A stretch of 64,000 nt of DNA from a virus. The position numbers and the translations under genes are program-made. Below, piece by piece: positions 1 to 64,000 of this stretch. Every line of letters starts with the position of its first letter. Within the stretch, counting starts at the first letter, position 1. The stretch spans positions 352 to 64,351 of IMG/VR virus record IMGVR_UViG_3300044728_000147. The stretch is one strand, 5' to 3'. The notes under the pieces are model-generated. The model worked only from the letters and a program-made list of their open reading frames with translations. It did no database searches and was not told where the DNA came from.

Positions 1-240
1 CTCAGCCACTTCCCGTATGAGGGTGATCATTCCGAGGAAGAGCGCTACACCGAGTGGCGTCCCCTGAACCACGGCCAGATCCTCATTCACGGCCACGTCC
101 ACGGTCTCTGGCAGGTCCGGGGCACCATGATCAATGTAGGCATGGACGCTCACGGAGGCAGACTACTTCATCGAGATGAAGTAGTCTCCCTTGTTCACCA
201 GGTGGCCACTAGAATGAAGGGGCATGACATCCACCCCTGA
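1..240 (+). CDS. Metallophosphoesterase, C-terminal fragment (runs off window start)
   Basis: Frame 1 reads SHFPY...IHGHVH...INVGMDAH, the C-terminal motifs of calcineurin-like phosphoesterases. Confidence 0.75.
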   Translation, partial: LSHFPYEGDHSEEERYTEWRPLNHGQILIHGHVHGLWQVRGTMINVGMDAHGGRLLHRDEVVSLVHQVATRMKGHDIHP

Positions 241-343
241 AGTAGTGGCCGACAACGAGCTTCCTGGCCCGGATCCGGAAGGGTTCTGGGATCCAGTACA
301 TGCTGCCGTGAGAGCGTGGACCGAGGCCGATGACGCAGGATGA
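224..343 (+). CDS. Small hypothetical protein (MTSTPEVV...)
   Basis: ATG 8 nt after TAGAAT; overlaps next gene start. Confidence 0.4.
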   Translation: MTSTPEVVADNELPGPDPEGFWDPVHAAVRAWTEADDAG

Positions 344-3023
344 GCTACGAGGTGCGTACGAACGCCACAGAGGCTCTCAGGGCCGTCCTGAGGGCCTCTT
401 GGCCGCTGCCCGCCGTCAAGCTGCCCGTGAGTGGTTAGGGGGTATTGTAGAGGGTCTGACAGCCCTTCAGGTTGACGAGATTCTGGAGCTAGCCTGCCAC
501 GATGCTAGCTGCCGTCCTCCTACTTCAGGAGGTACCGGAGGATCGCTTAAGACTCAGGCCGGGTACCGAGGCATTCACGTGTATTTCACCACGTCCAACC
601 TCACTGAGGCCACCCGCGTATACTCGGGCAACGCCACTGTAGCCGACATGGACAAGATCCTGTCAGACGAAGACGTTGGGGCGAACTGGTGGACATCGAG
701 TGAGGGTGGCACTCTAGACGATGCTAAGACGTGGGCTAGTGGCATCGATGACGATCCGATCGACAACTTGGCTGATGAGATCAGGGACTACGATGAGGCC
801 TATATCGGAATGCAGCTAGCAATCACCGCCCGTCTCCCGGCTGAATTCCGTCACGAGTCCTCAGGGGATACTTGGGAGCACCGGGTTCCAAACACTGACA
901 AGCTAGTCATAGACGCCATTGATTACAGCGTGGACAATGGCAATACGTGGCACACTGTCAAGGTAAATGGAAAGATCGCGCGTAAGGTCACGTCTGGCCT
1001 AGGTGGTAGGCCCGATGAGCGGGATATACGGGCAAGCGCCGAAGAACTAGCCTGCCATGACGCCTCGTGCGCTCCCCCGCCCGTGGGGACCGGAGGCAGT
1101 AGTAAGGCCGGTGGTGACGTGAGTACGATCCTACGACGAGGGACTACGGCCGAACGGATAGCGTTTGCTGAGTCCCTGTTCAACCATGAACTACCTCACG
1201 AGTGCTCGTCCCACATCAAAAGCGATTCGTTTGAGGATGGGATCTTGGCGAACCCAAACAACAACGTGGTCGAGCTATTCATGGAAGGAAAGATCGTTGA
1301 TAAGAACGGTGAGCACATCGGGCACTTTGAACGTCATATCGAGGTGGAACGGGATGGATCTCTTACGGCCCATCACGATACTCTCGTAATTGATCCCGCA
1401 TGGCACGGTGTAGGCCTGGCCCAATCGTTCACGTCTCAATCAGTAGATCAGTACTCCAAGATAGGTGTTGAAAAGATTGAAGTTTTGGCAGCTATGGAAG
1501 TCGGTGCGTTTGCATGGGCGCGCCAGGGCTACCAGTTTGAACCGAAGCACGAGGCCATTCGTAAGCAATGGGTCGAGGATCGCCTGCTTTGGGTGAAGAA
1601 AGTGGCCGACGAAGGCACAAAGGACAGGTGGAGCGTAGAAGACGCTCAGCAGATGAAGAAGGCTGCTCAGGACCTCATCAACGCCTCAAATCGTGGTGAA
1701 CCTGTTCAACCAATCCACATAGCCTCGCTGGGTGAGGATCGTTTCCGATGGAACGCTACCGGATACACCCGCACTGCCGAGGGACCACATGAGTTCCAGT
1801 ACGAGACGTGGCCTGGTAAGGAGGTTCTGGTGAACTGGAACCAAGGCAACCCTGAGAGAGGGGATCCTTCGTGGTCCGGCATTAAGTACTTGAACGATCG
1901 AGGCGATTCGGTAGCCGCTGGTGCTGTCGAGATCGAAGAGTTCTACAGCCCGACACAGGCTCGTGACAAGGAAGGTAAGTGGACTCTTGGCGCCCGACAG
2001 AGACCCGCTGACATACCAGGACCACCTAGCGGAATACAGCCGGGGGTCGGGCATGTCCAAATCAGCGGCTACAACGGTGAGATGATGACCAACGCTGAGG
2101 GCTACAAGTTCCATGGTCCTCGCCATATAGCGGACGATATGGACCCTGAGCTACGAAAGAGAACTACGGATGATCTTCTCACACGTAACTTCAGAGGCGG
2201 TGGATCTGATTTACCAGGGCACTTAGAGGACTACATACGAGATTCAGGCTTTAACAATGGTGGGTCGATCCCCATTGGTTTAGCATTCCAAGTTGCCCAT
2301 CTGTATGAAGCTACAAGCTGGCCCGAGAAGGTTGGGTTGACTTATGCCCAAGTCGATAAGGTTCGCAATTTGATAGCGGATTATGACGACAACGTGATGA
2401 GAAACACGCTGATCCACAAACATGAGGACGTAGTAAAGCTCCATGACGCTATCTATGAGATAACAGGAGTGGACGCCACGACAGGCCTTATCGGTGCCAT
2501 CAATCGATCGTGGCAGGTTTCGGCTTCGGACACAATTTCTGTAGCTGCTCACCTCACCGTGGCAAAGACCCACGATGTAAGTGAGGGGCGTGAAGTACTG
2601 GGGGATTACATGCAGGGTGACAGACTCGCTAAGGCCGACGCTGCTCTGGCAGATATCGGAGAGGCCAATATGAAGGCCGTAACGGACGCTACCTACGCCA
2701 CCACTCAGCGAGAGTTGAACCGTCTGTTTCCAGATAAGACCTTGACGATTCATCGGGGTGTGGCCGATGATGCCTCATTTACGGATCTTGGAACTACAGC
2801 GTGGGTGAAGCCAAGCCCGCTTAGCTCATGGTCTACAGACAGTGCTACGGCCTCTGACTTCGCTGGAGACGACGGTTGGACGATGAGAATTCAACACGTG
2901 CCGCACGAAAACATCTATTCTCTTGCTACAATCACGGGCATGGGTTCACTGGACGAGCGAGAAGTCATCTTGATCGGTCACGAACAGAAAGCAGAGGTCT
3001 TCGGCCCCGATGACTATGACTGA
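330..3023 (+). CDS. Polyvalent protein: ART-like + GNAT acetyltransferase + ADP-ribosyltransferase domains, probably virion-packaged
   Basis: GNAT motif (LVIDPAWHGVGLA...AFAWARQGY); C-terminal R-S-E ART motifs (IHRG, LSSWSTD, EREV); weaker N-terminal YRG..WTS; two AC-x4-C-PP-GG tags and a QARDKEGKW motif. Confidence 0.65.
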   Translation: MTQDELRGAYERHRGSQGRPEGLLAAARRQAAREWLGGIVEGLTALQVDEILELACHDASCRPPTSGGTGGSLKTQAGYRGIHVYFTTSNLTEATRVYSGNATVADMDKILSDEDVGANWWTSSEGGTLDDAKTWASGIDDDPIDNLADEIRDYDEAYIGMQLAITARLPAEFRHESSGDTWEHRVPNTDKLVIDAIDYSVDNGNTWHTVKVNGKIARKVTSGLGGRPDERDIRASAEELACHDASCAPPPVGTGGSSKAGGDVSTILRRGTTAERIAFAESLFNHELPHECSSHIKSDSFEDGILANPNNNVVELFMEGKIVDKNGEHIGHFERHIEVERDGSLTAHHDTLVIDPAWHGVGLAQSFTSQSVDQYSKIGVEKIEVLAAMEVGAFAWARQGYQFEPKHEAIRKQWVEDRLLWVKKVADEGTKDRWSVEDAQQMKKAAQDLINASNRGEPVQPIHIASLGEDRFRWNATGYTRTAEGPHEFQYETWPGKEVLVNWNQGNPERGDPSWSGIKYLNDRGDSVAAGAVEIEEFYSPTQARDKEGKWTLGARQRPADIPGPPSGIQPGVGHVQISGYNGEMMTNAEGYKFHGPRHIADDMDPELRKRTTDDLLTRNFRGGGSDLPGHLEDYIRDSGFNNGGSIPIGLAFQVAHLYEATSWPEKVGLTYAQVDKVRNLIADYDDNVMRNTLIHKHEDVVKLHDAIYEITGVDATTGLIGAINRSWQVSASDTISVAAHLTVAKTHDVSEGREVLGDYMQGDRLAKADAALADIGEANMKAVTDATYATTQRELNRLFPDKTLTIHRGVADDASFTDLGTTAWVKPSPLSSWSTDSATASDFAGDDGWTMRIQHVPHENIYSLATITGMGSLDEREVILIGHEQKAEVFGPDDYD

Positions 3024-3156
3024 CGAGAAGCGAGTCCTGATTGACGACCCGGCCGTCTCGGATCCGGACTGGATCAAGCGCGTTGAGGAAAGACGCAGGC
3101 AGAGAGCCTTGACAGCGGCCCTCAAGGCGAGTAGGCTGAAGACACCAACCAACTAG
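3016..3156 (+). CDS. Small hypothetical protein (MTDEKRVLIDDP...)
   Basis: ATG overlaps end of upstream gene; 46 codons. Confidence 0.5.
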   Translation: MTDEKRVLIDDPAVSDPDWIKRVEERRRQRALTAALKASRLKTPTN

Positions 3157-3170
3157 CAAGGGGAACCGCT

Positions 3171-3362
3171 GTGAACTTGATGACGGCAGTGTCACTATTC
3201 GAAGAGGGCTTACTGAGCGAGGACGACGCAGTCTGGTTCGCTCGGGAGCTTGTCACGAGTGGTCTCGTGAACAGCACGGGCACGTACCAGCGTTTCGTAG
3301 CCTCGGTCATTGACGAGGTCAGCCCGGAGAATTTCTACATGGACGGAGAGTTATTCGCATGA
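3171..3362 (+). CDS. Hypothetical phage protein
   Basis: SD-like AAGGGG, GTG start, coupled to next ORF. Confidence 0.6.
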   Translation: MNLMTAVSLFEEGLLSEDDAVWFARELVTSGLVNSTGTYQRFVASVIDEVSPENFYMDGELFA

Positions 3363-3514
3363 GCGGCGCTGACGTTCGCTGGGTGCTTGAGTATTTCATG
3401 GAGCAGAGGTCAGAATCGCCTACTGTCGTCCTGGAGACCTTGCATGAGGCAGGAGCGCCACAAGGCGTTCTCAACGTTCTGTACGAGATGGCCGTTGAGG
3501 AAGCCAATGCCTGA
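3359..3514 (+). CDS. Small hypothetical protein (MSGADVRW...)
   Basis: ATGA overlap with upstream stop. Confidence 0.45.
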   Translation: MSGADVRWVLEYFMEQRSESPTVVLETLHEAGAPQGVLNVLYEMAVEEANA

Positions 3515-3783
3515 TGTACCCCAACCGGCACAGTGTACGATGAATTTACTCGTACCGGAGCAGCAATCGATTCTTGGTTTTATTCGTGATTGGAGGCATC
3601 GTGAACCCAAACCACAACCCGCACGCAGACAGCGCCGCTGACTGCTACTGCGAGGACTGCGAGGGCCTGCTCAGGCTCCACCGTCACCGCCCGGACTCGT
3701 GCCTCTTCGACGGCGATCAGCTTCGGGGCGACGGTGGTTACGGCGCTCAACAACATCGCTGGGACAAGAGATAGGCTCATGTT

Positions 3784-4287
3784 GTGGATCTGGTACTCGT
3801 GCTCAACGACACTGACGAGCCTCTTGGGCTTGTTGACGTGGAACGTGCTGTCACGCTCGTCGTGCTCGGCCGTGCCGCTGTTGTGCTCGGCACTGGTAGG
3901 GTGCTGCACTCTCTCCACACTGAAGTAGCTGAGCCGTCAGTGATTCGCCTGCTCCGCAAGGTCAGGCCCCGGAGAGGCGACAGGGTGCCGCTGTCCCGCA
4001 AGGCCCTGTTCGCTCGCGACAACTACGAGTGTGCATTCTGCGGCGGTCACGCCGACACAATCGATCACGTGACCCCTAAAGCTCACGGCGGTAAGCATGA
4101 ATGGGCAAATGTCGTGGCCGCTTGTAGCCCTTGTAACCACTACAAGGCCGACCGCACGCCCGAAGAGGCCGGAATGAAACTGCGCTTCATCCCGTTCGTG
4201 CCTACCCGTTCATACATGCTCAGTTCTCGCGGGCGCCCCGAGTGGGACCAATTCCTGAATCTTGATACGGTAGACGCAGACGCATGA
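3784..4287 (+). CDS. HNH endonuclease
   Basis: RDNYECAFCG..TIDHVTP..GG..W.NVVAACSPCN..K. Confidence 0.9.
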   Translation: MDLVLVLNDTDEPLGLVDVERAVTLVVLGRAAVVLGTGRVLHSLHTEVAEPSVIRLLRKVRPRRGDRVPLSRKALFARDNYECAFCGGHADTIDHVTPKAHGGKHEWANVVAACSPCNHYKADRTPEEAGMKLRFIPFVPTRSYMLSSRGRPEWDQFLNLDTVDADA

Positions 4288-5075
4288 GGATCCTGATCCT
4301 AGGGGACACGCACGCTCACGAGCCTGCCATGGTAGAGGCGTACCACGCTGCCACAGAGCTTGGCCTCGATCGAATCTTCCAGGTCGGTGATTTCGGTTAC
4401 TGGCCTCGTAAGGCAGGTCCTGGGGGTGAGTCTGACTATCTCTTCACTGTCAACCGGCTCGGTTCTGAGACCGGTATTCCCTGCTACTGGCTGCCCGGAA
4501 ATCACGAGGACTGGCTGAGCTACGAGGAATTGTTTCAAGGTCCTATGGACGATGAAGGGTTCGCTGTGCACGGCTGGATGCGGGCAACGCCTCGCGTTCA
4601 CCGTTGGACGTGGGACAATCTCAAGTTTGGCTCGATCGGTGGAGCATTCTCGATCGACCGTTCGATGAGGAAAGAGGGCTGGTCCTGGTTCTACCAGGAG
4701 GTGCCTACGTGGCAGGATGCTGAAGCTCTGGGCGACGATCCGCTCGACGTGCTCCTGACGCACGATGGCCCTGTGAACGTAGCGACCGAGATTTTGGGAA
4801 AGCGCTCAATTGACTTCGGCGTAGAGGCGGGCGAAGCCGCTCAGTCTCAGGCCGTTATCGCTCAGGCCATGCTCAACACCCGGCCATCGATCACGTTCCA
4901 CGGGCATTGGCACTGTCGGACGTTCTACAAGTACCAGGGCATGAAGGTGCAGCTACTTGATATGGCGTCCGGCAACCCGACCGTTCAAGCTGGCGCCGTC
5001 CTTGACACAGTGAAGAGACGGTGGTACTCTCTCAATGAGTTCGCTTACGAACAGGAAGGCACAGAGATTCCATGA
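4284..5075 (+). CDS. Metallophosphoesterase
   Basis: GDTH, GDFG, GNHE, THD, HGHWH motifs. Confidence 0.9.
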   Translation: MRILILGDTHAHEPAMVEAYHAATELGLDRIFQVGDFGYWPRKAGPGGESDYLFTVNRLGSETGIPCYWLPGNHEDWLSYEELFQGPMDDEGFAVHGWMRATPRVHRWTWDNLKFGSIGGAFSIDRSMRKEGWSWFYQEVPTWQDAEALGDDPLDVLLTHDGPVNVATEILGKRSIDFGVEAGEAAQSQAVIAQAMLNTRPSITFHGHWHCRTFYKYQGMKVQLLDMASGNPTVQAGAVLDTVKRRWYSLNEFAYEQEGTEIP

Positions 5076-5506
5076 CGGGACAACTGATCTACACCATTGG
5101 CCTACCGGGGTCCGGCAAGAGCACGTGGGCCGAGGCCCAGCGCGCCGCTGACCCTGACAACGTACGGATTGTGAACAAGGATGACATCCGGGCAACGTTC
5201 GGTTGCTCGTTTGAACGTGGTGATGAGCCAACAGTCCACTCGATCAGCCGTGCAGCGATCCGAGGATTCCTCAAAAACGGTCACGCCGTGATCGTATCTG
5301 ACTTGAACCTGACGGCCAAGGGGCAGCGCGAGCTTACGGACTTGGCGCTGGACTGTGGTACTTCCGCTACGTCAGTTGATTTCCGGCACGTGCCAGTCGA
5401 GCTTTGCATCGAGAGGAACACGGCTCGTTGGGAAGCTGGCGACCGTAAGGTGCCGAACGATGTCATCTACGACCTGGCCACTCGCTACGGCTTGACGATT
5501 TCTTGA
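5072..5506 (+). CDS. Polynucleotide kinase (AAA_33 / Pnk kinase domain)
   Basis: GLPGSGKSTW P-loop, NKDDIR, CIERN..R. Confidence 0.85.
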   Translation: MTGQLIYTIGLPGSGKSTWAEAQRAADPDNVRIVNKDDIRATFGCSFERGDEPTVHSISRAAIRGFLKNGHAVIVSDLNLTAKGQRELTDLALDCGTSATSVDFRHVPVELCIERNTARWEAGDRKVPNDVIYDLATRYGLTIS

Positions 5507-5507
5507 G

Positions 5508-5536
5508 TTGTCAAACATTCGAAAGTCAGGTAGGAT
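5508..5536 (+). promoter_or_regulatory. SigA-type promoter for a leaderless mRNA
   Basis: TTGTCA-17-TAGGAT, ATG 7 nt downstream (5544). Confidence 0.6.
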
Positions 5537-5543
5537 TCCAGAT

Positions 5544-6497
5544 ATGCGTAAAGTAGCGGGATTCATCGTCATGCTCGTCCTTCTGGGACTGGGCCTCAAC
5601 AACACGTCGTTCGCTGATAGCGGATCAAACGGCGCCTCGTACTGGGAGAACTACGGCCCTCATCCGGCTCAGTGCTTCAAGCACGACTTCAGTGTCGGAT
5701 CGGTGGCCCATGGGTCTTCGAACGGCACTTCCGTGACCCTCAACCCGTTCGACCCATCATGGCCTGGTGACCACTGGGAATTGCTGGTAATCAAGGGCGG
5801 GTCCGATCAGAACGGTGGTGGAGACAACGTGATCGTCCACCCATCAGCCGGGGTGGCTTACTTCCCGCCACTGAACCCGCAGTCGGGGACTACGTTCGGC
5901 GTGAGCCACTGGATCGTGTGCAAGGGAACGACCCCTCAGACCACTACGACCACTACGACCACCACGACGTTGCCGGAAGATACGACGACAACGACCGTGC
6001 CTGATACGACGACCACGATTCCCGAAGTAGCCACAACGACCACTCAGCCACCTGTTACGACCACGACGGATCCTCAGGTCACAACGACCACTCAGCCCGC
6101 CACTACTACCGTAGTTCCGGTCCCTCAGGTTGGCACGAGCGCACCGACCTTTGTGGATCCGGTGTGTGGTGACGTCAAGGCTGGTGTCTTTGTGGCTGAC
6201 ACTGTTGGAGTCGTCTACGACGTAACGGGAGATATTGCTCCTGGTGGAACAGTTACGGTGACGGCCACGGCCAGCGCCGGATTCGTCTTGGCCCCGGAGG
6301 CCGTGACGGTGTGGACCCACACGTTCGCAACGATTGACCCCAACTGTGAAGTCACGACCACCACGGTCAACCCGGTTGACACTCCGCTTCCGGAAACGGG
6401 CGGCAGCGACACCGGGAAGAAAATCGCAACAGTCCTTGCACTAATTGCTCTCGGTGGAGTAATGTTGCGACTAGGACGACGTAAGACGACCGCCTAG
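5544..6497 (+). CDS. Secreted LPXTG-type surface protein with Thr-rich linker
   Basis: Signal peptide (MRKVAGFIVMLVLLGL..SFA), poly-Thr repeats, LPETGG + hydrophobic helix + RRK tail. Confidence 0.8.
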   Translation: MRKVAGFIVMLVLLGLGLNNTSFADSGSNGASYWENYGPHPAQCFKHDFSVGSVAHGSSNGTSVTLNPFDPSWPGDHWELLVIKGGSDQNGGGDNVIVHPSAGVAYFPPLNPQSGTTFGVSHWIVCKGTTPQTTTTTTTTTTLPEDTTTTTVPDTTTTIPEVATTTTQPPVTTTTDPQVTTTTQPATTTVVPVPQVGTSAPTFVDPVCGDVKAGVFVADTVGVVYDVTGDIAPGGTVTVTATASAGFVLAPEAVTVWTHTFATIDPNCEVTTTTVNPVDTPLPETGGSDTGKKIATVLALIALGGVMLRLGRRKTTA

Positions 6498-6505
6498 GAG
6501 GTTCC

Positions 6506-7579
6506 GTGTTCGACACGGCAGAACTAACTGAATACGCCGCACAAGGCAAGATCAAGCGGAGTAGCCGAGATGGCTACTCCGTTTGGTGCTACACGCAGGC
6601 AACTGTCTACGATCGCCTCTGGGACGAGGTGACCATGGCCTGCCGTGGTCTCGTGACCCGCGACTCTGACGGTGCTCTGATTTCTCGGCCGTTCCGGAAG
6701 TTCTTCAACGTGGGTGAGCCTGAGGCCGTCGTGCGTCAGGATCGATTTTTCGCCTACGACAAGATGGACGGCTCTCTGATCATTGTCGGGCGCGATCCCG
6801 ACACCAACGAGGCCATCGTCAGCACCAAGGGTTCGTTCGACACCTGGCACAGTGAGACCGCTCACTACCTTCTGAGTGGATTTATTCCGCCGATAGGTGT
6901 GACTGTCATCTTCGAATTGATTCACCCCGACAACAGGATCGTGCTCGACTATCAGGGCTACGAGGGCCTGTACCTGTTAGGTGCGATCGACAATGAGACG
7001 GGTGCTGACGTTGGCACGTCCGAAGAGGTGGCTGATTACACCGGCTGGCACGGTGACGTTGTGACCCGTCGCTCGTTTGATCTGGGTCGGATGATCGAGA
7101 CCGTCAAGAATCCCGAGAACGGCGAGGGTCGCGAGGGATTTGTTATCGTGTGGCCGACTGACGAAGGTCCCTGGGATCGAGTCAAGCTGAAGTTCGCTCA
7201 CTACGTGCAGCTTCATGGGATCTACACTGGTTTGACCAACCGCAAGGTCTGGGAAGTGCTCCAGGACGATACGTGGGAGCAGTGGAACGCTCTTCTAGAA
7301 ATAGCGCCGGACGAACTGCACGACGCAATAAAGTCGTGCGCCAGGGAAATCGGTGACCAGGCTGAAGAGCTTGAGTTAGAGGCCGTGGAATTGGCTGGGC
7401 ACGTCTGGAGCTACCCACATCGCAAGGCTCAGGCCGAGTACATCTTGGCTCACTCACGACGTCCCGTGACGAGTCTGGCGTTTGCTGCCCTCGACGGTAA
7501 GAACGTGGGTAAGCTCGCCCTACAACAGGTCAAGCCTGAGGAAAGCCGTGTCCTGGCGACAACGCTCCGAGACGAGTGA
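6506..7579 (+). CDS. RNA ligase, T4 Rnl1 family
   Basis: CRGLV, RPFRKFFN, KMDGSL motif I, FELI, EGFV, VKLK. Confidence 0.9.
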   Translation: MFDTAELTEYAAQGKIKRSSRDGYSVWCYTQATVYDRLWDEVTMACRGLVTRDSDGALISRPFRKFFNVGEPEAVVRQDRFFAYDKMDGSLIIVGRDPDTNEAIVSTKGSFDTWHSETAHYLLSGFIPPIGVTVIFELIHPDNRIVLDYQGYEGLYLLGAIDNETGADVGTSEEVADYTGWHGDVVTRRSFDLGRMIETVKNPENGEGREGFVIVWPTDEGPWDRVKLKFAHYVQLHGIYTGLTNRKVWEVLQDDTWEQWNALLEIAPDELHDAIKSCAREIGDQAEELELEAVELAGHVWSYPHRKAQAEYILAHSRRPVTSLAFAALDGKNVGKLALQQVKPEESRVLATTLRDE

Positions 7580-7744
7580 CAGCACCGGCCCACGAGAGGC
7601 CGGTGTCGCTTTCATGCCCAACAAGGACTACACCGAGACGTTCCCGGTAGTGTCGTGCCTTAAGTGCGCTCGCCTGCTTGAGGTCATGTGGATGCCGGTC
7701 GAAGGCCCGGCCAAATGCGTCGGATGCGGGGTAGAGTTGGTCTG

Positions 7745-8008
7745 ATGACCGACACAGGGCCAATCTCCAAGAGCGTCATCGCCTTAGTGCGAAAGAGGAC
7801 GAAGCTGAAGAGACTATTGATTGAATTTCCTGATCGTGGAGATATCTACGAAGCGGAATTGCTCGTTGTAGAGCGGAAGATAAGGGACTCCGGTGCCTGC
7901 CAAATGTGTGGGCATCAACTGGGGGACGAAGACTCACTAGAGCGAGGTTACGGACCAACGTGCTGGATCAAGATACTGAAGGAAAGGGAATACGAGTCAT
8001 CGGACTGA
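7745..8008 (+). CDS. Zinc-finger hypothetical protein (DUF6011-like)
   Basis: CQMCG..L.DE.S..RGYGPTC. Confidence 0.65.
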   Translation: MTDTGPISKSVIALVRKRTKLKRLLIEFPDRGDIYEAELLVVERKIRDSGACQMCGHQLGDEDSLERGYGPTCWIKILKEREYESSD

Positions 8009-8529
8009 CGGGCTATGCCCGAAGCGGAAAGGATACCGCTGGGCGATACCTTGTAGAGCAACACGGTTTCACGCGAGTCTCATTTGCTGACGCTGTGCGA
8101 GATGCTGTTTATGTGTTGAACCCTCTGCTAGGTGCGCCGCAGGAGTACCCTGGCGTACGTACGCAGACCCTTGTGGACTCTCTGGGGTGGGAGCACGTCA
8201 AGGTGAATCACGAGGAAGCTCGTCGCTTACTTCAGGTGATGGGCACCGAAGTCGGTCGGATGCTCTTCGGAGAGAACGTCTGGGTGGATATCGCTGACCG
8301 TAAGATTCAAGCGATCGAGGGACCGGTAGTCATCACCGACGTTCGTTTCGAGAATGAAGCCGAGTACGTTCGGTCACACGGAGGCGAAGTATGGTGGGTG
8401 TACCGCTCCGGTGTAGGCCCCGTGAACAGCCACGCCTCGGACAATATCGACTTCGCTACCGACCTGATTGTTCCCAATGATGGGACGCTGGAAGACCTCT
8501 ATACCCAAATAGACGGTCTGATAAGCTGA
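7960..8529 (+). CDS. Deoxynucleoside monophosphate kinase (start uncertain)
   Basis: IGLTGYARSGKDT, SFAD, RRLLQ.MGTE, ITDVRFENE, HAS. Confidence 0.9.
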   Translation: MLDQDTEGKGIRVIGLTGYARSGKDTAGRYLVEQHGFTRVSFADAVRDAVYVLNPLLGAPQEYPGVRTQTLVDSLGWEHVKVNHEEARRLLQVMGTEVGRMLFGENVWVDIADRKIQAIEGPVVITDVRFENEAEYVRSHGGEVWWVYRSGVGPVNSHASDNIDFATDLIVPNDGTLEDLYTQIDGLIS

Positions 8530-8534
8530 ACCGT

Positions 8535-9800
8535 GTGAGAGCACTTGTTTCGTCGGTAGGCAACGCTACGCCCATCATTCCACTAGAGATCCTGTTCCTG
8601 AGCATTTGCGAGCACGGGGTCGAGGATTTCGCCTGCCACGACGCATCGTGTAGGCCCCCAACCAGCGGCGGTACGGGCGGATCGCGGAAGAGGGGTGGAA
8701 CGGCGGCATCAGGCGAAGGAACACACTACACACCGTCCGGAAACTTCGTTGGCAAGGCTGAGAACCAGGCAGACATCGATCGAGTAAGTGGTCGGGGCGG
8801 CGAGGGCAGCACTGGCACGGGTGGCCTTCTCACGGAGCCGTGGCTTGGTGAAGATGGCACCGTCAAGCTGAATGACAAGCAGAACGCCGCAGCAGCGAAG
8901 AAGTTGAATGAACTGGGTACGTCCGAGGCTGAGTGGACCGCCAACCTGGCGCACTATGCGGGCAAGAGCATGGACACCGATCCGGCGCAAGCTCTACGTG
9001 ACTCGAAATGGTACACGCACGAGCACGAGACGTGGGGAGGCCCGCTGGCGAAGGAGCATGGCATCACGGTGGAACAGGTCATGGCCGTCGCAGCGTCGTG
9101 CTCTACCAACAAGCAGTGGGATGGAGTAAAAAGCAGCAACAAGGAAGTCACGTCGAACATCCTCAAGATGCTGAAGGACGACATCACCATCACAATCACG
9201 CCTGAGCAGGCAGCGTCCTACGGCCAGTTCAGTATCGACAAGCCATCTGGTGGCGGCAAGTACGGTCCTCGCACGATTGAGGCTGGTGATTACAAGATGA
9301 GCCAGTTGTCCTCTGGCGTGCTGTCCCGTGTCATGGGCGCTGGATACAAGATTGGAGGCCAGTACGGCACTGACGGCCTGTACAAGGCATTCTCGGTAGC
9401 TCGTGGAGAGATCACACCGAACCAGGCAATCAGCAGCCTCAAGCAGCGCTCGTTCACGAACAACCTCGCAAAGCCTGATGTCAACTACTCATCCACGAAC
9501 GACTTCTGGATGGCCCGTGCCATGCTTGGAACCGGAGTCGTTAACTTGCCGACCATCGCTGGAATCGAGCGAGTCCCGCAGACTGTGCGCTCGTGGGAGC
9601 GGCAGGGCAATGGAACGCCCAACTCAATATTTGGCTCGTCCGGCACGGGATCGTCCAACCTGTTCGCCGTTGCCACCAGGTCCGCTCAGAACGCTCTCAA
9701 GACGCTTCAGAGCAAAGACAAGCGCTTCGACGGCATGAAACTGCACGAGTTCCAGGCGCTCGTCTGGGTCCAGATGCAGCGTGAATATGGAAACATCTGA
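8535..9800 (+). CDS. Tagged hypothetical protein with a possible HhH-glycosylase-like (DUF7178-type) domain
   Basis: ACHDASCRPPTSGGTGGS tag; WY...AVAASCS...W...N, TNDFWM, FQALVW pattern. Confidence 0.5.
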   Translation: MRALVSSVGNATPIIPLEILFLSICEHGVEDFACHDASCRPPTSGGTGGSRKRGGTAASGEGTHYTPSGNFVGKAENQADIDRVSGRGGEGSTGTGGLLTEPWLGEDGTVKLNDKQNAAAAKKLNELGTSEAEWTANLAHYAGKSMDTDPAQALRDSKWYTHEHETWGGPLAKEHGITVEQVMAVAASCSTNKQWDGVKSSNKEVTSNILKMLKDDITITITPEQAASYGQFSIDKPSGGGKYGPRTIEAGDYKMSQLSSGVLSRVMGAGYKIGGQYGTDGLYKAFSVARGEITPNQAISSLKQRSFTNNLAKPDVNYSSTNDFWMARAMLGTGVVNLPTIAGIERVPQTVRSWERQGNGTPNSIFGSSGTGSSNLFAVATRSAQNALKTLQSKDKRFDGMKLHEFQALVWVQMQREYGNI

Positions 9801-9836
9801 CTTGCATTCTGGTCGAGAAGGGAGTAAGATCTAGGT

Positions 9837-9950
9837 ATGGCTGATGAACTGACTTACGACAAGGACGGGTTCCTGGTCTACACAGGACTGTCGCCGCTCC
9901 ACGAGGATGAAGACATCGCTGAAGACGAAGAGTCCGCAGACGACGAATAA
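9837..9950 (+). CDS. Small acidic protein (MADELTYDKDG...)
   Basis: TTGCAT-17-TAAGAT promoter, ATG 6 nt later. Confidence 0.55.
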   Translation: MADELTYDKDGFLVYTGLSPLHEDEDIAEDEESADDE

Positions 9951-9977
9951 CTCAGTCTGATATAGACTAATGGGGAG

Positions 9978-11336
9978 ATGGATCTCCCCGAATTTGAGTT
10001 ACCAGCGGCTTTCAGCACGTGGTCATTAAGTACCCAGCAGGCCTTCCTCAACGAGCTTAAGTACAACTGGAAGTTCTGGGCGAGGCCAAATCAGTTGGCC
10101 CCAGAGGACCAGGACTGGGACATCTGGATGACGCTCGCCGGTAGAGGCTGGGGCAAGACCCGTACCGGTGCTGAGCACATCAAAGAAATCATGATGAACA
10201 CCCCGAACATGCGGGTGGGTATCATTGGCCAGACCATCGCTGCCGTTCGAGACATCTGCATGGAAGGTGAGTCTGGCCTGCTTAGCGTACTTCCTTCGGA
10301 GCTATACACAGAAGCTCCTGGAAAGTACAACCGTTCGCTGGGCCAATTGACTCTTAAGAACGGTTCACGAGCGTTCGGATTCTCTGGATCGGATCCAGAG
10401 AAGTTGCGAGGATTCCAGAGTAACTATCTCTGGATGGACGAGCTTGCCGCCTGGCAATATGAGATGGCTACGTTTGACATGGCCCTCATGGGTCTGCGTC
10501 TTGGCCAGCACCCTCGAATCGTCATCACGACAACACCGAAGCCGAGCGCTCTTGTCGTTGACCTGGTAAACCGCGCCCGTACCGAGCCGGACAAGGTGAG
10601 AATCACGACCGGATCCACGTTCGACAACGAGGCCAACCTGCCGGATTCTCAGCTTGCTGCTCTCCGCAACCGGTACGAGGGTACGACACTGGGGCGTCAA
10701 GAGTTGTACGCCGAGTTGATTCTAGATGATCCTGCGGCTCTCTGGAAGCGCTCTATCATCGAAGAGAATCGGTTGACAGAGAAGGAGGCCCCTCGATTTA
10801 CTCACATGGTGGCGATCGTTGTGGCGGTCGATCCGAGTATGTCCGCTCTTGGCGAGCGCGACTCCGAGACCGGTATCATAATCGCTGGCAGGAGCGCCGA
10901 CAATGTGTGCTACATCTTCGAGGATGCCACCCTTACGAGGCCAAGTCCAGACACGTGGGCGCGGGAGGTGATTCAGAAATTCAAGAGCTTTCGAGCGAAC
11001 AAGGTGGTGGCCGAAGTCAATCAGGGATACGACCTAGTAGTCAACCTGCTCAACACGGCCGATGCTACGGTCCCGGTGAAGCGGGTTTACGCCACAAGGG
11101 GAGGCAAATACTTGCGGGCCGAGCCGGTAGCTGCTCTGTACGAGCAACACAAGGTCAAGCACATCGGCATGTTCCCTCAGCTTGAGGACCAGATGACACA
11201 GTGGATTCCCGGTAGGCCGAGTCCTGATCGTCTCGACGCCCTGGTCTGGGCCGTGACCGAGCTTATGTTGGGCGGTGGCCTAGCAGAGTTCCACAATCCT
11301 GCCGACCTGCCCCGTCTACCCGGCATCATTCGCTGA
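9978..11336 (+). CDS. terL: Terminase large subunit
   Basis: AGRGWGKTR Walker A, LRG.Q, WMDELA Walker B, TTTP, VAVDP, DRLDA. Confidence 0.95.
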   Translation: MDLPEFELPAAFSTWSLSTQQAFLNELKYNWKFWARPNQLAPEDQDWDIWMTLAGRGWGKTRTGAEHIKEIMMNTPNMRVGIIGQTIAAVRDICMEGESGLLSVLPSELYTEAPGKYNRSLGQLTLKNGSRAFGFSGSDPEKLRGFQSNYLWMDELAAWQYEMATFDMALMGLRLGQHPRIVITTTPKPSALVVDLVNRARTEPDKVRITTGSTFDNEANLPDSQLAALRNRYEGTTLGRQELYAELILDDPAALWKRSIIEENRLTEKEAPRFTHMVAIVVAVDPSMSALGERDSETGIIIAGRSADNVCYIFEDATLTRPSPDTWAREVIQKFKSFRANKVVAEVNQGYDLVVNLLNTADATVPVKRVYATRGGKYLRAEPVAALYEQHKVKHIGMFPQLEDQMTQWIPGRPSPDRLDALVWAVTELMLGGGLAEFHNPADLPRLPGIIR

Positions 11337-11351
11337 TATACACTTGGCCGT

Positions 11352-11939
11352 ATGACTTTGAGCACCACCGAAGGTTCGATCGTATTTGCCTGCTATTCAC
11401 GGGCGTGTGCTCCCCCGCCAGTAGGCCGAGGTGGATCCACAAAGGGTGGACGCAAGGGCGGTTCGGTCATTCGCAAGAGTGGCGGCGGCGATAGCTCTAC
11501 CACGAAGAGCGTTGCACGAGCAGGCGCCAAGGCACTGAGCGCTCGTTTCGGTACGAAGCGCCAAGGCTCCGCTGACAGGGGCAACACGAGCACGAGCGTC
11601 AAGAGGGCTGACAAGAATCGACCGGGAGGCGTTGGCGGTAGCAGCGTTGGAAAGGCAGCTAAAGGCGCAAAAAAGACTGGGCCAGACGGAAAGACATTCT
11701 CAGGTAAGACCGATTCTGGTGGATGGGATAAGCAGTCCGGAAGTGGGGCTAAGACTGGACGCGGGGCGCAACAGATTCAGTCACCTTGGAAGGGAAACGC
11801 TAATGTACTTGTCCGTAAGCAGGGCGGTAAGAACGTCGTAACATTCAAGAAGGGACCGAAAGAAAGTAACCGCACTTACAGTTCTTTCAAGGCCGCTGAA
11901 GCTGCTGCCCGCCGCTGGTACGATCAGCAACCTGACTGA
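11352..11939 (+). CDS. Highly basic Gly/Lys-rich tagged protein
   Basis: ACYSRACAPPPVGRGGS tag near N-terminus; K/R/G-rich remainder. Confidence 0.7.
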   Translation: MTLSTTEGSIVFACYSRACAPPPVGRGGSTKGGRKGGSVIRKSGGGDSSTTKSVARAGAKALSARFGTKRQGSADRGNTSTSVKRADKNRPGGVGGSSVGKAAKGAKKTGPDGKTFSGKTDSGGWDKQSGSGAKTGRGAQQIQSPWKGNANVLVRKQGGKNVVTFKKGPKESNRTYSSFKAAEAAARRWYDQQPD

Positions 11940-11953
11940 TCTAAGCTAGGGCT

Positions 11954-13024
11954 GTGGCCCGTTCGAATCTATCTAAGTCAGCCCGTGCCGTTGCGGCTAA
12001 GGGTGGAATGGCGCTGCCGAACGGCAAGTACCCGATCCGGTCCCGTCGAGAGCTACGGGCCGCAATCAAGCTCCGACATCACTCGACTGAGCCGTACGCC
12101 AAGGTCCGCTCTCACATCATGAAGCGGGCAGCGGCCCTCGGTATCAAGGTGTCGGCCGCTCAGATAGCCAGCGCCGGACCCGGCACCGTTGTCTTCGCTT
12201 GCCTTGAAAAGGCCTGTGCGCCACCGCCTGTAGGTAAGGGCGGCTCTACTTCTGGCGGCGGAAGAGGGGGCATGAACAAGACGCAAGTTCGCGAATACAA
12301 GGGCAAGGAAGTGCTGCATAAGGGTCAGTCGGTAACTATCGTCAGTAGTCGAATGGTCGAGAAGTCAGGGGCCACGAACGTCACGATGGTGAAGGTGAGG
12401 GACCGAGACGGCAACGAGCAAGAGGTGTCTTCCCGTGCCTTGCGAATACCAAGTGCTAGGTCCCACCCGATCATCACGGCCGATGAGGCACGGGGAGACA
12501 GTAAGCCCGTAAGCCATGCGGAGTTCCAGAGGCTAGCGAGCGTCGGGCAATCCAAGTTGGACGCTATGTCAGCTAACGCCTCTCCGATCAGTGGACTTGA
12601 CAAGCACTGGGACCGAGTGAAGGCGGACAGCTACGCCGAAGCAACAAAGCCGTGGGGAGGCGCAACGATCGATGCTCACACCGGCAAGGCGTTGCCTCAA
12701 GGCGCTGACCGGTACGCTCTCACGGTGAAAGAGAAGGACGGGGACACCGTTTCAATCCCCGAGAACGCTACCAAAGCTCAGTTCGATGCTGCAATGGACA
12801 GGGCCAAGGAACGATTTAGGTCTATCCTTGAGCGAGAGGGTCATCATCTGGGTGTATTCCACGACGACGATCTGAAACGAATTGACATTGACCCGGTCCT
12901 TGTAGTTGATAGACTGGGAGACGTGCATACCATCGGCGCCGCTACACGTGCCATCGGTGGGGCGTACAACTTCAAGGACGGCAACGGATACTGGCCACCT
13001 CACGTGGCTGAGGGTGGAGGATGA
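11954..13024 (+). CDS. Tagged multidomain protein (N-terminal DUF6582-like head-associated motif)
   Basis: GGMALPNGKYPI..ELRAAI..HIMKRA..LG; ACLEKACAPPPVGKGGS tag. Confidence 0.65.
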   Translation: MARSNLSKSARAVAAKGGMALPNGKYPIRSRRELRAAIKLRHHSTEPYAKVRSHIMKRAAALGIKVSAAQIASAGPGTVVFACLEKACAPPPVGKGGSTSGGGRGGMNKTQVREYKGKEVLHKGQSVTIVSSRMVEKSGATNVTMVKVRDRDGNEQEVSSRALRIPSARSHPIITADEARGDSKPVSHAEFQRLASVGQSKLDAMSANASPISGLDKHWDRVKADSYAEATKPWGGATIDAHTGKALPQGADRYALTVKEKDGDTVSIPENATKAQFDAAMDRAKERFRSILEREGHHLGVFHDDDLKRIDIDPVLVVDRLGDVHTIGAATRAIGGAYNFKDGNGYWPPHVAEGGG

Positions 13025-13117
13025 GCGACAAGACGAAGACACATTTCAAGGGACCCGGAGAGTGGCGCAGTCAGGCCGCTCAGTTAGAGGCCGAGCGTGA
13101 TAGTAAAGTGAAGGGCG

Positions 13118-13573
13118 ATGCCCCGATCAAAGGAAGAGCAGGCGAGTCGTCGTAGCTCGCCGTACTCGATCGGCAAGCGCGACCCGTCGCTGAAGTGGCC
13201 GCATCTCTATGACCTACTCCGGGCCAAGGGTTACGACAAAGAGAAGTCGGCTCGCATCTCCAACAGTCGAGTTCACCTCAGGAAGAAGGGCAAGCTGAAG
13301 GGCTTGCCGTACCGGCAGGCTGATAGCCGTCGAGCACTCAAGGGAGTACTCAAGACCTATCAGAGCAAGCACGGCCGGACGGCAAGCGCTGTAGTCGCTG
13401 CTTGCTATTCGGCCGCTTGCGCTCCTCCCCCTGTTGGCACAGGAGGATCCATTAAGGGGATACGTAGAGGTCGGCAGCGTGGGCTAGGTCCGGTGCAGCA
13501 TCCGGAATTAATTCGCAAGGTGAAAGTGTCTCGGCGGTTCGAGAAACTGATGCGTGGAATCTCTGCGGCATAG
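13118..13573 (+). CDS. Basic tagged protein
   Basis: LYDLLRAKGYDKEKSARISN helical motif; ACYSAACAPPPVGTGGS tag. Confidence 0.65.
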   Translation: MPRSKEEQASRRSSPYSIGKRDPSLKWPHLYDLLRAKGYDKEKSARISNSRVHLRKKGKLKGLPYRQADSRRALKGVLKTYQSKHGRTASAVVAACYSAACAPPPVGTGGSIKGIRRGRQRGLGPVQHPELIRKVKVSRRFEKLMRGISAA

Positions 13574-13627
13574 CCTTACAGGTTGCACAAGATCCGACCT
13601 CGGTGGTAGTGTGGGGGTCTGACTTCC

Positions 13628-13651
13628 GGGAGGCCAGTAGGCCTCCCGTTT
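13628..13651 (+). terminator. GC hairpin (terminator or attenuator) upstream of RNR
   Basis: cgggaggcc-agta-ggcctcccg then TTT; TTGCAC-18-TAGTGT promoter-like site at 13583-13612. Confidence 0.45.
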
Positions 13652-13672
13652 GCTATCTACCCAACGGAGAAT

Positions 13673-15757
13673 ATGCCTACCCTCACACGCCCCCAAATCA
13701 ACGAATATCTACAAGGCAACATTGATCATTCGTCGTTTCCTGAACCAGGTTGGGGTCCTATTGGACGTGAAGTTTATGAACGAAGCTATAGCCGAGTCAA
13801 GGCTGACGGCACACAAGAAGTGTGGTCCGAAACCGTCCGCAGAGTTGTTCTGGGCAACCTTAACTATGCCCCGCTACCCGCCGACCCCGATGAGGCCGTT
13901 GATCTCTTCCGACTGATCTACGAGATGAAGGCAATACCTGCTGGTCGTCACTTGTGGATGACTGGCATCGAGGGCGCTGCGCTCAAGAATTGCCATCGGG
14001 CTGGGTGGTCGGCTGATACAACGGACCATTTCCGTTTCCTGGCTCAACACCTATTCATGGGCGGTGGAGTCGGCTCGAATTATTCGGCTAAGTACCGGGA
14101 GCGAGGTGGAAAGATTTATGGCTACTCGCTGGTGAATGTCACGTGCGCTTCCGATCACGAGGACTACACCGCCGTTCGAGAGTCGGCCGGTGAGCTATGG
14201 TTGGATCACGCACGCGACAAGATCATTCGAGTTGAGGACACACGGGAGGGCTGGGTAGCCGCTTGGTGCTCACTTATCAGTCTCGCCCTCGAAAGCGCCG
14301 TACACAGCGTTACGTTCGATCTGACCGACATCCGTCCGCACGGCGCTCCGCTCGTGTCGTTCGGTGGACGAGCGTCCGGTCCTGCCCCGCTTGCCGCATC
14401 ACTCGTAGCGATAGCTGGCGTCCTACATGAGGCCTTTTGCGCTGAAGTGCCCCGGCACTTAAGCGCAATAGAATCCATGAAGATCGATCACTACATCGCC
14501 GCCGCTATTGTGGCCGGTGGCACTCGGCGCTCCGCTCGTATGAGTCAATTGAACTGGAATGATCCAGAGATTTTTGAGTTCATTGCACACAAACAGGTGA
14601 ATCCATCTGTCTCGTGGAGCACAAATATCTCGGTGGTAGTGGATGACGAATTCTTCAAGGAATACGCTGACGGTTCCGCTGTTCCTCAGCGAATAGTTCG
14701 CCACGTCGCCCATGGGATGCTCAAGAACGGCGAGCCTGGAATCTACAATCAGGCTCTCGCTCAGATCGGAGAGCTTCGTGACGTTGGGGCCACTAACCCG
14801 TGCGGTGAGGCAACACTGGAAGAGCACTATGACCCCGAAACTGGACTGGGATCCAGTTCCGGGGAGTCCTGCAATCTAGGGTCCGTTGATCTTGACGCCT
14901 TTGGCAGGGATACAGCGGGAGCGCGTGAAGCGTTCCGGCTTATGGCCCGGTTCCTGTATCGCGCAACTCTCGCACCTGTTTACGACGCTGACCAGGCCAC
15001 CATCGAGGATCGTAACCGCCGCCTCGGCGTCGGCATCATGGGACTGCAAGGATGGTGCGCCGCTCGCGGCATCAAGCTCACTGATTTGCCGCACTGCCCA
15101 GAATTACTGGCTAACCTTCAGGAATTCAAGAACGAAAGCCGAAAGGCCGCTAACGAGATTGCTCACAGTTTGGGGCTACCTGCGCCAATCAAGGTCACAG
15201 CCGTAGCACCGAACGGAACTATTGCTCAGCTACGGGGTACTACTTCGGCTATTCAGCCGGTCATTGCTAAGTACTTCGTTCGACGGGTCCAGTATAGCGA
15301 TACCGATCCAGGCCTATTTGAGTTGATGTCGAAGGGTTATCCGGTCGAGGACTCTGTCTATGCTACCAACACGAAGGTCGTTTCATTTCCCGTCAAAGAC
15401 ATCATTCTCGACAGTCATTTCGAAGAATTGATTGAACAGTCAGACGAGATTACAGTTGATCAGTTCCTCAACGTGCAAGCTGCCGTGCAGGGGACGTTCT
15501 GTGGTGGGGAAGACGGGCAAGCGATATCGGCCACAGCTAACATCCCGGCTGAGGGGGTCGATGTCAACAACCTGTCCGAAGTGCTCTGGCGTCATCTTCC
15601 CAACCTCAAGGGCGTCACGGTCTTCCCGGCCGTGTCGCGACCCCAGACTCCAATCACGGCGATCTCACGAGAGCAGTACGAGCAGCTAGCTACGCTCTCG
15701 ACGGTAGGTGACTCAAATTCTGGAGAATGCTTGACAGGTGCCTGTCCGATCAGGTAG
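13673..15757 (+). CDS. nrdJ: Class II (B12-dependent) ribonucleotide reductase
   Basis: PAGRHLW, GGGVG, TNPCGE, CNLGS, RRLGVG, APNGTI, C-terminal CLTGACPIR. Confidence 0.9.
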   Translation: MPTLTRPQINEYLQGNIDHSSFPEPGWGPIGREVYERSYSRVKADGTQEVWSETVRRVVLGNLNYAPLPADPDEAVDLFRLIYEMKAIPAGRHLWMTGIEGAALKNCHRAGWSADTTDHFRFLAQHLFMGGGVGSNYSAKYRERGGKIYGYSLVNVTCASDHEDYTAVRESAGELWLDHARDKIIRVEDTREGWVAAWCSLISLALESAVHSVTFDLTDIRPHGAPLVSFGGRASGPAPLAASLVAIAGVLHEAFCAEVPRHLSAIESMKIDHYIAAAIVAGGTRRSARMSQLNWNDPEIFEFIAHKQVNPSVSWSTNISVVVDDEFFKEYADGSAVPQRIVRHVAHGMLKNGEPGIYNQALAQIGELRDVGATNPCGEATLEEHYDPETGLGSSSGESCNLGSVDLDAFGRDTAGAREAFRLMARFLYRATLAPVYDADQATIEDRNRRLGVGIMGLQGWCAARGIKLTDLPHCPELLANLQEFKNESRKAANEIAHSLGLPAPIKVTAVAPNGTIAQLRGTTSAIQPVIAKYFVRRVQYSDTDPGLFELMSKGYPVEDSVYATNTKVVSFPVKDIILDSHFEELIEQSDEITVDQFLNVQAAVQGTFCGGEDGQAISATANIPAEGVDVNNLSEVLWRHLPNLKGVTVFPAVSRPQTPITAISREQYEQLATLSTVGDSNSGECLTGACPIR

Positions 15758-15760
15758 TGT
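15731..15760 (+). promoter_or_regulatory. SigA-type promoter for tmRNA
   Basis: TTGACA-18-TAGTGT overlapping RNR 3' end. Confidence 0.6.
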
Positions 15761-15797
15761 TGAGCACGTACATTGACAATCGAGTTCAACAACACAA

Positions 15798-16159
15798 GGG
15801 TCTGACGGGTATCGATTCGGTGCCGGTCTTGACTACTTGCGTGATCCAGCGCCCGCAGTCTGGCATTCAGCGGGAAACCTCAAACGACACCTTGTCGGAT
15901 GAAACCGTGATCGAGATCGAAATGGCTGGTCTCGACACCGAGTACGCTGCGCTAGTCGCAGAGTTCTCGTTGATCGCTGCCTAAGCGACACCATGGCTAA
16001 CCGGAGCCGTGCTAACCCAATCCGGTACCAATACGGTTGCCACTCCGTAAAAGTGGATGGCGCCCCTGCAATACGGTGCCGATGCCGCCTCATCGGACAG
16101 ATCACGTAGACGGTACCGAGACACACAGGAAGACGGGAGTTCAACTCTCCCCAGATCCA
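15798..16159 (+). ncRNA. ssrA: tmRNA
   Basis: Acceptor GGGTCTG/CAGATCC with G3-U, discriminator A, T-arm GGGAG-TTCAACT-CTCCC, internal ORF ending FSLIAA-stop, 362 nt. Confidence 0.9.
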
Positions 16160-16204
16160 CTACCAGGGAGTTTCAAAGAAATCTGAGAAATCTTCCGAAA
16201 ATGG

Positions 16205-16233
16205 TTGACAAGCCCCAAAGCCTGTGCTAGGTT
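16205..16233 (+). promoter_or_regulatory. Strong SigA-type promoter for the tRNA array
   Basis: TTGACA-17-TAGGTT with TG extended -10. Confidence 0.7.
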
Positions 16234-16435
16234 GGTGAATGAACTCCGGTTGACTACCCGGCACCGAGAGGTGTGGTCCGGACCCCATAAGGGGATAAGC
16301 CCGCAAGGGGAATCTTACGTGTGGTGAAGGCATGATCTACAGGTCTGCTCAGTGAGGTTTACGAGCCACGTTCGCGTGGCCCATACATGCTTCACGGCCT
16401 GACTGTCGGAGAAACAACAGATACTTCGACGTATT

Positions 16436-16509
16436 GCTTCTCTAGCCCAATTGGCAGAGGCGCTTGTTTCAAAAGCAAGTTAGTGAGGGTTCGAATCCCT
16501 TGAGAAGCA
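16436..16509 (+). tRNA. tRNA-Leu(CAA), short variable loop
   Basis: CTTGT-TTCAAAA-GCAAG anticodon arm; full cloverleaf. Confidence 0.85.
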
Positions 16510-16652
16510 CTCCCTCCGCACCTGAGTAGTGGGTGAGTCGGTGCCTGCGAGGCAGGCCTTGAACAGCCGAAGTGAGGGTCTAAGAGATAAAGAAAGTGGA
16601 GGGGACGCCGCCGTTCAACCAGGCGTGACAAGTGGGGAGAGACCTACAACAT

Positions 16653-16728
16653 GCTCCGGTCGATTAGCGGCTAAGTCCCCACCCTCTCAAGGTGGTGATC
16701 GCGGGTTCGAGTCCCGTCCGGAGTACCA
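16653..16728 (+). tRNA. tRNA-Glu(CTC)
   Basis: CCACC-CTCTCAA-GGTGG; CCA end. Confidence 0.92.
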
Positions 16729-16852
16729 GGGCATCAGGCGTTTAAAGACCTAACCAACGCCGCAACGAGTAGCGCCTTTCAAGGGTGGTCCCCAGAGAGA
16801 CGCAGGTTGTTGCGGTCTCGGGCAGCCGGGATACGAATGGCGTTCGCTTCGA

Positions 16853-16926
16853 GGGGATCTCGTATAGAGGTAGTACAAGGGCTTCCAAACCCCTTAGTGT
16901 GGGTTCGATTCCTACGGTCCCTGCCA
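16853..16926 (+). tRNA. tRNA-Trp(CCA)
   Basis: Loop TTCCAAA; G73; CCA. Confidence 0.85.
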
Positions 16927-16995
16927 TCTACAAATAAACAACATGGCGTCCTGCACCTCGGGACTTGTAAAGCCGCCTAGCGGAACGAGGTACTT

Positions 16996-17071
16996 GGGTG
17001 TGTGATGTTAGTGGTAAGCATTGCTGTCTCTTAAACAGTCTGGGCGGGTTCGAATCCTGTCACACCTACCA
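16996..17071 (+). tRNA. tRNA-Lys(CTT)
   Basis: GCTGT-CTCTTAA-ACAGT; CCA. Confidence 0.92.
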
Positions 17072-17072
17072 T

Positions 17073-17147
17073 GCTGATCGGTCCCCCTGGTAGAGGGAAT
17101 CACGCTGATAACGTGATCGCGAGTGGGTTCGATTCCCCTGATCAGTA
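17073..17147 (+). tRNA. tRNA-Ile(GAT)
   Basis: TCACG-CTGATAA-CGTGA. Confidence 0.85.
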
Positions 17148-17199
17148 CTAGGATCAGCGCACTGGCCCTATACAAATGGGCGGGTAGCGGGGTCCGCAC

Positions 17200-17273
17200 G
17201 CCGGTATAGCTCAACGGAAGAGCACTTGCTCGGTAAGCAAGTGATCAGGGTTCAATTCCCTGTGTCGGCTCCA
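17200..17273 (+). tRNA. tRNA-Thr(GGT)
   Basis: CTTGC-TCGGTAA-GCAAG; CCA. Confidence 0.9.
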
Positions 17274-17275
17274 AT

Positions 17276-17350
17276 TGTGGCGTAGTGTAACAGGAAGCAC
17301 GAAATGCTGTTAACATTTTAGTATGGGTTCGAAGCCTATCGTCACAGCCA
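17276..17350 (+). tRNA. tRNA-Asn(GTT)
   Basis: AAATG-CTGTTAA-CATTT; GCCA end. Confidence 0.9.
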
Positions 17351-17868
17351 ACGAAAGATCAGATGCCGTCATCTCGTGGAGAAAGCGAACACGACGGCGT
17401 TTGGTTGATCTCCATGGTGGAAAATGCAAGAGATGCGGGTGGCACGGCCACACCGCTGGATTTGATTTCCACCACCTCTACGACAAGGACAGCAGCATTT
17501 CTCAAATGTTGTCGTCGCCACGTAGGTGGGATCTTATCCTTGCGGAAGCAGCGAAGTGTGAACTTCTATGTGCTATCTGTCATCGTCTTGAGCACTCCGG
17601 TCGTGATTACGACTTACTGCTTGATGGCCCGTTGGAGAGGGAGACTTGCCGAAAGACCTGCCTGAATTGCGAAACACAAATCCGGTGCAGAGGAATCAGG
17701 TGTGGAAAGTGTAGTCGGATAGCGACTACCAAGGGATCTTGGCCCCTCACCGTAGAAGAAATTCTTAGTGATGTTAAAGCACTTGGTTGGTGTGGTTCGG
17801 GAAGAAAGTATGGCGTTTCAGACAGCGCCGTACGGAAAAGAGTTAAACGTCTTGGTGGCATAGTGTAG
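17323..17868 (+). CDS. HNH homing-type endonuclease overlapping tRNA-Asn and tRNA-Asp
   Basis: GGKCKRCG..FDFHH..KCELLCAICHRLEH, second CxxC pair, C-terminal HTH (GRKYGVSDSAVRKR). Confidence 0.85.
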   Translation: MGSKPIVTANERSDAVISWRKRTRRRLVDLHGGKCKRCGWHGHTAGFDFHHLYDKDSSISQMLSSPRRWDLILAEAAKCELLCAICHRLEHSGRDYDLLLDGPLERETCRKTCLNCETQIRCRGIRCGKCSRIATTKGSWPLTVEEILSDVKALGWCGSGRKYGVSDSAVRKRVKRLGGIV

Positions 17869-17929
17869 CGGCTCTGCACGTAACCCTGTCAAGGTTAAAG
17901 TCCGGGATCGTCCCCCGGTGTCATCGCCA
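17854..17929 (+). tRNA. tRNA-Asp(GTC)
   Basis: TAACC-CTGTCAA-GGTTA; GCCA. Confidence 0.88.
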
Positions 17930-17982
17930 TCTAACTACGGCCTGAAAACGGCCCTACCGGGGGGAAGTGCCCCGGCACCCAT

Positions 17983-18051
17983 GCTCTCGGGTGCGGAAAC
18001 CACGCAGGCCTTCTAAGCCAGCCTTCTCGGGTTCGAATCCTGACGAGAGCG
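17983..18051 (+). tRNA. tRNA-Arg(TCT), reduced D-arm
   Basis: Loop CTTCTAA; acceptor GCTCTCG/CGAGAGC. Confidence 0.75.
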
Positions 18052-18193
18052 CCGACCGCAAGACGTTCTTCGGAGCTAGGAATGCGGGTGGATGATCAAG
18101 CACCTCTTGATCCCTATAGAAGACGGCTAAAGGGTTAGGCTTGCCGAGAACCTACGGATTAATCGGGGACGCCTGAGAGAGACGTAGCACCAT

Positions 18194-18268
18194 GTGGATA
18201 TGGTCCAGCGGCGAAGATCCCTGCTTGCCAAGCAGGGGACGGGGGTTCAATTCCCCCTATCCACACCA
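18194..18268 (+). tRNA. tRNA-Gly(GCC)
   Basis: CCTGC-TTGCCAA-GCAGG; CCA. Confidence 0.9.
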
Positions 18269-18269
18269 T

Positions 18270-18345
18270 GTTCCTGTAGCTCAGGGGAAAGAGCAGGTGT
18301 TTCCTAAACACCGTGTCGGGGGTTCGATTCCCTCCAGGGACGCCA
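18270..18345 (+). tRNA. tRNA-Arg(CCT)
   Basis: GGTGT-TTCCTAA-ACACC; CCA. Confidence 0.92.
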
Positions 18346-18349
18346 ACAT

Positions 18350-18434
18350 GCTCTCGTGGCGGAACAGGCATACGCGCTGGTCTTAGAAACCAGTGTCCAC
18401 GGACGTGAGGGTTCAAATCCCTCCGAGAGCACCA
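18350..18434 (+). tRNA. tRNA-Leu(TAG), long variable arm
   Basis: CTGGT-CTTAGAA-ACCAG; CCA. Confidence 0.92.
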
Positions 18435-18435
18435 T

Positions 18436-18509
18436 GCTGACGTGACCCAACTGGCAGAGGTACTTGACTCAGACTCAAGTTGTTGGAGGTTCGAATCCTC
18501 TCGTCAGTA
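18436..18509 (+). tRNA. tRNA-Leu(CAG), short variable loop
   Basis: CTTGA-CTCAGAC-TCAAG. Confidence 0.88.
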
Positions 18510-18516
18510 CCCACAT

Positions 18517-18590
18517 GCGTTCCTGACCCAACTGGCAGAGGTGCTTGGATGAGAGCCAAGATGTTGGGGGTTCGAATCCCCCGGAGCGCA
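18517..18590 (+). tRNA. tRNA-Leu(GAG), short variable loop
   Basis: CTTGG-ATGAGAG-CCAAG. Confidence 0.85.
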
Positions 18591-18623
18591 CTGAGACAGC
18601 AGGTGGTAGCTGCTGTCTTGCAT

Positions 18624-18699
18624 GGTGATTGAATCCAAACGGTGCGGACGCAGGCTGTGAACCTGTGTTTAGCGAGTTCGACTCTCGTCATTCACCCCA
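18624..18699 (+). tRNA. tRNA-His(GTG) with encoded G-1
   Basis: GCAGG-CTGTGAA-CCTGT; C73; CCA. Confidence 0.88.
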
Positions 18700-18707
18700 A
18701 TCGTTAC

Positions 18708-18801
18708 CCTGCCCACGCAGGGGAACCTGCTCCAAAGTACACGGAGCTATTGCCCGATGATCAAGGGTAGTTGAGGCCAGGTTAGATTCCTGGGCGGGCC
18801 A
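18708..18801 (+). ncRNA. Atypical tRNA-like RNA
   Basis: T-arm-like CCAGG-TTAGATT-CCTGG, 5'/3' pairing CCTGC/GCGGG, CCA end, no canonical anticodon arm. Confidence 0.4.
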
Positions 18802-18843
18802 AGATGGCTCGTTGTCTGTTGAGACTCAGCAGCGTGGGAACAA

Positions 18844-18918
18844 CTAGATGTAGCGCAGCTTGGATAGCGCGCCTGGTTCGGATCCAGGAGGTCGGAGGTT
18901 CAAATCCTCCCATCTAGA
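18844..18918 (+). tRNA. tRNA-Pro(CGG)
   Basis: CCTGG-TTCGGAT-CCAGG. Confidence 0.92.
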
Positions 18919-18952
18919 CTGCTCCGGCCCGGAGGAAGTATAGGGCAATCAT

Positions 18953-19033
18953 GCTCCGGTAGACAAATTGGTAAAGTCGCCAGTCTTTCAAACTGGTCCG
19001 AAAGGATTGCGGGTTCGATTCCCGTTCGGAGTG
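18953..19033 (+). tRNA. tRNA-Glu(TTC) with a variable arm
   Basis: CCAGT-CTTTCAA-ACTGG followed by TCC-GAAA-GGA extra arm. Confidence 0.85.
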
Positions 19034-19146
19034 CGAGCGAGGGTCGGGTGCCGAAAGCACCAGTTGCAAGCCTCGGTTGCGGTTATTACACGGCCGTAAA
19101 GGTTGCGGACGGTTCACAAAGAGTGTTCTCGTCGTGGTGGCCCCAT

Positions 19147-19222
19147 GGGGAATTGGTGTTAATGGCAAGCACGACTGCCTTGCAAGCAGTAGGAGAGGTT
19201 TCGACTACCTCATTCTCCACCA
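19147..19222 (+). tRNA. tRNA-Ala(TGC)
   Basis: ACTGC-CTTGCAA-GCAGT; G3-U70; CCA. Confidence 0.92.
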
Positions 19223-19223
19223 T

Positions 19224-19295
19224 GGTCTTGTAGCTCAGTGGAAGAGCGCTTCTATGACACGGAAGAGGTCGAGGGTTCAATCCCCTCCGAGACTA
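19224..19295 (+). tRNA. tRNA-Val(GAC)
   Basis: CTTCT-ATGACAC-GGAAG. Confidence 0.88.
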
Positions 19296-19297
19296 CT

Positions 19298-19394
19298 GGT
19301 TCTGCAATAAGCCGTATGTCACCGGGTTGAGAGTCCCGGTCGTCGGGGGGTTACCCTCGGCGTAGCTCAGGAAGAGCAGCGGATGAGCGGAGCC
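19298..19394 (+). ncRNA. Circularly permuted tRNA mimic (YrlA-type Y RNA-like)
   Basis: Order T-arm, closed acceptor hairpin, D-arm, all inside terminal stem GGTTCTGC/GCGGAGCC. Confidence 0.65.
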
Positions 19395-19399
19395 AACAT

Positions 19400-19471
19400 A
19401 CTGAGATGGTGTAACCGGCAACACTTCTGACTCTGAATCAGACATCGAGGGTTCGAACCCTTCTCTCAGTG
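19400..19471 (+). tRNA. tRNA-Gln(CTG)
   Basis: TCTGA-CTCTGAA-TCAGA. Confidence 0.9.
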
Positions 19472-19473
19472 CT

Positions 19474-19551
19474 GGGAAGGTAGTGTAAAGTTCGCGCACA
19501 CCGGCCACCAAGGCCGGGAGTACGGTAGTAGCGACCCGTCAATTCCCACCA
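19474..19551 (+). ncRNA. Degenerate tRNA-like RNA
   Basis: D-arm GTGT/GCAC, CCGGCC/GGCCGG arm, non-canonical T-loop, ACCA end. Confidence 0.5.
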
Positions 19552-19552
19552 A

Positions 19553-19644
19553 TGTAACGTCGCAGTACCCGTGGTGTAACGGCAGCACGGTCGAAGATAG
19601 TCGACAGGTCGAGGTTCAAATCCTCGCGGTTGCTCGGCGTTGCA
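19553..19644 (+). ncRNA. tRNA mimic with extended acceptor helix and 6-nt anticodon loop
   Basis: Canonical D and T arms; GTCGA-AGATAG-TCGAC; outer 10-bp helix TGTAACGTCG/CGGCGTTGCA. Confidence 0.6.
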
Positions 19645-19648
19645 CAAT

Positions 19649-19719
19649 GGGGACGTAGTTCAACGGAAGAACGTTGCTATGGCATGGCAAATATGGGTGT
19701 TCGATTCACCTCGTCTCCA
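19649..19719 (+). tRNA. tRNA-Ala(GGC)
   Basis: TTGCT-ATGGCAT-GGCAA; G3-U70. Confidence 0.88.
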
Positions 19720-19721
19720 CG

Positions 19722-19820
19722 AGCGCAGCCCGTCGCGACGGGATGCAGTGTTTAGTGTAGTGGAAGCACGCCGGGCAACCCCGGAAGGAACGATGTCGAA
19801 ACCGTAGCACTGTAAGCGCT
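19722..19820 (+). ncRNA. tRNA mimic lacking an anticodon
   Basis: GCAGTGTT/AGCACTGT acceptor, D-arm, CCGGG-CAAC-CCCGG 4-nt loop, outer AGCGC/GCGCT helix. Confidence 0.55.
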
Positions 19821-19825
19821 TACAA

Positions 19826-19900
19826 CAGGCTGTAGCTCAGTTTGGATAGAGTGCCTGGTCGGGATCCAGGAAGTCGCAGGTTCAAGTCCTGCCAGTCTGA
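19826..19900 (+). tRNA. tRNA-Pro(GGG)
   Basis: CCTGG-TCGGGAT-CCAGG. Confidence 0.9.
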
Positions 19901-19951
19901 CGAGTGTGAGTTGTCGGTGCCCCACCTTACAAGCGGGAACCGTCTACCTAT

Positions 19952-20027
19952 TCCGGGGAGGGGCCGGTGCCTCACCCTGGCTTTGAACCAGGTGTCCCTC
20001 TGGGTTCGACACCTAGCCCCGGAGCCA
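19952..20027 (+). tRNA. tRNA-Gln(TTG), atypical D-arm
   Basis: CCTGG-CTTTGAA-CCAGG; TCCGGGG/CCCCGGA; GCCA. Confidence 0.8.
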
Positions 20028-20033
20028 TTTCAT

Positions 20034-20106
20034 GCACCGGTAGCTCAGGGGTAAGAGCAGGATCCTTACAAGATCAAGGTCGGGGGTTCAAATCCCTCTC
20101 GGTGTA
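20034..20106 (+). tRNA. tRNA-Val(TAC)
   Basis: Loop CTTACAA; cloverleaf. Confidence 0.88.
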
Positions 20107-20188
20107 CGCAGGTACGCTGATCTGGAAACCTGAGGGACACCCACGTGGTTAGGCCTCATAGTAAGGACCCTCTTAAAGATCAGCACAT

Positions 20189-20259
20189 GCGGTAGAGATG
20201 TTACGGCAGCATCCCTGTCTTCCAAACAGGTCGCGGGAGTTCGACTCTCCCTTACCGCA
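20189..20259 (+). tRNA. tRNA-Gly(TCC)
   Basis: CCTGT-CTTCCAA-ACAGG. Confidence 0.88.
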
Positions 20260-20309
20260 CGCACCCTCCCCCCGACCGTTGGCCAGGAATGACGGGGGAG
20301 GGTTACCGA

Positions 20310-20384
20310 CAGTCTGTAGGAAAGCGGAAATCCGCCTGGTTTGGATCCAGGAGACCGTGGGTTCGACCCCCACCAGACTGACCA
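20310..20384 (+). tRNA. tRNA-Pro(TGG)
   Basis: CCTGG-TTTGGAT-CCAGG; CCA. Confidence 0.9.
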
Positions 20385-20527
20385 CGCATTCATGCGTGTG
20401 GTGGAGGTGACGGGTTTCTCCGGAAATCAGTAGCCCCGAATACAACGGGCCTTTGGGCCTAGGGGTGCGTGCGCCCTCTCTCCTAATGGAGAGTGATCGT
20501 AAAGCCGATCAGTGAAAGCACGAGCAT

Positions 20528-20600
20528 GGTTCTTTGGTGTATCTGGAAGACACGCCTGTCTGAAAAGCAGGAGGATCGGGTTCGACCCCCGGAGGGACCA
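20528..20600 (+). tRNA. tRNA-Phe(GAA)
   Basis: CCTGT-CTGAAAA-GCAGG. Confidence 0.88.
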
Positions 20601-20750
20601 CTTCACACTAACCAGTGAAAAGTATGGCCAGGTACTACAACCCTGGCAGCGGCTATCATCGGCTACACTGGTGAAACAGGGCGAGCGTAACGTCCCTATG
20701 AGTCGGGTGGTTCCGACGAAACGCATCGGCGGGGTAGCTCCCCGCCACTC

Positions 20751-20837
20751 GGAAGGTAAATCAGGTCGGGAGCCTGAGGCGTCCTGCTAAGACGTACGTA
20801 CCATGTGTATCCGCTTCGATTGCGGTGCCTTCCTCCA
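20751..20837 (+). tRNA. tRNA-Ser(GCT), 8/4 fold
   Basis: Acceptor GGAAGGTA/TGCCTTCC, T-stem CCGC/GCGG, loop CTGCTAA. Confidence 0.85.
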
Positions 20838-20909
20838 TGCGCGATAGAGAAGCGGCATCTCGTCAGCCTCATAAGCTGGAAAACATCGGTTCGAGTCCGA
20901 TTCGCGCCT
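20838..20909 (+). tRNA. tRNA-Met(CAT), initiator-like 1:72 mismatch
   Basis: TCAGC-CTCATAA-GCTGG; T1/C72 unpaired. Confidence 0.8.
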
Positions 20910-21078
20910 CTCTGAGTTACCTGGCGTCCGGCTGAGTGTGTCAGCACAATTCCGGGCGTTCAGCACGTCGGCCCATTAAGCCGAAGGCCCTGGACAGATC
21001 CAGGAACCGCCATAGCAGTGCGGTTTGGTGTAGCGAGGTAACTGCTACGGGCTGGCTGACACCGGCCCTTGGTTCTTT

Positions 21079-21161
21079 GGAAGGTAACCCGAGACGGGAT
21101 CTCGGCACGACCTGGAAAGTCGCTGGTGCTAACGCATGGGTTTCGACTACTCTGCCTTCCG
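21079..21161 (+). tRNA. tRNA-Ser(GGA), 8/4 fold
   Basis: 8-bp acceptor, 4-bp T-stem, loop CTGGAAA. Confidence 0.85.
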
Positions 21162-21233
21162 CTGGTCAGGTAGCACGACTACTTGATCGAATCCTCCGCA
21201 CCTTCCCCTAGAGTGGGGGAATGGTGCGGCTAT

Positions 21234-21316
21234 GGAGAGTGAATCGAGACGGGATCTCGGCGCTGCCTTGAAAACAGATGGCACTCACGTGTGGGCTTCG
21301 AATGCTCCGCTCTCCG
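21234..21316 (+). tRNA. tRNA-Ser(TGA), 8/4 fold
   Basis: GGAGAGTG/CGCTCTCC, loop CTTGAAA. Confidence 0.8.
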
Positions 21317-21320
21317 CGAC

Positions 21321-21374
21321 GGTTGATGGTTTGGCTGAGTGCTAGCTCTCGGGGTTCGAATCCTCTCATCAACC
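21321..21374 (+). ncRNA. Truncated tRNA-like minihelix RNA
   Basis: GGTTGATG/CATCAACC + GGGG-TTCGAAT-CCTC T-arm, one small internal hairpin. Confidence 0.5.
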
Positions 21375-21378
21375 TCTA

Positions 21379-21464
21379 GGAAAGTGAACCGGACAGGCGT
21401 ACCGGCTCCGTCTCGAAAACGGGTGGCCCGAGAGGGTGGGTTTCAAGTACTCCGCTTTCCGCCA
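21379..21464 (+). tRNA. tRNA-Ser(CGA), 8/4 fold
   Basis: GGAAAGTG/CGCTTTCC, loop CTCGAAA, GCCA. Confidence 0.85.
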
Positions 21465-21472
21465 AACAAAGT

Positions 21473-21727
21473 CTGTGCTCGACAGACCGCCGCTGCCATT
21501 TCTTTGAGGTGGTAGAGGAAGTTCAGGACACCGCTGCATGACGTAGGAGGCCTAACAAGCCGATTGGACTAGGGCGGGTGCAACACGTACAGATCAGAGC
21601 CGGACGTGCAGGGCTATGACGATCGGGTAGTGGCAGCCGGTACCCGAGAGGGTGCCACCATGGCAACGCTTCGGCGTTAGACGGATGGCGGTCTGAAATA
21701 ACAGAATCCTGGCTACGTAGAGCACAG
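21473..21727 (+). ncRNA. rnpB: Compact RNase P RNA (phage-encoded)
   Basis: P1 CTGTGCTC/GAGCACAG, P2 AGACCGCC/GGCGGTCT, P3 hairpin, CR-I GAGGAAGTTCAGGAC, CR-IV TAGACGGATG, CR-V AACAGAATCCTGGCTAC; P4 with bulged U. Confidence 0.85.
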
Positions 21728-21733
21728 TTTCAT

Positions 21734-21806
21734 GCCCCTTTGGTGTAATGGAAAGCATTACCGACTTTTAATCGGTCAGGTGCAGGTTCGAGTCCTGTTG
21801 GGGGCA
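21734..21806 (+). tRNA. tRNA-Lys(TTT)
   Basis: ACCGA-CTTTTAA-TCGGT. Confidence 0.9.
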
Positions 21807-21903
21807 CTCAAGGGATGCCGCAACGAAAGGCTGCGTGTCACGAGGCGTACATCCTGAGCACGCGATTCAGTACGAACGTACGGGTCAACATCCCTTGAAT
21901 CAT

Positions 21904-21974
21904 GGCGATTGACATGGTTGTCTCGGATCTTTCATACGGATCTAGGCGGGGTTCGACTCCCCGATTCGCTACCA
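21904..21974 (+). tRNA. tRNA-Met(CAT), reduced D-arm
   Basis: GATCT-TTCATAC-GGATC; ACCA. Confidence 0.75.
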
Positions 21975-21975
21975 T

Positions 21976-22052
21976 GCGCCGTTCGCTTTCTGGATGATGG
22001 CGGTAGCCTGCAAAGCTACTATAGGGGGGTTCGATTCCGCCACGGCGCTCCA
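21976..22052 (+). tRNA. tRNA-Cys(GCA)
   Basis: GTAGC-CTGCAAA-GCTAC; U73; CCA. Confidence 0.85.
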
Positions 22053-22057
22053 ATCAT

Positions 22058-22132
22058 GCCCCGTTGGTGAAATGGATATCATAAGGCGCTTCGAACGCTT
22101 TGTTCCCGGTTCGAGTCCGAGGCGGGGTACCA
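22058..22132 (+). tRNA. tRNA-Arg(TCG)
   Basis: AGGCG-CTTCGAA-CGCTT; CCA. Confidence 0.88.
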
Positions 22133-22133
22133 T

Positions 22134-22205
22134 GCTTTCGCTGATGGATTCAGTGCTGACCCTGCGAAGGTCGGATAGCAAGTTCGATTCTTGTCGAGAG
22201 CGCCA
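22134..22205 (+). tRNA. tRNA-Arg(GCG)
   Basis: TGACC-CTGCGAA-GGTCG; GCCA. Confidence 0.8.
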
Positions 22206-22206
22206 T

Positions 22207-22281
22207 GCTCGCTTAGCCCAACGGGAAGGAGGCGAGGCACTTAAAACGCCTACAGTACGGGTTCGAATCCCGTAGCGAGTA
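22207..22281 (+). tRNA. tRNA-Leu(TAA), short variable loop
   Basis: Loop CTTAAAA; Leu-type D-arm. Confidence 0.82.
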
Positions 22282-22307
22282 CTTGAATACCAGGATAGGC
22301 TGGACAG

Positions 22308-22715
22308 ATGAACACGAGAAAACAAGGTGACATTGGAGTGGCGCAAGCTATTTACTATTTCACGAATCTCGGATACACCGTCTCAGTTCCCATGAGTGAG
22401 TCGTCCAGATACGATCTGATTGTAGATACTGGAGAGCAGCTTCTACGAGTTCAATGTAAACGTAGTGAATCCGCTGCTCCTAGTGGCTCACCCTCCGTAG
22501 CACTTCGTACTTGTGGTGGAAATCAATCCTGGAATCACGTTGCAAAGAAATTGTCAGCCAGTGAGATCGATTATTTGTGGGCCTCCTACGGATCGAGAGG
22601 CTGGCTAATTCCCATCAGTGAAGTAGAAGGTAAAAGCTCAGTCACGTTGGGGCCATCCAAGGATGAATTCTTGGTCTTTGGGTCAGATGGAAGTGGTCTT
22701 TCAGCCTCTCTGTAA
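22308..22715 (+). CDS. PD-(D/E)XK endonuclease (group I intron-associated family)
   Basis: KQGDIG..GY.VS.P...YDLIVD...RVQCK. Confidence 0.85.
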   Translation: MNTRKQGDIGVAQAIYYFTNLGYTVSVPMSESSRYDLIVDTGEQLLRVQCKRSESAAPSGSPSVALRTCGGNQSWNHVAKKLSASEIDYLWASYGSRGWLIPISEVEGKSSVTLGPSKDEFLVFGSDGSGLSASL

Positions 22716-22763
22716 AAGAGGTGCCTGCGGGCAATGTGTGTTCGATTCGCACCTGGCTCACCA
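22680..22763 (+). tRNA. tRNA-Tyr(GTA)
   Basis: CCTCT-CTGTAAA-AGAGG, long variable arm, ACCA. Confidence 0.85.
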
Positions 22764-22764
22764 T

Positions 22765-22842
22765 GCTCTTCGGTCTAGGGCGTCTGGTTGACGCCAGATG
22801 TCTTATGAACATCCGGAAGGGGTTCGATTCCTCCGGGGAGCA
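22765..22842 (+). tRNA. tRNA-Ile(TAT), atypical 5' connector
   Basis: GATGT-CTTATGA-ACATC; GCTCTTC/GGGGAGC. Confidence 0.7.
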
Positions 22843-22989
22843 CGTAGTAGCACCAACTGCTATACGCCCACATCGTTTCTGTGGCGTCTAACTCACCGAC
22901 GTTAATGGCGGGTGGCTAACCGGCTATGTCGATATAATCCGGGGGGAATGGCAAGTCTCCACAAGGGGTGGTACCCAAGCTTCCTACCT

Positions 22990-23059
22990 GCCGATACTGA
23001 CGGACAGCAGCTTCACTCGTAATGAAGCTATCGGGGTTCGACTCCCCGTATCGGCTCCA
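22990..23059 (+). tRNA. tRNA-Thr(CGT), reduced D-arm
   Basis: CTTCA-CTCGTAA-TGAAG; CCA. Confidence 0.8.
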
Positions 23060-23060
23060 T

Positions 23061-23133
23061 GCCGTTAGTCTCGATGGTCGAGCGCTTGCCTTGTAAGCAA
23101 GTATCAGGGGTTCGATTCCTCCTAGCGGCTCCA
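23061..23133 (+). tRNA. tRNA-Thr(TGT)
   Basis: CTTGC-CTTGTAA-GCAAG; CCA. Confidence 0.88.
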
Positions 23134-23157
23134 AACGGCTAAGATCATGCCGTAGAC

Positions 23158-23200
23158 AGACGATTCAATTCCCAGCAGGAATTGGGTCGTCTTTGCTATT
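23158..23200 (+). terminator. Intrinsic terminator closing the tRNA array
   Basis: agacgattcaattcc-cagca-ggaattgggtcgtct + T-rich tail. Confidence 0.7.
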
Positions 23201-23219
23201 TCTGGTCTAAGATCAAGAC

Positions 23220-23525
23220 ATGGGAGAAAAGCAGGCCGTTGTCACGGTTTTCGTCAACGGAAAGAAAGTGTTCAAGAACGTCAGAGCCGGTGTCGAGGAT
23301 GATCAATTGGTCATTCTTAACCGTGTAACTGACGACGAGTTAGGGCGCTTCACCATTGTTGAAGTAGCCAAAGAGCACACGACAGGCATGGTAGCGGCAG
23401 CTTACGATGTCGAGAATCCAACAGGTGAGCGCGTACGCATTGCTGTTCAGGAGGGGTGTGGGTGCGGTGGAATGCGTCAGTACCAGAACGATGAGGGGTA
23501 CTCAGGTGCGCTACGGCAGAAGTAA
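23220..23525 (+). CDS. Hypothetical protein (GCGCG motif)
   Basis: ATG 6 nt after TAAGAT; coherent ORF. Confidence 0.65.
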   Translation: MGEKQAVVTVFVNGKKVFKNVRAGVEDDQLVILNRVTDDELGRFTIVEVAKEHTTGMVAAAYDVENPTGERVRIAVQEGCGCGGMRQYQNDEGYSGALRQK

Positions 23526-23554
23526 GTTTGACCATATAGGCTGGTCTGAGACCA

Positions 23555-23896
23555 GTGGAATGGGAACAAGCAGCGTGCCGAGGACTCGCAACGAAACTAG
23601 GATATGACGTCTTCTTTCCTACTATCATTGATGATGAGGGAGAAGAGTGGATTGACGATGGGACAATCTATGGCGCATACGGAGACACTAGCGAGTACTA
23701 CGACACAGCCAGAAAGGTCTGCGCAATGTGTCCAATCAAAGAGCAATGTCTTGCAAGTGCGCTGGCTAACAAGGAACGTTACGGTATGTGGGGTGGGTCT
23801 ACACCAATCGAGCGTCGGCGCGTGGAACGCTCTGACAGAAGGAAGAAACTGAAGGACAAGAGGGCCTTAGAGATCGATGAAGGAACTACTGAATAA
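23555..23896 (+). CDS. whiB: WhiB-family transcription regulator
   Basis: W..AAC...FFP...AR.VCAMCPI..QCL..AL...E.YGMWGG. Confidence 0.92.
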   Translation: MEWEQAACRGLATKLGYDVFFPTIIDDEGEEWIDDGTIYGAYGDTSEYYDTARKVCAMCPIKEQCLASALANKERYGMWGGSTPIERRRVERSDRRKKLKDKRALEIDEGTTE

Positions 23897-24263
23897 CCTG
23901 ACACTGATCCACTTGCTGATCCTGTCCTTCGGGGCATACAGCATTACGAGGCTAATCGTCACTGACGATTTCCCCATGTTCGCCAAGCCGAGGAAGTGGT
24001 TACACCATCGGTTCCCGTACGAGGGAATGCAGGACCCACAGAAGCCAGTTCGAGGCAAGTCAACTCGATCTGGCCCTGTCTTCTACGTGACCGAGGGCCA
24101 CTGGTTAGGTGAATTAACGCACTGTCCATGGTGCATGGGGTGGTGGGTATCGTTGGCCGCTGTTGTTGGTTACTGGTTCGTGCCCGAGATCGTTCTGATT
24201 GGCCTACTACCGTTTGCTCTTCGTGCCGTCGTTGGCATCATAGCTTCCAAAGTTGGAGGCTGA
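23877..24263 (+). CDS. Membrane protein (DUF1360-like)
   Basis: ITRLIVTDD...R...ELTHCPWCMGWW, TM helices. Confidence 0.8.
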   Translation: MKELLNNLTLIHLLILSFGAYSITRLIVTDDFPMFAKPRKWLHHRFPYEGMQDPQKPVRGKSTRSGPVFYVTEGHWLGELTHCPWCMGWWVSLAAVVGYWFVPEIVLIGLLPFALRAVVGIIASKVGG

Positions 24264-24374
24264 TGGGTCGTTGTAGATCGTGTGGGGGTGTGACTCTGCC
24301 GCTTATTCGGCCCGGACTTCCCACTATTTACGCCTATGGTCCCTTTCCGGACCACGTGGAAGTAGACTATTCAA

Positions 24375-25874
24375 TTGAGACCCATGGGACTATTCAGCAA
24401 GAGACAAAGGACTCCGACGCCACCTGATTACATCGCCGGGGCGATTGTCGGATCGGGTCAGCAATTCAAGGTAGCCAGCTACGTTGACGCAACGTACTTG
24501 ACTCAGCTACGCCAGCCGTGGCAGCGCAAGGCCTACGATATCTATGACACCGAAGGCCACCTCTTTTATGCCACGAACTACGTCGGCGGTGCTCTTGCGC
24601 GAATCAAGCTAGTAGCTGCCTTCCGACCGAAGACAGACGGGGATCCCTCGAAGCCAGTGATAATCACCGAGGGTCCGATCGCTGAAGCCGTCGAGAACAT
24701 CAAGTCATCGAAGTCAGGTCAGTCGGGTATTCTGCGTCAACTAGGGCGTAACATCTTCCTAGCTGGTGAAGCGTGGCTCGTGGCTGAGACCAGCACGAAC
24801 GCTACGGGAGAGATTGAGCAGACTTGGGATGCTGTATCAATTGATGAGCTTGCTGTGGACGGCACCTCATTTATGCGCCGCTCTCTGCCAGGAGCACAGC
24901 CTACTCCGTTGCAGCCTGGCTCGTTCACCATGCGTATCTGGAAGGAACACCCGCGATTCAGCCAGTGGGCTGACGCTGGAACCCGTTCGTGCATGGACCT
25001 ACTGGAGAAAATCATCGTCCTGAACCGCGCCGAGAAGGCTATTGCTAGGTCACGCTTGGCAGGTTCGGGTATATTGGCTCTGCCACAAGAGCTTGTACCG
25101 CCTGCGTGGCAGAACCAAGCGAAGACAGATAACCCAATGGAGTCGAATCCGTTGTGGGCTGCTCTCGCTGAAAGCATGACGGCCCCGCTATCGGACGAGT
25201 CTCATCCGTCAGCAGTTGTCCCGTTGCTCTTGATTGGTCCGGCCGATGTCATCGGCAAGATGAAGTACGAGGAACTGAGTCGTTCGTTCGATACGCGTGC
25301 CGCTCAAGCCTCGATTCAGAACGCTATTCAGCAAATCGCCAACACTCTTGAGCTACCGAAAGAGATCCTATTGGGTACTGGCGAAGTAACGCACTGGACC
25401 GCTTGGGCCATCAAAGAAGACGTATTCCAGGCCCATATTCAGCCACTAATTGAACTTATTTGCGAGGCAATGACTCGTACCTATCTGAAGAAGGCGTTGA
25501 ACAAGCTCAGCCCCGCTCAACTAGCGAGCGCTGGAATCAAGGACCCTGAGGACGTGATGGTTTGGTACGACGCCTCCCAGCTTGTTATCAGCCCGGACAA
25601 GGGTGAACGAGCGTTGGCATTGCACGATAGATTCGTCATTTCCGACGAGACCCTTCGCAACGAATCGAGCTTCGGTGATGAGGACAAGCCGTCTGACGAC
25701 GAGTACGCCAAGAGAGTCGGTATCAAGATGGCCGATGCCAAGATGGCTATCACCGGCAAGCCGACCGAGCCGCCAGCCCCGGCCGCTCCTGCGGCTGGGG
25801 GTGGTGCTGGCCCAAAACCATCAGCCCCGGCAGGGGCGTCTCCCCCCAAGGCCCAAAAGCAAAGCCTCCCGTAA
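24375..25874 (+). CDS. Portal protein
   Basis: Position before protease/capsid; W..HPR....AD, RSRLAGSGIL, AVVPL, HWTAW motifs of actinophage portals. Confidence 0.85.
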   Translation: MRPMGLFSKRQRTPTPPDYIAGAIVGSGQQFKVASYVDATYLTQLRQPWQRKAYDIYDTEGHLFYATNYVGGALARIKLVAAFRPKTDGDPSKPVIITEGPIAEAVENIKSSKSGQSGILRQLGRNIFLAGEAWLVAETSTNATGEIEQTWDAVSIDELAVDGTSFMRRSLPGAQPTPLQPGSFTMRIWKEHPRFSQWADAGTRSCMDLLEKIIVLNRAEKAIARSRLAGSGILALPQELVPPAWQNQAKTDNPMESNPLWAALAESMTAPLSDESHPSAVVPLLLIGPADVIGKMKYEELSRSFDTRAAQASIQNAIQQIANTLELPKEILLGTGEVTHWTAWAIKEDVFQAHIQPLIELICEAMTRTYLKKALNKLSPAQLASAGIKDPEDVMVWYDASQLVISPDKGERALALHDRFVISDETLRNESSFGDEDKPSDDEYAKRVGIKMADAKMAITGKPTEPPAPAAPAAGGGAGPKPSAPAGASPPKAQKQSLP

Positions 25875-25978
25875 CGGCTGAAGAGCGAAGAGTTAAGCCT
25901 GGTCCAGCGCGTGTTCAACCGATCAGAGCCGCCGCTGCCCTCGATGCTTCTCGTGCTCTGGGCGAATATGACATTGAG

Positions 25979-26686
25979 TTGCTGCGCCAGATGCAGCGAC
26001 TCACGCAGGACCACGTATCGTTGGCCCTGAGTCACATAGAGGATTCAGTAACGGCCGCTGCCGACCCAACAGAATTCATTGAGCCGTTCTGGCTGGACGA
26101 GTTCGGGGTGCTCGCCACCGACGCTTGGAACATCGGTGAAGAACTGATTTTAAGCCTCACACCGGGCGCTTTAATCCCTCGACGCTTTGTATCTAACTTG
26201 ATAGAGAACGGTATCGAACAAGCTCGCCAGGGATACGCCGATCTACTCAAGACGCTTATTGCAGATCGCGCGTTCAACCCACTCAAGGAACCGGTCTACG
26301 GTGAATTCCGCCAGGGTGATCTCGTACAGTATGGCGATGTCAGGCCGTTACTCGTGAAGCTGGGAGGCGGCACAATCGATCCTACAGTTCAATTAATCGG
26401 AGGTGTCACGACCGGAAAGACTACAAATGACTGGTTTGAGGCGTCCGGTATTACAACTGATCAGAAGATTTGGCTCTATGGCTACGAAGAGCAGCCACGA
26501 CGCACGTTCAACGGTCACCTACAGATGGATGGTCTAGTGTTTGAAAGCTGGACAGATGAAGGCCTCCGTATCGCTCCGCAGGATTATTGGATCCGCAGAT
26601 CGCACTACCAGCCTGGTGATCATTGGGGCTGCGCCTGCGTGGTGGCTCCTTATTTCCCCAATTTCGGAGAACCATTCACGATTTGA
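25979..26686 (+). CDS. MuF-like minor head domain (frame stays open upstream into the portal 3' end)
   Basis: W.YG...RR.F..H..MDG, PGDH.GCAC. Confidence 0.75.
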   Translation: MLRQMQRLTQDHVSLALSHIEDSVTAAADPTEFIEPFWLDEFGVLATDAWNIGEELILSLTPGALIPRRFVSNLIENGIEQARQGYADLLKTLIADRAFNPLKEPVYGEFRQGDLVQYGDVRPLLVKLGGGTIDPTVQLIGGVTTGKTTNDWFEASGITTDQKIWLYGYEEQPRRTFNGHLQMDGLVFESWTDEGLRIAPQDYWIRRSHYQPGDHWGCACVVAPYFPNFGEPFTI

Positions 26687-26727
26687 TTGTTCTATAGCCC
26701 TGTGTGAACTGGCTTACACTAGGGACT

Positions 26728-28020
26728 ATGGAATCAGCACGCCCTGAGGTATCTCATCTATATCAGCCCGACACTGCGTCCGGTGGATTCGTGATGAAGG
26801 TAGCCGTTGAGGGCCAGCCAACAGTCGATGGTCGAATCTTCGAAAAGGGTTCGATCACTTGGCGCAAGCCCCCGGCCCCTCTTATGTTCATTCGATCGAA
26901 TGACCCGTCAGGCCGAGGCGGTCACAAGTCTTCTGTAGCTGTCGGAACAATCACCGAGTTCTGGAGGGAAACAGATGAAGAGACCGGGATGGCTACCATC
27001 TACAGCAAGGGGTTCTTCGCTGCCGACGAAGAAGGTCAGGCTGCCAAGGCCCTTATCGAAGAGGGCGTTATCTCTGGCGTCTCAGCCGACGTAGCTGGTG
27101 CTGTAGTCGAAGAGCTAGAGGCCACCGACGATGACGAAGGTGGTCTAACGATCCGGAAGCGAATCACGGCAGGTGAGATCGTAGCCGTTACGTGCTTGCC
27201 GATCCCGGCTTTCGATGACATGAAGATTTCGGTCACGGCCGCTTCCGCCCCCGAAGGCTGGAAGCCGTCGAAACGGCTCTTCGATTCCCCAAATTTCACT
27301 GAGGCCACACCGCTGACACTTAGTGACGACGGCACACACGTCTTCGGTCACGTTGCTCTATGGGGAACGTGTCACGTAGGCCGTCAAGACAAGTGCGTTA
27401 CCCCGCCACGAGGCCGAGGCTACGAGTATTTCAACGTTGGCCACGTGCAGACTGACGAGGGTGTCGTGACTGTAGGCCGCTTGACTGCTGGTACGAACCA
27501 CGCCAATCTGTCATTCGGTGCTCAGCCCGCTGCGGATCACTATGACCACACCGGCTGGGCCGCTGCTTACGTTCACGCTGGCGAAGACTCGCACGGCATC
27601 TGGATTACGGGCGCTGTCTCGCCAACTGCTACACCTGAGCAGATCGCTGTACTTCGTGCTGCCTCTGTGTCTGGTGACTGGCGAGCAATCAACGGCGCTC
27701 TGGAGATGGTTGGCGTTCTGGCCGTCAACAGTCCTGGATTCCCAATTCCGCGAGCTAAGGCAGGTCTAGTAGCTGGTGCTCAGGTATCGCTTATCGCTTC
27801 CAACACTGGTTGCAAGTGCAAAAGCGCTGACGACGACTGTGACTGTGATAAGTCCGACTCATACCCGGAAAAGCAAGTGCTTGACGGTGAAGGAATTGAG
27901 GTGTTTGAACCCACCGAAGTAACTGAGGAAACTCAGATTGTTGAAGGTGAGACGGTCGAGGACCTTGAGAATGAATTGGCCTTGCTCGACATTCAAGTGC
28001 TCTATCCAGAGCGTATCTGA
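26728..28020 (+). CDS. Capsid maturation protease
   Basis: EG..T.DGR, GH....VG.I, GVS.D, IPAF, GHVALWG.CH, SVSGDWR, VNSPGFP. Confidence 0.85.
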   Translation: MESARPEVSHLYQPDTASGGFVMKVAVEGQPTVDGRIFEKGSITWRKPPAPLMFIRSNDPSGRGGHKSSVAVGTITEFWRETDEETGMATIYSKGFFAADEEGQAAKALIEEGVISGVSADVAGAVVEELEATDDDEGGLTIRKRITAGEIVAVTCLPIPAFDDMKISVTAASAPEGWKPSKRLFDSPNFTEATPLTLSDDGTHVFGHVALWGTCHVGRQDKCVTPPRGRGYEYFNVGHVQTDEGVVTVGRLTAGTNHANLSFGAQPAADHYDHTGWAAAYVHAGEDSHGIWITGAVSPTATPEQIAVLRAASVSGDWRAINGALEMVGVLAVNSPGFPIPRAKAGLVAGAQVSLIASNTGCKCKSADDDCDCDKSDSYPEKQVLDGEGIEVFEPTEVTEETQIVEGETVEDLENELALLDIQVLYPERI

Positions 28021-28065
28021 CCGGGTGTCATTTACCCATAAACGTATCTAGTATCGTTACCTGAT

Positions 28066-29775
28066 ATGAGCACTGAAGCTGTTGAAGAGACCGAAGAGTT
28101 CGAAGTGGATTTGTCGGCTCTTGACGATGACGAACTTGAGGCGTTCGAAGCCCTGTTGGTTTCCGAATACCAGAGCATTCGTAACGGCGAGAACGAAGAG
28201 TTCTCCGCTACAGAGGCTCGCGACGAGCTAAAGTCCATCGCTGAGGCGTTGAAGTCCGTAAGGGCTGAAGCCGCTGAGCGAATTGAGCTAGCTGAGGCGG
28301 ACGAAGTCGCTGAAAGCGACTCGATCTCTGCAAAGCTCACCGCCCTGAAGGCTGCCAAGGCTGCCAAGGCAGTCGAGCTAGCTGAAGCCGCTGAGGCCGA
28401 AGCTGTCGCTGCTCCTGAGAAGGAAGAGAAGGAAGTCGAGGAAGAGGTCGAGGAAGAGTTGGCTGAAGACGTCAAGATCACCCCGAAGGAAGTTGAGGGT
28501 GACTCTCCGGTCGAGTTGGCCGAAGAGAAGGCGTTCAACGTTACGGCTTCCGCTGACATTCGAGGCTTTAAGGCCGGTCAGGACCTGAAGTCTTGGCGGG
28601 GAGTTGCCGAGGCCTTCACCTCAAAGCGCCCGGATGTTCGAGGCACAGATCCCGGAGCGGACGGTACTCGTTTCCTAGTCGCTTCAGTCCATGGTGAGTT
28701 CTCCGAGGATCGCATCCTTACGAACGACATCGACTCCAACATGGCCAAGATTGAGGCCGTTGCCTCCGAGCAGGCGATCACCGCTTCCGGTGGTCTCTGC
28801 GCCATGATCACCCCGTACTACCAGTTCAAGACCTGGGGAGACGCTCACCGCCCAGTGCGCGATGCCCTCCCAGTGTTCAAGGCTGAGCGAGGCGGAATCC
28901 GATTCATGCCGTCGCCAGTTCTTACGGACCTAGCCGGTTCTGTTCGAGTCACGACCGCTGCTCAGGACGCTGCTGGCTATACGAACCAGGATCCAGCCGG
29001 AACAACCGCTCCGAAGCCGTGTCTACACGTCACGTGTGAGGCCGAGCAGACCTGCATCATCGAGGCCATCCACCGCTGCTTGACCTTTGGTAACTTCGGT
29101 GCCCGAACGTACCCGGAGCAGGTTGAGGCTTGGCTGAAGCTAGGAAACGTCGAGTTCTCTCGATACTCCGAGACGAGGCTGATCGACGCCATCATCGCTA
29201 ACAGCACCGCCGTTACGGCCGCTCAGACCTACGGCGCAACGTTCTCGATCCTTGAGCAGATCGAATTGGTGGTTGCCAGCTTCCGAGCACGACACCGACT
29301 GTCTTCGAACGCCAGCTTCCGAGGCCTGTTCCCGTTCTGGCTAACCGGCATCATCAAGAACGACATCGCCGCTCAGGCTCCTGGTGACGGTATCTCCCGA
29401 TACAACATCACTGATGGGCAGGTCAGCGATTGGTTCTCGTCTCGTGGTGTCAACCCAACCTGGTACCAGGACCACTCGACCGGCGCTGGTGCCCCGTTCG
29501 TCACACCTGCGGTCGGCGCTCTTGAGACATGGCCAGCTTCCGCTGAGTGGGTCATCTACCCTGAGGGAACCTTCCTTTACCTAGATGGTGGAACGCTCGA
29601 CCTAGGTCTCGTACGAGATTCGACGCTTAACAGCACGAACGACTACCAGATCTTCTACGAGGAATTCAACAAGGTCTGCAAGTTGGGCCTTGAGTCCTTG
29701 GTAGTTACCTCGGATCTATGCGCCAACGGCACCTACGCTCCGGCTGACGAATTGCGAGTCTGCACCGGTAGCTGA
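28066..29775 (+). CDS. Major capsid (hexamer) protein with N-terminal acidic scaffold
   Basis: Glu/Ala-rich N-terminus, TASGGLCA, RGGIRF, KPC..V.C, LDLG.VRDS.LN..NDY. Confidence 0.9.
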   Translation: MSTEAVEETEEFEVDLSALDDDELEAFEALLVSEYQSIRNGENEEFSATEARDELKSIAEALKSVRAEAAERIELAEADEVAESDSISAKLTALKAAKAAKAVELAEAAEAEAVAAPEKEEKEVEEEVEEELAEDVKITPKEVEGDSPVELAEEKAFNVTASADIRGFKAGQDLKSWRGVAEAFTSKRPDVRGTDPGADGTRFLVASVHGEFSEDRILTNDIDSNMAKIEAVASEQAITASGGLCAMITPYYQFKTWGDAHRPVRDALPVFKAERGGIRFMPSPVLTDLAGSVRVTTAAQDAAGYTNQDPAGTTAPKPCLHVTCEAEQTCIIEAIHRCLTFGNFGARTYPEQVEAWLKLGNVEFSRYSETRLIDAIIANSTAVTAAQTYGATFSILEQIELVVASFRARHRLSSNASFRGLFPFWLTGIIKNDIAAQAPGDGISRYNITDGQVSDWFSSRGVNPTWYQDHSTGAGAPFVTPAVGALETWPASAEWVIYPEGTFLYLDGGTLDLGLVRDSTLNSTNDYQIFYEEFNKVCKLGLESLVVTSDLCANGTYAPADELRVCTGS

Positions 29776-29800
29776 TCTAATCAATCCAACCACACCGAAT

Positions 29801-29830
29801 GAGACCGGGGTCTTTGATCCCGGTCTCTTT
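29801..29830 (+). terminator. Intrinsic terminator after capsid gene
   Basis: gagaccggg...cccggtctc-ttt. Confidence 0.7.
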
Positions 29831-29854
29831 CCATTATGAGGTAGCATTAGTTCT

Positions 29855-31189
29855 ATGACTGTTGACGTTCAAGCGCCGCCCCTCTCTGCACCGCGGGTCT
29901 CTTTGATCTCGTCAGCACTACAAGGTGTTGCACCCGCAGGTGAGAGGTGGTACGGCAGACTTGCAATTCAGAACATCTCCGCTATCGATGCAACTGGATT
30001 GTTTCCTATTTGCCCGACTGACGAAGAAACAAAGGACGCTCAGAATAGACTAGGTGGAACTGACTTTTTCCCTTTCGTTGTCTATGCCTCTGACGCTTGT
30101 TCAACCTTCACGGGCGTCAAGCGAGAGAACGCCAAGGTAAAGCTCGACGTCATCGAATCGTGGTGGCTTGAGCGAGAGTTCTGGGAGGGTTCGCTAGCTC
30201 TCGGTAACCCATCGCTCGTTGGGGCCGACTCCGACGTACTAGGAACAAGCGAAGACGTCAAGACAGGTTTCGGCCTGATCGACGCCGCCATTGCGACGTC
30301 CGGTCACGACGGGCGAGGCATGATCCATCTTGATCCGGCCACGTTCGATGCGCTACAGGGCTACGAACTGTTCCGCCGAGAGGGCAACGTGTGGTTGTCG
30401 CCGCTCGACAACTACGTCGTGCCGGGTCACGGGTACACCGGTAACGGCCCGAACCCTGGCGGCGGGGCTAACGAGAACGCCGCAACCGACACGGTCCGCT
30501 GGATCTACGGCCACCCCGGAATGGTCGTGGTTTATCGCGGCCCTGTCATCTTTACGCCGCCTGAAACGGATGGCCCTGACAAGGAAGCTATCGATCGTCA
30601 AACCAACGACATCGTTGTCTACGCTGAGCGCGCTATTGGTTTCGTACTGTCGAACCCACTCGATGATGGTGAGGTAGGCTTCTACGCTGTTAGCGTCGAC
30701 CTAACTACCGGCGCAGCCTGCTGCGCTGGTGAAGGCGGTGGCGGCGGTGGCCTGACCAATGCCGAACTACGAGCTACCCCCGTACCTGTTAGTGGCACGG
30801 TCACAACAGGCGGCTTGACCGATACCCAGCTACGTGCCACAGCCGTACCTGTTAGCGGCCCGCTCACCGACACTCAACTACGTGCTACTGCTGTCCCAAT
30901 CTCTCAGGCCACGGCCACGGTCACTCGAACACGGGCCAACGCTGACTCTGGCGGTGGTGGGCTAGCCCACGGCACACTTTACGGCTGGTTCATCGAAGAG
31001 ACCGCTGCCGTTGCGGCTATTGTGAGAATTAGGTTCGGTGATGACAACGCCGATACGCCGTTTATCCCAATCCACTTAGCCGCAGGAGAATCCGTATCAT
31101 TCTGGTCCGAGCGTGGTATCCCAACTGGAGGAAATATCTTCTACGACGTAGTTTCAGGAACAGTCGACGGAGTTCTGTTCTCCAACTGA
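29855..31189 (+). CDS. Capsid pentamer/minor capsid protein with C-terminal extension
   Basis: PFVVYA...CS, G.IH, VV.G.GY, N...V.AER; follows hexamer gene. Confidence 0.7.
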   Translation: MTVDVQAPPLSAPRVSLISSALQGVAPAGERWYGRLAIQNISAIDATGLFPICPTDEETKDAQNRLGGTDFFPFVVYASDACSTFTGVKRENAKVKLDVIESWWLEREFWEGSLALGNPSLVGADSDVLGTSEDVKTGFGLIDAAIATSGHDGRGMIHLDPATFDALQGYELFRREGNVWLSPLDNYVVPGHGYTGNGPNPGGGANENAATDTVRWIYGHPGMVVVYRGPVIFTPPETDGPDKEAIDRQTNDIVVYAERAIGFVLSNPLDDGEVGFYAVSVDLTTGAACCAGEGGGGGGLTNAELRATPVPVSGTVTTGGLTDTQLRATAVPVSGPLTDTQLRATAVPISQATATVTRTRANADSGGGGLAHGTLYGWFIEETAAVAAIVRIRFGDDNADTPFIPIHLAAGESVSFWSERGIPTGGNIFYDVVSGTVDGVLFSN

Positions 31190-31212
31190 TCCTACTGATC
31201 TAGAATAGGGTC

Positions 31213-31965
31213 ATGGCCGTTTTCGTAGACCACCTGCCTTGCGGGTCCTACCCATATCTGACACCGGCTGAATTCATTCTCAAGTGCCCCGAGGCGCAAG
31301 GGCTAGAGGAGGACGATCCGGATGTCCTAGATGCTATAGAAGACGCCTCGTTGCTCATGTATTACCTGCTAGGTAGGCAATTTGACGGGACTTGCGAAAC
31401 AACCTACAGACCACCAGCAGGTGATTGCTACACTTCCTGGAGAATCCGTACGAGCTTGTGGCCTGTAACCGACATCGTCTCTATCCGCTACGACGGTACT
31501 GCTCAGGATCCGGCTGACTTTCACGTGGACGAATATCGTTACATTGTTCGCAACGATGGTGAAGCGTTCCCTGTCAAGGCTAATTGGTGGGCCGTCACCG
31601 GCTCCGCTGAAGATGACCCGGACAGCAACGATGGGTCAGTTTTCGAGGTGACGCTGGAGCACGGTATCGTACCACCTCGCCTCGTCACTCGCGCTACCCG
31701 TGCACTCGCTTGTCAGTTGTTCGATGGCTGCTCCAGCATCGGCCCTTGCAAGCTCCCCGAGCGCACTACCTCAGTGTCCCGTAACGGCGTCACAATGGAT
31801 GTAGCGAGCGCTGCGGAAATGCTTCGTGACCGTCGTACCGGGATTTATTTAGTTGATTTAGCCATCGCTACGTTCAATCCGTCCGGCTTACAGTCCCCGA
31901 CGTTTGTGTGGTCCCCTGATATGCGGCGAGGTATTCGATCCTTCCCGCCCGAGAGCGCATCATGA
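31213..31965 (+). CDS. Head-to-tail adaptor
   Basis: AS..MY.L.GRQF.G.C, CKLP.R..SVSR.GV, TG...VD. Confidence 0.8.
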   Translation: MAVFVDHLPCGSYPYLTPAEFILKCPEAQGLEEDDPDVLDAIEDASLLMYYLLGRQFDGTCETTYRPPAGDCYTSWRIRTSLWPVTDIVSIRYDGTAQDPADFHVDEYRYIVRNDGEAFPVKANWWAVTGSAEDDPDSNDGSVFEVTLEHGIVPPRLVTRATRALACQLFDGCSSIGPCKLPERTTSVSRNGVTMDVASAAEMLRDRRTGIYLVDLAIATFNPSGLQSPTFVWSPDMRRGIRSFPPESAS

Positions 31966-32768
31966 CAAAGGAGGTATCTTCTGGCCTACGTTCGGGCGGT
32001 GGTGGGTCCGGAATTCGTAGCGGCGGGGGCGGCTCCGGGGTTCCACCTGCACCTTCTGGTACCCCACTCGCTAACGCCATAATGGCGTTGTCACCGTTGG
32101 GATTCTGGAAGCTCGATGAGACCTCTGGCACAACTGCCACGGACTACTCGGGCAACGCCCGTCACGGCACATACGCAGGAACCGTGACCCTCAACAACAT
32201 CGCTGGTCCGTACAACGCATTCCCGAACTTCCAGGGTGGGCGAGTATCAGTGGCCGACAACACTGTCTGGACCCTGGGTACCACTCCCGGACTCACCATT
32301 TTTGCTCTCATAAAGCCGGACTCGGTAGCTGCTGGACTCAAATTCGTGGTGACGAAGGGCGCTGCCTCAAACTATGAGTGGCAAACTACTATCAACTCTA
32401 CTGCGGGCAGGTTTACAATCGAGTCCTTCAATTCAGCCGATGGAAACACACTCAGAACTAGCACCAGCACGCAAGTGTTAGGCACTGGGTGGCAGGCGAT
32501 CGTAACGACGCTGGCAGGAGCGCTCAATTCCTCCGCTTCAACCCTGTACAGGAACAATAACACACCAATAACCCCCGGTTTATCCGGTGGATCTGGCACA
32601 AACTCCAACGGAACAGCCGCTCTCGTTATCGGAGATCGAGCCGACTTGCCGTCATCGGCGCTTTCATTTGATGGCGGCATAGCGTACGTGGCTACGTTTG
32701 CGGGTGTCCTGGACGCTACACAGGTTGGTTCAATCATGACTGTGGCTGACTCAGATGGCTGGTACTAG
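31962..32768 (+). CDS. LamG/ConA-like virion protein
   Basis: P.GFWKLDETSGTTA.D.SGN..HGTY, L.IG....F.G.I..VA. Confidence 0.8.
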   Translation: MTKEVSSGLRSGGGGSGIRSGGGGSGVPPAPSGTPLANAIMALSPLGFWKLDETSGTTATDYSGNARHGTYAGTVTLNNIAGPYNAFPNFQGGRVSVADNTVWTLGTTPGLTIFALIKPDSVAAGLKFVVTKGAASNYEWQTTINSTAGRFTIESFNSADGNTLRTSTSTQVLGTGWQAIVTTLAGALNSSASTLYRNNNTPITPGLSGGSGTNSNGTAALVIGDRADLPSSALSFDGGIAYVATFAGVLDATQVGSIMTVADSDGWY

Positions 32769-32783
32769 GATACAGTTTGAGTT

Positions 32784-32945
32784 ATGGCTGAATCACCCTG
32801 TTTGACATGCGATGAGGAGTATAATGTAATGGTTGAGGCCCAGGCTAAGCGCAAGGCCGATGTTCGTGCTTACCATGATGCTCTTATTGCTCAACCTAAA
32901 GCCGACGAAAAGCCTGTAAAAAAGACTAAGGCCAAGACTTCCTGA
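32784..32945 (+). CDS. Small hypothetical protein (MAESPCLTC...)
   Basis: ATG 7 nt after TACAGT. Confidence 0.55.
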   Translation: MAESPCLTCDEEYNVMVEAQAKRKADVRAYHDALIAQPKADEKPVKKTKAKTS

Positions 32946-32985
32946 GCGTCAATTAGGGGCAAACAGCCGTTGTAAACTCTGAGAT

Positions 32986-33651
32986 ATGGCTGTATGTCTT
33001 GGATCTGCGAGAGTCTGCGTAATTAGGGTTTCTCGCCTCAACTCCACCTGCTCGTGCGTTCCTGGCGCAACTGGTGCCGTAGTCTCTTCTGCAATCGTTA
33101 GGCTAGCCGCTAGTCCTGAATACGAAACCGGTGACGAATTCATCCAGAAGAATGGATGCGGCGACATTGAGCTTTCGATCAAGGACGTTGACCGGCTGAA
33201 GAGAATCAACCTTCAGCTTGAACTTGCCACCCGCGATATGGAGCTACTTGAACTTCTAACCGGTGGAACGCTGTACGTTGACGGTCTGGGAGAGCCTGAA
33301 GGATTCGCCCGTCGAGGCATCGGCGCCGCTGCTAACGATCCAGTGGCCGTTGAACTGTGGACGCGAGCCATCTCGACCGCAGGTACCTGCCAGGCCGACA
33401 CTTCTACCTGGTGGAGGTGGACCTACCCGAAGGCTCAATTTACCCTCGGGGACACCACCCTTGAGAACGGTATCGCTACTGTTCAGCTAACCGGCTTTGC
33501 TGAGGCCAACCCGAACTACGGTGACGGCTGCTTCAACGACTGGCCAGCAACCGACGCCATTGACCCGGATTCCCCGGAGCATTTCACGTTCGATACGGCC
33601 CCACCGACCACGGCTTGCGGCTATATCACGGTTCCAGCACAGACTTCCTGA
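32986..33651 (+). CDS. Major tail protein
   Basis: R..RL..C, YE.G.E..QKN.CG, ELW, W.YP, .ENG actinophage MTP pattern. Confidence 0.85.
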   Translation: MAVCLGSARVCVIRVSRLNSTCSCVPGATGAVVSSAIVRLAASPEYETGDEFIQKNGCGDIELSIKDVDRLKRINLQLELATRDMELLELLTGGTLYVDGLGEPEGFARRGIGAAANDPVAVELWTRAISTAGTCQADTSTWWRWTYPKAQFTLGDTTLENGIATVQLTGFAEANPNYGDGCFNDWPATDAIDPDSPEHFTFDTAPPTTACGYITVPAQTS

Positions 33652-33704
33652 TTTCCCCCTCATGAGCTATCATTAGCTCATGACTCTAAGTGGCGGTGTA
33701 ATGT

Positions 33705-34004
33705 GTGCGTGAGAAAGTATGGATCAACCGCATACGAATTGCAGTCGGATTGTTCCTGGCTGTCGGCATCTTCATCAACAATCGCGAGCTAACACCCGGT
33801 TGGATTGCTTTCCTTCTCGCTCTCATTGGACTTGGCGAACTTGCCGCTGCACCGGGAGTAAAATCGAAGAATGCTGAAGAGACTGATAAGCAGGATAAAG
33901 GGGTGGCTCAACCAGACCCTCCTAGTGAAGCAGATACTCCCAGTGTACCTGTTTCTAGGCCTCGCCATCGTGGGGGGTCTAAGTCGTTTCGACTCTCTCT
34001 CTGA
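33705..34004 (+). CDS. Membrane protein
   Basis: Two hydrophobic helices. Confidence 0.5.
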   Translation: MREKVWINRIRIAVGLFLAVGIFINNRELTPGWIAFLLALIGLGELAAAPGVKSKNAEETDKQDKGVAQPDPPSEADTPSVPVSRPRHRGGSKSFRLSL

Positions 34005-34257
34005 GGAGAGAGTAAGAGACCGCTTTGCCGTAGCTGCTCAGCTTGATTACACGCAGTGCCTTTCTCGAATAGACAACAAAACGGCCGTTCGTAATATATT
34101 CAATGGCATCCTGGATCAGTTACCAGTGTCCGAAGAAATTGTTCGAATTGAAGAGTACTTGGACGAGGCATATCCCCCTATTGGCGCAGCTTCCTGTGAC
34201 TCAATTTTAACAGTAGCTGGTATAAAGGTGGAAGAGGCGCCAGTACCCGAAGACTAG
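33871..34257 (+). CDS. Membrane-anchored protein
   Basis: Single TM followed by Cys-containing helical domain. Confidence 0.55.
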   Translation: MLKRLISRIKGWLNQTLLVKQILPVYLFLGLAIVGGLSRFDSLSEERVRDRFAVAAQLDYTQCLSRIDNKTAVRNIFNGILDQLPVSEEIVRIEEYLDEAYPPIGAASCDSILTVAGIKVEEAPVPED

Positions 34258-34266
34258 ACTGAAGGA

Positions 34267-34539
34267 GTGAGCAAGTCACCCTTAGTAGTCGAAGTTGGGG
34301 CAGACGGGGAATCTTACCACCCGTGGACCGAACTACAGCGGTCCGGTGCCCTATGGTTTCTCAATGCAGCGCTTTGGTACCCACGCGGCTACGCTATGAC
34401 ATCCATTTACCCGGACGACACTTTCAGTGAGTGTGTGGGCTATAAGATCATCGGGGACGGAAAACGCCCGTGGACTATGCCCAGCAATCTCCGAGAGATC
34501 AATGAAGCGTTTCGGAAGTTCAAGGAACTGTACCCGTGA
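34267..34539 (+). CDS. Hypothetical protein
   Basis: W.EL...G.LW..N..L..P.G pattern; GTG 6 nt after TAGACT. Confidence 0.65.
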   Translation: MSKSPLVVEVGADGESYHPWTELQRSGALWFLNAALWYPRGYAMTSIYPDDTFSECVGYKIIGDGKRPWTMPSNLREINEAFRKFKELYP

Positions 34540-34916
34540 TATCCCTGCTATCGGCCGTCACTGAGCAACAACCTGAGGTCCTTCAACAGATACAGGGGTT
34601 TCTACTCGGTGCCGCCACTCTCATCGCCAGTGTGTATGGTCTGTGGCGTTTCAAGCCAACACGCACCATAATTCTGCGCCTTGTTCGCACAACTACACAG
34701 TCTGCAACCGACTGGTTTGATCTACGAATTCACCGTGGTGTAACCATTGCTACCAACGATATTCGTCAGCAGGTATTCCCGAATAGGGAGGGATCGTCCG
34801 TTCTTGATCGTACCTATCGGCTAGAGCAGGCCCAGGAGGCCCTCATATCAAGGGTGAATGACATCCGAGAAGAACTTGACGTTATAGCGAGTAAGCTAGA
34901 AGAGTGGCCCAAGTAG
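34536..34916 (+). CDS. Membrane protein with C-terminal coiled coil
   Basis: TM segment; GSSVLD...RLE. Confidence 0.6.
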   Translation: MISLLSAVTEQQPEVLQQIQGFLLGAATLIASVYGLWRFKPTRTIILRLVRTTTQSATDWFDLRIHRGVTIATNDIRQQVFPNREGSSVLDRTYRLEQAQEALISRVNDIREELDVIASKLEEWPK

Positions 34917-35422
34917 TACTCACCGACCCCAATCCGTTTGATACTCTCGCTCAGAGATACCTACAACTGATCAAGGAAATGATCAACAACGCCGGGTTGA
35001 GTGTCCCAACAGAAAACGGTGTCGTTATGGTACGCCCTGCCGAAGACTGCTGCCCGGACCTGAAGCTCTGGGTCGACAACATCCGCCCGTTCGACATTGC
35101 CTTCCCCAACACTCTCAATGAGAATCGAATCCTCACGCACTTCGCCATCGCCTTCGATTTGAACGTTAGATTCGGTATGTGCTACATAGAGAGCGATAAG
35201 GACGGCGAAGCGATGGACATTAAAACGCTCGTGGATTGGACCACGCAGATAGAGGCCTACATCAACCCTGTGTACACCTTCCCCATTTTCGAAATAGCTC
35301 GTGGATGTGTAGAGGAATTTGGTGTTGTAGGCCAGACGTTCCTGCCCTCCAACATGACTGGCTACAACCTCGGAGGTTGCGCTGGATTCGAGTACTTGAT
35401 CACCTTTGGCCTCTTCACTTAA
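34904..35422 (+). CDS. Tail terminator-like protein
   Basis: P..DCC..L.V, GGCAG; position. Confidence 0.6.
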   Translation: MAQVVLTDPNPFDTLAQRYLQLIKEMINNAGLSVPTENGVVMVRPAEDCCPDLKLWVDNIRPFDIAFPNTLNENRILTHFAIAFDLNVRFGMCYIESDKDGEAMDIKTLVDWTTQIEAYINPVYTFPIFEIARGCVEEFGVVGQTFLPSNMTGYNLGGCAGFEYLITFGLFT

Positions 35423-35576
35423 GATCCACGCCGGTATTACGGCCCTCGGCGTGAGCGCTGGAGAACAAGTCGAGATCGAGGACACCCCGGCTGTCCGCAA
35501 GCTGCTCAAGCACGGTCTATGGACGGAGCTACGCTTGGTAGATGGCAGTCGGTCGCACGTTTCCGAACGAGATTGA
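35406..35576 (+). CDS. Small hypothetical protein (ASSLKIHAG...)
   Basis: TTG-start ORF filling the gap between 35422 and 35542. Confidence 0.35.
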   Translation: MASSLKIHAGITALGVSAGEQVEIEDTPAVRKLLKHGLWTELRLVDGSRSHVSERD

Positions 35577-35979
35577 TCGACTGTTCACGGCTCCCGGTGG
35601 TGATCTCGGGCGCGAGGCCAGACGTATCGCCTTAGAGGTAGCTACGGTAGCATCCGAGGACGAAGCCCGCAGGCCGCACCATCCAGCCGACAAGCCGAAG
35701 ACAGGTCGGTTAGCTCGTAGCTACCAGGTCAAAGTCGAAGGCCGCAGCACCACTTTCTCCGTCAGTAACCGTGCGCCATACGCCGCTGACATCGAGTTCG
35801 GTACCCGTCCTCACCGGATTCGAGCGCGTCGGGTATCCACCCTGCGATTTCGTGGAAGAGACGGCCGCTGGCGCAATATCCAAATCGTAAAGCATCCCGG
35901 AAACCCCGCCTATAGGGTACTTGAACAAGCGGCATTGAAGGTTGTGGCTAGAAACTATGGCGGCGTACGGATTATCTGA
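35542..35979 (+). CDS. HK97 gp10-like neck/tail completion protein
   Basis: KTGRLARS, APYA..IEFGT.PH.I, V.HPG. Confidence 0.8.
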   Translation: MAVGRTFPNEIDRLFTAPGGDLGREARRIALEVATVASEDEARRPHHPADKPKTGRLARSYQVKVEGRSTTFSVSNRAPYAADIEFGTRPHRIRARRVSTLRFRGRDGRWRNIQIVKHPGNPAYRVLEQAALKVVARNYGGVRII

Positions 35980-36002
35980 TCGAGACTAGACTTTAGAAGG
36001 TA

Positions 36003-39000
36003 ATGCCTCGTAACATCGTCGGTGAAATCTTCCTTAACGTACTCCCGCAGGACGGTGGCGTCAACGCAGGCGTTCAGAAGATCATCCAGCAGGCGAACAC
36101 CACGGCCGGTGCCAAGGTCCCCGTCGCCGCCGACACTCGCCAAGCCGAAGAGTCCGTTGCCCGCCTCACCGGCTCAGTTCAGGACGGTCTAGGAGGTGCT
36201 TTCGCTCAGGCCGCTATCCAGGCCGCTGGGTTTACTGCCGCTATCCTGGGCACTAAAGCTGCTGTCGAGGGCGTAATTGGCAAGTTCTCCGGGCTGTTCG
36301 ACCAGTTGGCCCAGGCTCAGGCTGGATTCTCGGCCATTCTAGGTAGCAAGCAGGCCGGTGGCGCACTTCTCGATGAAATTCGGGAATTCGCCAGAGTCTC
36401 GCCGTTCGTAACGCAAGAGCTTGTCAACTACTCTCAGCAGCTACTAGGTGTGGGTCAGTCGGCCGAATCAATTGTTCCGCTCCTGAAGAACACCGGTGAT
36501 TTAATTGCGTCCGTAGGTGGCGACACACAGAACATAAGCAGGGTGCTCTTCACCTTGACCCAGATCCGCTCCATCGGCCGTTTGGTTGGTCAGGACGCCA
36601 TTCAGCTACAGTCCTCGCTAGTACCAATCACGAAGCTACTCGCTGACTTCCTCGGAAAGACGACTCAGGAAATCAAGAAAATGCAGGAGCAGGGCAGTAT
36701 CTCGGCCGATACCGTCTTCGCTGCCATCAACAACGCTGGTAGCAAGGTTGAGGGCGCTATGAACAACGCAACCCGTAACATTGCTGGTGCCCGCGCCGTA
36801 CTCTCCGACACAGTCACCATTCTGTTCCAGAATTCAGAGGCGCTTCAAGAGATATTTGAGGACATATTCAAAGGAATCCTGTCGTTCTCAGAGGCCCTCA
36901 GCGATGAAGACTTCCTAAGCACTTTCAACAGGGTCACCGAAGGAATAGGGGGTATTTATGACGCCTTGAAGCCGGTATTCGAGGGGTTCAGTGGTGCTGC
37001 GGCTACCGGTGCCGTATCTGGACTCAAGATATTCGCCTCCACGTTGGAGGCCCTCGGTGGTGCCCTTAACGCTATTCCAGAAGCGGGATTGAAAGCCATC
37101 GGAGTGTTCTTCGCTGCTCTGGCTGCTTTGAAGGCACCGCTATTCCTCATCCAATACGTAAGCAGCATACGAACCTTGGGAACTGTCATTTCTCCACAGG
37201 GCCTAGGTAGATCCGTCACGTCCCTCACTACAAATCTCAAGACACAAGAAGTCCAAATGGAGCAGACGGCCTTGGCCGCTCAGAAGTTGGGGACCCGATA
37301 CGAGCAGATGGGGCTTAAGGCCAAGACCGCTGCTACCGCCGCAGCCAGTGCTGCCCTGATCGGAGGCACAGTACTGAGTGGTTCCGATAGTGAGGGCGCA
37401 AAGCTTCTCGGAGGAGCACTCACGGGTGCCGCTCTAGGGGCCTCAGTTACCGGTTTCAACCCAGCCGGAATTATCGCGGGGGCTGGAATTGGATTTGTTA
37501 CGTCCTTCCTTACCGCTGCTAACGATGAGGTTGAAGATAAGAAGGAAGAATTGGCGCAAATTGGAGACACCATGGCTCGCAGAATTCTCTCTGGGTTTAT
37601 TCTCTCCGAGCCTCTAGGTCTATCAACTCAACGCGGTGTTGATATCTTGTTTGGATCCACGGGTGACATCGCTGATGTTGAACAAGAAATAGTGGCACTA
37701 ACGGGTGAAGCAGAAAAGCTCCACGACACTCTAGCCTTGCTACTTCCGCCGAGCGGCGGTGACAATTCCTATGCGACGTACTACGAGGGAGTAGCAAAGC
37801 AAGTTGAGGCTACTGATAGAAAGCTGGCAGAGTTGAAAGCCACTCAGACGGCGTTGTTCGAACAGCCAGGAATAGTCGAGTTCCTGGATTCGGCGGCGGC
37901 CAAGCTAGCGGCTCTGAACAAGATCAAGCCAATTGACCCAGCACTGTTTGATCCTACGGGAGGTCGCCGCCCCGGAACAGACGCTATCACGATCGCATCC
38001 AAGCAACTAGCGTTCGTAACGGGACAAGCTATACCCAAGACAACAGCCGAAATAGCCCTGTGGGAAGAGGGGCTGGGCAAGCTGGGCCTTACCGCTGCGG
38101 ACACCGGTAAAACGGTTGAAGTCTTGACCATAATGCTTGACACTACACTTCCGTCTGCTCTGAGAAACACCAGAACAGAAATGGAGGCCACAAGACTCAA
38201 GATGGACGAGGCTGGAAAGGCTGCTACTGAATTCTTCGCCCCCTTCAAGTTGGAATTGGACACCATAAAGACGGCTACGGAGCAGACGAAGAAGTTGAAC
38301 GATGCGTTCGACGCTGTAGCTGCACAGGGATCTGGTGCCGCTGAAGCTCAGGCTCTTACCGCCGAACTATTCGCTTCCGCTACCTCAATATTCAAGTTGA
38401 CTCAGGCTGCTCCTGGTGGGGATGCCATAAAGGCTGCGGCGGCTTCTACAGAATTCTTCACCTCAGCCTTCGTTGAGCTACGAGGGATTCTTGGTGGAAC
38501 CGAAGCAGACTTTGAAGATTTCCTAAGGACCGCTGGGCTATGGCGTCAGTACCAAGCTACGGCTGGTACTCAGGCTGGATTTATTGGCACACTCAAGGAA
38601 CTGTCAACACAGACTGGAGTAAATGAGGAAGAGCTTCAGCATCTTCTTGGATTGGCAAACGACTTTGACAAGACCATCACCCTTATTGTGGATGCTGACG
38701 TTACAGATGCCATAGCGAAGCTAGAGCAGCTTCAGCTTATACTGGCCAGGGGGGCACTGCCGGGTGGTGGCCCATTGTCCACTGGGGAACGTGAAAGGCT
38801 TGAAGCTCAAATAGCTGAGCTTGAGAAGACAATCGATATCCTCAAGGGGGGAGTCAGGGGTGTCGGTGGCGAAGTGGCTGGAAGAACACCAGCAGAACTA
38901 GCGAAATTGGCGCAGGATCAAAAAGACCTATTCCGCCAGCAGCGAGAAGCCTCTCTTGTAATTCCGCGTCAGCAAAGAGAACTCGCCCTACAGGCAGAGC

Positions 39001-39662
39001 GAGATGCTGAGGCAGCGCGAAAGGAAGCCGAACGACTAGCAGAAGAGGCCGCACGTGAAGCCGAGCAGCGAGCAAGAGAAGCCGAGGCCCTAGCCAAGAC
39101 TATTGAAAGTGCAGGTGACACAATCACAAACGCTATCCAAAGCGCTGCCGACGCCATTAAGTCGGCCGCAGACGGCTGGGAGGCATCAATCAGGGAAAGA
39201 ACACAATTTGAGCGGGCACTGTCTGCTGAACGATTGATCACGAACACTGGGCGGCAGGTAGCCGACATCACCGAGCTTGGTACCGGGATTCAGTCGCTAC
39301 TCAACCGAGGCCTCAGCCAGGACGCCATCGACGCCATAGGTATCGACAACGTAGCAGATCTACGCCAGGTCCGCAAGCTGCTGCTATCTGACCCGGCCGA
39401 CCTGGCCCAGCTTTCCTCTCTCGTGGCCCAAAGGGACGACGCTTCCGAGAAGATTGCCGAGAGGGCCGCTCAGGAGCAGACCAAGAACACTATGGTCACG
39501 GCCATCGTTGAGGCCGCTCGAATTCTCGGCTTCGAAGTCAGTGACGCAACGGCCGTTTCGATCGCTGCTCAGTTCAATGTAAATCAGGACACCGATGCCG
39601 CTCAATTCGGTCAGCAGATTCTTGACTTCCTCATGGCCTCGGGACAAATAGCTAGAACGTGA
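36003..39662 (+). CDS. Tape measure protein
   Basis: 1219 aa helical; FARVSPF...L, GD..A..G, QI.S.GRL...D..QL tape-measure domain. Confidence 0.92.
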   Translation: MPRNIVGEIFLNVLPQDGGVNAGVQKIIQQANTTAGAKVPVAADTRQAEESVARLTGSVQDGLGGAFAQAAIQAAGFTAAILGTKAAVEGVIGKFSGLFDQLAQAQAGFSAILGSKQAGGALLDEIREFARVSPFVTQELVNYSQQLLGVGQSAESIVPLLKNTGDLIASVGGDTQNISRVLFTLTQIRSIGRLVGQDAIQLQSSLVPITKLLADFLGKTTQEIKKMQEQGSISADTVFAAINNAGSKVEGAMNNATRNIAGARAVLSDTVTILFQNSEALQEIFEDIFKGILSFSEALSDEDFLSTFNRVTEGIGGIYDALKPVFEGFSGAAATGAVSGLKIFASTLEALGGALNAIPEAGLKAIGVFFAALAALKAPLFLIQYVSSIRTLGTVISPQGLGRSVTSLTTNLKTQEVQMEQTALAAQKLGTRYEQMGLKAKTAATAAASAALIGGTVLSGSDSEGAKLLGGALTGAALGASVTGFNPAGIIAGAGIGFVTSFLTAANDEVEDKKEELAQIGDTMARRILSGFILSEPLGLSTQRGVDILFGSTGDIADVEQEIVALTGEAEKLHDTLALLLPPSGGDNSYATYYEGVAKQVEATDRKLAELKATQTALFEQPGIVEFLDSAAAKLAALNKIKPIDPALFDPTGGRRPGTDAITIASKQLAFVTGQAIPKTTAEIALWEEGLGKLGLTAADTGKTVEVLTIMLDTTLPSALRNTRTEMEATRLKMDEAGKAATEFFAPFKLELDTIKTATEQTKKLNDAFDAVAAQGSGAAEAQALTAELFASATSIFKLTQAAPGGDAIKAAAASTEFFTSAFVELRGILGGTEADFEDFLRTAGLWRQYQATAGTQAGFIGTLKELSTQTGVNEEELQHLLGLANDFDKTITLIVDADVTDAIAKLEQLQLILARGALPGGGPLSTGERERLEAQIAELEKTIDILKGGVRGVGGEVAGRTPAELAKLAQDQKDLFRQQREASLVIPRQQRELALQAERDAEAARKEAERLAEEAAREAEQRAREAEALAKTIESAGDTITNAIQSAADAIKSAADGWEASIRERTQFERALSAERLITNTGRQVADITELGTGIQSLLNRGLSQDAIDAIGIDNVADLRQVRKLLLSDPADLAQLSSLVAQRDDASEKIAERAAQEQTKNTMVTAIVEAARILGFEVSDATAVSIAAQFNVNQDTDAAQFGQQILDFLMASGQIART

Positions 39663-39679
39663 GTTAGAGTTATAGCAGA

Positions 39680-40030
39680 ATGGCTACACCACCAAAGGAA
39701 GCAACAGTACCCGTAGAAGAGTCTCTGGCTGAAGTCGCCCTCAAGCGCAACCTGAGCCACCTGCTCATCTCCAATAGCACGAAGAAGGCTCCTGAGTTCA
39801 CGTTAGGGGATACCAAGTTCCACTTCAAGCCAAAGGCTCCGGTAACGGCACTAGCCTTGTTGATCAGCGAGGACAATCGTGTCAAGGGCCTACAGGGATA
39901 CATCAATCTCTGTCTGATACCGGAAGATCGAGAAGACTTTGCAGTAATACAGGATGACCTTGATTTGGACGGCCTCAACGAGATCATCAATGCCCTGAGC
40001 GAGGTCTATTCGACCCTCCCTACCGAGTAG
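39680..40030 (+). CDS. Tail assembly chaperone (gpG-like)
   Basis: Acidic helical protein ending ..Y.TLPT; open -1 frame continues to 40353. Confidence 0.65.
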   Translation: MATPPKEATVPVEESLAEVALKRNLSHLLISNSTKKAPEFTLGDTKFHFKPKAPVTALALLISEDNRVKGLQGYINLCLIPEDREDFAVIQDDLDLDGLNEIINALSEVYSTLPTE

Positions 40031-40353
40031 CCGAACGTCTGTTCGGCTACGGCCTCACGATCTGGCAAGAACTGAAGGGCGAGTACTTCGGTAAGACTGG
40101 TCTCGATCTCGGTGAGGCGGATATGGGCTGCGTGCTAGCCTACATCTACTCGTACACGATCAACTCCCCAGAATTCAGGCCTAAGCTCCGAAAGAGTCTG
40201 GATGACATCATTTGGGATCGCGTCGTACTGGACGAGTTCGGCCTGGACACCAGGGACTTCAGTCAGCAAGCGTCCTCAATGCTCGACCAGCTTGACTCGT
40301 TCCACAACGAATTATTTCAATCAAAGCCGGAAGAACACCGTACTGTAGACTAG
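40018..40353 (+). CDS. Tail assembly chaperone frameshift extension (gpT-like)
   Basis: -1 frame PYRVAERLFGY...W.ELKG...GLD is open well upstream of ATG 40123. Confidence 0.55.
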   Translation, partial: PYRVAERLFGYGLTIWQELKGEYFGKTGLDLGEADMGCVLAYIYSYTINSPEFRPKLRKSLDDIIWDRVVLDEFGLDTRDFSQQASSMLDQLDSFHNELFQSKPEEHRTVD

Positions 40354-40358
40354 GAACT

Positions 40359-41066
40359 GTGTTCTTCCCCTACGTTCAATACACCTGTGACACTGGTGCT
40401 CAATTCGTAATCAATTCTGCCGCTACCGCCGCCTACGTTTCCGCTCAATGCGAAATTTGTGCTGATGAACTGATTAGAGGAACAGTTGTCATGGACTGCG
40501 ATTGCGATCCGCTCTATTGGGATGCTGGCACGGCCGTTCCCGTAACATACTCCACACCTAGCGGAGACGGCGCTCTCTGGTACAACAGTGGAATCTCCGA
40601 ATCGCACACGTTCCTCGGGTATCACGTGCAGAACGTTACTCGGCCGAACCAAATGGCCAGAACTGTGACTCAACGACTTGGGCGATCCGGTGGGGGTGTC
40701 CTAGGCCCCCTCAATCGCGGTGTCGTCCGACTCGACTTCTCGGTGCTGCTCTTTGCTTGCGACGAGCCGGGCATGGAGTACGGGTTCCGGTTCCTGGCGA
40801 ACCGTTTGTCGTGCGTTCAGACAGTGGGGGACGGCAGCACCGAGTGCAGTCGTGGCACCCTGATCTATCGAGACACTTGCCAGGATCTCCCCCTAGTCCC
40901 TACGTCTCCGATGCTGGTCAAGGGTCTATGGACCGTAGACGATGCTGTCCTCGTGACTGGACCAGTTTGGGCCGACGATCCAATTGCAGGAATGAGGAAG
41001 CACGTTAGAAGAGTAGACTTCAGTATGGCCGGGGAAGTCGTAATCCCGGTTGCGTGGACCCCCTAA
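40359..41066 (+). CDS. Minor tail protein (Dit-like), paralog A
   Basis: INSA.TAAYV..QC.IC, WY.....S..FLG, LLFACDE..MEYG. Confidence 0.7.
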   Translation: MFFPYVQYTCDTGAQFVINSAATAAYVSAQCEICADELIRGTVVMDCDCDPLYWDAGTAVPVTYSTPSGDGALWYNSGISESHTFLGYHVQNVTRPNQMARTVTQRLGRSGGGVLGPLNRGVVRLDFSVLLFACDEPGMEYGFRFLANRLSCVQTVGDGSTECSRGTLIYRDTCQDLPLVPTSPMLVKGLWTVDDAVLVTGPVWADDPIAGMRKHVRRVDFSMAGEVVIPVAWTP

Positions 41067-42247
41067 TGTACTTCCCTTATTTCAAATTTGGCTGCGATCT
41101 TGAGATCAATTCAGCAAGAACAGCAGCGTACGTAACGAATCAGTGTGACATATGCGGTGAGGGGGCTGTCAAGGGGACGGTAGCCTTAGCGAGTGACTGC
41201 GATCCGCTCCTGTGGACGACTGGTAATCCACCCGTAGCTGTCACCTACACAAGTCCCACTACAGATCCAGCCCCCTGGTATGATGCTGCTGTCTCGGAGT
41301 CGGCCACTTTCCTTGGTTATCGCGTCCTGAACGTCACGAAAGCCAACCCGCTCGACCGGCCCATCGCCAGGCTGATCGCCAACGTCACGGGCACTCCTAC
41401 TGGTGGAGTTATTGCGCCGTTCAAGCCCTCGGCGCAGCGATACAACTTCGCCGTCTTATTGTTTGCCTGTGACGAGCTTTCGATGGAGTATGGATACCGA
41501 TGGCTCGAAGATCGTCTGATCAATGGATGCCCTCCAGGGGACACACCCTGCTCTATTTACGAGGTCGAATTCAGAAACACATGCCAGCATTTCACTGGGC
41601 CACCGACACAGGCTGAAAATCTCAAGGGCCGTTGGTTCCTCAAGAACTGTGGCCTAGTCGAGGGTCCAATCTGGGGCGAAGACCCGCTGCCGGGGATGCG
41701 TAAGTATGTCCGAAGAGCCGAATTCAGTATTGTCAGTGAACAGCCCTGGACCTACGGCACCCCGACTGGACTCACGAGTGAAGAGGCGTTTCCAGCCATC
41801 GCCACCGATACTTGTGGTAGTCCGACCTTTGAGGCCTTCTTCTGCCGCACAGTGCCGGTGGATTCGACCGTAATCACCAACGATACTCCTGGAGCTTTGT
41901 CGTTCCTGGTAGAGGTGCACGCTGACGACTACACAATGCAGGACGTAGTGATCAAGGTGCTTTCCGGGGCCTGCCCAGGCGGGGCCGAAGTATGGAGCCT
42001 GCACGTGGACAGAATTCCTCCAGAGAACAAATTCACCCTGGATACCTCTACGAACACGCTACTTATGACCAATAATGTTGGTGCCTCTGTTGATGGCACC
42101 CCATTCATTGATATATCGGCGGGTCCTATCTCATTTGCTGCTCTAGAGGGTCTCACTGGGTCGTATTGTGTGGTTATCGAGGCCGATGAGTGCGCTATTA
42201 GACCCGATACCTGGGCATCTATTACCCAAGTCGTCCGAGAGTTCTAG
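41054..42247 (+). CDS. Minor tail protein (Dit-like), paralog B
   Basis: Same motifs as 40359 gene plus C-terminal domain. Confidence 0.75.
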   Translation: MDPLMYFPYFKFGCDLEINSARTAAYVTNQCDICGEGAVKGTVALASDCDPLLWTTGNPPVAVTYTSPTTDPAPWYDAAVSESATFLGYRVLNVTKANPLDRPIARLIANVTGTPTGGVIAPFKPSAQRYNFAVLLFACDELSMEYGYRWLEDRLINGCPPGDTPCSIYEVEFRNTCQHFTGPPTQAENLKGRWFLKNCGLVEGPIWGEDPLPGMRKYVRRAEFSIVSEQPWTYGTPTGLTSEEAFPAIATDTCGSPTFEAFFCRTVPVDSTVITNDTPGALSFLVEVHADDYTMQDVVIKVLSGACPGGAEVWSLHVDRIPPENKFTLDTSTNTLLMTNNVGASVDGTPFIDISAGPISFAALEGLTGSYCVVIEADECAIRPDTWASITQVVREF

Positions 42248-42265
42248 TGCTAGACTAGATTCCAA

Positions 42266-42889
42266 ATGGCTTGCATAGGATGTGGACTTGATTTACTCGG
42301 AGACGGCACAGGAAGGGTAGACCTTGACCCGGTAGGTGGTCTCCAGTGCAATGGTGTCGCCGGTAGTGGAACACCGACAATCAACCGAGGACTGCGGGTG
42401 TTTGTTGCTGGTGACGCTGTTACTGACTGTGGAGGTTTCGCCGCCCACGACGCTGCCATCGACACATGCACGGCGTTGCATCGCGAGTGCGACGGTGCCA
42501 TTTGGGCTGAAAGAGCCTCTCACTTCCAGACGTTTGTAGAGACCGATACTGGTGGATCACTGACGGCTGGAAACACGGCTGGGCCAATCACAATTACCTA
42601 TGACAACACGAATGGCTGTGATGACTTAGCTATCATGGCCGCTCTAGAGTTTCAATTTACTTCGGCCGGTGCGTTCACGGGTACCCTTCAGGTAGACCTA
42701 AACGGTGGCGGGTACGCTGTAATCTATACACTCTCGTACCCAGCAATGTCAACTACTGTTCAGGGAGCACCGCGCCCCTTGATTATCACGCAAGGAACCT
42801 CCTACACCGAAAGCCTGAAGTACGTCTCTGCTACCGGGACACTCACGTCGTGGGGCCTTGCCATTACGGCGTGGGGTGACTACGTATGA
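42266..42889 (+). CDS. Minor tail protein
   Basis: Position; Cys/Gly-rich N-terminus, beta-rich C-terminus. Confidence 0.6.
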   Translation: MACIGCGLDLLGDGTGRVDLDPVGGLQCNGVAGSGTPTINRGLRVFVAGDAVTDCGGFAAHDAAIDTCTALHRECDGAIWAERASHFQTFVETDTGGSLTAGNTAGPITITYDNTNGCDDLAIMAALEFQFTSAGAFTGTLQVDLNGGGYAVIYTLSYPAMSTTVQGAPRPLIITQGTSYTESLKYVSATGTLTSWGLAITAWGDYV

Positions 42890-44151
42890 GCGATGTAGGC
42901 AACGGAGATTTCGGCCAGCCAGGACAGCCAACTACACCACCGGTATACGAGCCACCCTCGTATGATCCCCCCATCGAGGTTGTCGATCTCACTACGTACA
43001 CAATTCCCCGTTTGGGGTGTGGTATTTACGAAATAAGTATCGTAGGACGGGGGGACGGCACAGTACTGTGTGAACCCAGCGTCATGAAACCAATAAGCAT
43101 TTCGTTCGGGAGACGATTGAATGAGATATCTGAAGCATCAGTCACCCTTGTGTTGAAGGGATCTGACGCTGCGTGCTGCGAATGTCTATCTACTGTACGA
43201 CCTTGGCGTCATGAACTGAAGATTGTAAGAGACGGGGTAGCCGTGTGGGTAGGTCCCGTCATGGGCCTGACAATGGACCTGAACAATGGATCACTCAAGA
43301 TTTCGGCTCGCGATCTGTTCGCCAACTTCGACAAGAGACTGTTTTTCCAAAGCGCTGATTACGAGGTAGAAGAGACACCGATCACGACTGTATTCAATGA
43401 CTTGATGCAACACGGATACGCCCGTAGCAGTTGGGCGCTGACCTTCCATCAAGCTCCTGTTGCAATCCCTATCGACCAGTTCTACCCTGGATTTGATACG
43501 GACATCTGGGGAGGTCGCTATCCCGTCATCGGGGACGAGCTTCGCTCTCTCGTGGACGCTGGCGTGGACTATACCGTGGTCGGTCGGGATCTCTTCTACG
43601 GTGACGTCGAAGTCAGCTTCAGCCAGTTCTACCTGGACGAGAATGGGTCTCTCCCGACACAGAGCATACTCATGGATCAGACGTGGGCACAGATGCCAGT
43701 GATCGAGGTCGTTGGAACCTTTATGAGCAACTACACCGTAGTAGGTGGCGGCTTTACAGGATATTTCGGCTGGGCGCAAGATCAAATGTGGATTGAGGAC
43801 TTTACAGCGTCAAACCCAGATGGTGCTCTGGAGACTGTTCATATTAGCGACAGCACTGAGGACGTTTTCACCGACGAACATCCCAACCCAATCACGGCAG
43901 AGGCGCGGGCCAGGGTCCAGTTCAACAGCAACCCATACGTCAAGCTCTCTGGGGGGCAACTATCTCCAGACGCTCCGTTCGGATTTGATCTGTTGGTGCC
44001 TGGCCTGTTGGTTGGTCTCAGTGTGAGTTCAGCGTGCGTCGGTCTCGACACTCGATACCGAATCAACACCATCTCAGTAGAGATCACGGCTGAGGCCGAA
44101 TCCGTTAGTATCGAGCTAGCACCCGTAGGTAACGAGAACCTGGTCGGATGA
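42886..44151 (+). CDS. Minor tail/hub protein (Gp37/Tal-like)
   Basis: R.LNE.S.A.V, PW.HEL.I.RDG..VW.GP, L.PDAP...L.PG. Confidence 0.75.
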   Translation: MSDVGNGDFGQPGQPTTPPVYEPPSYDPPIEVVDLTTYTIPRLGCGIYEISIVGRGDGTVLCEPSVMKPISISFGRRLNEISEASVTLVLKGSDAACCECLSTVRPWRHELKIVRDGVAVWVGPVMGLTMDLNNGSLKISARDLFANFDKRLFFQSADYEVEETPITTVFNDLMQHGYARSSWALTFHQAPVAIPIDQFYPGFDTDIWGGRYPVIGDELRSLVDAGVDYTVVGRDLFYGDVEVSFSQFYLDENGSLPTQSILMDQTWAQMPVIEVVGTFMSNYTVVGGGFTGYFGWAQDQMWIEDFTASNPDGALETVHISDSTEDVFTDEHPNPITAEARARVQFNSNPYVKLSGGQLSPDAPFGFDLLVPGLLVGLSVSSACVGLDTRYRINTISVEITAEAESVSIELAPVGNENLVG

Positions 44152-44726
44152 GCTTTAGAGGTGCTCCCCTCAATGTCCTGGACTACATCCGGGGTATGGA
44201 CGAGCAACTTCGGCGCGAACGCGCCAACACCGGTACGACCCGGATCCCGTCGCAGAGGATCGGTGGGTTCATTGTTGAAATAGATAATGCCCTGGATACC
44301 CCTCGAATAAAGCTGACCGAGGTAGAGACGGGAGACATCACGTACTGCTGTACCCCAATCGGTGATGACGTTACGTGCCCAGAAATTCCCCCTTTCTCAT
44401 GGTTCGGTGTAGTATCCGGTACCGACATCTTCCCTGGCTACATGGTCCCGGCACTCATGGTCATTCAAGAGGCTGCCGTCGTACAGGAAACCGCTCAGGA
44501 CGGGTTAGCGTTCAGAGTTCTGGTAAACGGAGCCACCGCTACCGCTCTCGGTGTGGACTATGTCGTTGCGGACCCCGTGCGTGCACAAAGGTACGACCTA
44601 GGACTAATCATTGCTCAGAATGCCGATGTTACCGTCGAGATAACTGACATTGGAGGTGGAGCTTGCGAGGACTTGACTATTATTCTTCGCACCTGCCGAA
44701 CCCCCACTATTGTCTATGAGGGCTGA
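44148..44726 (+). CDS. Minor tail protein
   Basis: Position; ATGA overlap. Confidence 0.6.
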   Translation: MSFRGAPLNVLDYIRGMDEQLRRERANTGTTRIPSQRIGGFIVEIDNALDTPRIKLTEVETGDITYCCTPIGDDVTCPEIPPFSWFGVVSGTDIFPGYMVPALMVIQEAAVVQETAQDGLAFRVLVNGATATALGVDYVVADPVRAQRYDLGLIIAQNADVTVEITDIGGGACEDLTIILRTCRTPTIVYEG

Positions 44727-44729
44727 GTT

Positions 44730-46637
44730 ATGGCAGCGTACTTCCTAAGAACCGGAGGGATGGCCATTACGTCCCTTGAAGTCTTCCCGGAACCAACTTG
44801 CCTCACTGTCGGCACCGATCCGACCGATAACAACCTGTCCGGAACTTGGGTGTGGGAGCTAGACGGCAACGGCTACGAATCGTTCGATCGATTCCCCGGA
44901 CACTCCGGATTCTGGATCCCGCAGTGGACCGACCCGCGAACAAAGACGGTCTACACGCAGAGGAACGCTGAGTTCGCCAAGGCTACGGCTCTCTGGACGT
45001 GGGTCCCCGAAGGTGGCTGCACTCTTACAGTAGAGTTCTGGGGTGCTGAGGGTCAGGGTCCTGACACCTACAGAGGACTCGGAGGCTACATCAAGGCCGA
45101 GATTGCTATTGATTCTACGTGGGCGGGCCAACGTCTTTATTTCAGAATAGGAGAGAAACCAGAGACTAGAGCGTTGTATGGTTCTACCAGCCGACCAACC
45201 CCGTACGGTGGCGGTACGGGAGGTCCTGGAGGTCTTTGGACAAACGCCTTCAGCGTTGTATCATCCCCCGGATACTCAGGTGGTGGTGGGACACACGTCA
45301 CCATCACCAGCAAGGTCAACAACACAACCGAAATTCCACTCGTAGCAGCCGGTGGTGGAGGCGCTGCCGGTGACGATACCGTAAACACGCCCACCAAGGG
45401 TGGGGACGGGGCTTACCCGACCGGCCAGGCAGGGGCGCAGAACTCCCCAAGCGCTGGTGGCCAGGGTGGCGACCAAACGAATGATGGGGCGGGCGGCACT
45501 AGTATAGACGGACTAGCTGGACACACCACAACTTTTCCCAACTTCAGCGGATGGAACGGTGGAGGTGGAGGTGGATGGCGAGGTGGTCGAGGGGGTGGCA
45601 ATCCTCCAGGGTCCAACACCGGTAACGCTGGCGGTGGGGGTTCGTCCGGGTTCACGACCAACGGTGCACACCCAACCGTAACACTCATTGATTCGACCGA
45701 TGGTGTGCAAACAGGTCACGGGAAACTCAAAGTAACAATGAGCACTACTACCTCTCGATTTATTCCAAAGAGAACTCATCTCACCATTGGTTTTGTTGAA
45801 ACACACGCGGGATCTTTAGCCTACAAGAGTATTTATGGGGCCGATGGTGGTGGGTATCCAATATTCTGGTTACCCGACAATATGACAAAAAAGGTTCGAA
45901 TAAGGGCATTAGGTGAGCCGGGTGGGCCAGAGTTCCTAACTGGCACTCCAAAGACAAAGACCGGAAAGGCTGGTTATTTGGTTGGGGATGTTCCCGCTTC
46001 CTCGTTCCCGCTTCATTTCCGGGTCGGGGGTCGCGGATTTAGTTCGTACGTGCAGGGGGGAGGTGCTTTGATTGCACAAGCCGCACCGTGGGGATTCACA
46101 GCCCCTCTTGGCGCCGCCGATATCACCTGGCCGTACGGAATACCTGCCAGTCCGTACGTTGCTTCCGGATTTACAGATATGAGTAACAAACTGCTCGTGG
46201 CCGGTGCTGGTGGTGGGTCATCGTCCAACGACAACGGGGACAGAATTCATAGCGTAAATGACCCAGAGGATTGGGAAGGTGGCGATTCTTGTTGGGGCCA
46301 GGCCGAAGACGGCCAGACACTGACTGGACTACCCGCTCGAATCGCCGGTACGGCCGGAACCCCAACCACCAACGGCGCCAACGGCGTAGCGGGCGGCAAC
46401 CTACAACCTGACGACGTCTTTCCTGGGCTTGCCAGTGGATTGTGGGCCGGTGGTGGTGGTGGTGGCTGGAAGTCCGGAGGTGGTGGGCAAGGGGGATCGA
46501 CCGCTGTTGGTCAGAACAGGGGCGCCCCCGGTGCCGGTGGTGTATCGTGGGCAGCAACGCCTACCACCTTCAAATACTTCACAGTACATAGTAATCGTAC
46601 CGATCCGGCCTCTGTCATATTCCAGTTCCTACCGTAA
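44730..46637 (+). CDS. Glycine-rich tail fibre/receptor-binding protein (two Gly-rich modules)
   Basis: W.VP.G...L.VE.WGA.G, LVAAGGGG, GGGGGW.GG.GG repeated twice. Confidence 0.75.
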   Translation: MAAYFLRTGGMAITSLEVFPEPTCLTVGTDPTDNNLSGTWVWELDGNGYESFDRFPGHSGFWIPQWTDPRTKTVYTQRNAEFAKATALWTWVPEGGCTLTVEFWGAEGQGPDTYRGLGGYIKAEIAIDSTWAGQRLYFRIGEKPETRALYGSTSRPTPYGGGTGGPGGLWTNAFSVVSSPGYSGGGGTHVTITSKVNNTTEIPLVAAGGGGAAGDDTVNTPTKGGDGAYPTGQAGAQNSPSAGGQGGDQTNDGAGGTSIDGLAGHTTTFPNFSGWNGGGGGGWRGGRGGGNPPGSNTGNAGGGGSSGFTTNGAHPTVTLIDSTDGVQTGHGKLKVTMSTTTSRFIPKRTHLTIGFVETHAGSLAYKSIYGADGGGYPIFWLPDNMTKKVRIRALGEPGGPEFLTGTPKTKTGKAGYLVGDVPASSFPLHFRVGGRGFSSYVQGGGALIAQAAPWGFTAPLGAADITWPYGIPASPYVASGFTDMSNKLLVAGAGGGSSSNDNGDRIHSVNDPEDWEGGDSCWGQAEDGQTLTGLPARIAGTAGTPTTNGANGVAGGNLQPDDVFPGLASGLWAGGGGGGWKSGGGGQGGSTAVGQNRGAPGAGGVSWAATPTTFKYFTVHSNRTDPASVIFQFLP

Positions 46638-46650
46638 GTAGACTGAAGAT

Positions 46651-47112
46651 ATGCGTGAATGGTACTCGAAATTGACCGGAGTCGCTAAGGCGGCAATTGC
46701 AACTATCACAGCGAGCGTATTGGCGCTTATTCTGTGGCCTACGATGGCCTTTGCTCAGGAAACTGGCGGAACAGCCGGTGGGGATGATTTCTTGACCCTA
46801 GCTCCCAGCACAGTGCAGATCGTTGTAGCTTTCCTCATCCCGTTTGCTGTCGGCCTGCTTTCCAAGGCGACTTGGCCCGGCTACATCAAGGGTGGGATCT
46901 CAATCGTCCTCAACTTCGCCAACGCCGCTATTGTGGCGGCAACTCTCGTAGATGGCGGGGCCGCTTGGTCCGAGACCACGTTGCGTAACGCCCTAATTGG
47001 CCTCGCTGTATCGCTGGCCTCGTTCTACAACGTGTTCAAGCCTGCCAACCTGGTTTCCGGCTTCCAGCCGAACGGCACGCCTGGCAAGCTGAACAACGTC
47101 CTGGTCAAGTAA
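46651..47112 (+). CDS. Holin-like membrane protein
   Basis: ..LIP..VGL.SK..W, several TMs, ..YN.FKP pattern. Confidence 0.65.
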   Translation: MREWYSKLTGVAKAAIATITASVLALILWPTMAFAQETGGTAGGDDFLTLAPSTVQIVVAFLIPFAVGLLSKATWPGYIKGGISIVLNFANAAIVAATLVDGGAAWSETTLRNALIGLAVSLASFYNVFKPANLVSGFQPNGTPGKLNNVLVK

Positions 47113-47596
47113 ACCACGATATAGCCACAAGCGCCCTTTCATTGTTGGCGGCATAGTTCACACAGTGAGCGGTACCCCCGTCAGGAGAGCCGGTGTCAAG
47201 GAACCATAGCTCTTCACTGTCGTCTACCATATCCTCGTTCCGTTTGAAGTTGGAGTGGTAATTGGTACCAGGTACGTAGATGCCCTTGAGGACGCTGAAT
47301 TGTCGATAGGCAGCTTGGCTCTCTAAGTCGTTGAATTCGTCAAGCCGATCACGACCAGTGACGGAATTACGCCCCCAATAGTAGGCACCGTAGGTGGGGT
47401 TCGATACATATGCCCAAAAGGGAATATGTGAGCGGATCGCCGCCTTTGCTATAGCCTCGTCAAACCCCTCTGCCATGCCAGAAATAACGAACGCTGGCTG
47501 GCGCTTTTCCATGAGAGAGACAAGGTCATCAATGATCCTGTCTAATGCCTCAGGATCAGTCGCCAACCGGCGCGTTCCAGACCCAGCTACGATCAT
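47105..47596 (-). CDS. SLOG/YspA-like protein
   Basis: ISGMAEGFD, RNEDMVD, GGTAHCVNYA. Confidence 0.8.
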   Translation of the reverse strand: MIVAGSGTRRLATDPEALDRIIDDLVSLMEKRQPAFVISGMAEGFDEAIAKAAIRSHIPFWAYVSNPTYGAYYWGRNSVTGRDRLDEFNDLESQAAYRQFSVLKGIYVPGTNYHSNFKRNEDMVDDSEELWFLDTGSPDGGTAHCVNYAANNERALVAISWFT

Positions 47597-48294
47597 CGCA
47601 GGCCGGGGGGTAGGTTGACGCCTGCCTGACGACCACTGCCCGGTAGAGCTACCGAAGGGGTCGGAGCCGAGACTGCTTCCTGCTCCGAATCTTCAGCTTC
47701 AGCCTCAGCCTCAGCCTCAGCCTCAGCCTCCTGCTCTGTGCCCTCTTCGGTCTCTGGACCCTTGTTCTTATTCACCGTGATGTCTGCCCTCAACGGCTTA
47801 TTTGTGGTCTGAGCCTTCGGGGGAGCAATCGACATCAAAGGCTCCTGGCCGTGGTATCGGTTTAGATACCGCAGACCGGTCCTGTCGTTGTCGGTTCCCC
47901 AGACGCGAGTAGCGAGAATGAACTCAGCGCCTTCGAACGACTTGGCGAACGCCTCGTCTGAGCTACGGTCAACCGTCTTGAGGTCGACACCGGACTCACC
48001 GATGAAGCGAGCGAACTTCTCGTCGTTGATCCGGTTTCCACCATCCCGATTGAAGTACTCGGTGAACTTTCGACCAGTCCATTCGTCGTCACCGAGAACC
48101 TCGAACGTGAAAGCGTACTGCTGCTTTCCAGCATTGGACGTGCGCCACTCACCACGAGAAACGACAGCGTGATACTGCCTAGTGGTCGACAACGGAGGAC
48201 CGTCGAATCCACCAAAGGTCGACTTGCCCTCAAGCAGGTCCTTTGTGACCTGGTTCTTTTCGAGTCCGGTTAGGAAATCTCCTAGGTTCGGCAT
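47593..48294 (-). CDS. ssDNA-binding protein (DUF669-like)
   Basis: OB-like TSNAGK...FEV..GRK; acidic AE repeat tail; next to Sak4-like ATPase. Confidence 0.6.
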   Translation of the reverse strand: MPNLGDFLTGLEKNQVTKDLLEGKSTFGGFDGPPLSTTRQYHAVVSRGEWRTSNAGKQQYAFTFEVLGDDEWTGRKFTEYFNRDGGNRINDEKFARFIGESGVDLKTVDRSSDEAFAKSFEGAEFILATRVWGTDNDRTGLRYLNRYHGQEPLMSIAPPKAQTTNKPLRADITVNKNKGPETEEGTEQEAEAEAEAEAEAEDSEQEAVSAPTPSVALPGSGRQAGVNLPPGLR

Positions 48295-48314
48295 GTTAGT
48301 GTGTCATTCCTCCT

Positions 48315-49040
48315 TTATTGGTTTAGCTCTTTGTCAATGATCGACAGCCACTCTGTGAAATTGGCGTCCTGGACGACCATACCGTACTTGTCCGTTAGGA
48401 AAGCGGTGCGGTCCTTTGCGATGATGTTTCTGGCCGGTGCAATCAGCATGTTGTGAGTGATCACACCGGTCGCTGAGTCGGTGTACAAGTACCCAACCAC
48501 GTCTACGAATGCTGGCAGGTTCAATTCGATCTGCCCCTTGAGGAACGGTCGAAGCTCGCCGTCCCGCTGATGCGACAGACACAACAGTACTACCGCTTCC
48601 AGCGGCTTGCTCGGAATGAACGTAAGATCCCGCAACTTCCTCACGAAATCTTCCAGGTTGCGCCCGACCGTGCCCCACTCCTGTAGGGTCGGCTGGTCAA
48701 TACCGGCCACGTCATCGATCAAGCGCTTCTGGGCCTCGGTCAGAGAGTCGACCACGAGGGATCGGAACGGATGGTTGCCGGTAGCGAGAACCTCGTAGGC
48801 AGCGTAGACTGTTGCCCAGTCGGACGCTCTCACGAAACAGGCATCCCAATCGTCATCCCATTCCGGTACCGGCTCGGTCAGCGGGTCCCAGAACCTCTTG
48901 CGCCGGTTGGCCCGGATGAACCGCGAACCGCCCTCGCACTCAAGGATCAGTCTCGGGGCCGGGGTTGTGCCGCCGAAGTAGCTCTTACCCGAACCAGACT
49001 CGCCATGTACTACGGCAGCTAGCGTTGTTGTCTCTGTCAC
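48315..49040 (-). CDS. AAA_24 / Sak4-like ATPase
   Basis: HGESGSGKS, EGG, VVDSLTE, DVVGYL, AKDR. Confidence 0.85.
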   Translation of the reverse strand: MTETTTLAAVVHGESGSGKSYFGGTTPAPRLILECEGGSRFIRANRRKRFWDPLTEPVPEWDDDWDACFVRASDWATVYAAYEVLATGNHPFRSLVVDSLTEAQKRLIDDVAGIDQPTLQEWGTVGRNLEDFVRKLRDLTFIPSKPLEAVVLLCLSHQRDGELRPFLKGQIELNLPAFVDVVGYLYTDSATGVITHNMLIAPARNIIAKDRTAFLTDKYGMVVQDANFTEWLSIIDKELNQ

Positions 49041-49106
49041 TTTCGTTGTTGCCTCCTAAAGGTCACTCGCCCACCGTAGCAGCGGACTCGGGTTGTTGTT
49101 CTAGAC

Positions 49107-50042
49107 TCAATCGATCCTCTCTAGTTCAACTTCGTAATTGTTCTGGATGATCCAGTCGACGTCGTTCCTCGGGTCGTTCATTGCGCCGCACAAACTGAAG
49201 TACGGGCACTTCCAGGAGCAGTCTCGGGTGGGTGTCGGATAAGCCACAATGTGGTGCGCTTCTCCATCATTAAGTCTACCCTCTAAAGTGAGCATGTCCT
49301 GAATTTGCCCGTGCAATTGGGCGTAGAACTGCCTCAACATATCGGGGTTTATGGCAAGTTCGTAGCGCTGATACAGCGGTGGCTTGGCCTTAGCCGAGTG
49401 CTTGTTTCTCTTCAGCATATTCCACACAACTCGAAACCCTCGATCGTTGTCCGGCTCGGCCATCTTCAGCAGGGCCGCATAAAGTGGGCCTTGCTCGTTC
49501 ATGTGAAGTGTCTTGATCGTGTCATCGATCGAGGCCACGACCTTAGTGTCGACCACGAGCAAGTCACCGCTCGGTATGTGCGTACCTCGGAGATCGACGT
49601 AGCCCTTGATCTCGGTATCGAGCGGACCGATCACCTGCAACTTCTCTTCGGTTCCCTCGACTCGCCAATGGTCGTCAGCGCCGGTCTCGATCAACCACTC
49701 GAAGTAGCCCTCGGCCACGATGGCTGCGACTTCGTGGATCTCTTCGGTGTCTTTCGTACCCTGATCGTCACCGGCCACTCGCGCCAAGTCGGAGTCACGC
49801 CGTAGCTCTAGAGCGTTCAAAGCTGCCTCTAGGGCGTCGTCGTAATTGTGGACCCCGCCTAGAACGTAGAACGTATGGAGTGCATCGTGAACAGCGCTGC
49901 CGGTATCGGCAGCGATGCGAGGAGCCTGGTACTTTCGGCGCAGCTTGAGGTAATACTGCAAGAACCATCGACGGCGACAAGTCTTGAACGTGTCCATCTC
50001 GGAGTGAGATACGACGAATTTCCCATTGGATCGACGTGCCAT
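49107..50042 (-). CDS. Cas4/RecB-like PD-(D/E)XK exonuclease
   Basis: SHS...F.TCRR.W, G..VH.AL, GYVD, VVDTK, C.WKCPY..LC. Confidence 0.85.
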   Translation of the reverse strand: MARRSNGKFVVSHSEMDTFKTCRRRWFLQYYLKLRRKYQAPRIAADTGSAVHDALHTFYVLGGVHNYDDALEAALNALELRRDSDLARVAGDDQGTKDTEEIHEVAAIVAEGYFEWLIETGADDHWRVEGTEEKLQVIGPLDTEIKGYVDLRGTHIPSGDLLVVDTKVVASIDDTIKTLHMNEQGPLYAALLKMAEPDNDRGFRVVWNMLKRNKHSAKAKPPLYQRYELAINPDMLRQFYAQLHGQIQDMLTLEGRLNDGEAHHIVAYPTPTRDCSWKCPYFSLCGAMNDPRNDVDWIIQNNYEVELERID

Positions 50043-50057
50043 TTGGTTAAACGTACC

Positions 50058-51845
50058 TCATGATAAAGCGTTTGGACTTATTGAGTCGTCTCGGATGCCT
50101 TCCTTCTCGGCCAGCATGTCGTACTGGTCCTCTTCTATTGTGCCCCTGGTGATCAGATTGACGTGCAGAATCTCTTCGTGGATCTCACTGCCGATTCTCA
50201 GGTTGCGATACTTCGACTGCCAGTTCTGAATTGACGAGAAAGCCCGCTGACAATAGATCGCTACCGGTGGGCGCGTGATCGTCAAGCCCTCGGAACCGGC
50301 CGCAACGTTGATCAGAATGAGATCGACCGTTCCGTCCTGGATCTGTTGGACCGCCTCGTCCCGTTGCTTAGGTGTTCTAGTCCCGTCGATATACGTGTAA
50401 GAGTATCCAGCTTTATCAAGCTGGCTACGAGCCAAGTCCATGAACTTTCGACTGTGGAACCATACGATTACAGGCGTCCCTTCGAAGTCCTCTAAGGTAT
50501 CGATCAAGAGATCAATCTTCGGGGACGGGAGAATCGGAGTCACCTCGTACCGCGGCCCTCTTTCTTCGTCGTCTATAGGCTGACAGTCATCCAGTTCCTC
50601 GGCCTCAACCATCGAGTTAGCAAGCTGAAGTAGTCGCCCAGTTTTCACCATATGGTTCTCAGCAAACAAGACAGTAATATCGTCCTTGGCTCCAGGCACT
50701 TCCGACATAAGTTGAGCCTTCATCGTCTTGTAGGCGGTGAGATGCTTACCCTTCAGTTCGCAGTAGCGGTCCTCGGTCCGGAACGGTGGTAGTCCCTCCA
50801 TCATCTTGCGGCGCCAACGCCACTGAGTTACCTTCTCGTACTCTTCTCGGCGGTCCTCTCGGATCCCGTCGATCTCGATTCCTCCCCACCAATTCTCATG
50901 CGAGTCGAGCCAGCGATCCCGGTACTTCGTGCTGCTCGTGTACTCTTCCGGCTGGATGAAGTGGAGCAGCGCCCAGAACTCCAGTGGGTTGCCCTCGATC
51001 GGGGTACCGGTCATCCCCCACCGGTAGCGAGCGCTGTCCGATACGGCCCAGAGGGCGCGTGTCTGAACTGCTTTCGGGTTCTTCGCTCGGTGGACTTCAT
51101 CGGCACAGACTGTTGCCCACGGGATCTGATTTAATTCCTTGCGGGTGCGATGGTCTTCGGACAATTCTATGTTGCCGTACCCGGCCACCCGAGAGTGCTT
51201 GGAGACCATCCCGTAGCTCGTGATCATAACTCCGTTCTCGGCATCGAACCTGTCGAGCATCTTGCGGCGCTCGGCCGCTCCACCGTCAAGGATCGTGCTC
51301 TCTATACCGAAAACCTCAAGCTCTCGCTTCCACGAGTACAGGACAGACGCCGGACAGACGATGAGTGCCGGAAGTGTTGAGGGGTACAACGACAAAGTCG
51401 TTGCACCTTGCGTCATCTTTCCCATGCCCTGTTCATCCAGGAGCAGGAACCTCTCGGCCGTAGCCAGTAGCAACGAACCGGCCACCTGATAGCGCCGATC
51501 CAACACTTGACGGGCCGAAGGAAGCAGATCGTTGAACGACTTCAATAGTTCGTCAGTGACCACTGTCTCACCGTTGTCAGTCCGTAGGCCCATACACGGT
51601 TCCACTACCGTCTCCCAGTAGTTGTTAGCCCACTCCATGAGTGAATCGCTGAATACAACAGCGTCCCCGAATGTGTAGCGCAGGCAGAGCAAGCTCGTCC
51701 ACGACATCGGCAATGTCCAGTAATCGCGCCCACCGCCGACAAACTTGTTGCCCGGCATTAGCATCATATGATCCGACACGGCGTTCGAGTGCGGGACAGC
51801 GATCTTGCCCAATGCTATCGTGACTTTGATCTCGGGGAACTCCAT
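50058..51845 (-). CDS. SNF2-family helicase
   Basis: DEQGMGKM, DEVHRAKN, MTGTP, EGLT, R..RIG. Confidence 0.9.
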   Translation of the reverse strand: MEFPEIKVTIALGKIAVPHSNAVSDHMMLMPGNKFVGGGRDYWTLPMSWTSLLCLRYTFGDAVVFSDSLMEWANNYWETVVEPCMGLRTDNGETVVTDELLKSFNDLLPSARQVLDRRYQVAGSLLLATAERFLLLDEQGMGKMTQGATTLSLYPSTLPALIVCPASVLYSWKRELEVFGIESTILDGGAAERRKMLDRFDAENGVMITSYGMVSKHSRVAGYGNIELSEDHRTRKELNQIPWATVCADEVHRAKNPKAVQTRALWAVSDSARYRWGMTGTPIEGNPLEFWALLHFIQPEEYTSSTKYRDRWLDSHENWWGGIEIDGIREDRREEYEKVTQWRWRRKMMEGLPPFRTEDRYCELKGKHLTAYKTMKAQLMSEVPGAKDDITVLFAENHMVKTGRLLQLANSMVEAEELDDCQPIDDEERGPRYEVTPILPSPKIDLLIDTLEDFEGTPVIVWFHSRKFMDLARSQLDKAGYSYTYIDGTRTPKQRDEAVQQIQDGTVDLILINVAAGSEGLTITRPPVAIYCQRAFSSIQNWQSKYRNLRIGSEIHEEILHVNLITRGTIEEDQYDMLAEKEGIRDDSISPNALS

Positions 51846-51849
51846 CAGA

Positions 51850-52161
51850 TCATCCAGCCCAGTCGTCATCATCGAGATCCTCGTCATCGAAATCAGCGTT
51901 CGGTTCACCGGCCAACTGGTTCCCGACGCGTCGTACCACGGTCAACAGGATCGTGGCGCTCAAACCATCGATGTTCGATATGACGGCGAGCGTGTTGTCG
52001 GTCGGGAGGTGGTGAAACACCAACGATTCTGAGTACAGATCGTCCTCGACACTCTCGATCGTAACGCCAAGAGAGGCACACAGGATAGCCAGCGATAGGT
52101 ACGCCAGCGGTGCGGGTCCAAGTCCTACTTCGTCTAATTCATCTAGGTCTATCGAGATCAT
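51850..52161 (-). CDS. Hypothetical acidic protein
   Basis: Coupled ORF in the minus-strand operon. Confidence 0.6.
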   Translation of the reverse strand: MISIDLDELDEVGLGPAPLAYLSLAILCASLGVTIESVEDDLYSESLVFHHLPTDNTLAVISNIDGLSATILLTVVRRVGNQLAGEPNADFDDEDLDDDDWAG

Positions 52162-52580
52162 AGAATGAAATCCCCTGCCTGTCTAAGGCCTCCTTTCACT
52201 AGGGTCCAGGCGAGATGCCTGGCTGCGTCGTTAGCGTGCTGCTTGCCTGGTGTGTGTAGCCCACCCTTTTTCAGCGATGCATCCGGGAACGAACGCATAA
52301 CGTCGGCTGGCTGCGACCACCCTACCGGGAAGTCACACCTCCACGCACAGTACTTGAGATATCCGATCACGTCAAGAGGTGCTGACTCGCGAGCCTTCTT
52401 CAGGGTAGCGGCCGTGATCGTGAACTTCTCGATCTGAGCCTGCCCGATCAACTCACAGGCGCTGTCCACGTATTCGTACAAGCCGAATACGTCAAGCTGG
52501 TCGGCGTAGAACGTAGACGTGTCTGTCTCCCACACCGCTATGCCGGTGATCTTGCCAGGGTCGAAGGCGTAGATTCTCAT
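52158..52580 (-). CDS. RuvC-like Holliday junction resolvase
   Basis: AFDPGKITGIA, IE.F, HANDAARH. Confidence 0.8.
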   Translation of the reverse strand: MRIYAFDPGKITGIAVWETDTSTFYADQLDVFGLYEYVDSACELIGQAQIEKFTITAATLKKARESAPLDVIGYLKYCAWRCDFPVGWSQPADVMRSFPDASLKKGGLHTPGKQHANDAARHLAWTLVKGGLRQAGDFIL

Positions 52581-52840
52581 AGCAATGCACGAACAATAGA
52601 CTGAAAACATCGATCACAAATAGCCTCATTGGGCTTGAGTAGATACCGTTTGTAATTCATAGTTGTAACCTGCTCCATGATCCATTTGAGATCATACGTG
52701 GTATAAGCAGGAGTGCTACAGCAGTCACATACTGGTAGTCCATCGGCCGTTCTGGCTGGTCCTTCAGTCATAGCTTTACCTTCCAGTGGCCAATTATCGT
52801 CCATAAATCGCTGCCTCGTCTGGTAGGTCCGGCATTTCAT
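52577..52840 (-). CDS. Small zinc-finger protein
   Basis: CDCC...CDRC. Confidence 0.5.
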   Translation of the reverse strand: MKCRTYQTRQRFMDDNWPLEGKAMTEGPARTADGLPVCDCCSTPAYTTYDLKWIMEQVTTMNYKRYLLKPNEAICDRCFQSIVRALL

Positions 52841-53048
52841 CTACGAGCTTGAAAGCCAGTGCCGGTGGCAGCTTATGGATCACCGCTCTCAAGCGCTCGA
52901 TCTCGGCTGCTGCCTCTCGCACAAGACGTGCATCGTCGCGAGCTTCTCGGCCACCGTTGTGATACCAATGACCGCTCGACTTGGCGGCGTATTCGGGCAT
53001 CCATCTATCGCCCCGTTTGCGTAGTCTTGTTACTAGATCAGTCATCAT
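52794..53048 (-). CDS. Hypothetical protein
   Basis: DLV.RLR...EAA.EIERLR, a common phage motif. Confidence 0.65.
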   Translation of the reverse strand: MMTDLVTRLRKRGDRWMPEYAAKSSGHWYHNGGREARDDARLVREAAAEIERLRAVIHKLPPALAFKLVDEMPDLPDEAAIYGR

Positions 53049-53733
53049 AGGTTGGGTACCTCCGAACGTCAATGATTGCCTCGGTCTCTACTCGTACTTC
53101 TCCGTTAGCACCATAACCGTTGCGCTGAGTCCCTACATGGTGGGTGCGGACCGTGCGAAAGCCCTCCTGCTCCAGGACCATGCGCCACCCCGCCACGACC
53201 GGCTCCCGCACCTCGTGTCCGTCCTTCGACCAGATGAAGTCGGAGACGTTCACCAGTGCCCGCTCACAGCCCGCCCAACAATGTACGGTGTCGATCGCCA
53301 GCTTCCAATACTCTTGGCGCTTACGGGACTGCGGCCCGGTCCCTCGGTACCCGTAGCGGCCCATGTTGTTCGGGTGAAGCTCGCGATCCTCACCCTCGAT
53401 CTCTTTGATCCACGCCCGGTACGTGTTGCGCTTGCTGTCGTCGTTGGCGTGCCACGAGTCTGCCATCCCGTTTGGGTAGGCCGGGGACGTAACGATATGG
53501 AACGACACGGGCGGGTAGGTCGTATAGTCGGTGGCGTCACCGTGCTTGATTCTCGGATCCACGATGAAGCTCGCTTCAATCTCGGTACCGGTGAGAATGA
53601 ACCCTAGGGAATCTGCAAGATTTCCTAGGCGTACGCCCGGACCAGCGAACGGATCGTGCTGAGGGTAGGTCGGATCGATCAGCATCTCAAACGCTGCGAT
53701 GATCTCCGGGCTGAACTGTGCACCGTGTGTCAT
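53038..53733 (-). CDS. DNA methyltransferase-like protein (N6A/N4C type)
   Basis: H.AQF, DPFAGPG SAM motif, G.EIE, VTSPAY. Confidence 0.7.
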   Translation of the reverse strand: MTHGAQFSPEIIAAFEMLIDPTYPQHDPFAGPGVRLGNLADSLGFILTGTEIEASFIVDPRIKHGDATDYTTYPPVSFHIVTSPAYPNGMADSWHANDDSKRNTYRAWIKEIEGEDRELHPNNMGRYGYRGTGPQSRKRQEYWKLAIDTVHCWAGCERALVNVSDFIWSKDGHEVREPVVAGWRMVLEQEGFRTVRTHHVGTQRNGYGANGEVRVETEAIIDVRRYPTYDD

Positions 53734-53930
53734 AGATTGTTCTCCACGCTCAATGTCAGATCATACGTGTTGTAGACGGCCTGTGACAGGTGCGTAGCCG
53801 GTTCACCGATCACAACAATCCCCATCGGCATCTCGGCCCGGACCGAATACTCTGCGCCGTCAAGCGTCGGCTGGACTGTCACGACCCAGCCTCGGTCTGT
53901 CATGTCTGTGATCATATTGACGTAGTTCAC
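53730..53930 (-). CDS. Hypothetical protein
   Basis: Coupled overlaps at both ends. Confidence 0.55.
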   Translation of the reverse strand: MNYVNMITDMTDRGWVVTVQPTLDGAEYSVRAEMPMGIVVIGEPATHLSQAVYNTYDLTLSVENNL

Positions 53931-54193
53931 TCGTCTTCCTCGTCCTCGGGAAACACAGCTTCCCAGCCATCCTCACTCGTGATCGATTCAGTGAACGCTT
54001 TGCTGTAAGCCAGAATGAGAGCGTCAAATTGATCTTCACTCTTTCCAATATGAATGGAACCGCCCCGCTTCACACGAACGTGCCATTCTGAGCCTGCATC
54101 GAGAAGGCAGCGACGGTACTTAACTCTCCAGTTGTTGAGAGCAAGAGCCTCAATCACCGCTTCCTGTGTTCCGTAGTAATCTCTGAGGCTCAT
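53927..54193 (-). CDS. Hypothetical protein
   Basis: ATG directly after polymerase stop. Confidence 0.55.
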   Translation of the reverse strand: MSLRDYYGTQEAVIEALALNNWRVKYRRCLLDAGSEWHVRVKRGGSIHIGKSEDQFDALILAYSKAFTESITSEDGWEAVFPEDEEDE

Positions 54194-54195
54194 TG

Positions 54196-56022
54196 CTATT
54201 TTGCATCTCCTAGTCGTTGGGCTGGTGTCCCCGGCTCGGCGGTGATCGGTACATCGAACTGATGCAGATCGTTCATGGCTTCCACGATAGCGTGAGAGTA
54301 ATCTTCGCAATCTTCGGTGGGCACCTCACCCAGTATCTCGTCGTGGATGGCGCACGTCAGGTACGGGTCGAGTCCCATGGCGTGCATGACGGCGAGCCTC
54401 TGCTTCAGGAGAATCGTGGCGCTGCTCTGGATGAGCCAGTTCACGAACGCATAATAGCGGTCGTCGTTCTCGGACATCATGAGAATCCGGTTGTCGATCC
54501 CTCGGATGAACGCTCGGCCGGTGTTCTCCAGGTTCTCGACAGCCATGTCCTGAATCTGACGCTGGAATCCCTTGATCCCCGGAAAGGCTCGGAACAGACC
54601 GTCGCGAGCCTCGATGATCTGAGGCAGAGCTACTCGATCCGTGCCTTTGAGACCCTCGTTGGCCGTGACCATCATCTTCTCGGGACCGCCGCCGAAGAGC
54701 AGGGTGAACAGAACTGACTTGGCGATCTGTCGACGCACGTCCGACTTCGGAACAATGTCAAGCTCGTTGTATATTCTCTGTGCAGTGAAGCCATGTAGGT
54801 CCGTTCCGGCTCTAATGACTTCCAGCATCGGTTCCTCTTGAGCGAAATGAGCGAAGATCCGGGCCTCAACGTTCGTGAAGTCTGTCGACACAATCTGGAA
54901 ACCGTCCGGCACGATGAAGCTGTTCCTGACATTTACGTCGGTCTGTGCTCGGGGCAACGTTTGGATCGCTGGCTCCGTAGCCGACATCCTGCCGGTGCGG
55001 GCCTGGCTCTGTCGGTACTGCGGGTGCACGCGACCGTCCGACCGCTGGAATTTCAGGAAGTTGTCGTAGTAGCTGCCGAGATACTTGGCAGCGCGGCGAT
55101 GCTCTGAGATGAGATCCATGAGCGGGTGATCGACCGTGACCGACAGGACTTCCAGAACGTCCTTGTCCATTCTCCACTTGCCGGTGGCCGTCGTATGCGT
55201 CAACTCAATTCCAGCGTTGATCAGAGCCGTTGAGATCTGGTCAGTCGAATTCATGTTCGAGATGCCGTACTGTGTAACTTCCTGATCGATCTCAAACAGA
55301 CGATCCTTCAAGATCGTCTGTTGCGCTCGAACATGCTCCGAGTCCACGAGTAGGCCCTTGCGCTCCATGGCGTACAGGCTCGGAAACGCACCACGCTCAA
55401 TCTCGTAGGCCTCCCAGCAGCCCGACTCGATGGCCTTGCGTCTCAGGACCGTGAACAAGTGCACGCCCAGGATAGTGTCCAAGACACCGTAGACCCAGTA
55501 AGCCGGAAAGTGCGTAGGCACCGTGTCCCACCACCATCCGTGCTTGTGGAACGCTGCGTGAAGCTCAGCCTCGCCGCGTTTGGCGATCGGGTGAACGAGT
55601 GCGGCCGATAGGTCCTTGAGACCCTTCGGGCCGGACGACTCGATAACCGAAGCGAGTGGCAGCGAGTCATGGATCCGGTTCCAGTCCTTGATGACCCAAC
55701 CGACGTTTCGCTCTAGCCAGTGTGCATCGAAGTGGACAAAGTTGTGGCCGGTGATCGGCAGTCGCCGGTCATCTACAATAGCCATGGCCTCTTTCACGAG
55801 CGCAGGATATTCCTCGTACGGAATTGCCCACCCCGAATTGAATGCACCGAACTGAACGAGCCTGAGCTTAGCGTCGTACCAGTTGAAGTTAGCCGTCTCG
55901 ACATCGATCCCGATGATGGGGGTGCGGACATCACTGAGCCATCTGAGAAAGCTGAGAGCTTTCTCAGTTGAGTCAACGAGGTCTACCTCGATCGTGGTCG
56001 GATCGAAATCAGTCGCTGTCAT
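54196..56022 (-). CDS. polA: DNA polymerase, family A (3'-5' exonuclease + polymerase)
   Basis: DVET, HN..FD, TGRMS..P..Q, DF..VE.R, R..AK, HDE. Confidence 0.93.
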   Translation of the reverse strand: MTATDFDPTTIEVDLVDSTEKALSFLRWLSDVRTPIIGIDVETANFNWYDAKLRLVQFGAFNSGWAIPYEEYPALVKEAMAIVDDRRLPITGHNFVHFDAHWLERNVGWVIKDWNRIHDSLPLASVIESSGPKGLKDLSAALVHPIAKRGEAELHAAFHKHGWWWDTVPTHFPAYWVYGVLDTILGVHLFTVLRRKAIESGCWEAYEIERGAFPSLYAMERKGLLVDSEHVRAQQTILKDRLFEIDQEVTQYGISNMNSTDQISTALINAGIELTHTTATGKWRMDKDVLEVLSVTVDHPLMDLISEHRRAAKYLGSYYDNFLKFQRSDGRVHPQYRQSQARTGRMSATEPAIQTLPRAQTDVNVRNSFIVPDGFQIVSTDFTNVEARIFAHFAQEEPMLEVIRAGTDLHGFTAQRIYNELDIVPKSDVRRQIAKSVLFTLLFGGGPEKMMVTANEGLKGTDRVALPQIIEARDGLFRAFPGIKGFQRQIQDMAVENLENTGRAFIRGIDNRILMMSENDDRYYAFVNWLIQSSATILLKQRLAVMHAMGLDPYLTCAIHDEILGEVPTEDCEDYSHAIVEAMNDLHQFDVPITAEPGTPAQRLGDAK

Positions 56023-56228
56023 TCTCCCCTCAGGGTAGCTGGGTAGAGATTGCCGGGTAGGTCTCGCTTGTCAACCCATAGACGTTCGGGCTTGACGGTG
56101 CGAAGTTGCCGGATTCCGTTGGGGTCACGACTCCCGCCAAACACATCCACTGAACCGTCGTTATTGAATCCCCACACCCAGAAGAAACCTCGTTCGCCAT
56201 CGATCCTCACACGGTCATACAAGTTCAT
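56019..56228 (-). CDS. Small SH3-like hypothetical protein
   Basis: RVRI.GERG.F...VDVFGG. Confidence 0.55.
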   Translation of the reverse strand: MNLYDRVRIDGERGFFWVWGFNNDGSVDVFGGSRDPNGIRQLRTVKPERLWVDKRDLPGNLYPATLRGE

Positions 56229-56517
56229 AATCAATTCCTGCCTCCACGTAACCAGGCCAAACATTGAACGGGTGTACACCGTAGCCTACGGCCACCTTAT
56301 CGGCCTCTAGGTCTGGAATGCCGTTGAGTTTCCATTCTGGCAACTCAAGGCCGTAGTCATCCTCCAACTTCTCGCGACTCACGAACGGGAACAAGAAACG
56401 AACGGGCCACGCAAGCGGCCCGTAGTTTGTTCCGATGGTTGTTGATTTGGAACAGGACACGCACCGGCAACCGATTCGCCGGTAACGTGCCCGTGTTCCA
56501 TGGCTAGGTAAGTCCAT
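56215..56517 (-). CDS. Hypothetical DNA-binding protein
   Basis: HGT..RY...GCRC..C; AD.VA...GVHP..VWP. Confidence 0.65.
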   Translation of the reverse strand: MDLPSHGTRARYRRIGCRCVSCSKSTTIGTNYGPLAWPVRFLFPFVSREKLEDDYGLELPEWKLNGIPDLEADKVAVGYGVHPFNVWPGYVEAGIDYELV

Positions 56518-56524
56518 CTACCTT

Positions 56525-57616
56525 TCAGTAGCCGTATCCGAACGGATCGTCTTCGTACTCGTCTTCGTCGTCGGGGTTGTTTTTCACCAGTTCTCCGGCC
56601 GCTTCAGCGATAGCGTCTTCGGCGGTGCCGAAACTGAAAGTGTAGCCCTCAGCATAGTCAGACTGGGAGTCGACGTACCAGTAGAATTCATGGTCTTCGT
56701 CCGGTCCGACGATTTCGGCCTCGAACCCCTCAGGGGTCGTCCACCGGGTTCGCGGAATGCCGTCTTCGTTCTCATCCTCGACGTACCCAGTGCCGTCAGA
56801 CTTAGCCTCAGCGTACTCACTGCCGTCGTTGCCGACCAGCGGCGCCCAACGGATGCCCTCGACATCTTCCGTCACCTGACGAAGAACCTCGTAGCGCCAC
56901 GTGCGGCCCTTGGCGTTGCTGTAGTCGCTCGGGATGCTCACGACATCGGCCGGGTTGATCTTGAGCAGGACAATAACCGGTCCGCTGGAGTAGCTCGGCA
57001 GATAGCTCTTGGAACAGAAGTGCAGCCCGTACGAGCAGGTGTTATCCCGGACCGGATCCACGGCGTGACGGCCCGTAAGCTGCACCATCTGACCGGGAGA
57101 GTTGTCGAAGGTGCCGCTGTAGGAATCCTTGAAATCGGATCGGACGTACTTGTAGGCGAGGAAGTGACCGTCTTCGGTAATAGGCAGGTCGCTGTTCTCC
57201 AGCCAGAGGTACAACTCGTCGCGAGCAAAGTCAGCCGGGTTCATGTAGAGATTCTCCATGAACCGGATCATGCCGCCGAGAGGCAGGCCGAGGGCCACCA
57301 TCTCCAGCATCCGATCGACCAGGACACCGTGCATCTGGACACCGTCCAGGAAGACGCCGCCCCGTGTGACTTCGACGGTCCGCTTCTCCAGATAGTTCCT
57401 GGTATTCGGGGAACCCTCGAAGGCCTGGCGGATCTCACGCTCGACCTTGGCGACCGGACGGGCAAGGTCCAAGAGCACGTTCATGTCGGGAGCGGGATCG
57501 ACCTTGGTCAGTTCAGCGATCACGTCCTTGAAATTGATCGAGTCCCGGCTGACCTGATGGGCCTGACTGCCGTTCATGAAGGTGACGGACTTGCCGCCGA
57601 GAATGTAATGGATCAC
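56525..57616 (-). CDS. rIIB-like protein
   Basis: F.ENL..NP, LPITEDG.FLAYK, CS.GLH, INPADVVSIP.DY. Confidence 0.9.
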   Translation of the reverse strand: MIHYILGGKSVTFMNGSQAHQVSRDSINFKDVIAELTKVDPAPDMNVLLDLARPVAKVEREIRQAFEGSPNTRNYLEKRTVEVTRGGVFLDGVQMHGVLVDRMLEMVALGLPLGGMIRFMENLYMNPADFARDELYLWLENSDLPITEDGHFLAYKYVRSDFKDSYSGTFDNSPGQMVQLTGRHAVDPVRDNTCSYGLHFCSKSYLPSYSSGPVIVLLKINPADVVSIPSDYSNAKGRTWRYEVLRQVTEDVEGIRWAPLVGNDGSEYAEAKSDGTGYVEDENEDGIPRTRWTTPEGFEAEIVGPDEDHEFYWYVDSQSDYAEGYTFSFGTAEDAIAEAAGELVKNNPDDEDEYEDDPFGYGY

Positions 57617-59586
57617 TTCTGGTTCTCCTGTTCGATTGTCTTCTGAATGTAGAACTCTGTGAGGCTGACGCCGCCATCGATGAAGAGCAGCGGGAAAGCC
57701 TTCTTGTACTCGTCCACCTTACTCTTGATTTCCTCGGATGTCAAGGTGGCTTCGAAAGTAATTCCGGCGATCTCGGCAATGTTGTTGTCACTGGCGGTCC
57801 AGCACTCGGGATCGTCGCTACCGAGGCCCAGGTCGACCATGACCCGATTACGAATCCAGTCGTGGGCCTCAGAATCAATGATATTCAATTCGTTGTACCA
57901 GGACGAGAAGCCACGTGAGAACGTGCGTTTGAACACGCTGGCGTTCTTTTCGCCCACGAACCGGGTGCTGAAGTTGTGCTTGGCGGCGTACTTGATCGCA
58001 CGACGCTCCACTTCGGTCGTGAGGCGGCGCTTGCCGGTCGGATCAAATCGCTCGGCCTGCTTGTCGGTCAAGAATACAATCTGGTCCTGAGTGAAGTTGA
58101 GAGTGGTCAGAAGGGCCTTGGTCTGGGGCCAGAAGTTCTCAACGGTCCCGAAGGCACCAAGGTCACCCTCTCTGCCCTCGGCCAGGCTCATAGCTCCGAC
58201 CTTACGGACCCACCAGGATCCGGCAGGCAATTCCTTCGGTGCGGCCGTACCGGTGACGCCACCAGGGAGCTTGCCGGTACCGTTGTAGGTGCGGTTCACC
58301 TCAACGTCGGGAAGCTGGCTGAGGGCGATGATCCGGTCCGGATTGATGCCCAGGACTCGGACGACCCTCGGAAGTTCCTGACGAGATACCAGAGCGACCT
58401 TGCCGCCCATGCTCTTAACGTAGGACTTGATCCGAAGCTGGCGCCGCAACATCTTCGCTCCGGACGCTGTAACGTCGTCCACGATCAGGCCCAGGTCCTC
58501 GGGGTTGCTGAAGCTGCTCCCCCAGGCAGGCTTGGTGACCTTGTTGGCATTGTAGACGAAGATCGCCTGACCAATAAAGTTCTTGTTGGCCTTGTCGGGT
58601 GACAAGCTCACGTACTGCTTGACTGGGAAGCCCTGCACGAACGAGTAGCGGTTACGTTGTTGGAACTCATCCAGGCGGTTCTTGTAGGTCAAGGACTGCA
58701 TGAAGGTCTTGACACCGGCCCAGGCTCGGATGTGAGCGTCGTGGACGGCCTGCTCGGTCTCAGCGTCCATCGACAGGCTCTCACGGCTTGCCGTGGTCTC
58801 GCACGATCCGATCGGAACGTCGGCCACGAACAGGTGCCCGTAGGCGATCTGAGTGTGCACGGTGGGGACGGAGTACATCACGCACCCCTGCCGGACAGCG
58901 AACTCGCCCATGTCGAAGCTCTGGCCGAAGATGCGCCACCCGTCGCCAGCGAGGACTGGCTCGGGGACCGTGATTGACAGACCCGAAACCTCGGGCCTGG
59001 TATCAGTCGCCAGCAACATCCGCAGGATCTCGCGCTCGAACTTCCGGAAGTCCTGGCTGCCAACCGGAATGGAAACCTCGAAGCCCTGAGGCTCATCCGT
59101 CAACTCCGTTGACAGATGGCGAATCTCGGGCAGGTCGTCGTCCATAATGTTCGCCACATAGGTCCGCTTGAGACCGTCAAGGTAGGCTACGACCATGAAG
59201 GTATCGCCGTAAGCGAACGGGGACTTTGACCCCAGGCCCTTCTCACCGACCTGGTCGTTCGTTTCACGCTTGGTCGACTCGAAAATGGTCGAGTACAGAA
59301 CCATGACATCGTCGTGACTGAGCGACACGCCGAAGTCCCGGATCCGGAACGTGGGGTCGAGCAGGGTCGGGACGTCCACCTGGAACGGGCGGGTCTGACC
59401 GGCCTCGACGTGCGAGTCGATGGCATTCGCCCAAAGCTCCCGGACGACGGCTCCGATCTTGTTGGAGTAGAGACCGTCGATCAGCGTACGGAACGCCTGA
59501 CCGTTTGGCTTGATCGAGAAGACCCGGCGCTCGTAACCTCCGAGAGCGTCCACCTCGATCGTGCGGGGCTTGGTGTGAGTGATCAT
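57613..59586 (-). CDS. rIIA-like protein (GHKL ATPase N-terminus)
   Basis: LYSNKI.AVVREL..NA.DSH, IRDFG, STK, GLGSKSPFAY. Confidence 0.9.
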   Translation of the reverse strand: MITHTKPRTIEVDALGGYERRVFSIKPNGQAFRTLIDGLYSNKIGAVVRELWANAIDSHVEAGQTRPFQVDVPTLLDPTFRIRDFGVSLSHDDVMVLYSTIFESTKRETNDQVGEKGLGSKSPFAYGDTFMVVAYLDGLKRTYVANIMDDDLPEIRHLSTELTDEPQGFEVSIPVGSQDFRKFEREILRMLLATDTRPEVSGLSITVPEPVLAGDGWRIFGQSFDMGEFAVRQGCVMYSVPTVHTQIAYGHLFVADVPIGSCETTASRESLSMDAETEQAVHDAHIRAWAGVKTFMQSLTYKNRLDEFQQRNRYSFVQGFPVKQYVSLSPDKANKNFIGQAIFVYNANKVTKPAWGSSFSNPEDLGLIVDDVTASGAKMLRRQLRIKSYVKSMGGKVALVSRQELPRVVRVLGINPDRIIALSQLPDVEVNRTYNGTGKLPGGVTGTAAPKELPAGSWWVRKVGAMSLAEGREGDLGAFGTVENFWPQTKALLTTLNFTQDQIVFLTDKQAERFDPTGKRRLTTEVERRAIKYAAKHNFSTRFVGEKNASVFKRTFSRGFSSWYNELNIIDSEAHDWIRNRVMVDLGLGSDDPECWTASDNNIAEIAGITFEATLTSEEIKSKVDEYKKAFPLLFIDGGVSLTEFYIQKTIEQENQK

Positions 59587-59807
59587 TGCGTGACTCCGTT
59601 TCCATAGTTGTGGAGGCGATCAAGCAACGGCCCGTCACCCTCTTCGGCGTAGCCGCCCTCGATGAAGATGGCGAGCAGTTCCTTGGCGTCGGCCTCCAGG
59701 GCCTCGACGTACTTGGCGATTTCCCAGAACTTACGGGCAGCGACGGCACCGGTGTGCACGAACACTTCATCGGCCAAGGCCATGATTTCATCGGTTGACT
59801 GGCTCAT
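59583..59807 (-). CDS. Hypothetical protein
   Basis: SD AGAGGA; coupled to rIIA. Confidence 0.6.
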   Translation of the reverse strand: MSQSTDEIMALADEVFVHTGAVAARKFWEIAKYVEALEADAKELLAIFIEGGYAEEGDGPLLDRLHNYGNGVTQ

Positions 59808-59973
59808 CAGATTCCTCTTTCATCGTAGGTATCGGTGGAGTGGAACGCTTTTCCGCTGGCGTACACCAGCAGGTGCCGCTTGCGGGCACCCAGGAAGGCA
59901 AGGGTCTGAGCCTCCGTGGTCGACCACACGATGTCGCGGGTGACGCCTTCGGTGGACAGGACGTAGACGACAG

Positions 59974-60261
59974 TCACAGGATGCTCGTTGCGTTGTAGCG
60001 AGCACCGAACTGATCATCGTTGCCGACCTTGCTGGCCAGGTCAAGCACCAGATCGTACTGATTGTAGCTGGCCGTAGCGTTGAAGTCAGCGAGCAGGCGC
60101 TCGGCGCTCTCCACGAGCAGCTTGACCTGCTCCAGCGGGGAGACCGTGACCGTGTCGTGAGCGTCGCCCCTGTCATACCTGTAGGCGTTCAACGCCCTCA
60201 CGTGCTGAGCGACGGCCTCGGTCAGGAGCAGTTCGTAGTTGGTCCGGTGGGAGAGGTTCAT
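59974..60261 (-). CDS. Hypothetical early protein
   Basis: Leaderless ATG after promoter. Confidence 0.65.
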   Translation of the reverse strand: MNLSHRTNYELLLTEAVAQHVRALNAYRYDRGDAHDTVTVSPLEQVKLLVESAERLLADFNATASYNQYDLVLDLASKVGNDDQFGARYNATSIL

Positions 60262-60267
60262 AGGTCT

Positions 60268-60296
60268 ATAGTACCTAACTCAGGAGAGGATGTCAA
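60268..60296 (-). promoter_or_regulatory. Early SigA promoter (leaderless)
   Basis: TTGACA-17-TACTAT-agacct-ATG. Confidence 0.75.
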
Positions 60297-60312
60297 GGGG
60301 TCTGACCAGGGA

Positions 60313-60582
60313 TTATGCAGAAACTTCGGCCGTTTCAGCGGCCTGTAGGGCGTTCACCAAGTCTACCACGGCAGCGGCTCCGAGGACACCGATAGCGTAC
60401 TGTACGGACTGCTCAGCCCGGTAAACACGAGCCGCCTGCTGGCGGGCCTCCTGCTCTTCACGGGCCTCCTGCTCGCGCTCCAGGCGAGCATAGTACTCGG
60501 CCCGTGCGGTCTCGTGCCTGCGGACAAGCTCATCGGCTACCCAGTCGTAGTGCTCCAGCCAGGTGCAGTCTCCAGGCATCAC
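60313..60582 (-). CDS. Hypothetical protein
   Basis: Coupled ORF. Confidence 0.55.
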   Translation of the reverse strand: MMPGDCTWLEHYDWVADELVRRHETARAEYYARLEREQEAREEQEARQQAARVYRAEQSVQYAIGVLGAAAVVDLVNALQAAETAEVSA

Positions 60583-60785
60583 GAGCGCTCCACAACCTTG
60601 CCACCGATGAGGCAGTTCCAGTCGTTCGGCTTGCCCACCTCGGCCTCCAGCATGTGCAGCCTATTCGGTGCCCGAACCGCAACACCGAACCGGTCGCCGC
60701 TGACCAAAACCTCGATCACGAAGTCACCGTGCTCGCTGATGAAGCGGTGCTCTTCGCCGCCGTTGATTTTGTGGGTGATGGTCAT
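60579..60785 (-). CDS. Hypothetical protein
   Basis: SD GGGAGG before ATG. Confidence 0.6.
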   Translation of the reverse strand: MTITHKINGGEEHRFISEHGDFVIEVLVSGDRFGVAVRAPNRLHMLEAEVGKPNDWNCLIGGKVVERS

Positions 60786-60812
60786 GACGCCTCCCTGTTT
60801 TCTGCGAACTGG

Positions 60813-61025
60813 TCAGAATTCATCGGACAACTCCACTACGTTCTGGGCGATGGTGAACAGGCTGTGACCGGCTGCGAGACCGGCCTCGATCGGCTGCATA
60901 GTAGCTTCAGGGTCCTCCGGAAGACCGGCGACGACGCTATCTGCAATCATGCCCAGCATCCAGGAGGTACGGTCGGCAACGGGGACTTTCGCCCAGGCTG
61001 CGAACAGGTCGTGCGTCGGTGTCAT
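60813..61025 (-). CDS. Hypothetical early protein
   Basis: Leaderless ATG after promoter. Confidence 0.6.
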   Translation of the reverse strand: MTPTHDLFAAWAKVPVADRTSWMLGMIADSVVAGLPEDPEATMQPIEAGLAAGHSLFTIAQNVVELSDEF

Positions 61026-61031
61026 AGGTCT

Positions 61032-61060
61032 ATTGTCTCACAGGGGTGTCACAGCGTCAA
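61032..61060 (-). promoter_or_regulatory. Early SigA promoter (leaderless)
   Basis: TTGACG-17-GACAAT-agacct-ATG. Confidence 0.65.
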
Positions 61061-61061
61061 G

Positions 61062-61253
61062 CTATTTCTCGGCCTTGATCTGGAACGTGAGCACGGGGTT
61101 GTGTTCCTCGTCGTCCCAGATTGTGACGTGCTTGTCGCCCTGCATGAGACTTACCTGAACTGTCAGGAAACGCTCGTCCCCACGCCAAATTTCAATGGCC
61201 TCGGGCATCCACCATCCTTGGATCATCCTGCCCTCGTGTAGTGCTACTTTCAC
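61062..61253 (-). CDS. Hypothetical protein
   Basis: GTGA overlap. Confidence 0.55.
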   Translation of the reverse strand: MKVALHEGRMIQGWWMPEAIEIWRGDERFLTVQVSLMQGDKHVTIWDDEEHNPVLTFQIKAEK

Positions 61254-61507
61254 AGCCTCCGTACCTTTCTCCTACCGGGCAGCTTGAACGCCTCACCCTC
61301 GTCCGATGTCACCACGTAGCGCCGCACTCGCAACTGCTCGGAGCGCTCACGAATCATGGAAATGTCGTCCACGAGGAACGACGGGTAGCCATCGATCTCG
61401 ATGGTGTCGCCCGGTACGATCTCGGAGATCGGCACAAGCTCGTTCTCGCCCTCGTACCAGTCGTTAGAATCGAGTACATCGACCATCCACTCGGCGCCGA
61501 GTTTCAT
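61250..61507 (-). CDS. Hypothetical protein
   Basis: ATGA overlap. Confidence 0.55.
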   Translation of the reverse strand: MKLGAEWMVDVLDSNDWYEGENELVPISEIVPGDTIEIDGYPSFLVDDISMIRERSEQLRVRRYVVTSDEGEAFKLPGRRKVRRL

Positions 61508-62283
61508 GACGGCCCCGGCTTCAAGGGCAGACCGTCAACGCCGACCGTAGTGGTCGACAGGCCCCGAAATACTTGGAACGAAGTGATCAGCCCGTTGGGA
61601 TTAATGCGTCTCCAGCGCTCACCGCCCCACATATCAATGTAGTTGCGGTAGCACAGGTAGCGGGTGCCGTTCCTGTCCGTGGCAATTGGGTCTGTTCGCT
61701 CGCCGTAGCCATCATGCCACTGGTGACTTTTACCGGTCAGCGAGACCCAGACCTCTTCCACGACCCGATAACCCGCCATCCAGTGGCCGAAGGGATCACG
61801 AACCAATTCCCGGACGTACTCGGTGGCGTAGATCTTGAATGGTGGTGCAGCTAGCGGCTTAGCCACCGGCTTGGCCTTACAGGCGGGGCAGGTCTCATAG
61901 CGAACGATCTTGTTCGGGTCATAGCACCTACACTGGCCCATGAGGGTTCCGCATACTCTGCATAACACCTTGTGATGACTCACGGCTTGGCCTTTCAGGG
62001 GTTCGGGTTCGGGTTCGGGTTCGGGCTGCCTCGGGTCAAGCTCGTGGGACAGCGGCAAGTGCTCCCACATGAACTGCTCGGCCGTATGCCAATTCCCCAG
62101 ACGGTTGTATTCGTAATGGGCGGTTGGGTTCGGCCACCGGAAGCTCCCCTCCCTAGGTGGAGGGAGCACGTCCCCGACTACCTGCCACACAGCGTGGCCT
62201 CGCTCGGGAAACACGGGTTGTAGCTGAATCCACTTCACGGCTGCCTCAGACACGCTACAGCGGCCGGATCCTTGGAGAACCAA
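61504..62283 (-). CDS. Hypothetical protein with PE repeat and Cys motifs
   Basis: PEPEPEP linker, CRVCG..CRC..CPAC. Confidence 0.6.
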   Translation of the reverse strand: MVLQGSGRCSVSEAAVKWIQLQPVFPERGHAVWQVVGDVLPPPREGSFRWPNPTAHYEYNRLGNWHTAEQFMWEHLPLSHELDPRQPEPEPEPEPLKGQAVSHHKVLCRVCGTLMGQCRCYDPNKIVRYETCPACKAKPVAKPLAAPPFKIYATEYVRELVRDPFGHWMAGYRVVEEVWVSLTGKSHQWHDGYGERTDPIATDRNGTRYLCYRNYIDMWGGERWRRINPNGLITSFQVFRGLSTTTVGVDGLPLKPGPS

Positions 62284-62435
62284 GGTGGTACGACCGCCTG
62301 GCCTCCGCTCTGCTCACACTGATCGATCCGGTACTCACGGCACCCGTAGTTGGCCAGGCTGCCCAGCACTAGAAAGGCCAATACCCCCAGAACTAGGAAT
62401 ACCGTGTTGGCTGTGTCTCTTGCTCGGTATCTCAT
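62235..62435 (-). CDS. Small membrane protein
   Basis: One TM, C...GG...C. Confidence 0.55.
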   Translation of the reverse strand: MRYRARDTANTVFLVLGVLAFLVLGSLANYGCREYRIDQCEQSGGQAVVPPWFSKDPAAVACLRQP

Positions 62436-62644
62436 GACGGCACCGGCCTCGTAGCCGGGGCCTCGGCCTCGGTCCAGAACGTGGCGACGTCGATGTCACT
62501 CGACTTCGACCAGATCTGACTACCGTCAGGGTAGTACACCAGGGCCGGGAAGGCGCCGTAGTGGTCGCCATTACTGGTGGCAGCGTGCATCCCATTGGCG
62601 CCGTTCGGCCCAAACCTGACGCTCTCGTAGTATGTCCAATTCAT
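62432..62644 (-). CDS. Hypothetical protein
   Basis: SD AGAAAGGA. Confidence 0.6.
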   Translation of the reverse strand: MNWTYYESVRFGPNGANGMHAATSNGDHYGAFPALVYYPDGSQIWSKSSDIDVATFWTEAEAPATRPVPS

Positions 62645-62674
62645 CTGATGGATCCTTTCTCGATCTCTACCTTG

Positions 62675-62703
62675 ATCTTACTCGGGGGGTGTCTCAGTGT
62701 CAA
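62675..62703 (-). promoter_or_regulatory. Early SigA promoter
   Basis: TTGACA-17-TAAGAT. Confidence 0.75.
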
Positions 62704-62706
62704 GTC

Positions 62707-63093
62707 TCATTTCTTGGCGCCGTTCCGGCGAGGCTGGTGGACCGGACTGACGTAGCCGGGGTTGTTTCGCTGCCAAGCAACGTCCTCGGCCGATGTAGCG
62801 CGCCCATTCTTGCTGGCCTCGATCACCGCCATCATTCTCAGGTTGCGCTCGCGGGCGGCGTGGATGGCCTCGGTGTGGTCGACCGGTGCTACAGGCGTTG
62901 GAACGACGCCTGTATGCCTCCAGGTGCCCCGTAGACCGTCGTGCTTGTTCGTCTTGCGGATTGGCCCTCCGCACGTCCTACAGGCACTCTCAGTGGACGT
63001 CCTGAGGTTGGTGCCATAGAGCGAGTAGACGGGGCGCGCCACGTGCTCGCCCGACTGTGCCGTGCCTCGGATGCCGCTCGGGAGCGTCCTCAT
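62707..63093 (-). CDS. Hypothetical protein
   Basis: CRTCG.PI...W.H zinc-ribbon-like. Confidence 0.5.
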   Translation of the reverse strand: MRTLPSGIRGTAQSGEHVARPVYSLYGTNLRTSTESACRTCGGPIRKTNKHDGLRGTWRHTGVVPTPVAPVDHTEAIHAARERNLRMMAVIEASKNGRATSAEDVAWQRNNPGYVSPVHQPRRNGAKK

Positions 63094-63259
63094 CGGCCTG
63101 GTCCTCTGCCCCAGAAGCGCCGTCGCTTGGGCGGCTCGGACACCTTGACCTTGATGCTTTTCTCGAACACGGCCAGCACCTCATCCATTGTGGGGGCGTG
63201 TCGATCGGTGTGGTGGTCACCGTAGGCCTTGCAGGTCTCACACCATCTCGGGCTGTCTC

Positions 63260-63520
63260 TCACGGTGTTACCTCCTGGACGAACAGGTCAGCGAACGGCT
63301 GACGGTGCCAGCGGCCAGGGCTATACCAGGCCTCTTCACCGTGCAGGCTCACGGCCCATGGCTTACAAGCTACCGGCGTGCTCCACGTCGGCTTGACGTA
63401 CACGATTCCATATCGGGCGTTGTAGCTCGTCACGACGTATACGCATGGAACGTCGTTGCCGTCCTCGTCGCGACGGAACGTGTTGCGCTCGACCCAACGG
63501 CTGCCCTTGACCGGGATCAT
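63260..63520 (-). CDS. Hypothetical protein
   Basis: ATGA overlap with ArdC-like stop. Confidence 0.55.
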   Translation of the reverse strand: MIPVKGSRWVERNTFRRDEDGNDVPCVYVVTSYNARYGIVYVKPTWSTPVACKPWAVSLHGEEAWYSPGRWHRQPFADLFVQEVTP

Positions 63521-64000
63521 GACTCTTCCTCAAGTTCCAGACCGAAGATCAGATCAGCGGCCTTCTGCGCCCGACCTGCGGCCCAGACCACGGCCTGAGC
63601 GTCTTCCTTGAGGGCGTTGAGCCAGTTCTTCAGGTAGGCGACGTGATTGTCGGTGGTCTTGGCCACTTCGATCTCCAGGACCCCTGCCACCATGGCGCTC
63701 GTCATCTCAGCGACCAGTTCCTCACGAGAGTACTGGTGCGACCCGAAGTGGTCGAAGTCAGCGACCCCTGGCCGATTCAGGCGGGTCTGGTGACCAGTCG
63801 AGTGAGCGGCCTCGTGGAACGCCGTAGCGTAGTAGGACGAGGATGAGACGAACGACTCGATGGGAGGGAGCGTGATAGCGTCCGTGGCGGGCGTGTAGAA
63901 CGCTGCCGTGCCCCGGTTCACCGGGATGCTGTAGCGGTCGGTGTAGCCATCGAAGATGGCTGCTGCCTCGGGGATCTCAGCGATCTCACCCGGCTCCGGG
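63517..64000 (-). CDS. ArdC-like antirestriction protein, zincin domain (runs off window end)
   Basis: AFY.P..D.I.LP, YYAT.FHE..HSTGH..RL.R, YS.EELVAE, ..Y...WL..LK. Confidence 0.88.
   Translation of the reverse strand, partial: PEPGEIAEIPEAAAIFDGYTDRYSIPVNRGTAAFYTPATDAITLPPIESFVSSSSYYATAFHEAAHSTGHQTRLNRPGVADFDHFGSHQYSREELVAEMTSAMVAGVLEIEVAKTTDNHVAYLKNWLNALKEDAQAVVWAAGRAQKAADLIFGLELEEES

Follow-up and report, generated by a model that had tools for sequence, protein, structure and literature searches.

The stretch 21473-21727 is identified here as a phage-encoded, reduced homolog of RNase P RNA with an intact catalytic domain, located inside a tRNA array. By its core motifs and helix covariation the RNA is assigned to the RNase P RNA superfamily, and its homologs place it in a large and wide viral family. 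The role that we consider most probable (probability of about 0.68) is that of a ribozyme trimming the 5' ends of the tRNAs from the phage's own array, probably in association with host RnpA. The window (the whole stretch of 64,000 nucleotides that was analysed) belongs to a 99.6-kb virus record which is 68% complete. The record carries genes of terminase, portal, tape measure, DNA polymerase A and WhiB, and it also encodes an RNA ligase together with a phosphoesterase and an AAA protein that is kinase-like. The virus is classified from its sequence as a tailed phage; since it has a WhiB gene, its host is probably an actinobacterium. The structural elements of the RNA and its surroundings are listed in Table 1.

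Table 1. Position of the RNase P RNA gene in the window, its neighbours and its assigned structural elements.
Feature	Position	Strand	Remarks
tmRNA and tRNA array containing the RNase P RNA	15798..23133	+	ARAGORN
tRNA-Ser(CGA), 8/4 type, CCA encoded	21379..21464	+	ends 8 nt upstream of the RNase P RNA
Reduced RNase P RNA gene	21473..21727	+	255 nt; RF00010 46.2 bits, E 2.7e-13
P1	21473-21483 with 21717-21727	+	9/9 pairs changed on both sides (alignment A2)
P2	21484-21491 with 21687-21694	+	6/6 pairs changed on both sides, 96% paired
P3 hairpin	21493-21515	+	fold; 4/4 pairs changed on both sides
CR-I	21515-21529	+	contains P4 5' strand 21520-21528, bulged U 21523
P5	21529-21532 with 21577-21580	+	100% paired; 4/4 pairs changed on both sides
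P6 pseudoknot with loop L17	21534-21540 with 21605-21611	+	4/4 pairs changed on both sides
S-domain remnant	21542..21573	+	32 nt; P7 21542-46 with 21569-73
Apical stem-loop of the remnant	21549-21561	+	variable among copies
Extruded U...A loop, T-loop candidate	21564-21568	+	alignment columns
J5/15 adenines	21582-21583	+	A248/A249 equivalents; invariant
P15, P16, P17, L17	21584..21632	+	P15 = 21584-86 with 21630-32; helices covary
Kink-turn sequence between P16 and P17	21596..21620	+	GA 21597-98, 3-nt bulge 21615-17, GA 21618-19
GGU	21626-21628	+	predicted partner of tRNA CCA; invariant in A1, A2
Two optional hairpins at the P18 position, GNRA and UUCG loops	21636..21678	+	fold z -3.6
CR-IV	21678-21687	+	sequence, RF00010 match, alignment
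CR-V	21700-21716	+	contains P4 3' strand 21707-21714
tRNA-Lys(UUU)	21734..21807	+	starts 6 nt downstream of the RNase P RNA

In a focused scan RF00010 matched positions 21474-21730 with the score given in Table 1, so that the covariance-model match named beforehand as a check of the initial annotation was obtained. The same model gives 37.7 bits (E 1.3e-10) on the bare 21473-21727 stretch. The gathering threshold of RF00010 is 100 bits and the window RNA lies well under it, which is why it was missed by annotation; at the Rfam gathering thresholds no RNase P match appears in the window. A search of the whole 99.6-kb record (G000) with RF00010 returned 0 matches. As the focused scan finds the RNA and the whole-record search does not, standard filters lose such copies. 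The family HMM recognises the window copy with E 5e-29, this copy being itself a part of the training set. The fold of the RNA has a stability z of -2.5 with 0 of 200 shuffles equally stable, and a loose two-motif pattern has a single occurrence in the window, while 200 shuffled windows combined also give one.

The core includes helices P1-P5 together with CR-I, CR-IV and CR-V. The length of 255 nt, the P1 (21473-21480 with 21720-21727) and P2 pairings, the order of the three motifs and P4 with its bulged U had all been claimed in the initial annotation and are confirmed from the sequence. The claimed 10-bp P3 holds when the invariant C-G and three G-U pairs are counted; 9 bp are formed in the isolated fold. 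P4 differs from the Rfam consensus by four compensatory pairs with the geometry of 3 bp, bulged U and 5 bp kept. The bulged U was assigned to 21523 because the preceding U varies (U/C/G) together with its partner in homologs. This residue is the equivalent of E. coli U69 and is invariant in 45/45 copies of alignment A1 and 52/52 copies of alignment A2, as are in both alignments the equivalents of C70, A248/A249 and G292-G293-U294. A1 consists of 45 copies, and A2 of 52 copies taken from 85 non-redundant well-parsed ones with long inserts excluded. The A2 fold model comprises 53 pairs, 90.9% paired vs 60.3% in shuffled and 31-44% in slid controls; 49 of the 53 pairs changed on both sides, and so did 34/38 pairs in A1.

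The column pairs of A1 and A2 were chosen on the same alignments, and therefore the least biased evidence is provided by the test of P4, where the scan patterns specified just the outer letters of the two motifs and left five P4 positions free. All five free positions are paired in 154 of the 183 distinct cores among the matches listed; shuffling of the 3' halves gives a mean of 21 and a maximum of 35 (2000 trials). At least four of the five P4 pairs are present in 161 cores, which show 57 different P4 sequences among the matches listed; the remaining 22 cores look like chance matches. Covariation of P1-P4 among homologs, the other check proposed in advance, is present in every one of these helices. 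Ordered CR-I/IV/V, the bulged U of P4 and covariation of P1-P3 and P5 are among the features by which clan CL00002, the RNase P RNA superfamily, is recognised, and all of them are found in the RNA.

The 7-bp pairing between 21534-21540 and 21605-21611 had been taken for the helix closing the S-domain. Covariation and an alignment-free test identify it instead as the P6 pseudoknot with loop L17: the mean longest Watson-Crick run is 5.0 vs 3.2 with shuffled partners (79 of 85 copies parsed), with a shuffled maximum of 3.5 in 1000 trials. The minimum-energy fold of the whole RNA joins the P6 arms into one long stem, and this explains the previous S-domain stem model; the single long stem is overruled by covariation. 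The P16/P17 arm alone is not stable by folding energy. The canonical kink-turn pattern between P16 and P17 is present in the window copy and in 38/138 family segments vs 4.5 in shuffles (maximum 10), a count from which the parser misses some segments. A cytosine at position 3b, as in the window copy, lets a k-turn fold in Mg without protein. The kink between P16 and P17, in some RNAs a k-turn, is described as allowing L17 to dock (PMC3672288). The kink-turn was also considered as a sign of archaeal origin, and this was rejected, some bacterial RNAs being reported to carry one (PMC3672288).

Since the 7-bp helix is P6, the S-domain is limited to a remnant of 32 nt and not to the ~70 nt assumed previously; 47 nt lie between the P5 strands, the remnant included. 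Its parts are P7, an internal loop that is conserved and an apical stem-loop that varies. The extruded 5-nt loop has U at the first and A at the last position in 37/45 copies and a purine at position 4 in 12/45. A compensatory change of A-U to G-C at 21545/21570 of P7 was found in contigs of two RNA runs belonging to a near-identical strain. The remnant alone is not stable by folding energy. P8-P12 and CR-II/CR-III are absent, and the vestigial CR-II/III-like motifs suggested earlier had to be abandoned: no conserved CR-II/III vestige is seen in the alignments, and the loop at this place is occupied by tetraloops or long inserts in homologs. The module reading the tRNA elbow is lost in nearly all copies of the family. 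The two hairpins at the P18 position are variable and absent in many homologs; docking of P18 on P8, a feature of type A, is not found, P8 being absent.

The array around the RNA consists of 36 ARAGORN genes (35 tRNA and 1 tmRNA), lies on the + strand throughout and is closed by a terminator-like hairpin (23158-23192). A sigma-70 promoter scan gave no signal above chance, and no ORF of >=80 aa overlaps 21473-21727. The tRNA context given in the initial annotation was correct in that 1-nt gene junctions are numerous, four tRNA-Ser are of the 8/4 type and G-1 of tRNA-His is encoded. These four (20751-20837, 21081-21163, 21234-21319 and 21379-21464; 8-bp acceptor, 4-bp T-stem) are all the tRNA-Ser of the window and were missed by default ARAGORN and Rfam; 8/4 tRNAs have been described previously. 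Among the 34 window tRNAs passing a filter which favours normal tRNAs, U occupies position -1 in 27, CCA is encoded in 16, C56 is kept in 34 and the D-loop GG in 32. The statement that no rnpA is present holds even for the 99.6-kb record (68% complete), in which neither PF00825 nor, for the L7Ae family, PF01248 found a match.

Several other features of the window are worth mentioning. The tRNA array is interrupted by two ORFs which are possibly homing nucleases: one at 17323-17868 (cysteine-rich, HNH-like by eye, without a Pfam match) and one at 22308-22715 (PD-(D/E)XK endonuclease, its end overlapping tRNA-Tyr). The inter-tRNA spacers within 19910-20830 contain several long near-perfect hairpins, e.g. 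near 20266-20302 and 20108-20186. The genes of the phosphoesterase, the AAA_33 kinase-like protein and the T4 Rnl1-type RNA ligase are clustered at 4284-7579 and likely represent a tRNA repair set.

The size of the viral family was estimated by several scans. The 3' core motif was found at 65 loci of viral contigs, and 45 of them have the 5' motif upstream (<=2 substitutions, 103-273 nt upstream of the 3' motif). Two outer-letter scans gave at least 229 loci with 183 distinct cores among the matches listed, and a profile built as a sequence model from 52 copies matches at least 243 of the 413 viral loci, representing 171 distinct strings and 151 clusters at 90% identity; all these counts are lower bounds, as two size ranges above 220 nt lay outside the scans. 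The carrier contigs are in many cases 100-500 kb long. Two members scoring 133 and 96 bits lie unannotated in the huge-phage records LR756501.1 (735 kb; L121 at 181315-181535) and LR756502.1 (642 kb; L122), respectively. Blastn against cultured-phage records returned tRNA matches and three huge-phage metagenome records, and no cultured carrier. A narrow pattern with the P4 letters of the window gave 16 matches in 185,579 cellular genomes. Thirteen of them have no partner motif and 3 are real: one RNA is identical to that of a 455-kb viral contig, another resides in an array of 20 tRNAs, and the third lies on a 13-kb contig. In the tests run, which for cellular genomes covered the window P4 letters, the RNA appears to be virus-specific and strongly conserved in structure.

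One copy (L018, 378 nt) is located among tRNAs of a 265-kb viral contig. It is a near-full class A copy with P4 letters identical to those of the window, and with 170 bits it passes the RF00010 cut-off. Intermediates such as L177 (73 bits) lead down to copies of about 175 nt such as L015. We infer that the ancestor was a class A RNA of bacteria and that its S-domain was lost step by step. An archaeal source of the P4 letters was tried and rejected: P4 is different in 25/25 parsed archaeal copies (31 examined, all from one phylum).

Some members deviate from the common plan. Those of about 175 nt (L015, L072, L114, L166, L186) seem to have neither P16/P17 nor P6 and score best with the archaeal model (45 bits for L015). 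Two members on contigs from two metagenome bins (L203:2990-3240 and L191:2809-3079) are circularly permuted and have no P1; in both of them the same short linker joins CR-V to the 5' strand of P2. Their new ends differ, those of L203 lying at the P18 position and those of L191 within P3. That one P1-less form is permuted in two ways suggests a circular intermediate. L203 keeps CR-II/III-like motifs and has class B as its best match. In L124:1786-1983 and L178:1768-1971 an open frame of 65-67 aa fills the S-domain remnant and continues through the RNA. The frame contains CxH and CxxC motifs with faint zinc-finger Pfam hints only, and the conserved purine run atop P7 doubles as its ribosome-binding-like site; it is possible that this ribozyme gene also codes for a protein. 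About 400 extra bases are inserted into the S-domain remnant of L134:1425-2025 (482-kb viral contig). Of the two tandem copies in L165:1985-2433, the upstream one differs in P4 and seems to have no 3' core; a permuted tmRNA is nearby. Matches to GOLLD RNA and Y-RNA-like (YrlA) RNA lie beside members in tRNA arrays (L177:2690-3152, L018:1977-2088, L203:4259-4359).

Same-strand tRNAs are found within 2 kb of 110 of the 141 parsed copies (two loci being counted twice) and within 30 nt of 55; no copy has opposite-strand tRNAs, and 31 have no tRNA nearby. None of 13 capsid relatives (44-57% identity; ten fragments <50% complete, one complete record and two 87-88% complete) carries the RNA, the positive control on G000 having worked. 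The complete relative (106 kb) has 31 tRNAs in the part fetched and no copy of the RNA. The host enzyme therefore suffices there, and the idea that such an array needs its own RNA is not sustained. The suggested tuning to atypical tRNAs fares no better: U(-1) occurs in 549/802 (68%) tRNAs of carriers vs 78/117 (67%) in non-carrier relatives, and CCA is encoded in 416/802 (52%) vs 64/117 (55%), so that a fit to odd tRNAs is unsupported. C56 (96% vs 100%) and the D-loop GG (93% vs 98%) are slightly rarer near carriers, each with an uncorrected p of about 0.04 which is not relied on. Tuning aside, 8/4-like tRNA-Ser are present in two relatives (fragments) where no copy was found. Because 0/13 relatives carry the RNA and the tRNAs of carriers are not unusual, it is regarded as an accessory and not as a requirement. 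Contigs from 3 of 4 RNA runs (three studies) cover the RNA at a depth of 2-6 without strand information, a weak indication, and two of these runs also cover a nearby coding stretch.

The 5'-trimming of the phage's own tRNAs could proceed as follows. The RNase P RNA would be co-transcribed with the tRNAs and then set free by their processing, as cleavage in front of tRNA-Lys would create the 3' end of the RNA. The kink-turn would bend P16/P17, allowing L17 to form P6 and to set L15. The catalytic Mg ions are expected to be held by P4 with its bulged U, and the cleavage site and the CCA end to be gripped by J5/15 and GGU. These assignments follow the description of U69 as a Mg-binding residue needed for chemistry and not for binding, of A248 as a contact at the cleavage site and of G292-U294 as pairing with the tRNA 3' end (PMC11221534). 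P7 with one extruded loop may stand in for the pair of T-loops by which the tRNA elbow is read, in the way modelled for archaeal type T. Host RnpA would bind the conserved core; RnpA proteins are reported to be interchangeable between species, and the bacterial C-domain alone to cleave pre-tRNA whether or not RnpA is present, though more slowly and with weaker affinity (PMC4919922). The likely benefit is an extra 5'-processing capacity during a burst of phage tRNA synthesis. The ligase, the phosphoesterase and the kinase-like protein are the usual parts of tRNA repair and were counted in favour of a tRNA-processing role. Several observations weigh against the ribozyme. CR-II/III, P8-P14 and the S-domain contacts are gone, a loss that in bacterial RNAs leads to lower rate and affinity (PMC4919922), and the CCA with which GGU would pair is encoded in only 16/34 window tRNAs. 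The low Rfam score, the absence from the 13 capsid relatives, the equal tRNA features of carriers and non-carriers, the 31/141 copies away from tRNAs, a purine at position 4 of the T-loop candidate in only 12/45 copies and the inactivity of the camelpox P-like RNA (PMC3001073) count against it as well. A broader interpretation, to be taken as tentative, is that the family may constitute an RNase P class of the phages' own: a type A RNA stripped in parallel to type T down to the catalytic domain and one stem with a single T-loop, with its own P4 signature and a self-folding kink-turn, active with little or no protein and self-excised from the array. The same tentative interpretation would make the family plastic and include in it the about-175-nt, the naturally permuted P1-less and the frame-bearing copies.

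It is conceivable, if unlikely, that the RNA is an active nuclease used mainly for non-standard substrates (phage tmRNA, short hairpin RNAs, mRNA leaders, 8/4 or repaired tRNAs), where the S-domain could be dropped because the elbow need not be read. Invariant catalytic letters next to a lost elbow-reading module would fit this, as would the 31/141 copies without nearby tRNAs, the many non-tRNA substrates of bacterial RNase P (PMC4919922) and the 8/4 type of four out of four window tRNA-Ser. However, 110/141 copies stand among same-strand tRNAs, the CCA-binding GGU is invariant, and the 34 filtered window tRNAs are normal in C56 (34/34) and mostly in the D-loop GG (32), with the reservation that the filter favours such tRNAs; 8/4-like tRNA-Ser also occur in the two relatives, fragments in which no copy was found. 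Somewhat less probable still is a decoy whose P RNA-like fold binds host RnpA or pre-tRNA ends, or absorbs an anti-phage nuclease, catalysis being unneeded; such a decoy would shift tRNA maturation toward the phage. The loss of the S-domain would weaken catalysis, the patchy presence would suit an arms-race gene, and the same role was proposed for the inactive P-like RNA of camelpox virus (PMC3001073). Such a molecule would hardly preserve the bulged U and the helix geometry through 57 P4 variants (among the matches listed), given that U69 is reported to matter for chemistry and not for binding (PMC11221534).

The low Rfam score, the large deletion and the size gradient from 378 nt to about 175 nt could also be expected of a decaying fragment of host rnpB carried along with tRNA genes and functionless now. 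This origin is very improbable: covariation in every helix, the remnant P7 included, largely refutes it, and the compensatory pair change in the near-identical strain and the near absence of the exact P4 letters from 185,579 cellular genomes (3 real of 16 matches) argue in the same direction. The trimming of the phage's own tRNAs remains the reading that we prefer.

A search of the open literature, with subscription journals outside its reach, found no report of a phage RNase P RNA; the main texts of a huge-phage paper (PMC7162821) and of a survey of viral structured RNAs (PMC10690425) do not name RNase P. New in the present analysis are the unbiased P4 test, the anatomy of P6 and P7, the kink-turn with the type T parallel, and the negative results on capsid relatives and tRNA features. 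RNase P RNA is regarded as a housekeeping gene of cells, and its presence is used to judge the completeness of their genomes. With a widespread viral family, tRNA maturation would join the parts of translation that phages carry. This family also offers about 150 naturally occurring versions of a minimal catalytic domain, with which the smallest natural RNase P ribozyme and the measuring of the cleavage site without the double T-loop become testable. Copies under the Rfam cut-off escape current annotation, even in the 735-kb LR756501.1.

The only other virus-encoded P-like RNA found in the open literature is that of camelpox virus and other orthopoxviruses. It is an animal virus candidate with partial structural likeness, described as inactive in vitro (PMC3001073); it has no tRNA array and no demonstrated relation to the phage family. 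Diverged RNAs of CPR bacteria (Patescibacteria) resemble the phage RNA in that they are reported to be found only under model cut-offs and to have S-domain helices such as P12-P14 missing (PMC8172020). They are cellular, the phage deletion is far larger than theirs, and about two-thirds of them are described as lacking the CCA-binding motif (PMC8172020), which is invariant in the phage family.

The best Rfam match is the bacterial type A RNA (E. coli M1 RNA, Thermotoga maritima P RNA; RF00010). Both share P1-P5, P4 of 3 bp, bulged U and 5 bp, CR-I/IV/V, the J5/15 adenines, P15 with GGU, and P16/P17 with the P6 pseudoknot; the L15 GGU and the J5/15 adenines are invariant in the family, the pairing with CCA being predicted. 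Unlike type A, the RNA is virus-encoded and has 255 nt vs 367 positions of the model, its score stays below the RF00010 threshold, P8-P14 with CR-II/III are absent, four P4 pairs are compensatorily different from the Rfam consensus, two optional hairpins replace P18 and its docking, and the record has no rnpA. The full-length viral relative whose P4 letters are identical scores above the type A cut-off. With archaeal type T the RNA has in common an S-domain cut back to a single stem that carries one extruded loop (PMC13462272), and a P6 pseudoknot with a kink-turn at P16/P17 (PMC13462272, PMC7191817). The type T S-domain was modelled as one stem with one T-loop stacking on the tRNA elbow (PMC13462272). 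The kink-turn beside P6 is present in the phage RNA, yet it is not diagnostic of type T because some bacterial RNAs have it too (PMC3672288). Type T belongs to the cell itself and acts together with Pop5, Rpp30, Rpp29 and L7Ae, whereas the phage RNA is carried by a virus whose WhiB gene points to Actinobacteria and not to an archaeal host, and whose record gave no PF01248 match for an L7Ae partner. Probably the likeness to type T is convergent, because the carrier is a WhiB phage without an L7Ae gene and the larger members of the family point to bacterial class A.
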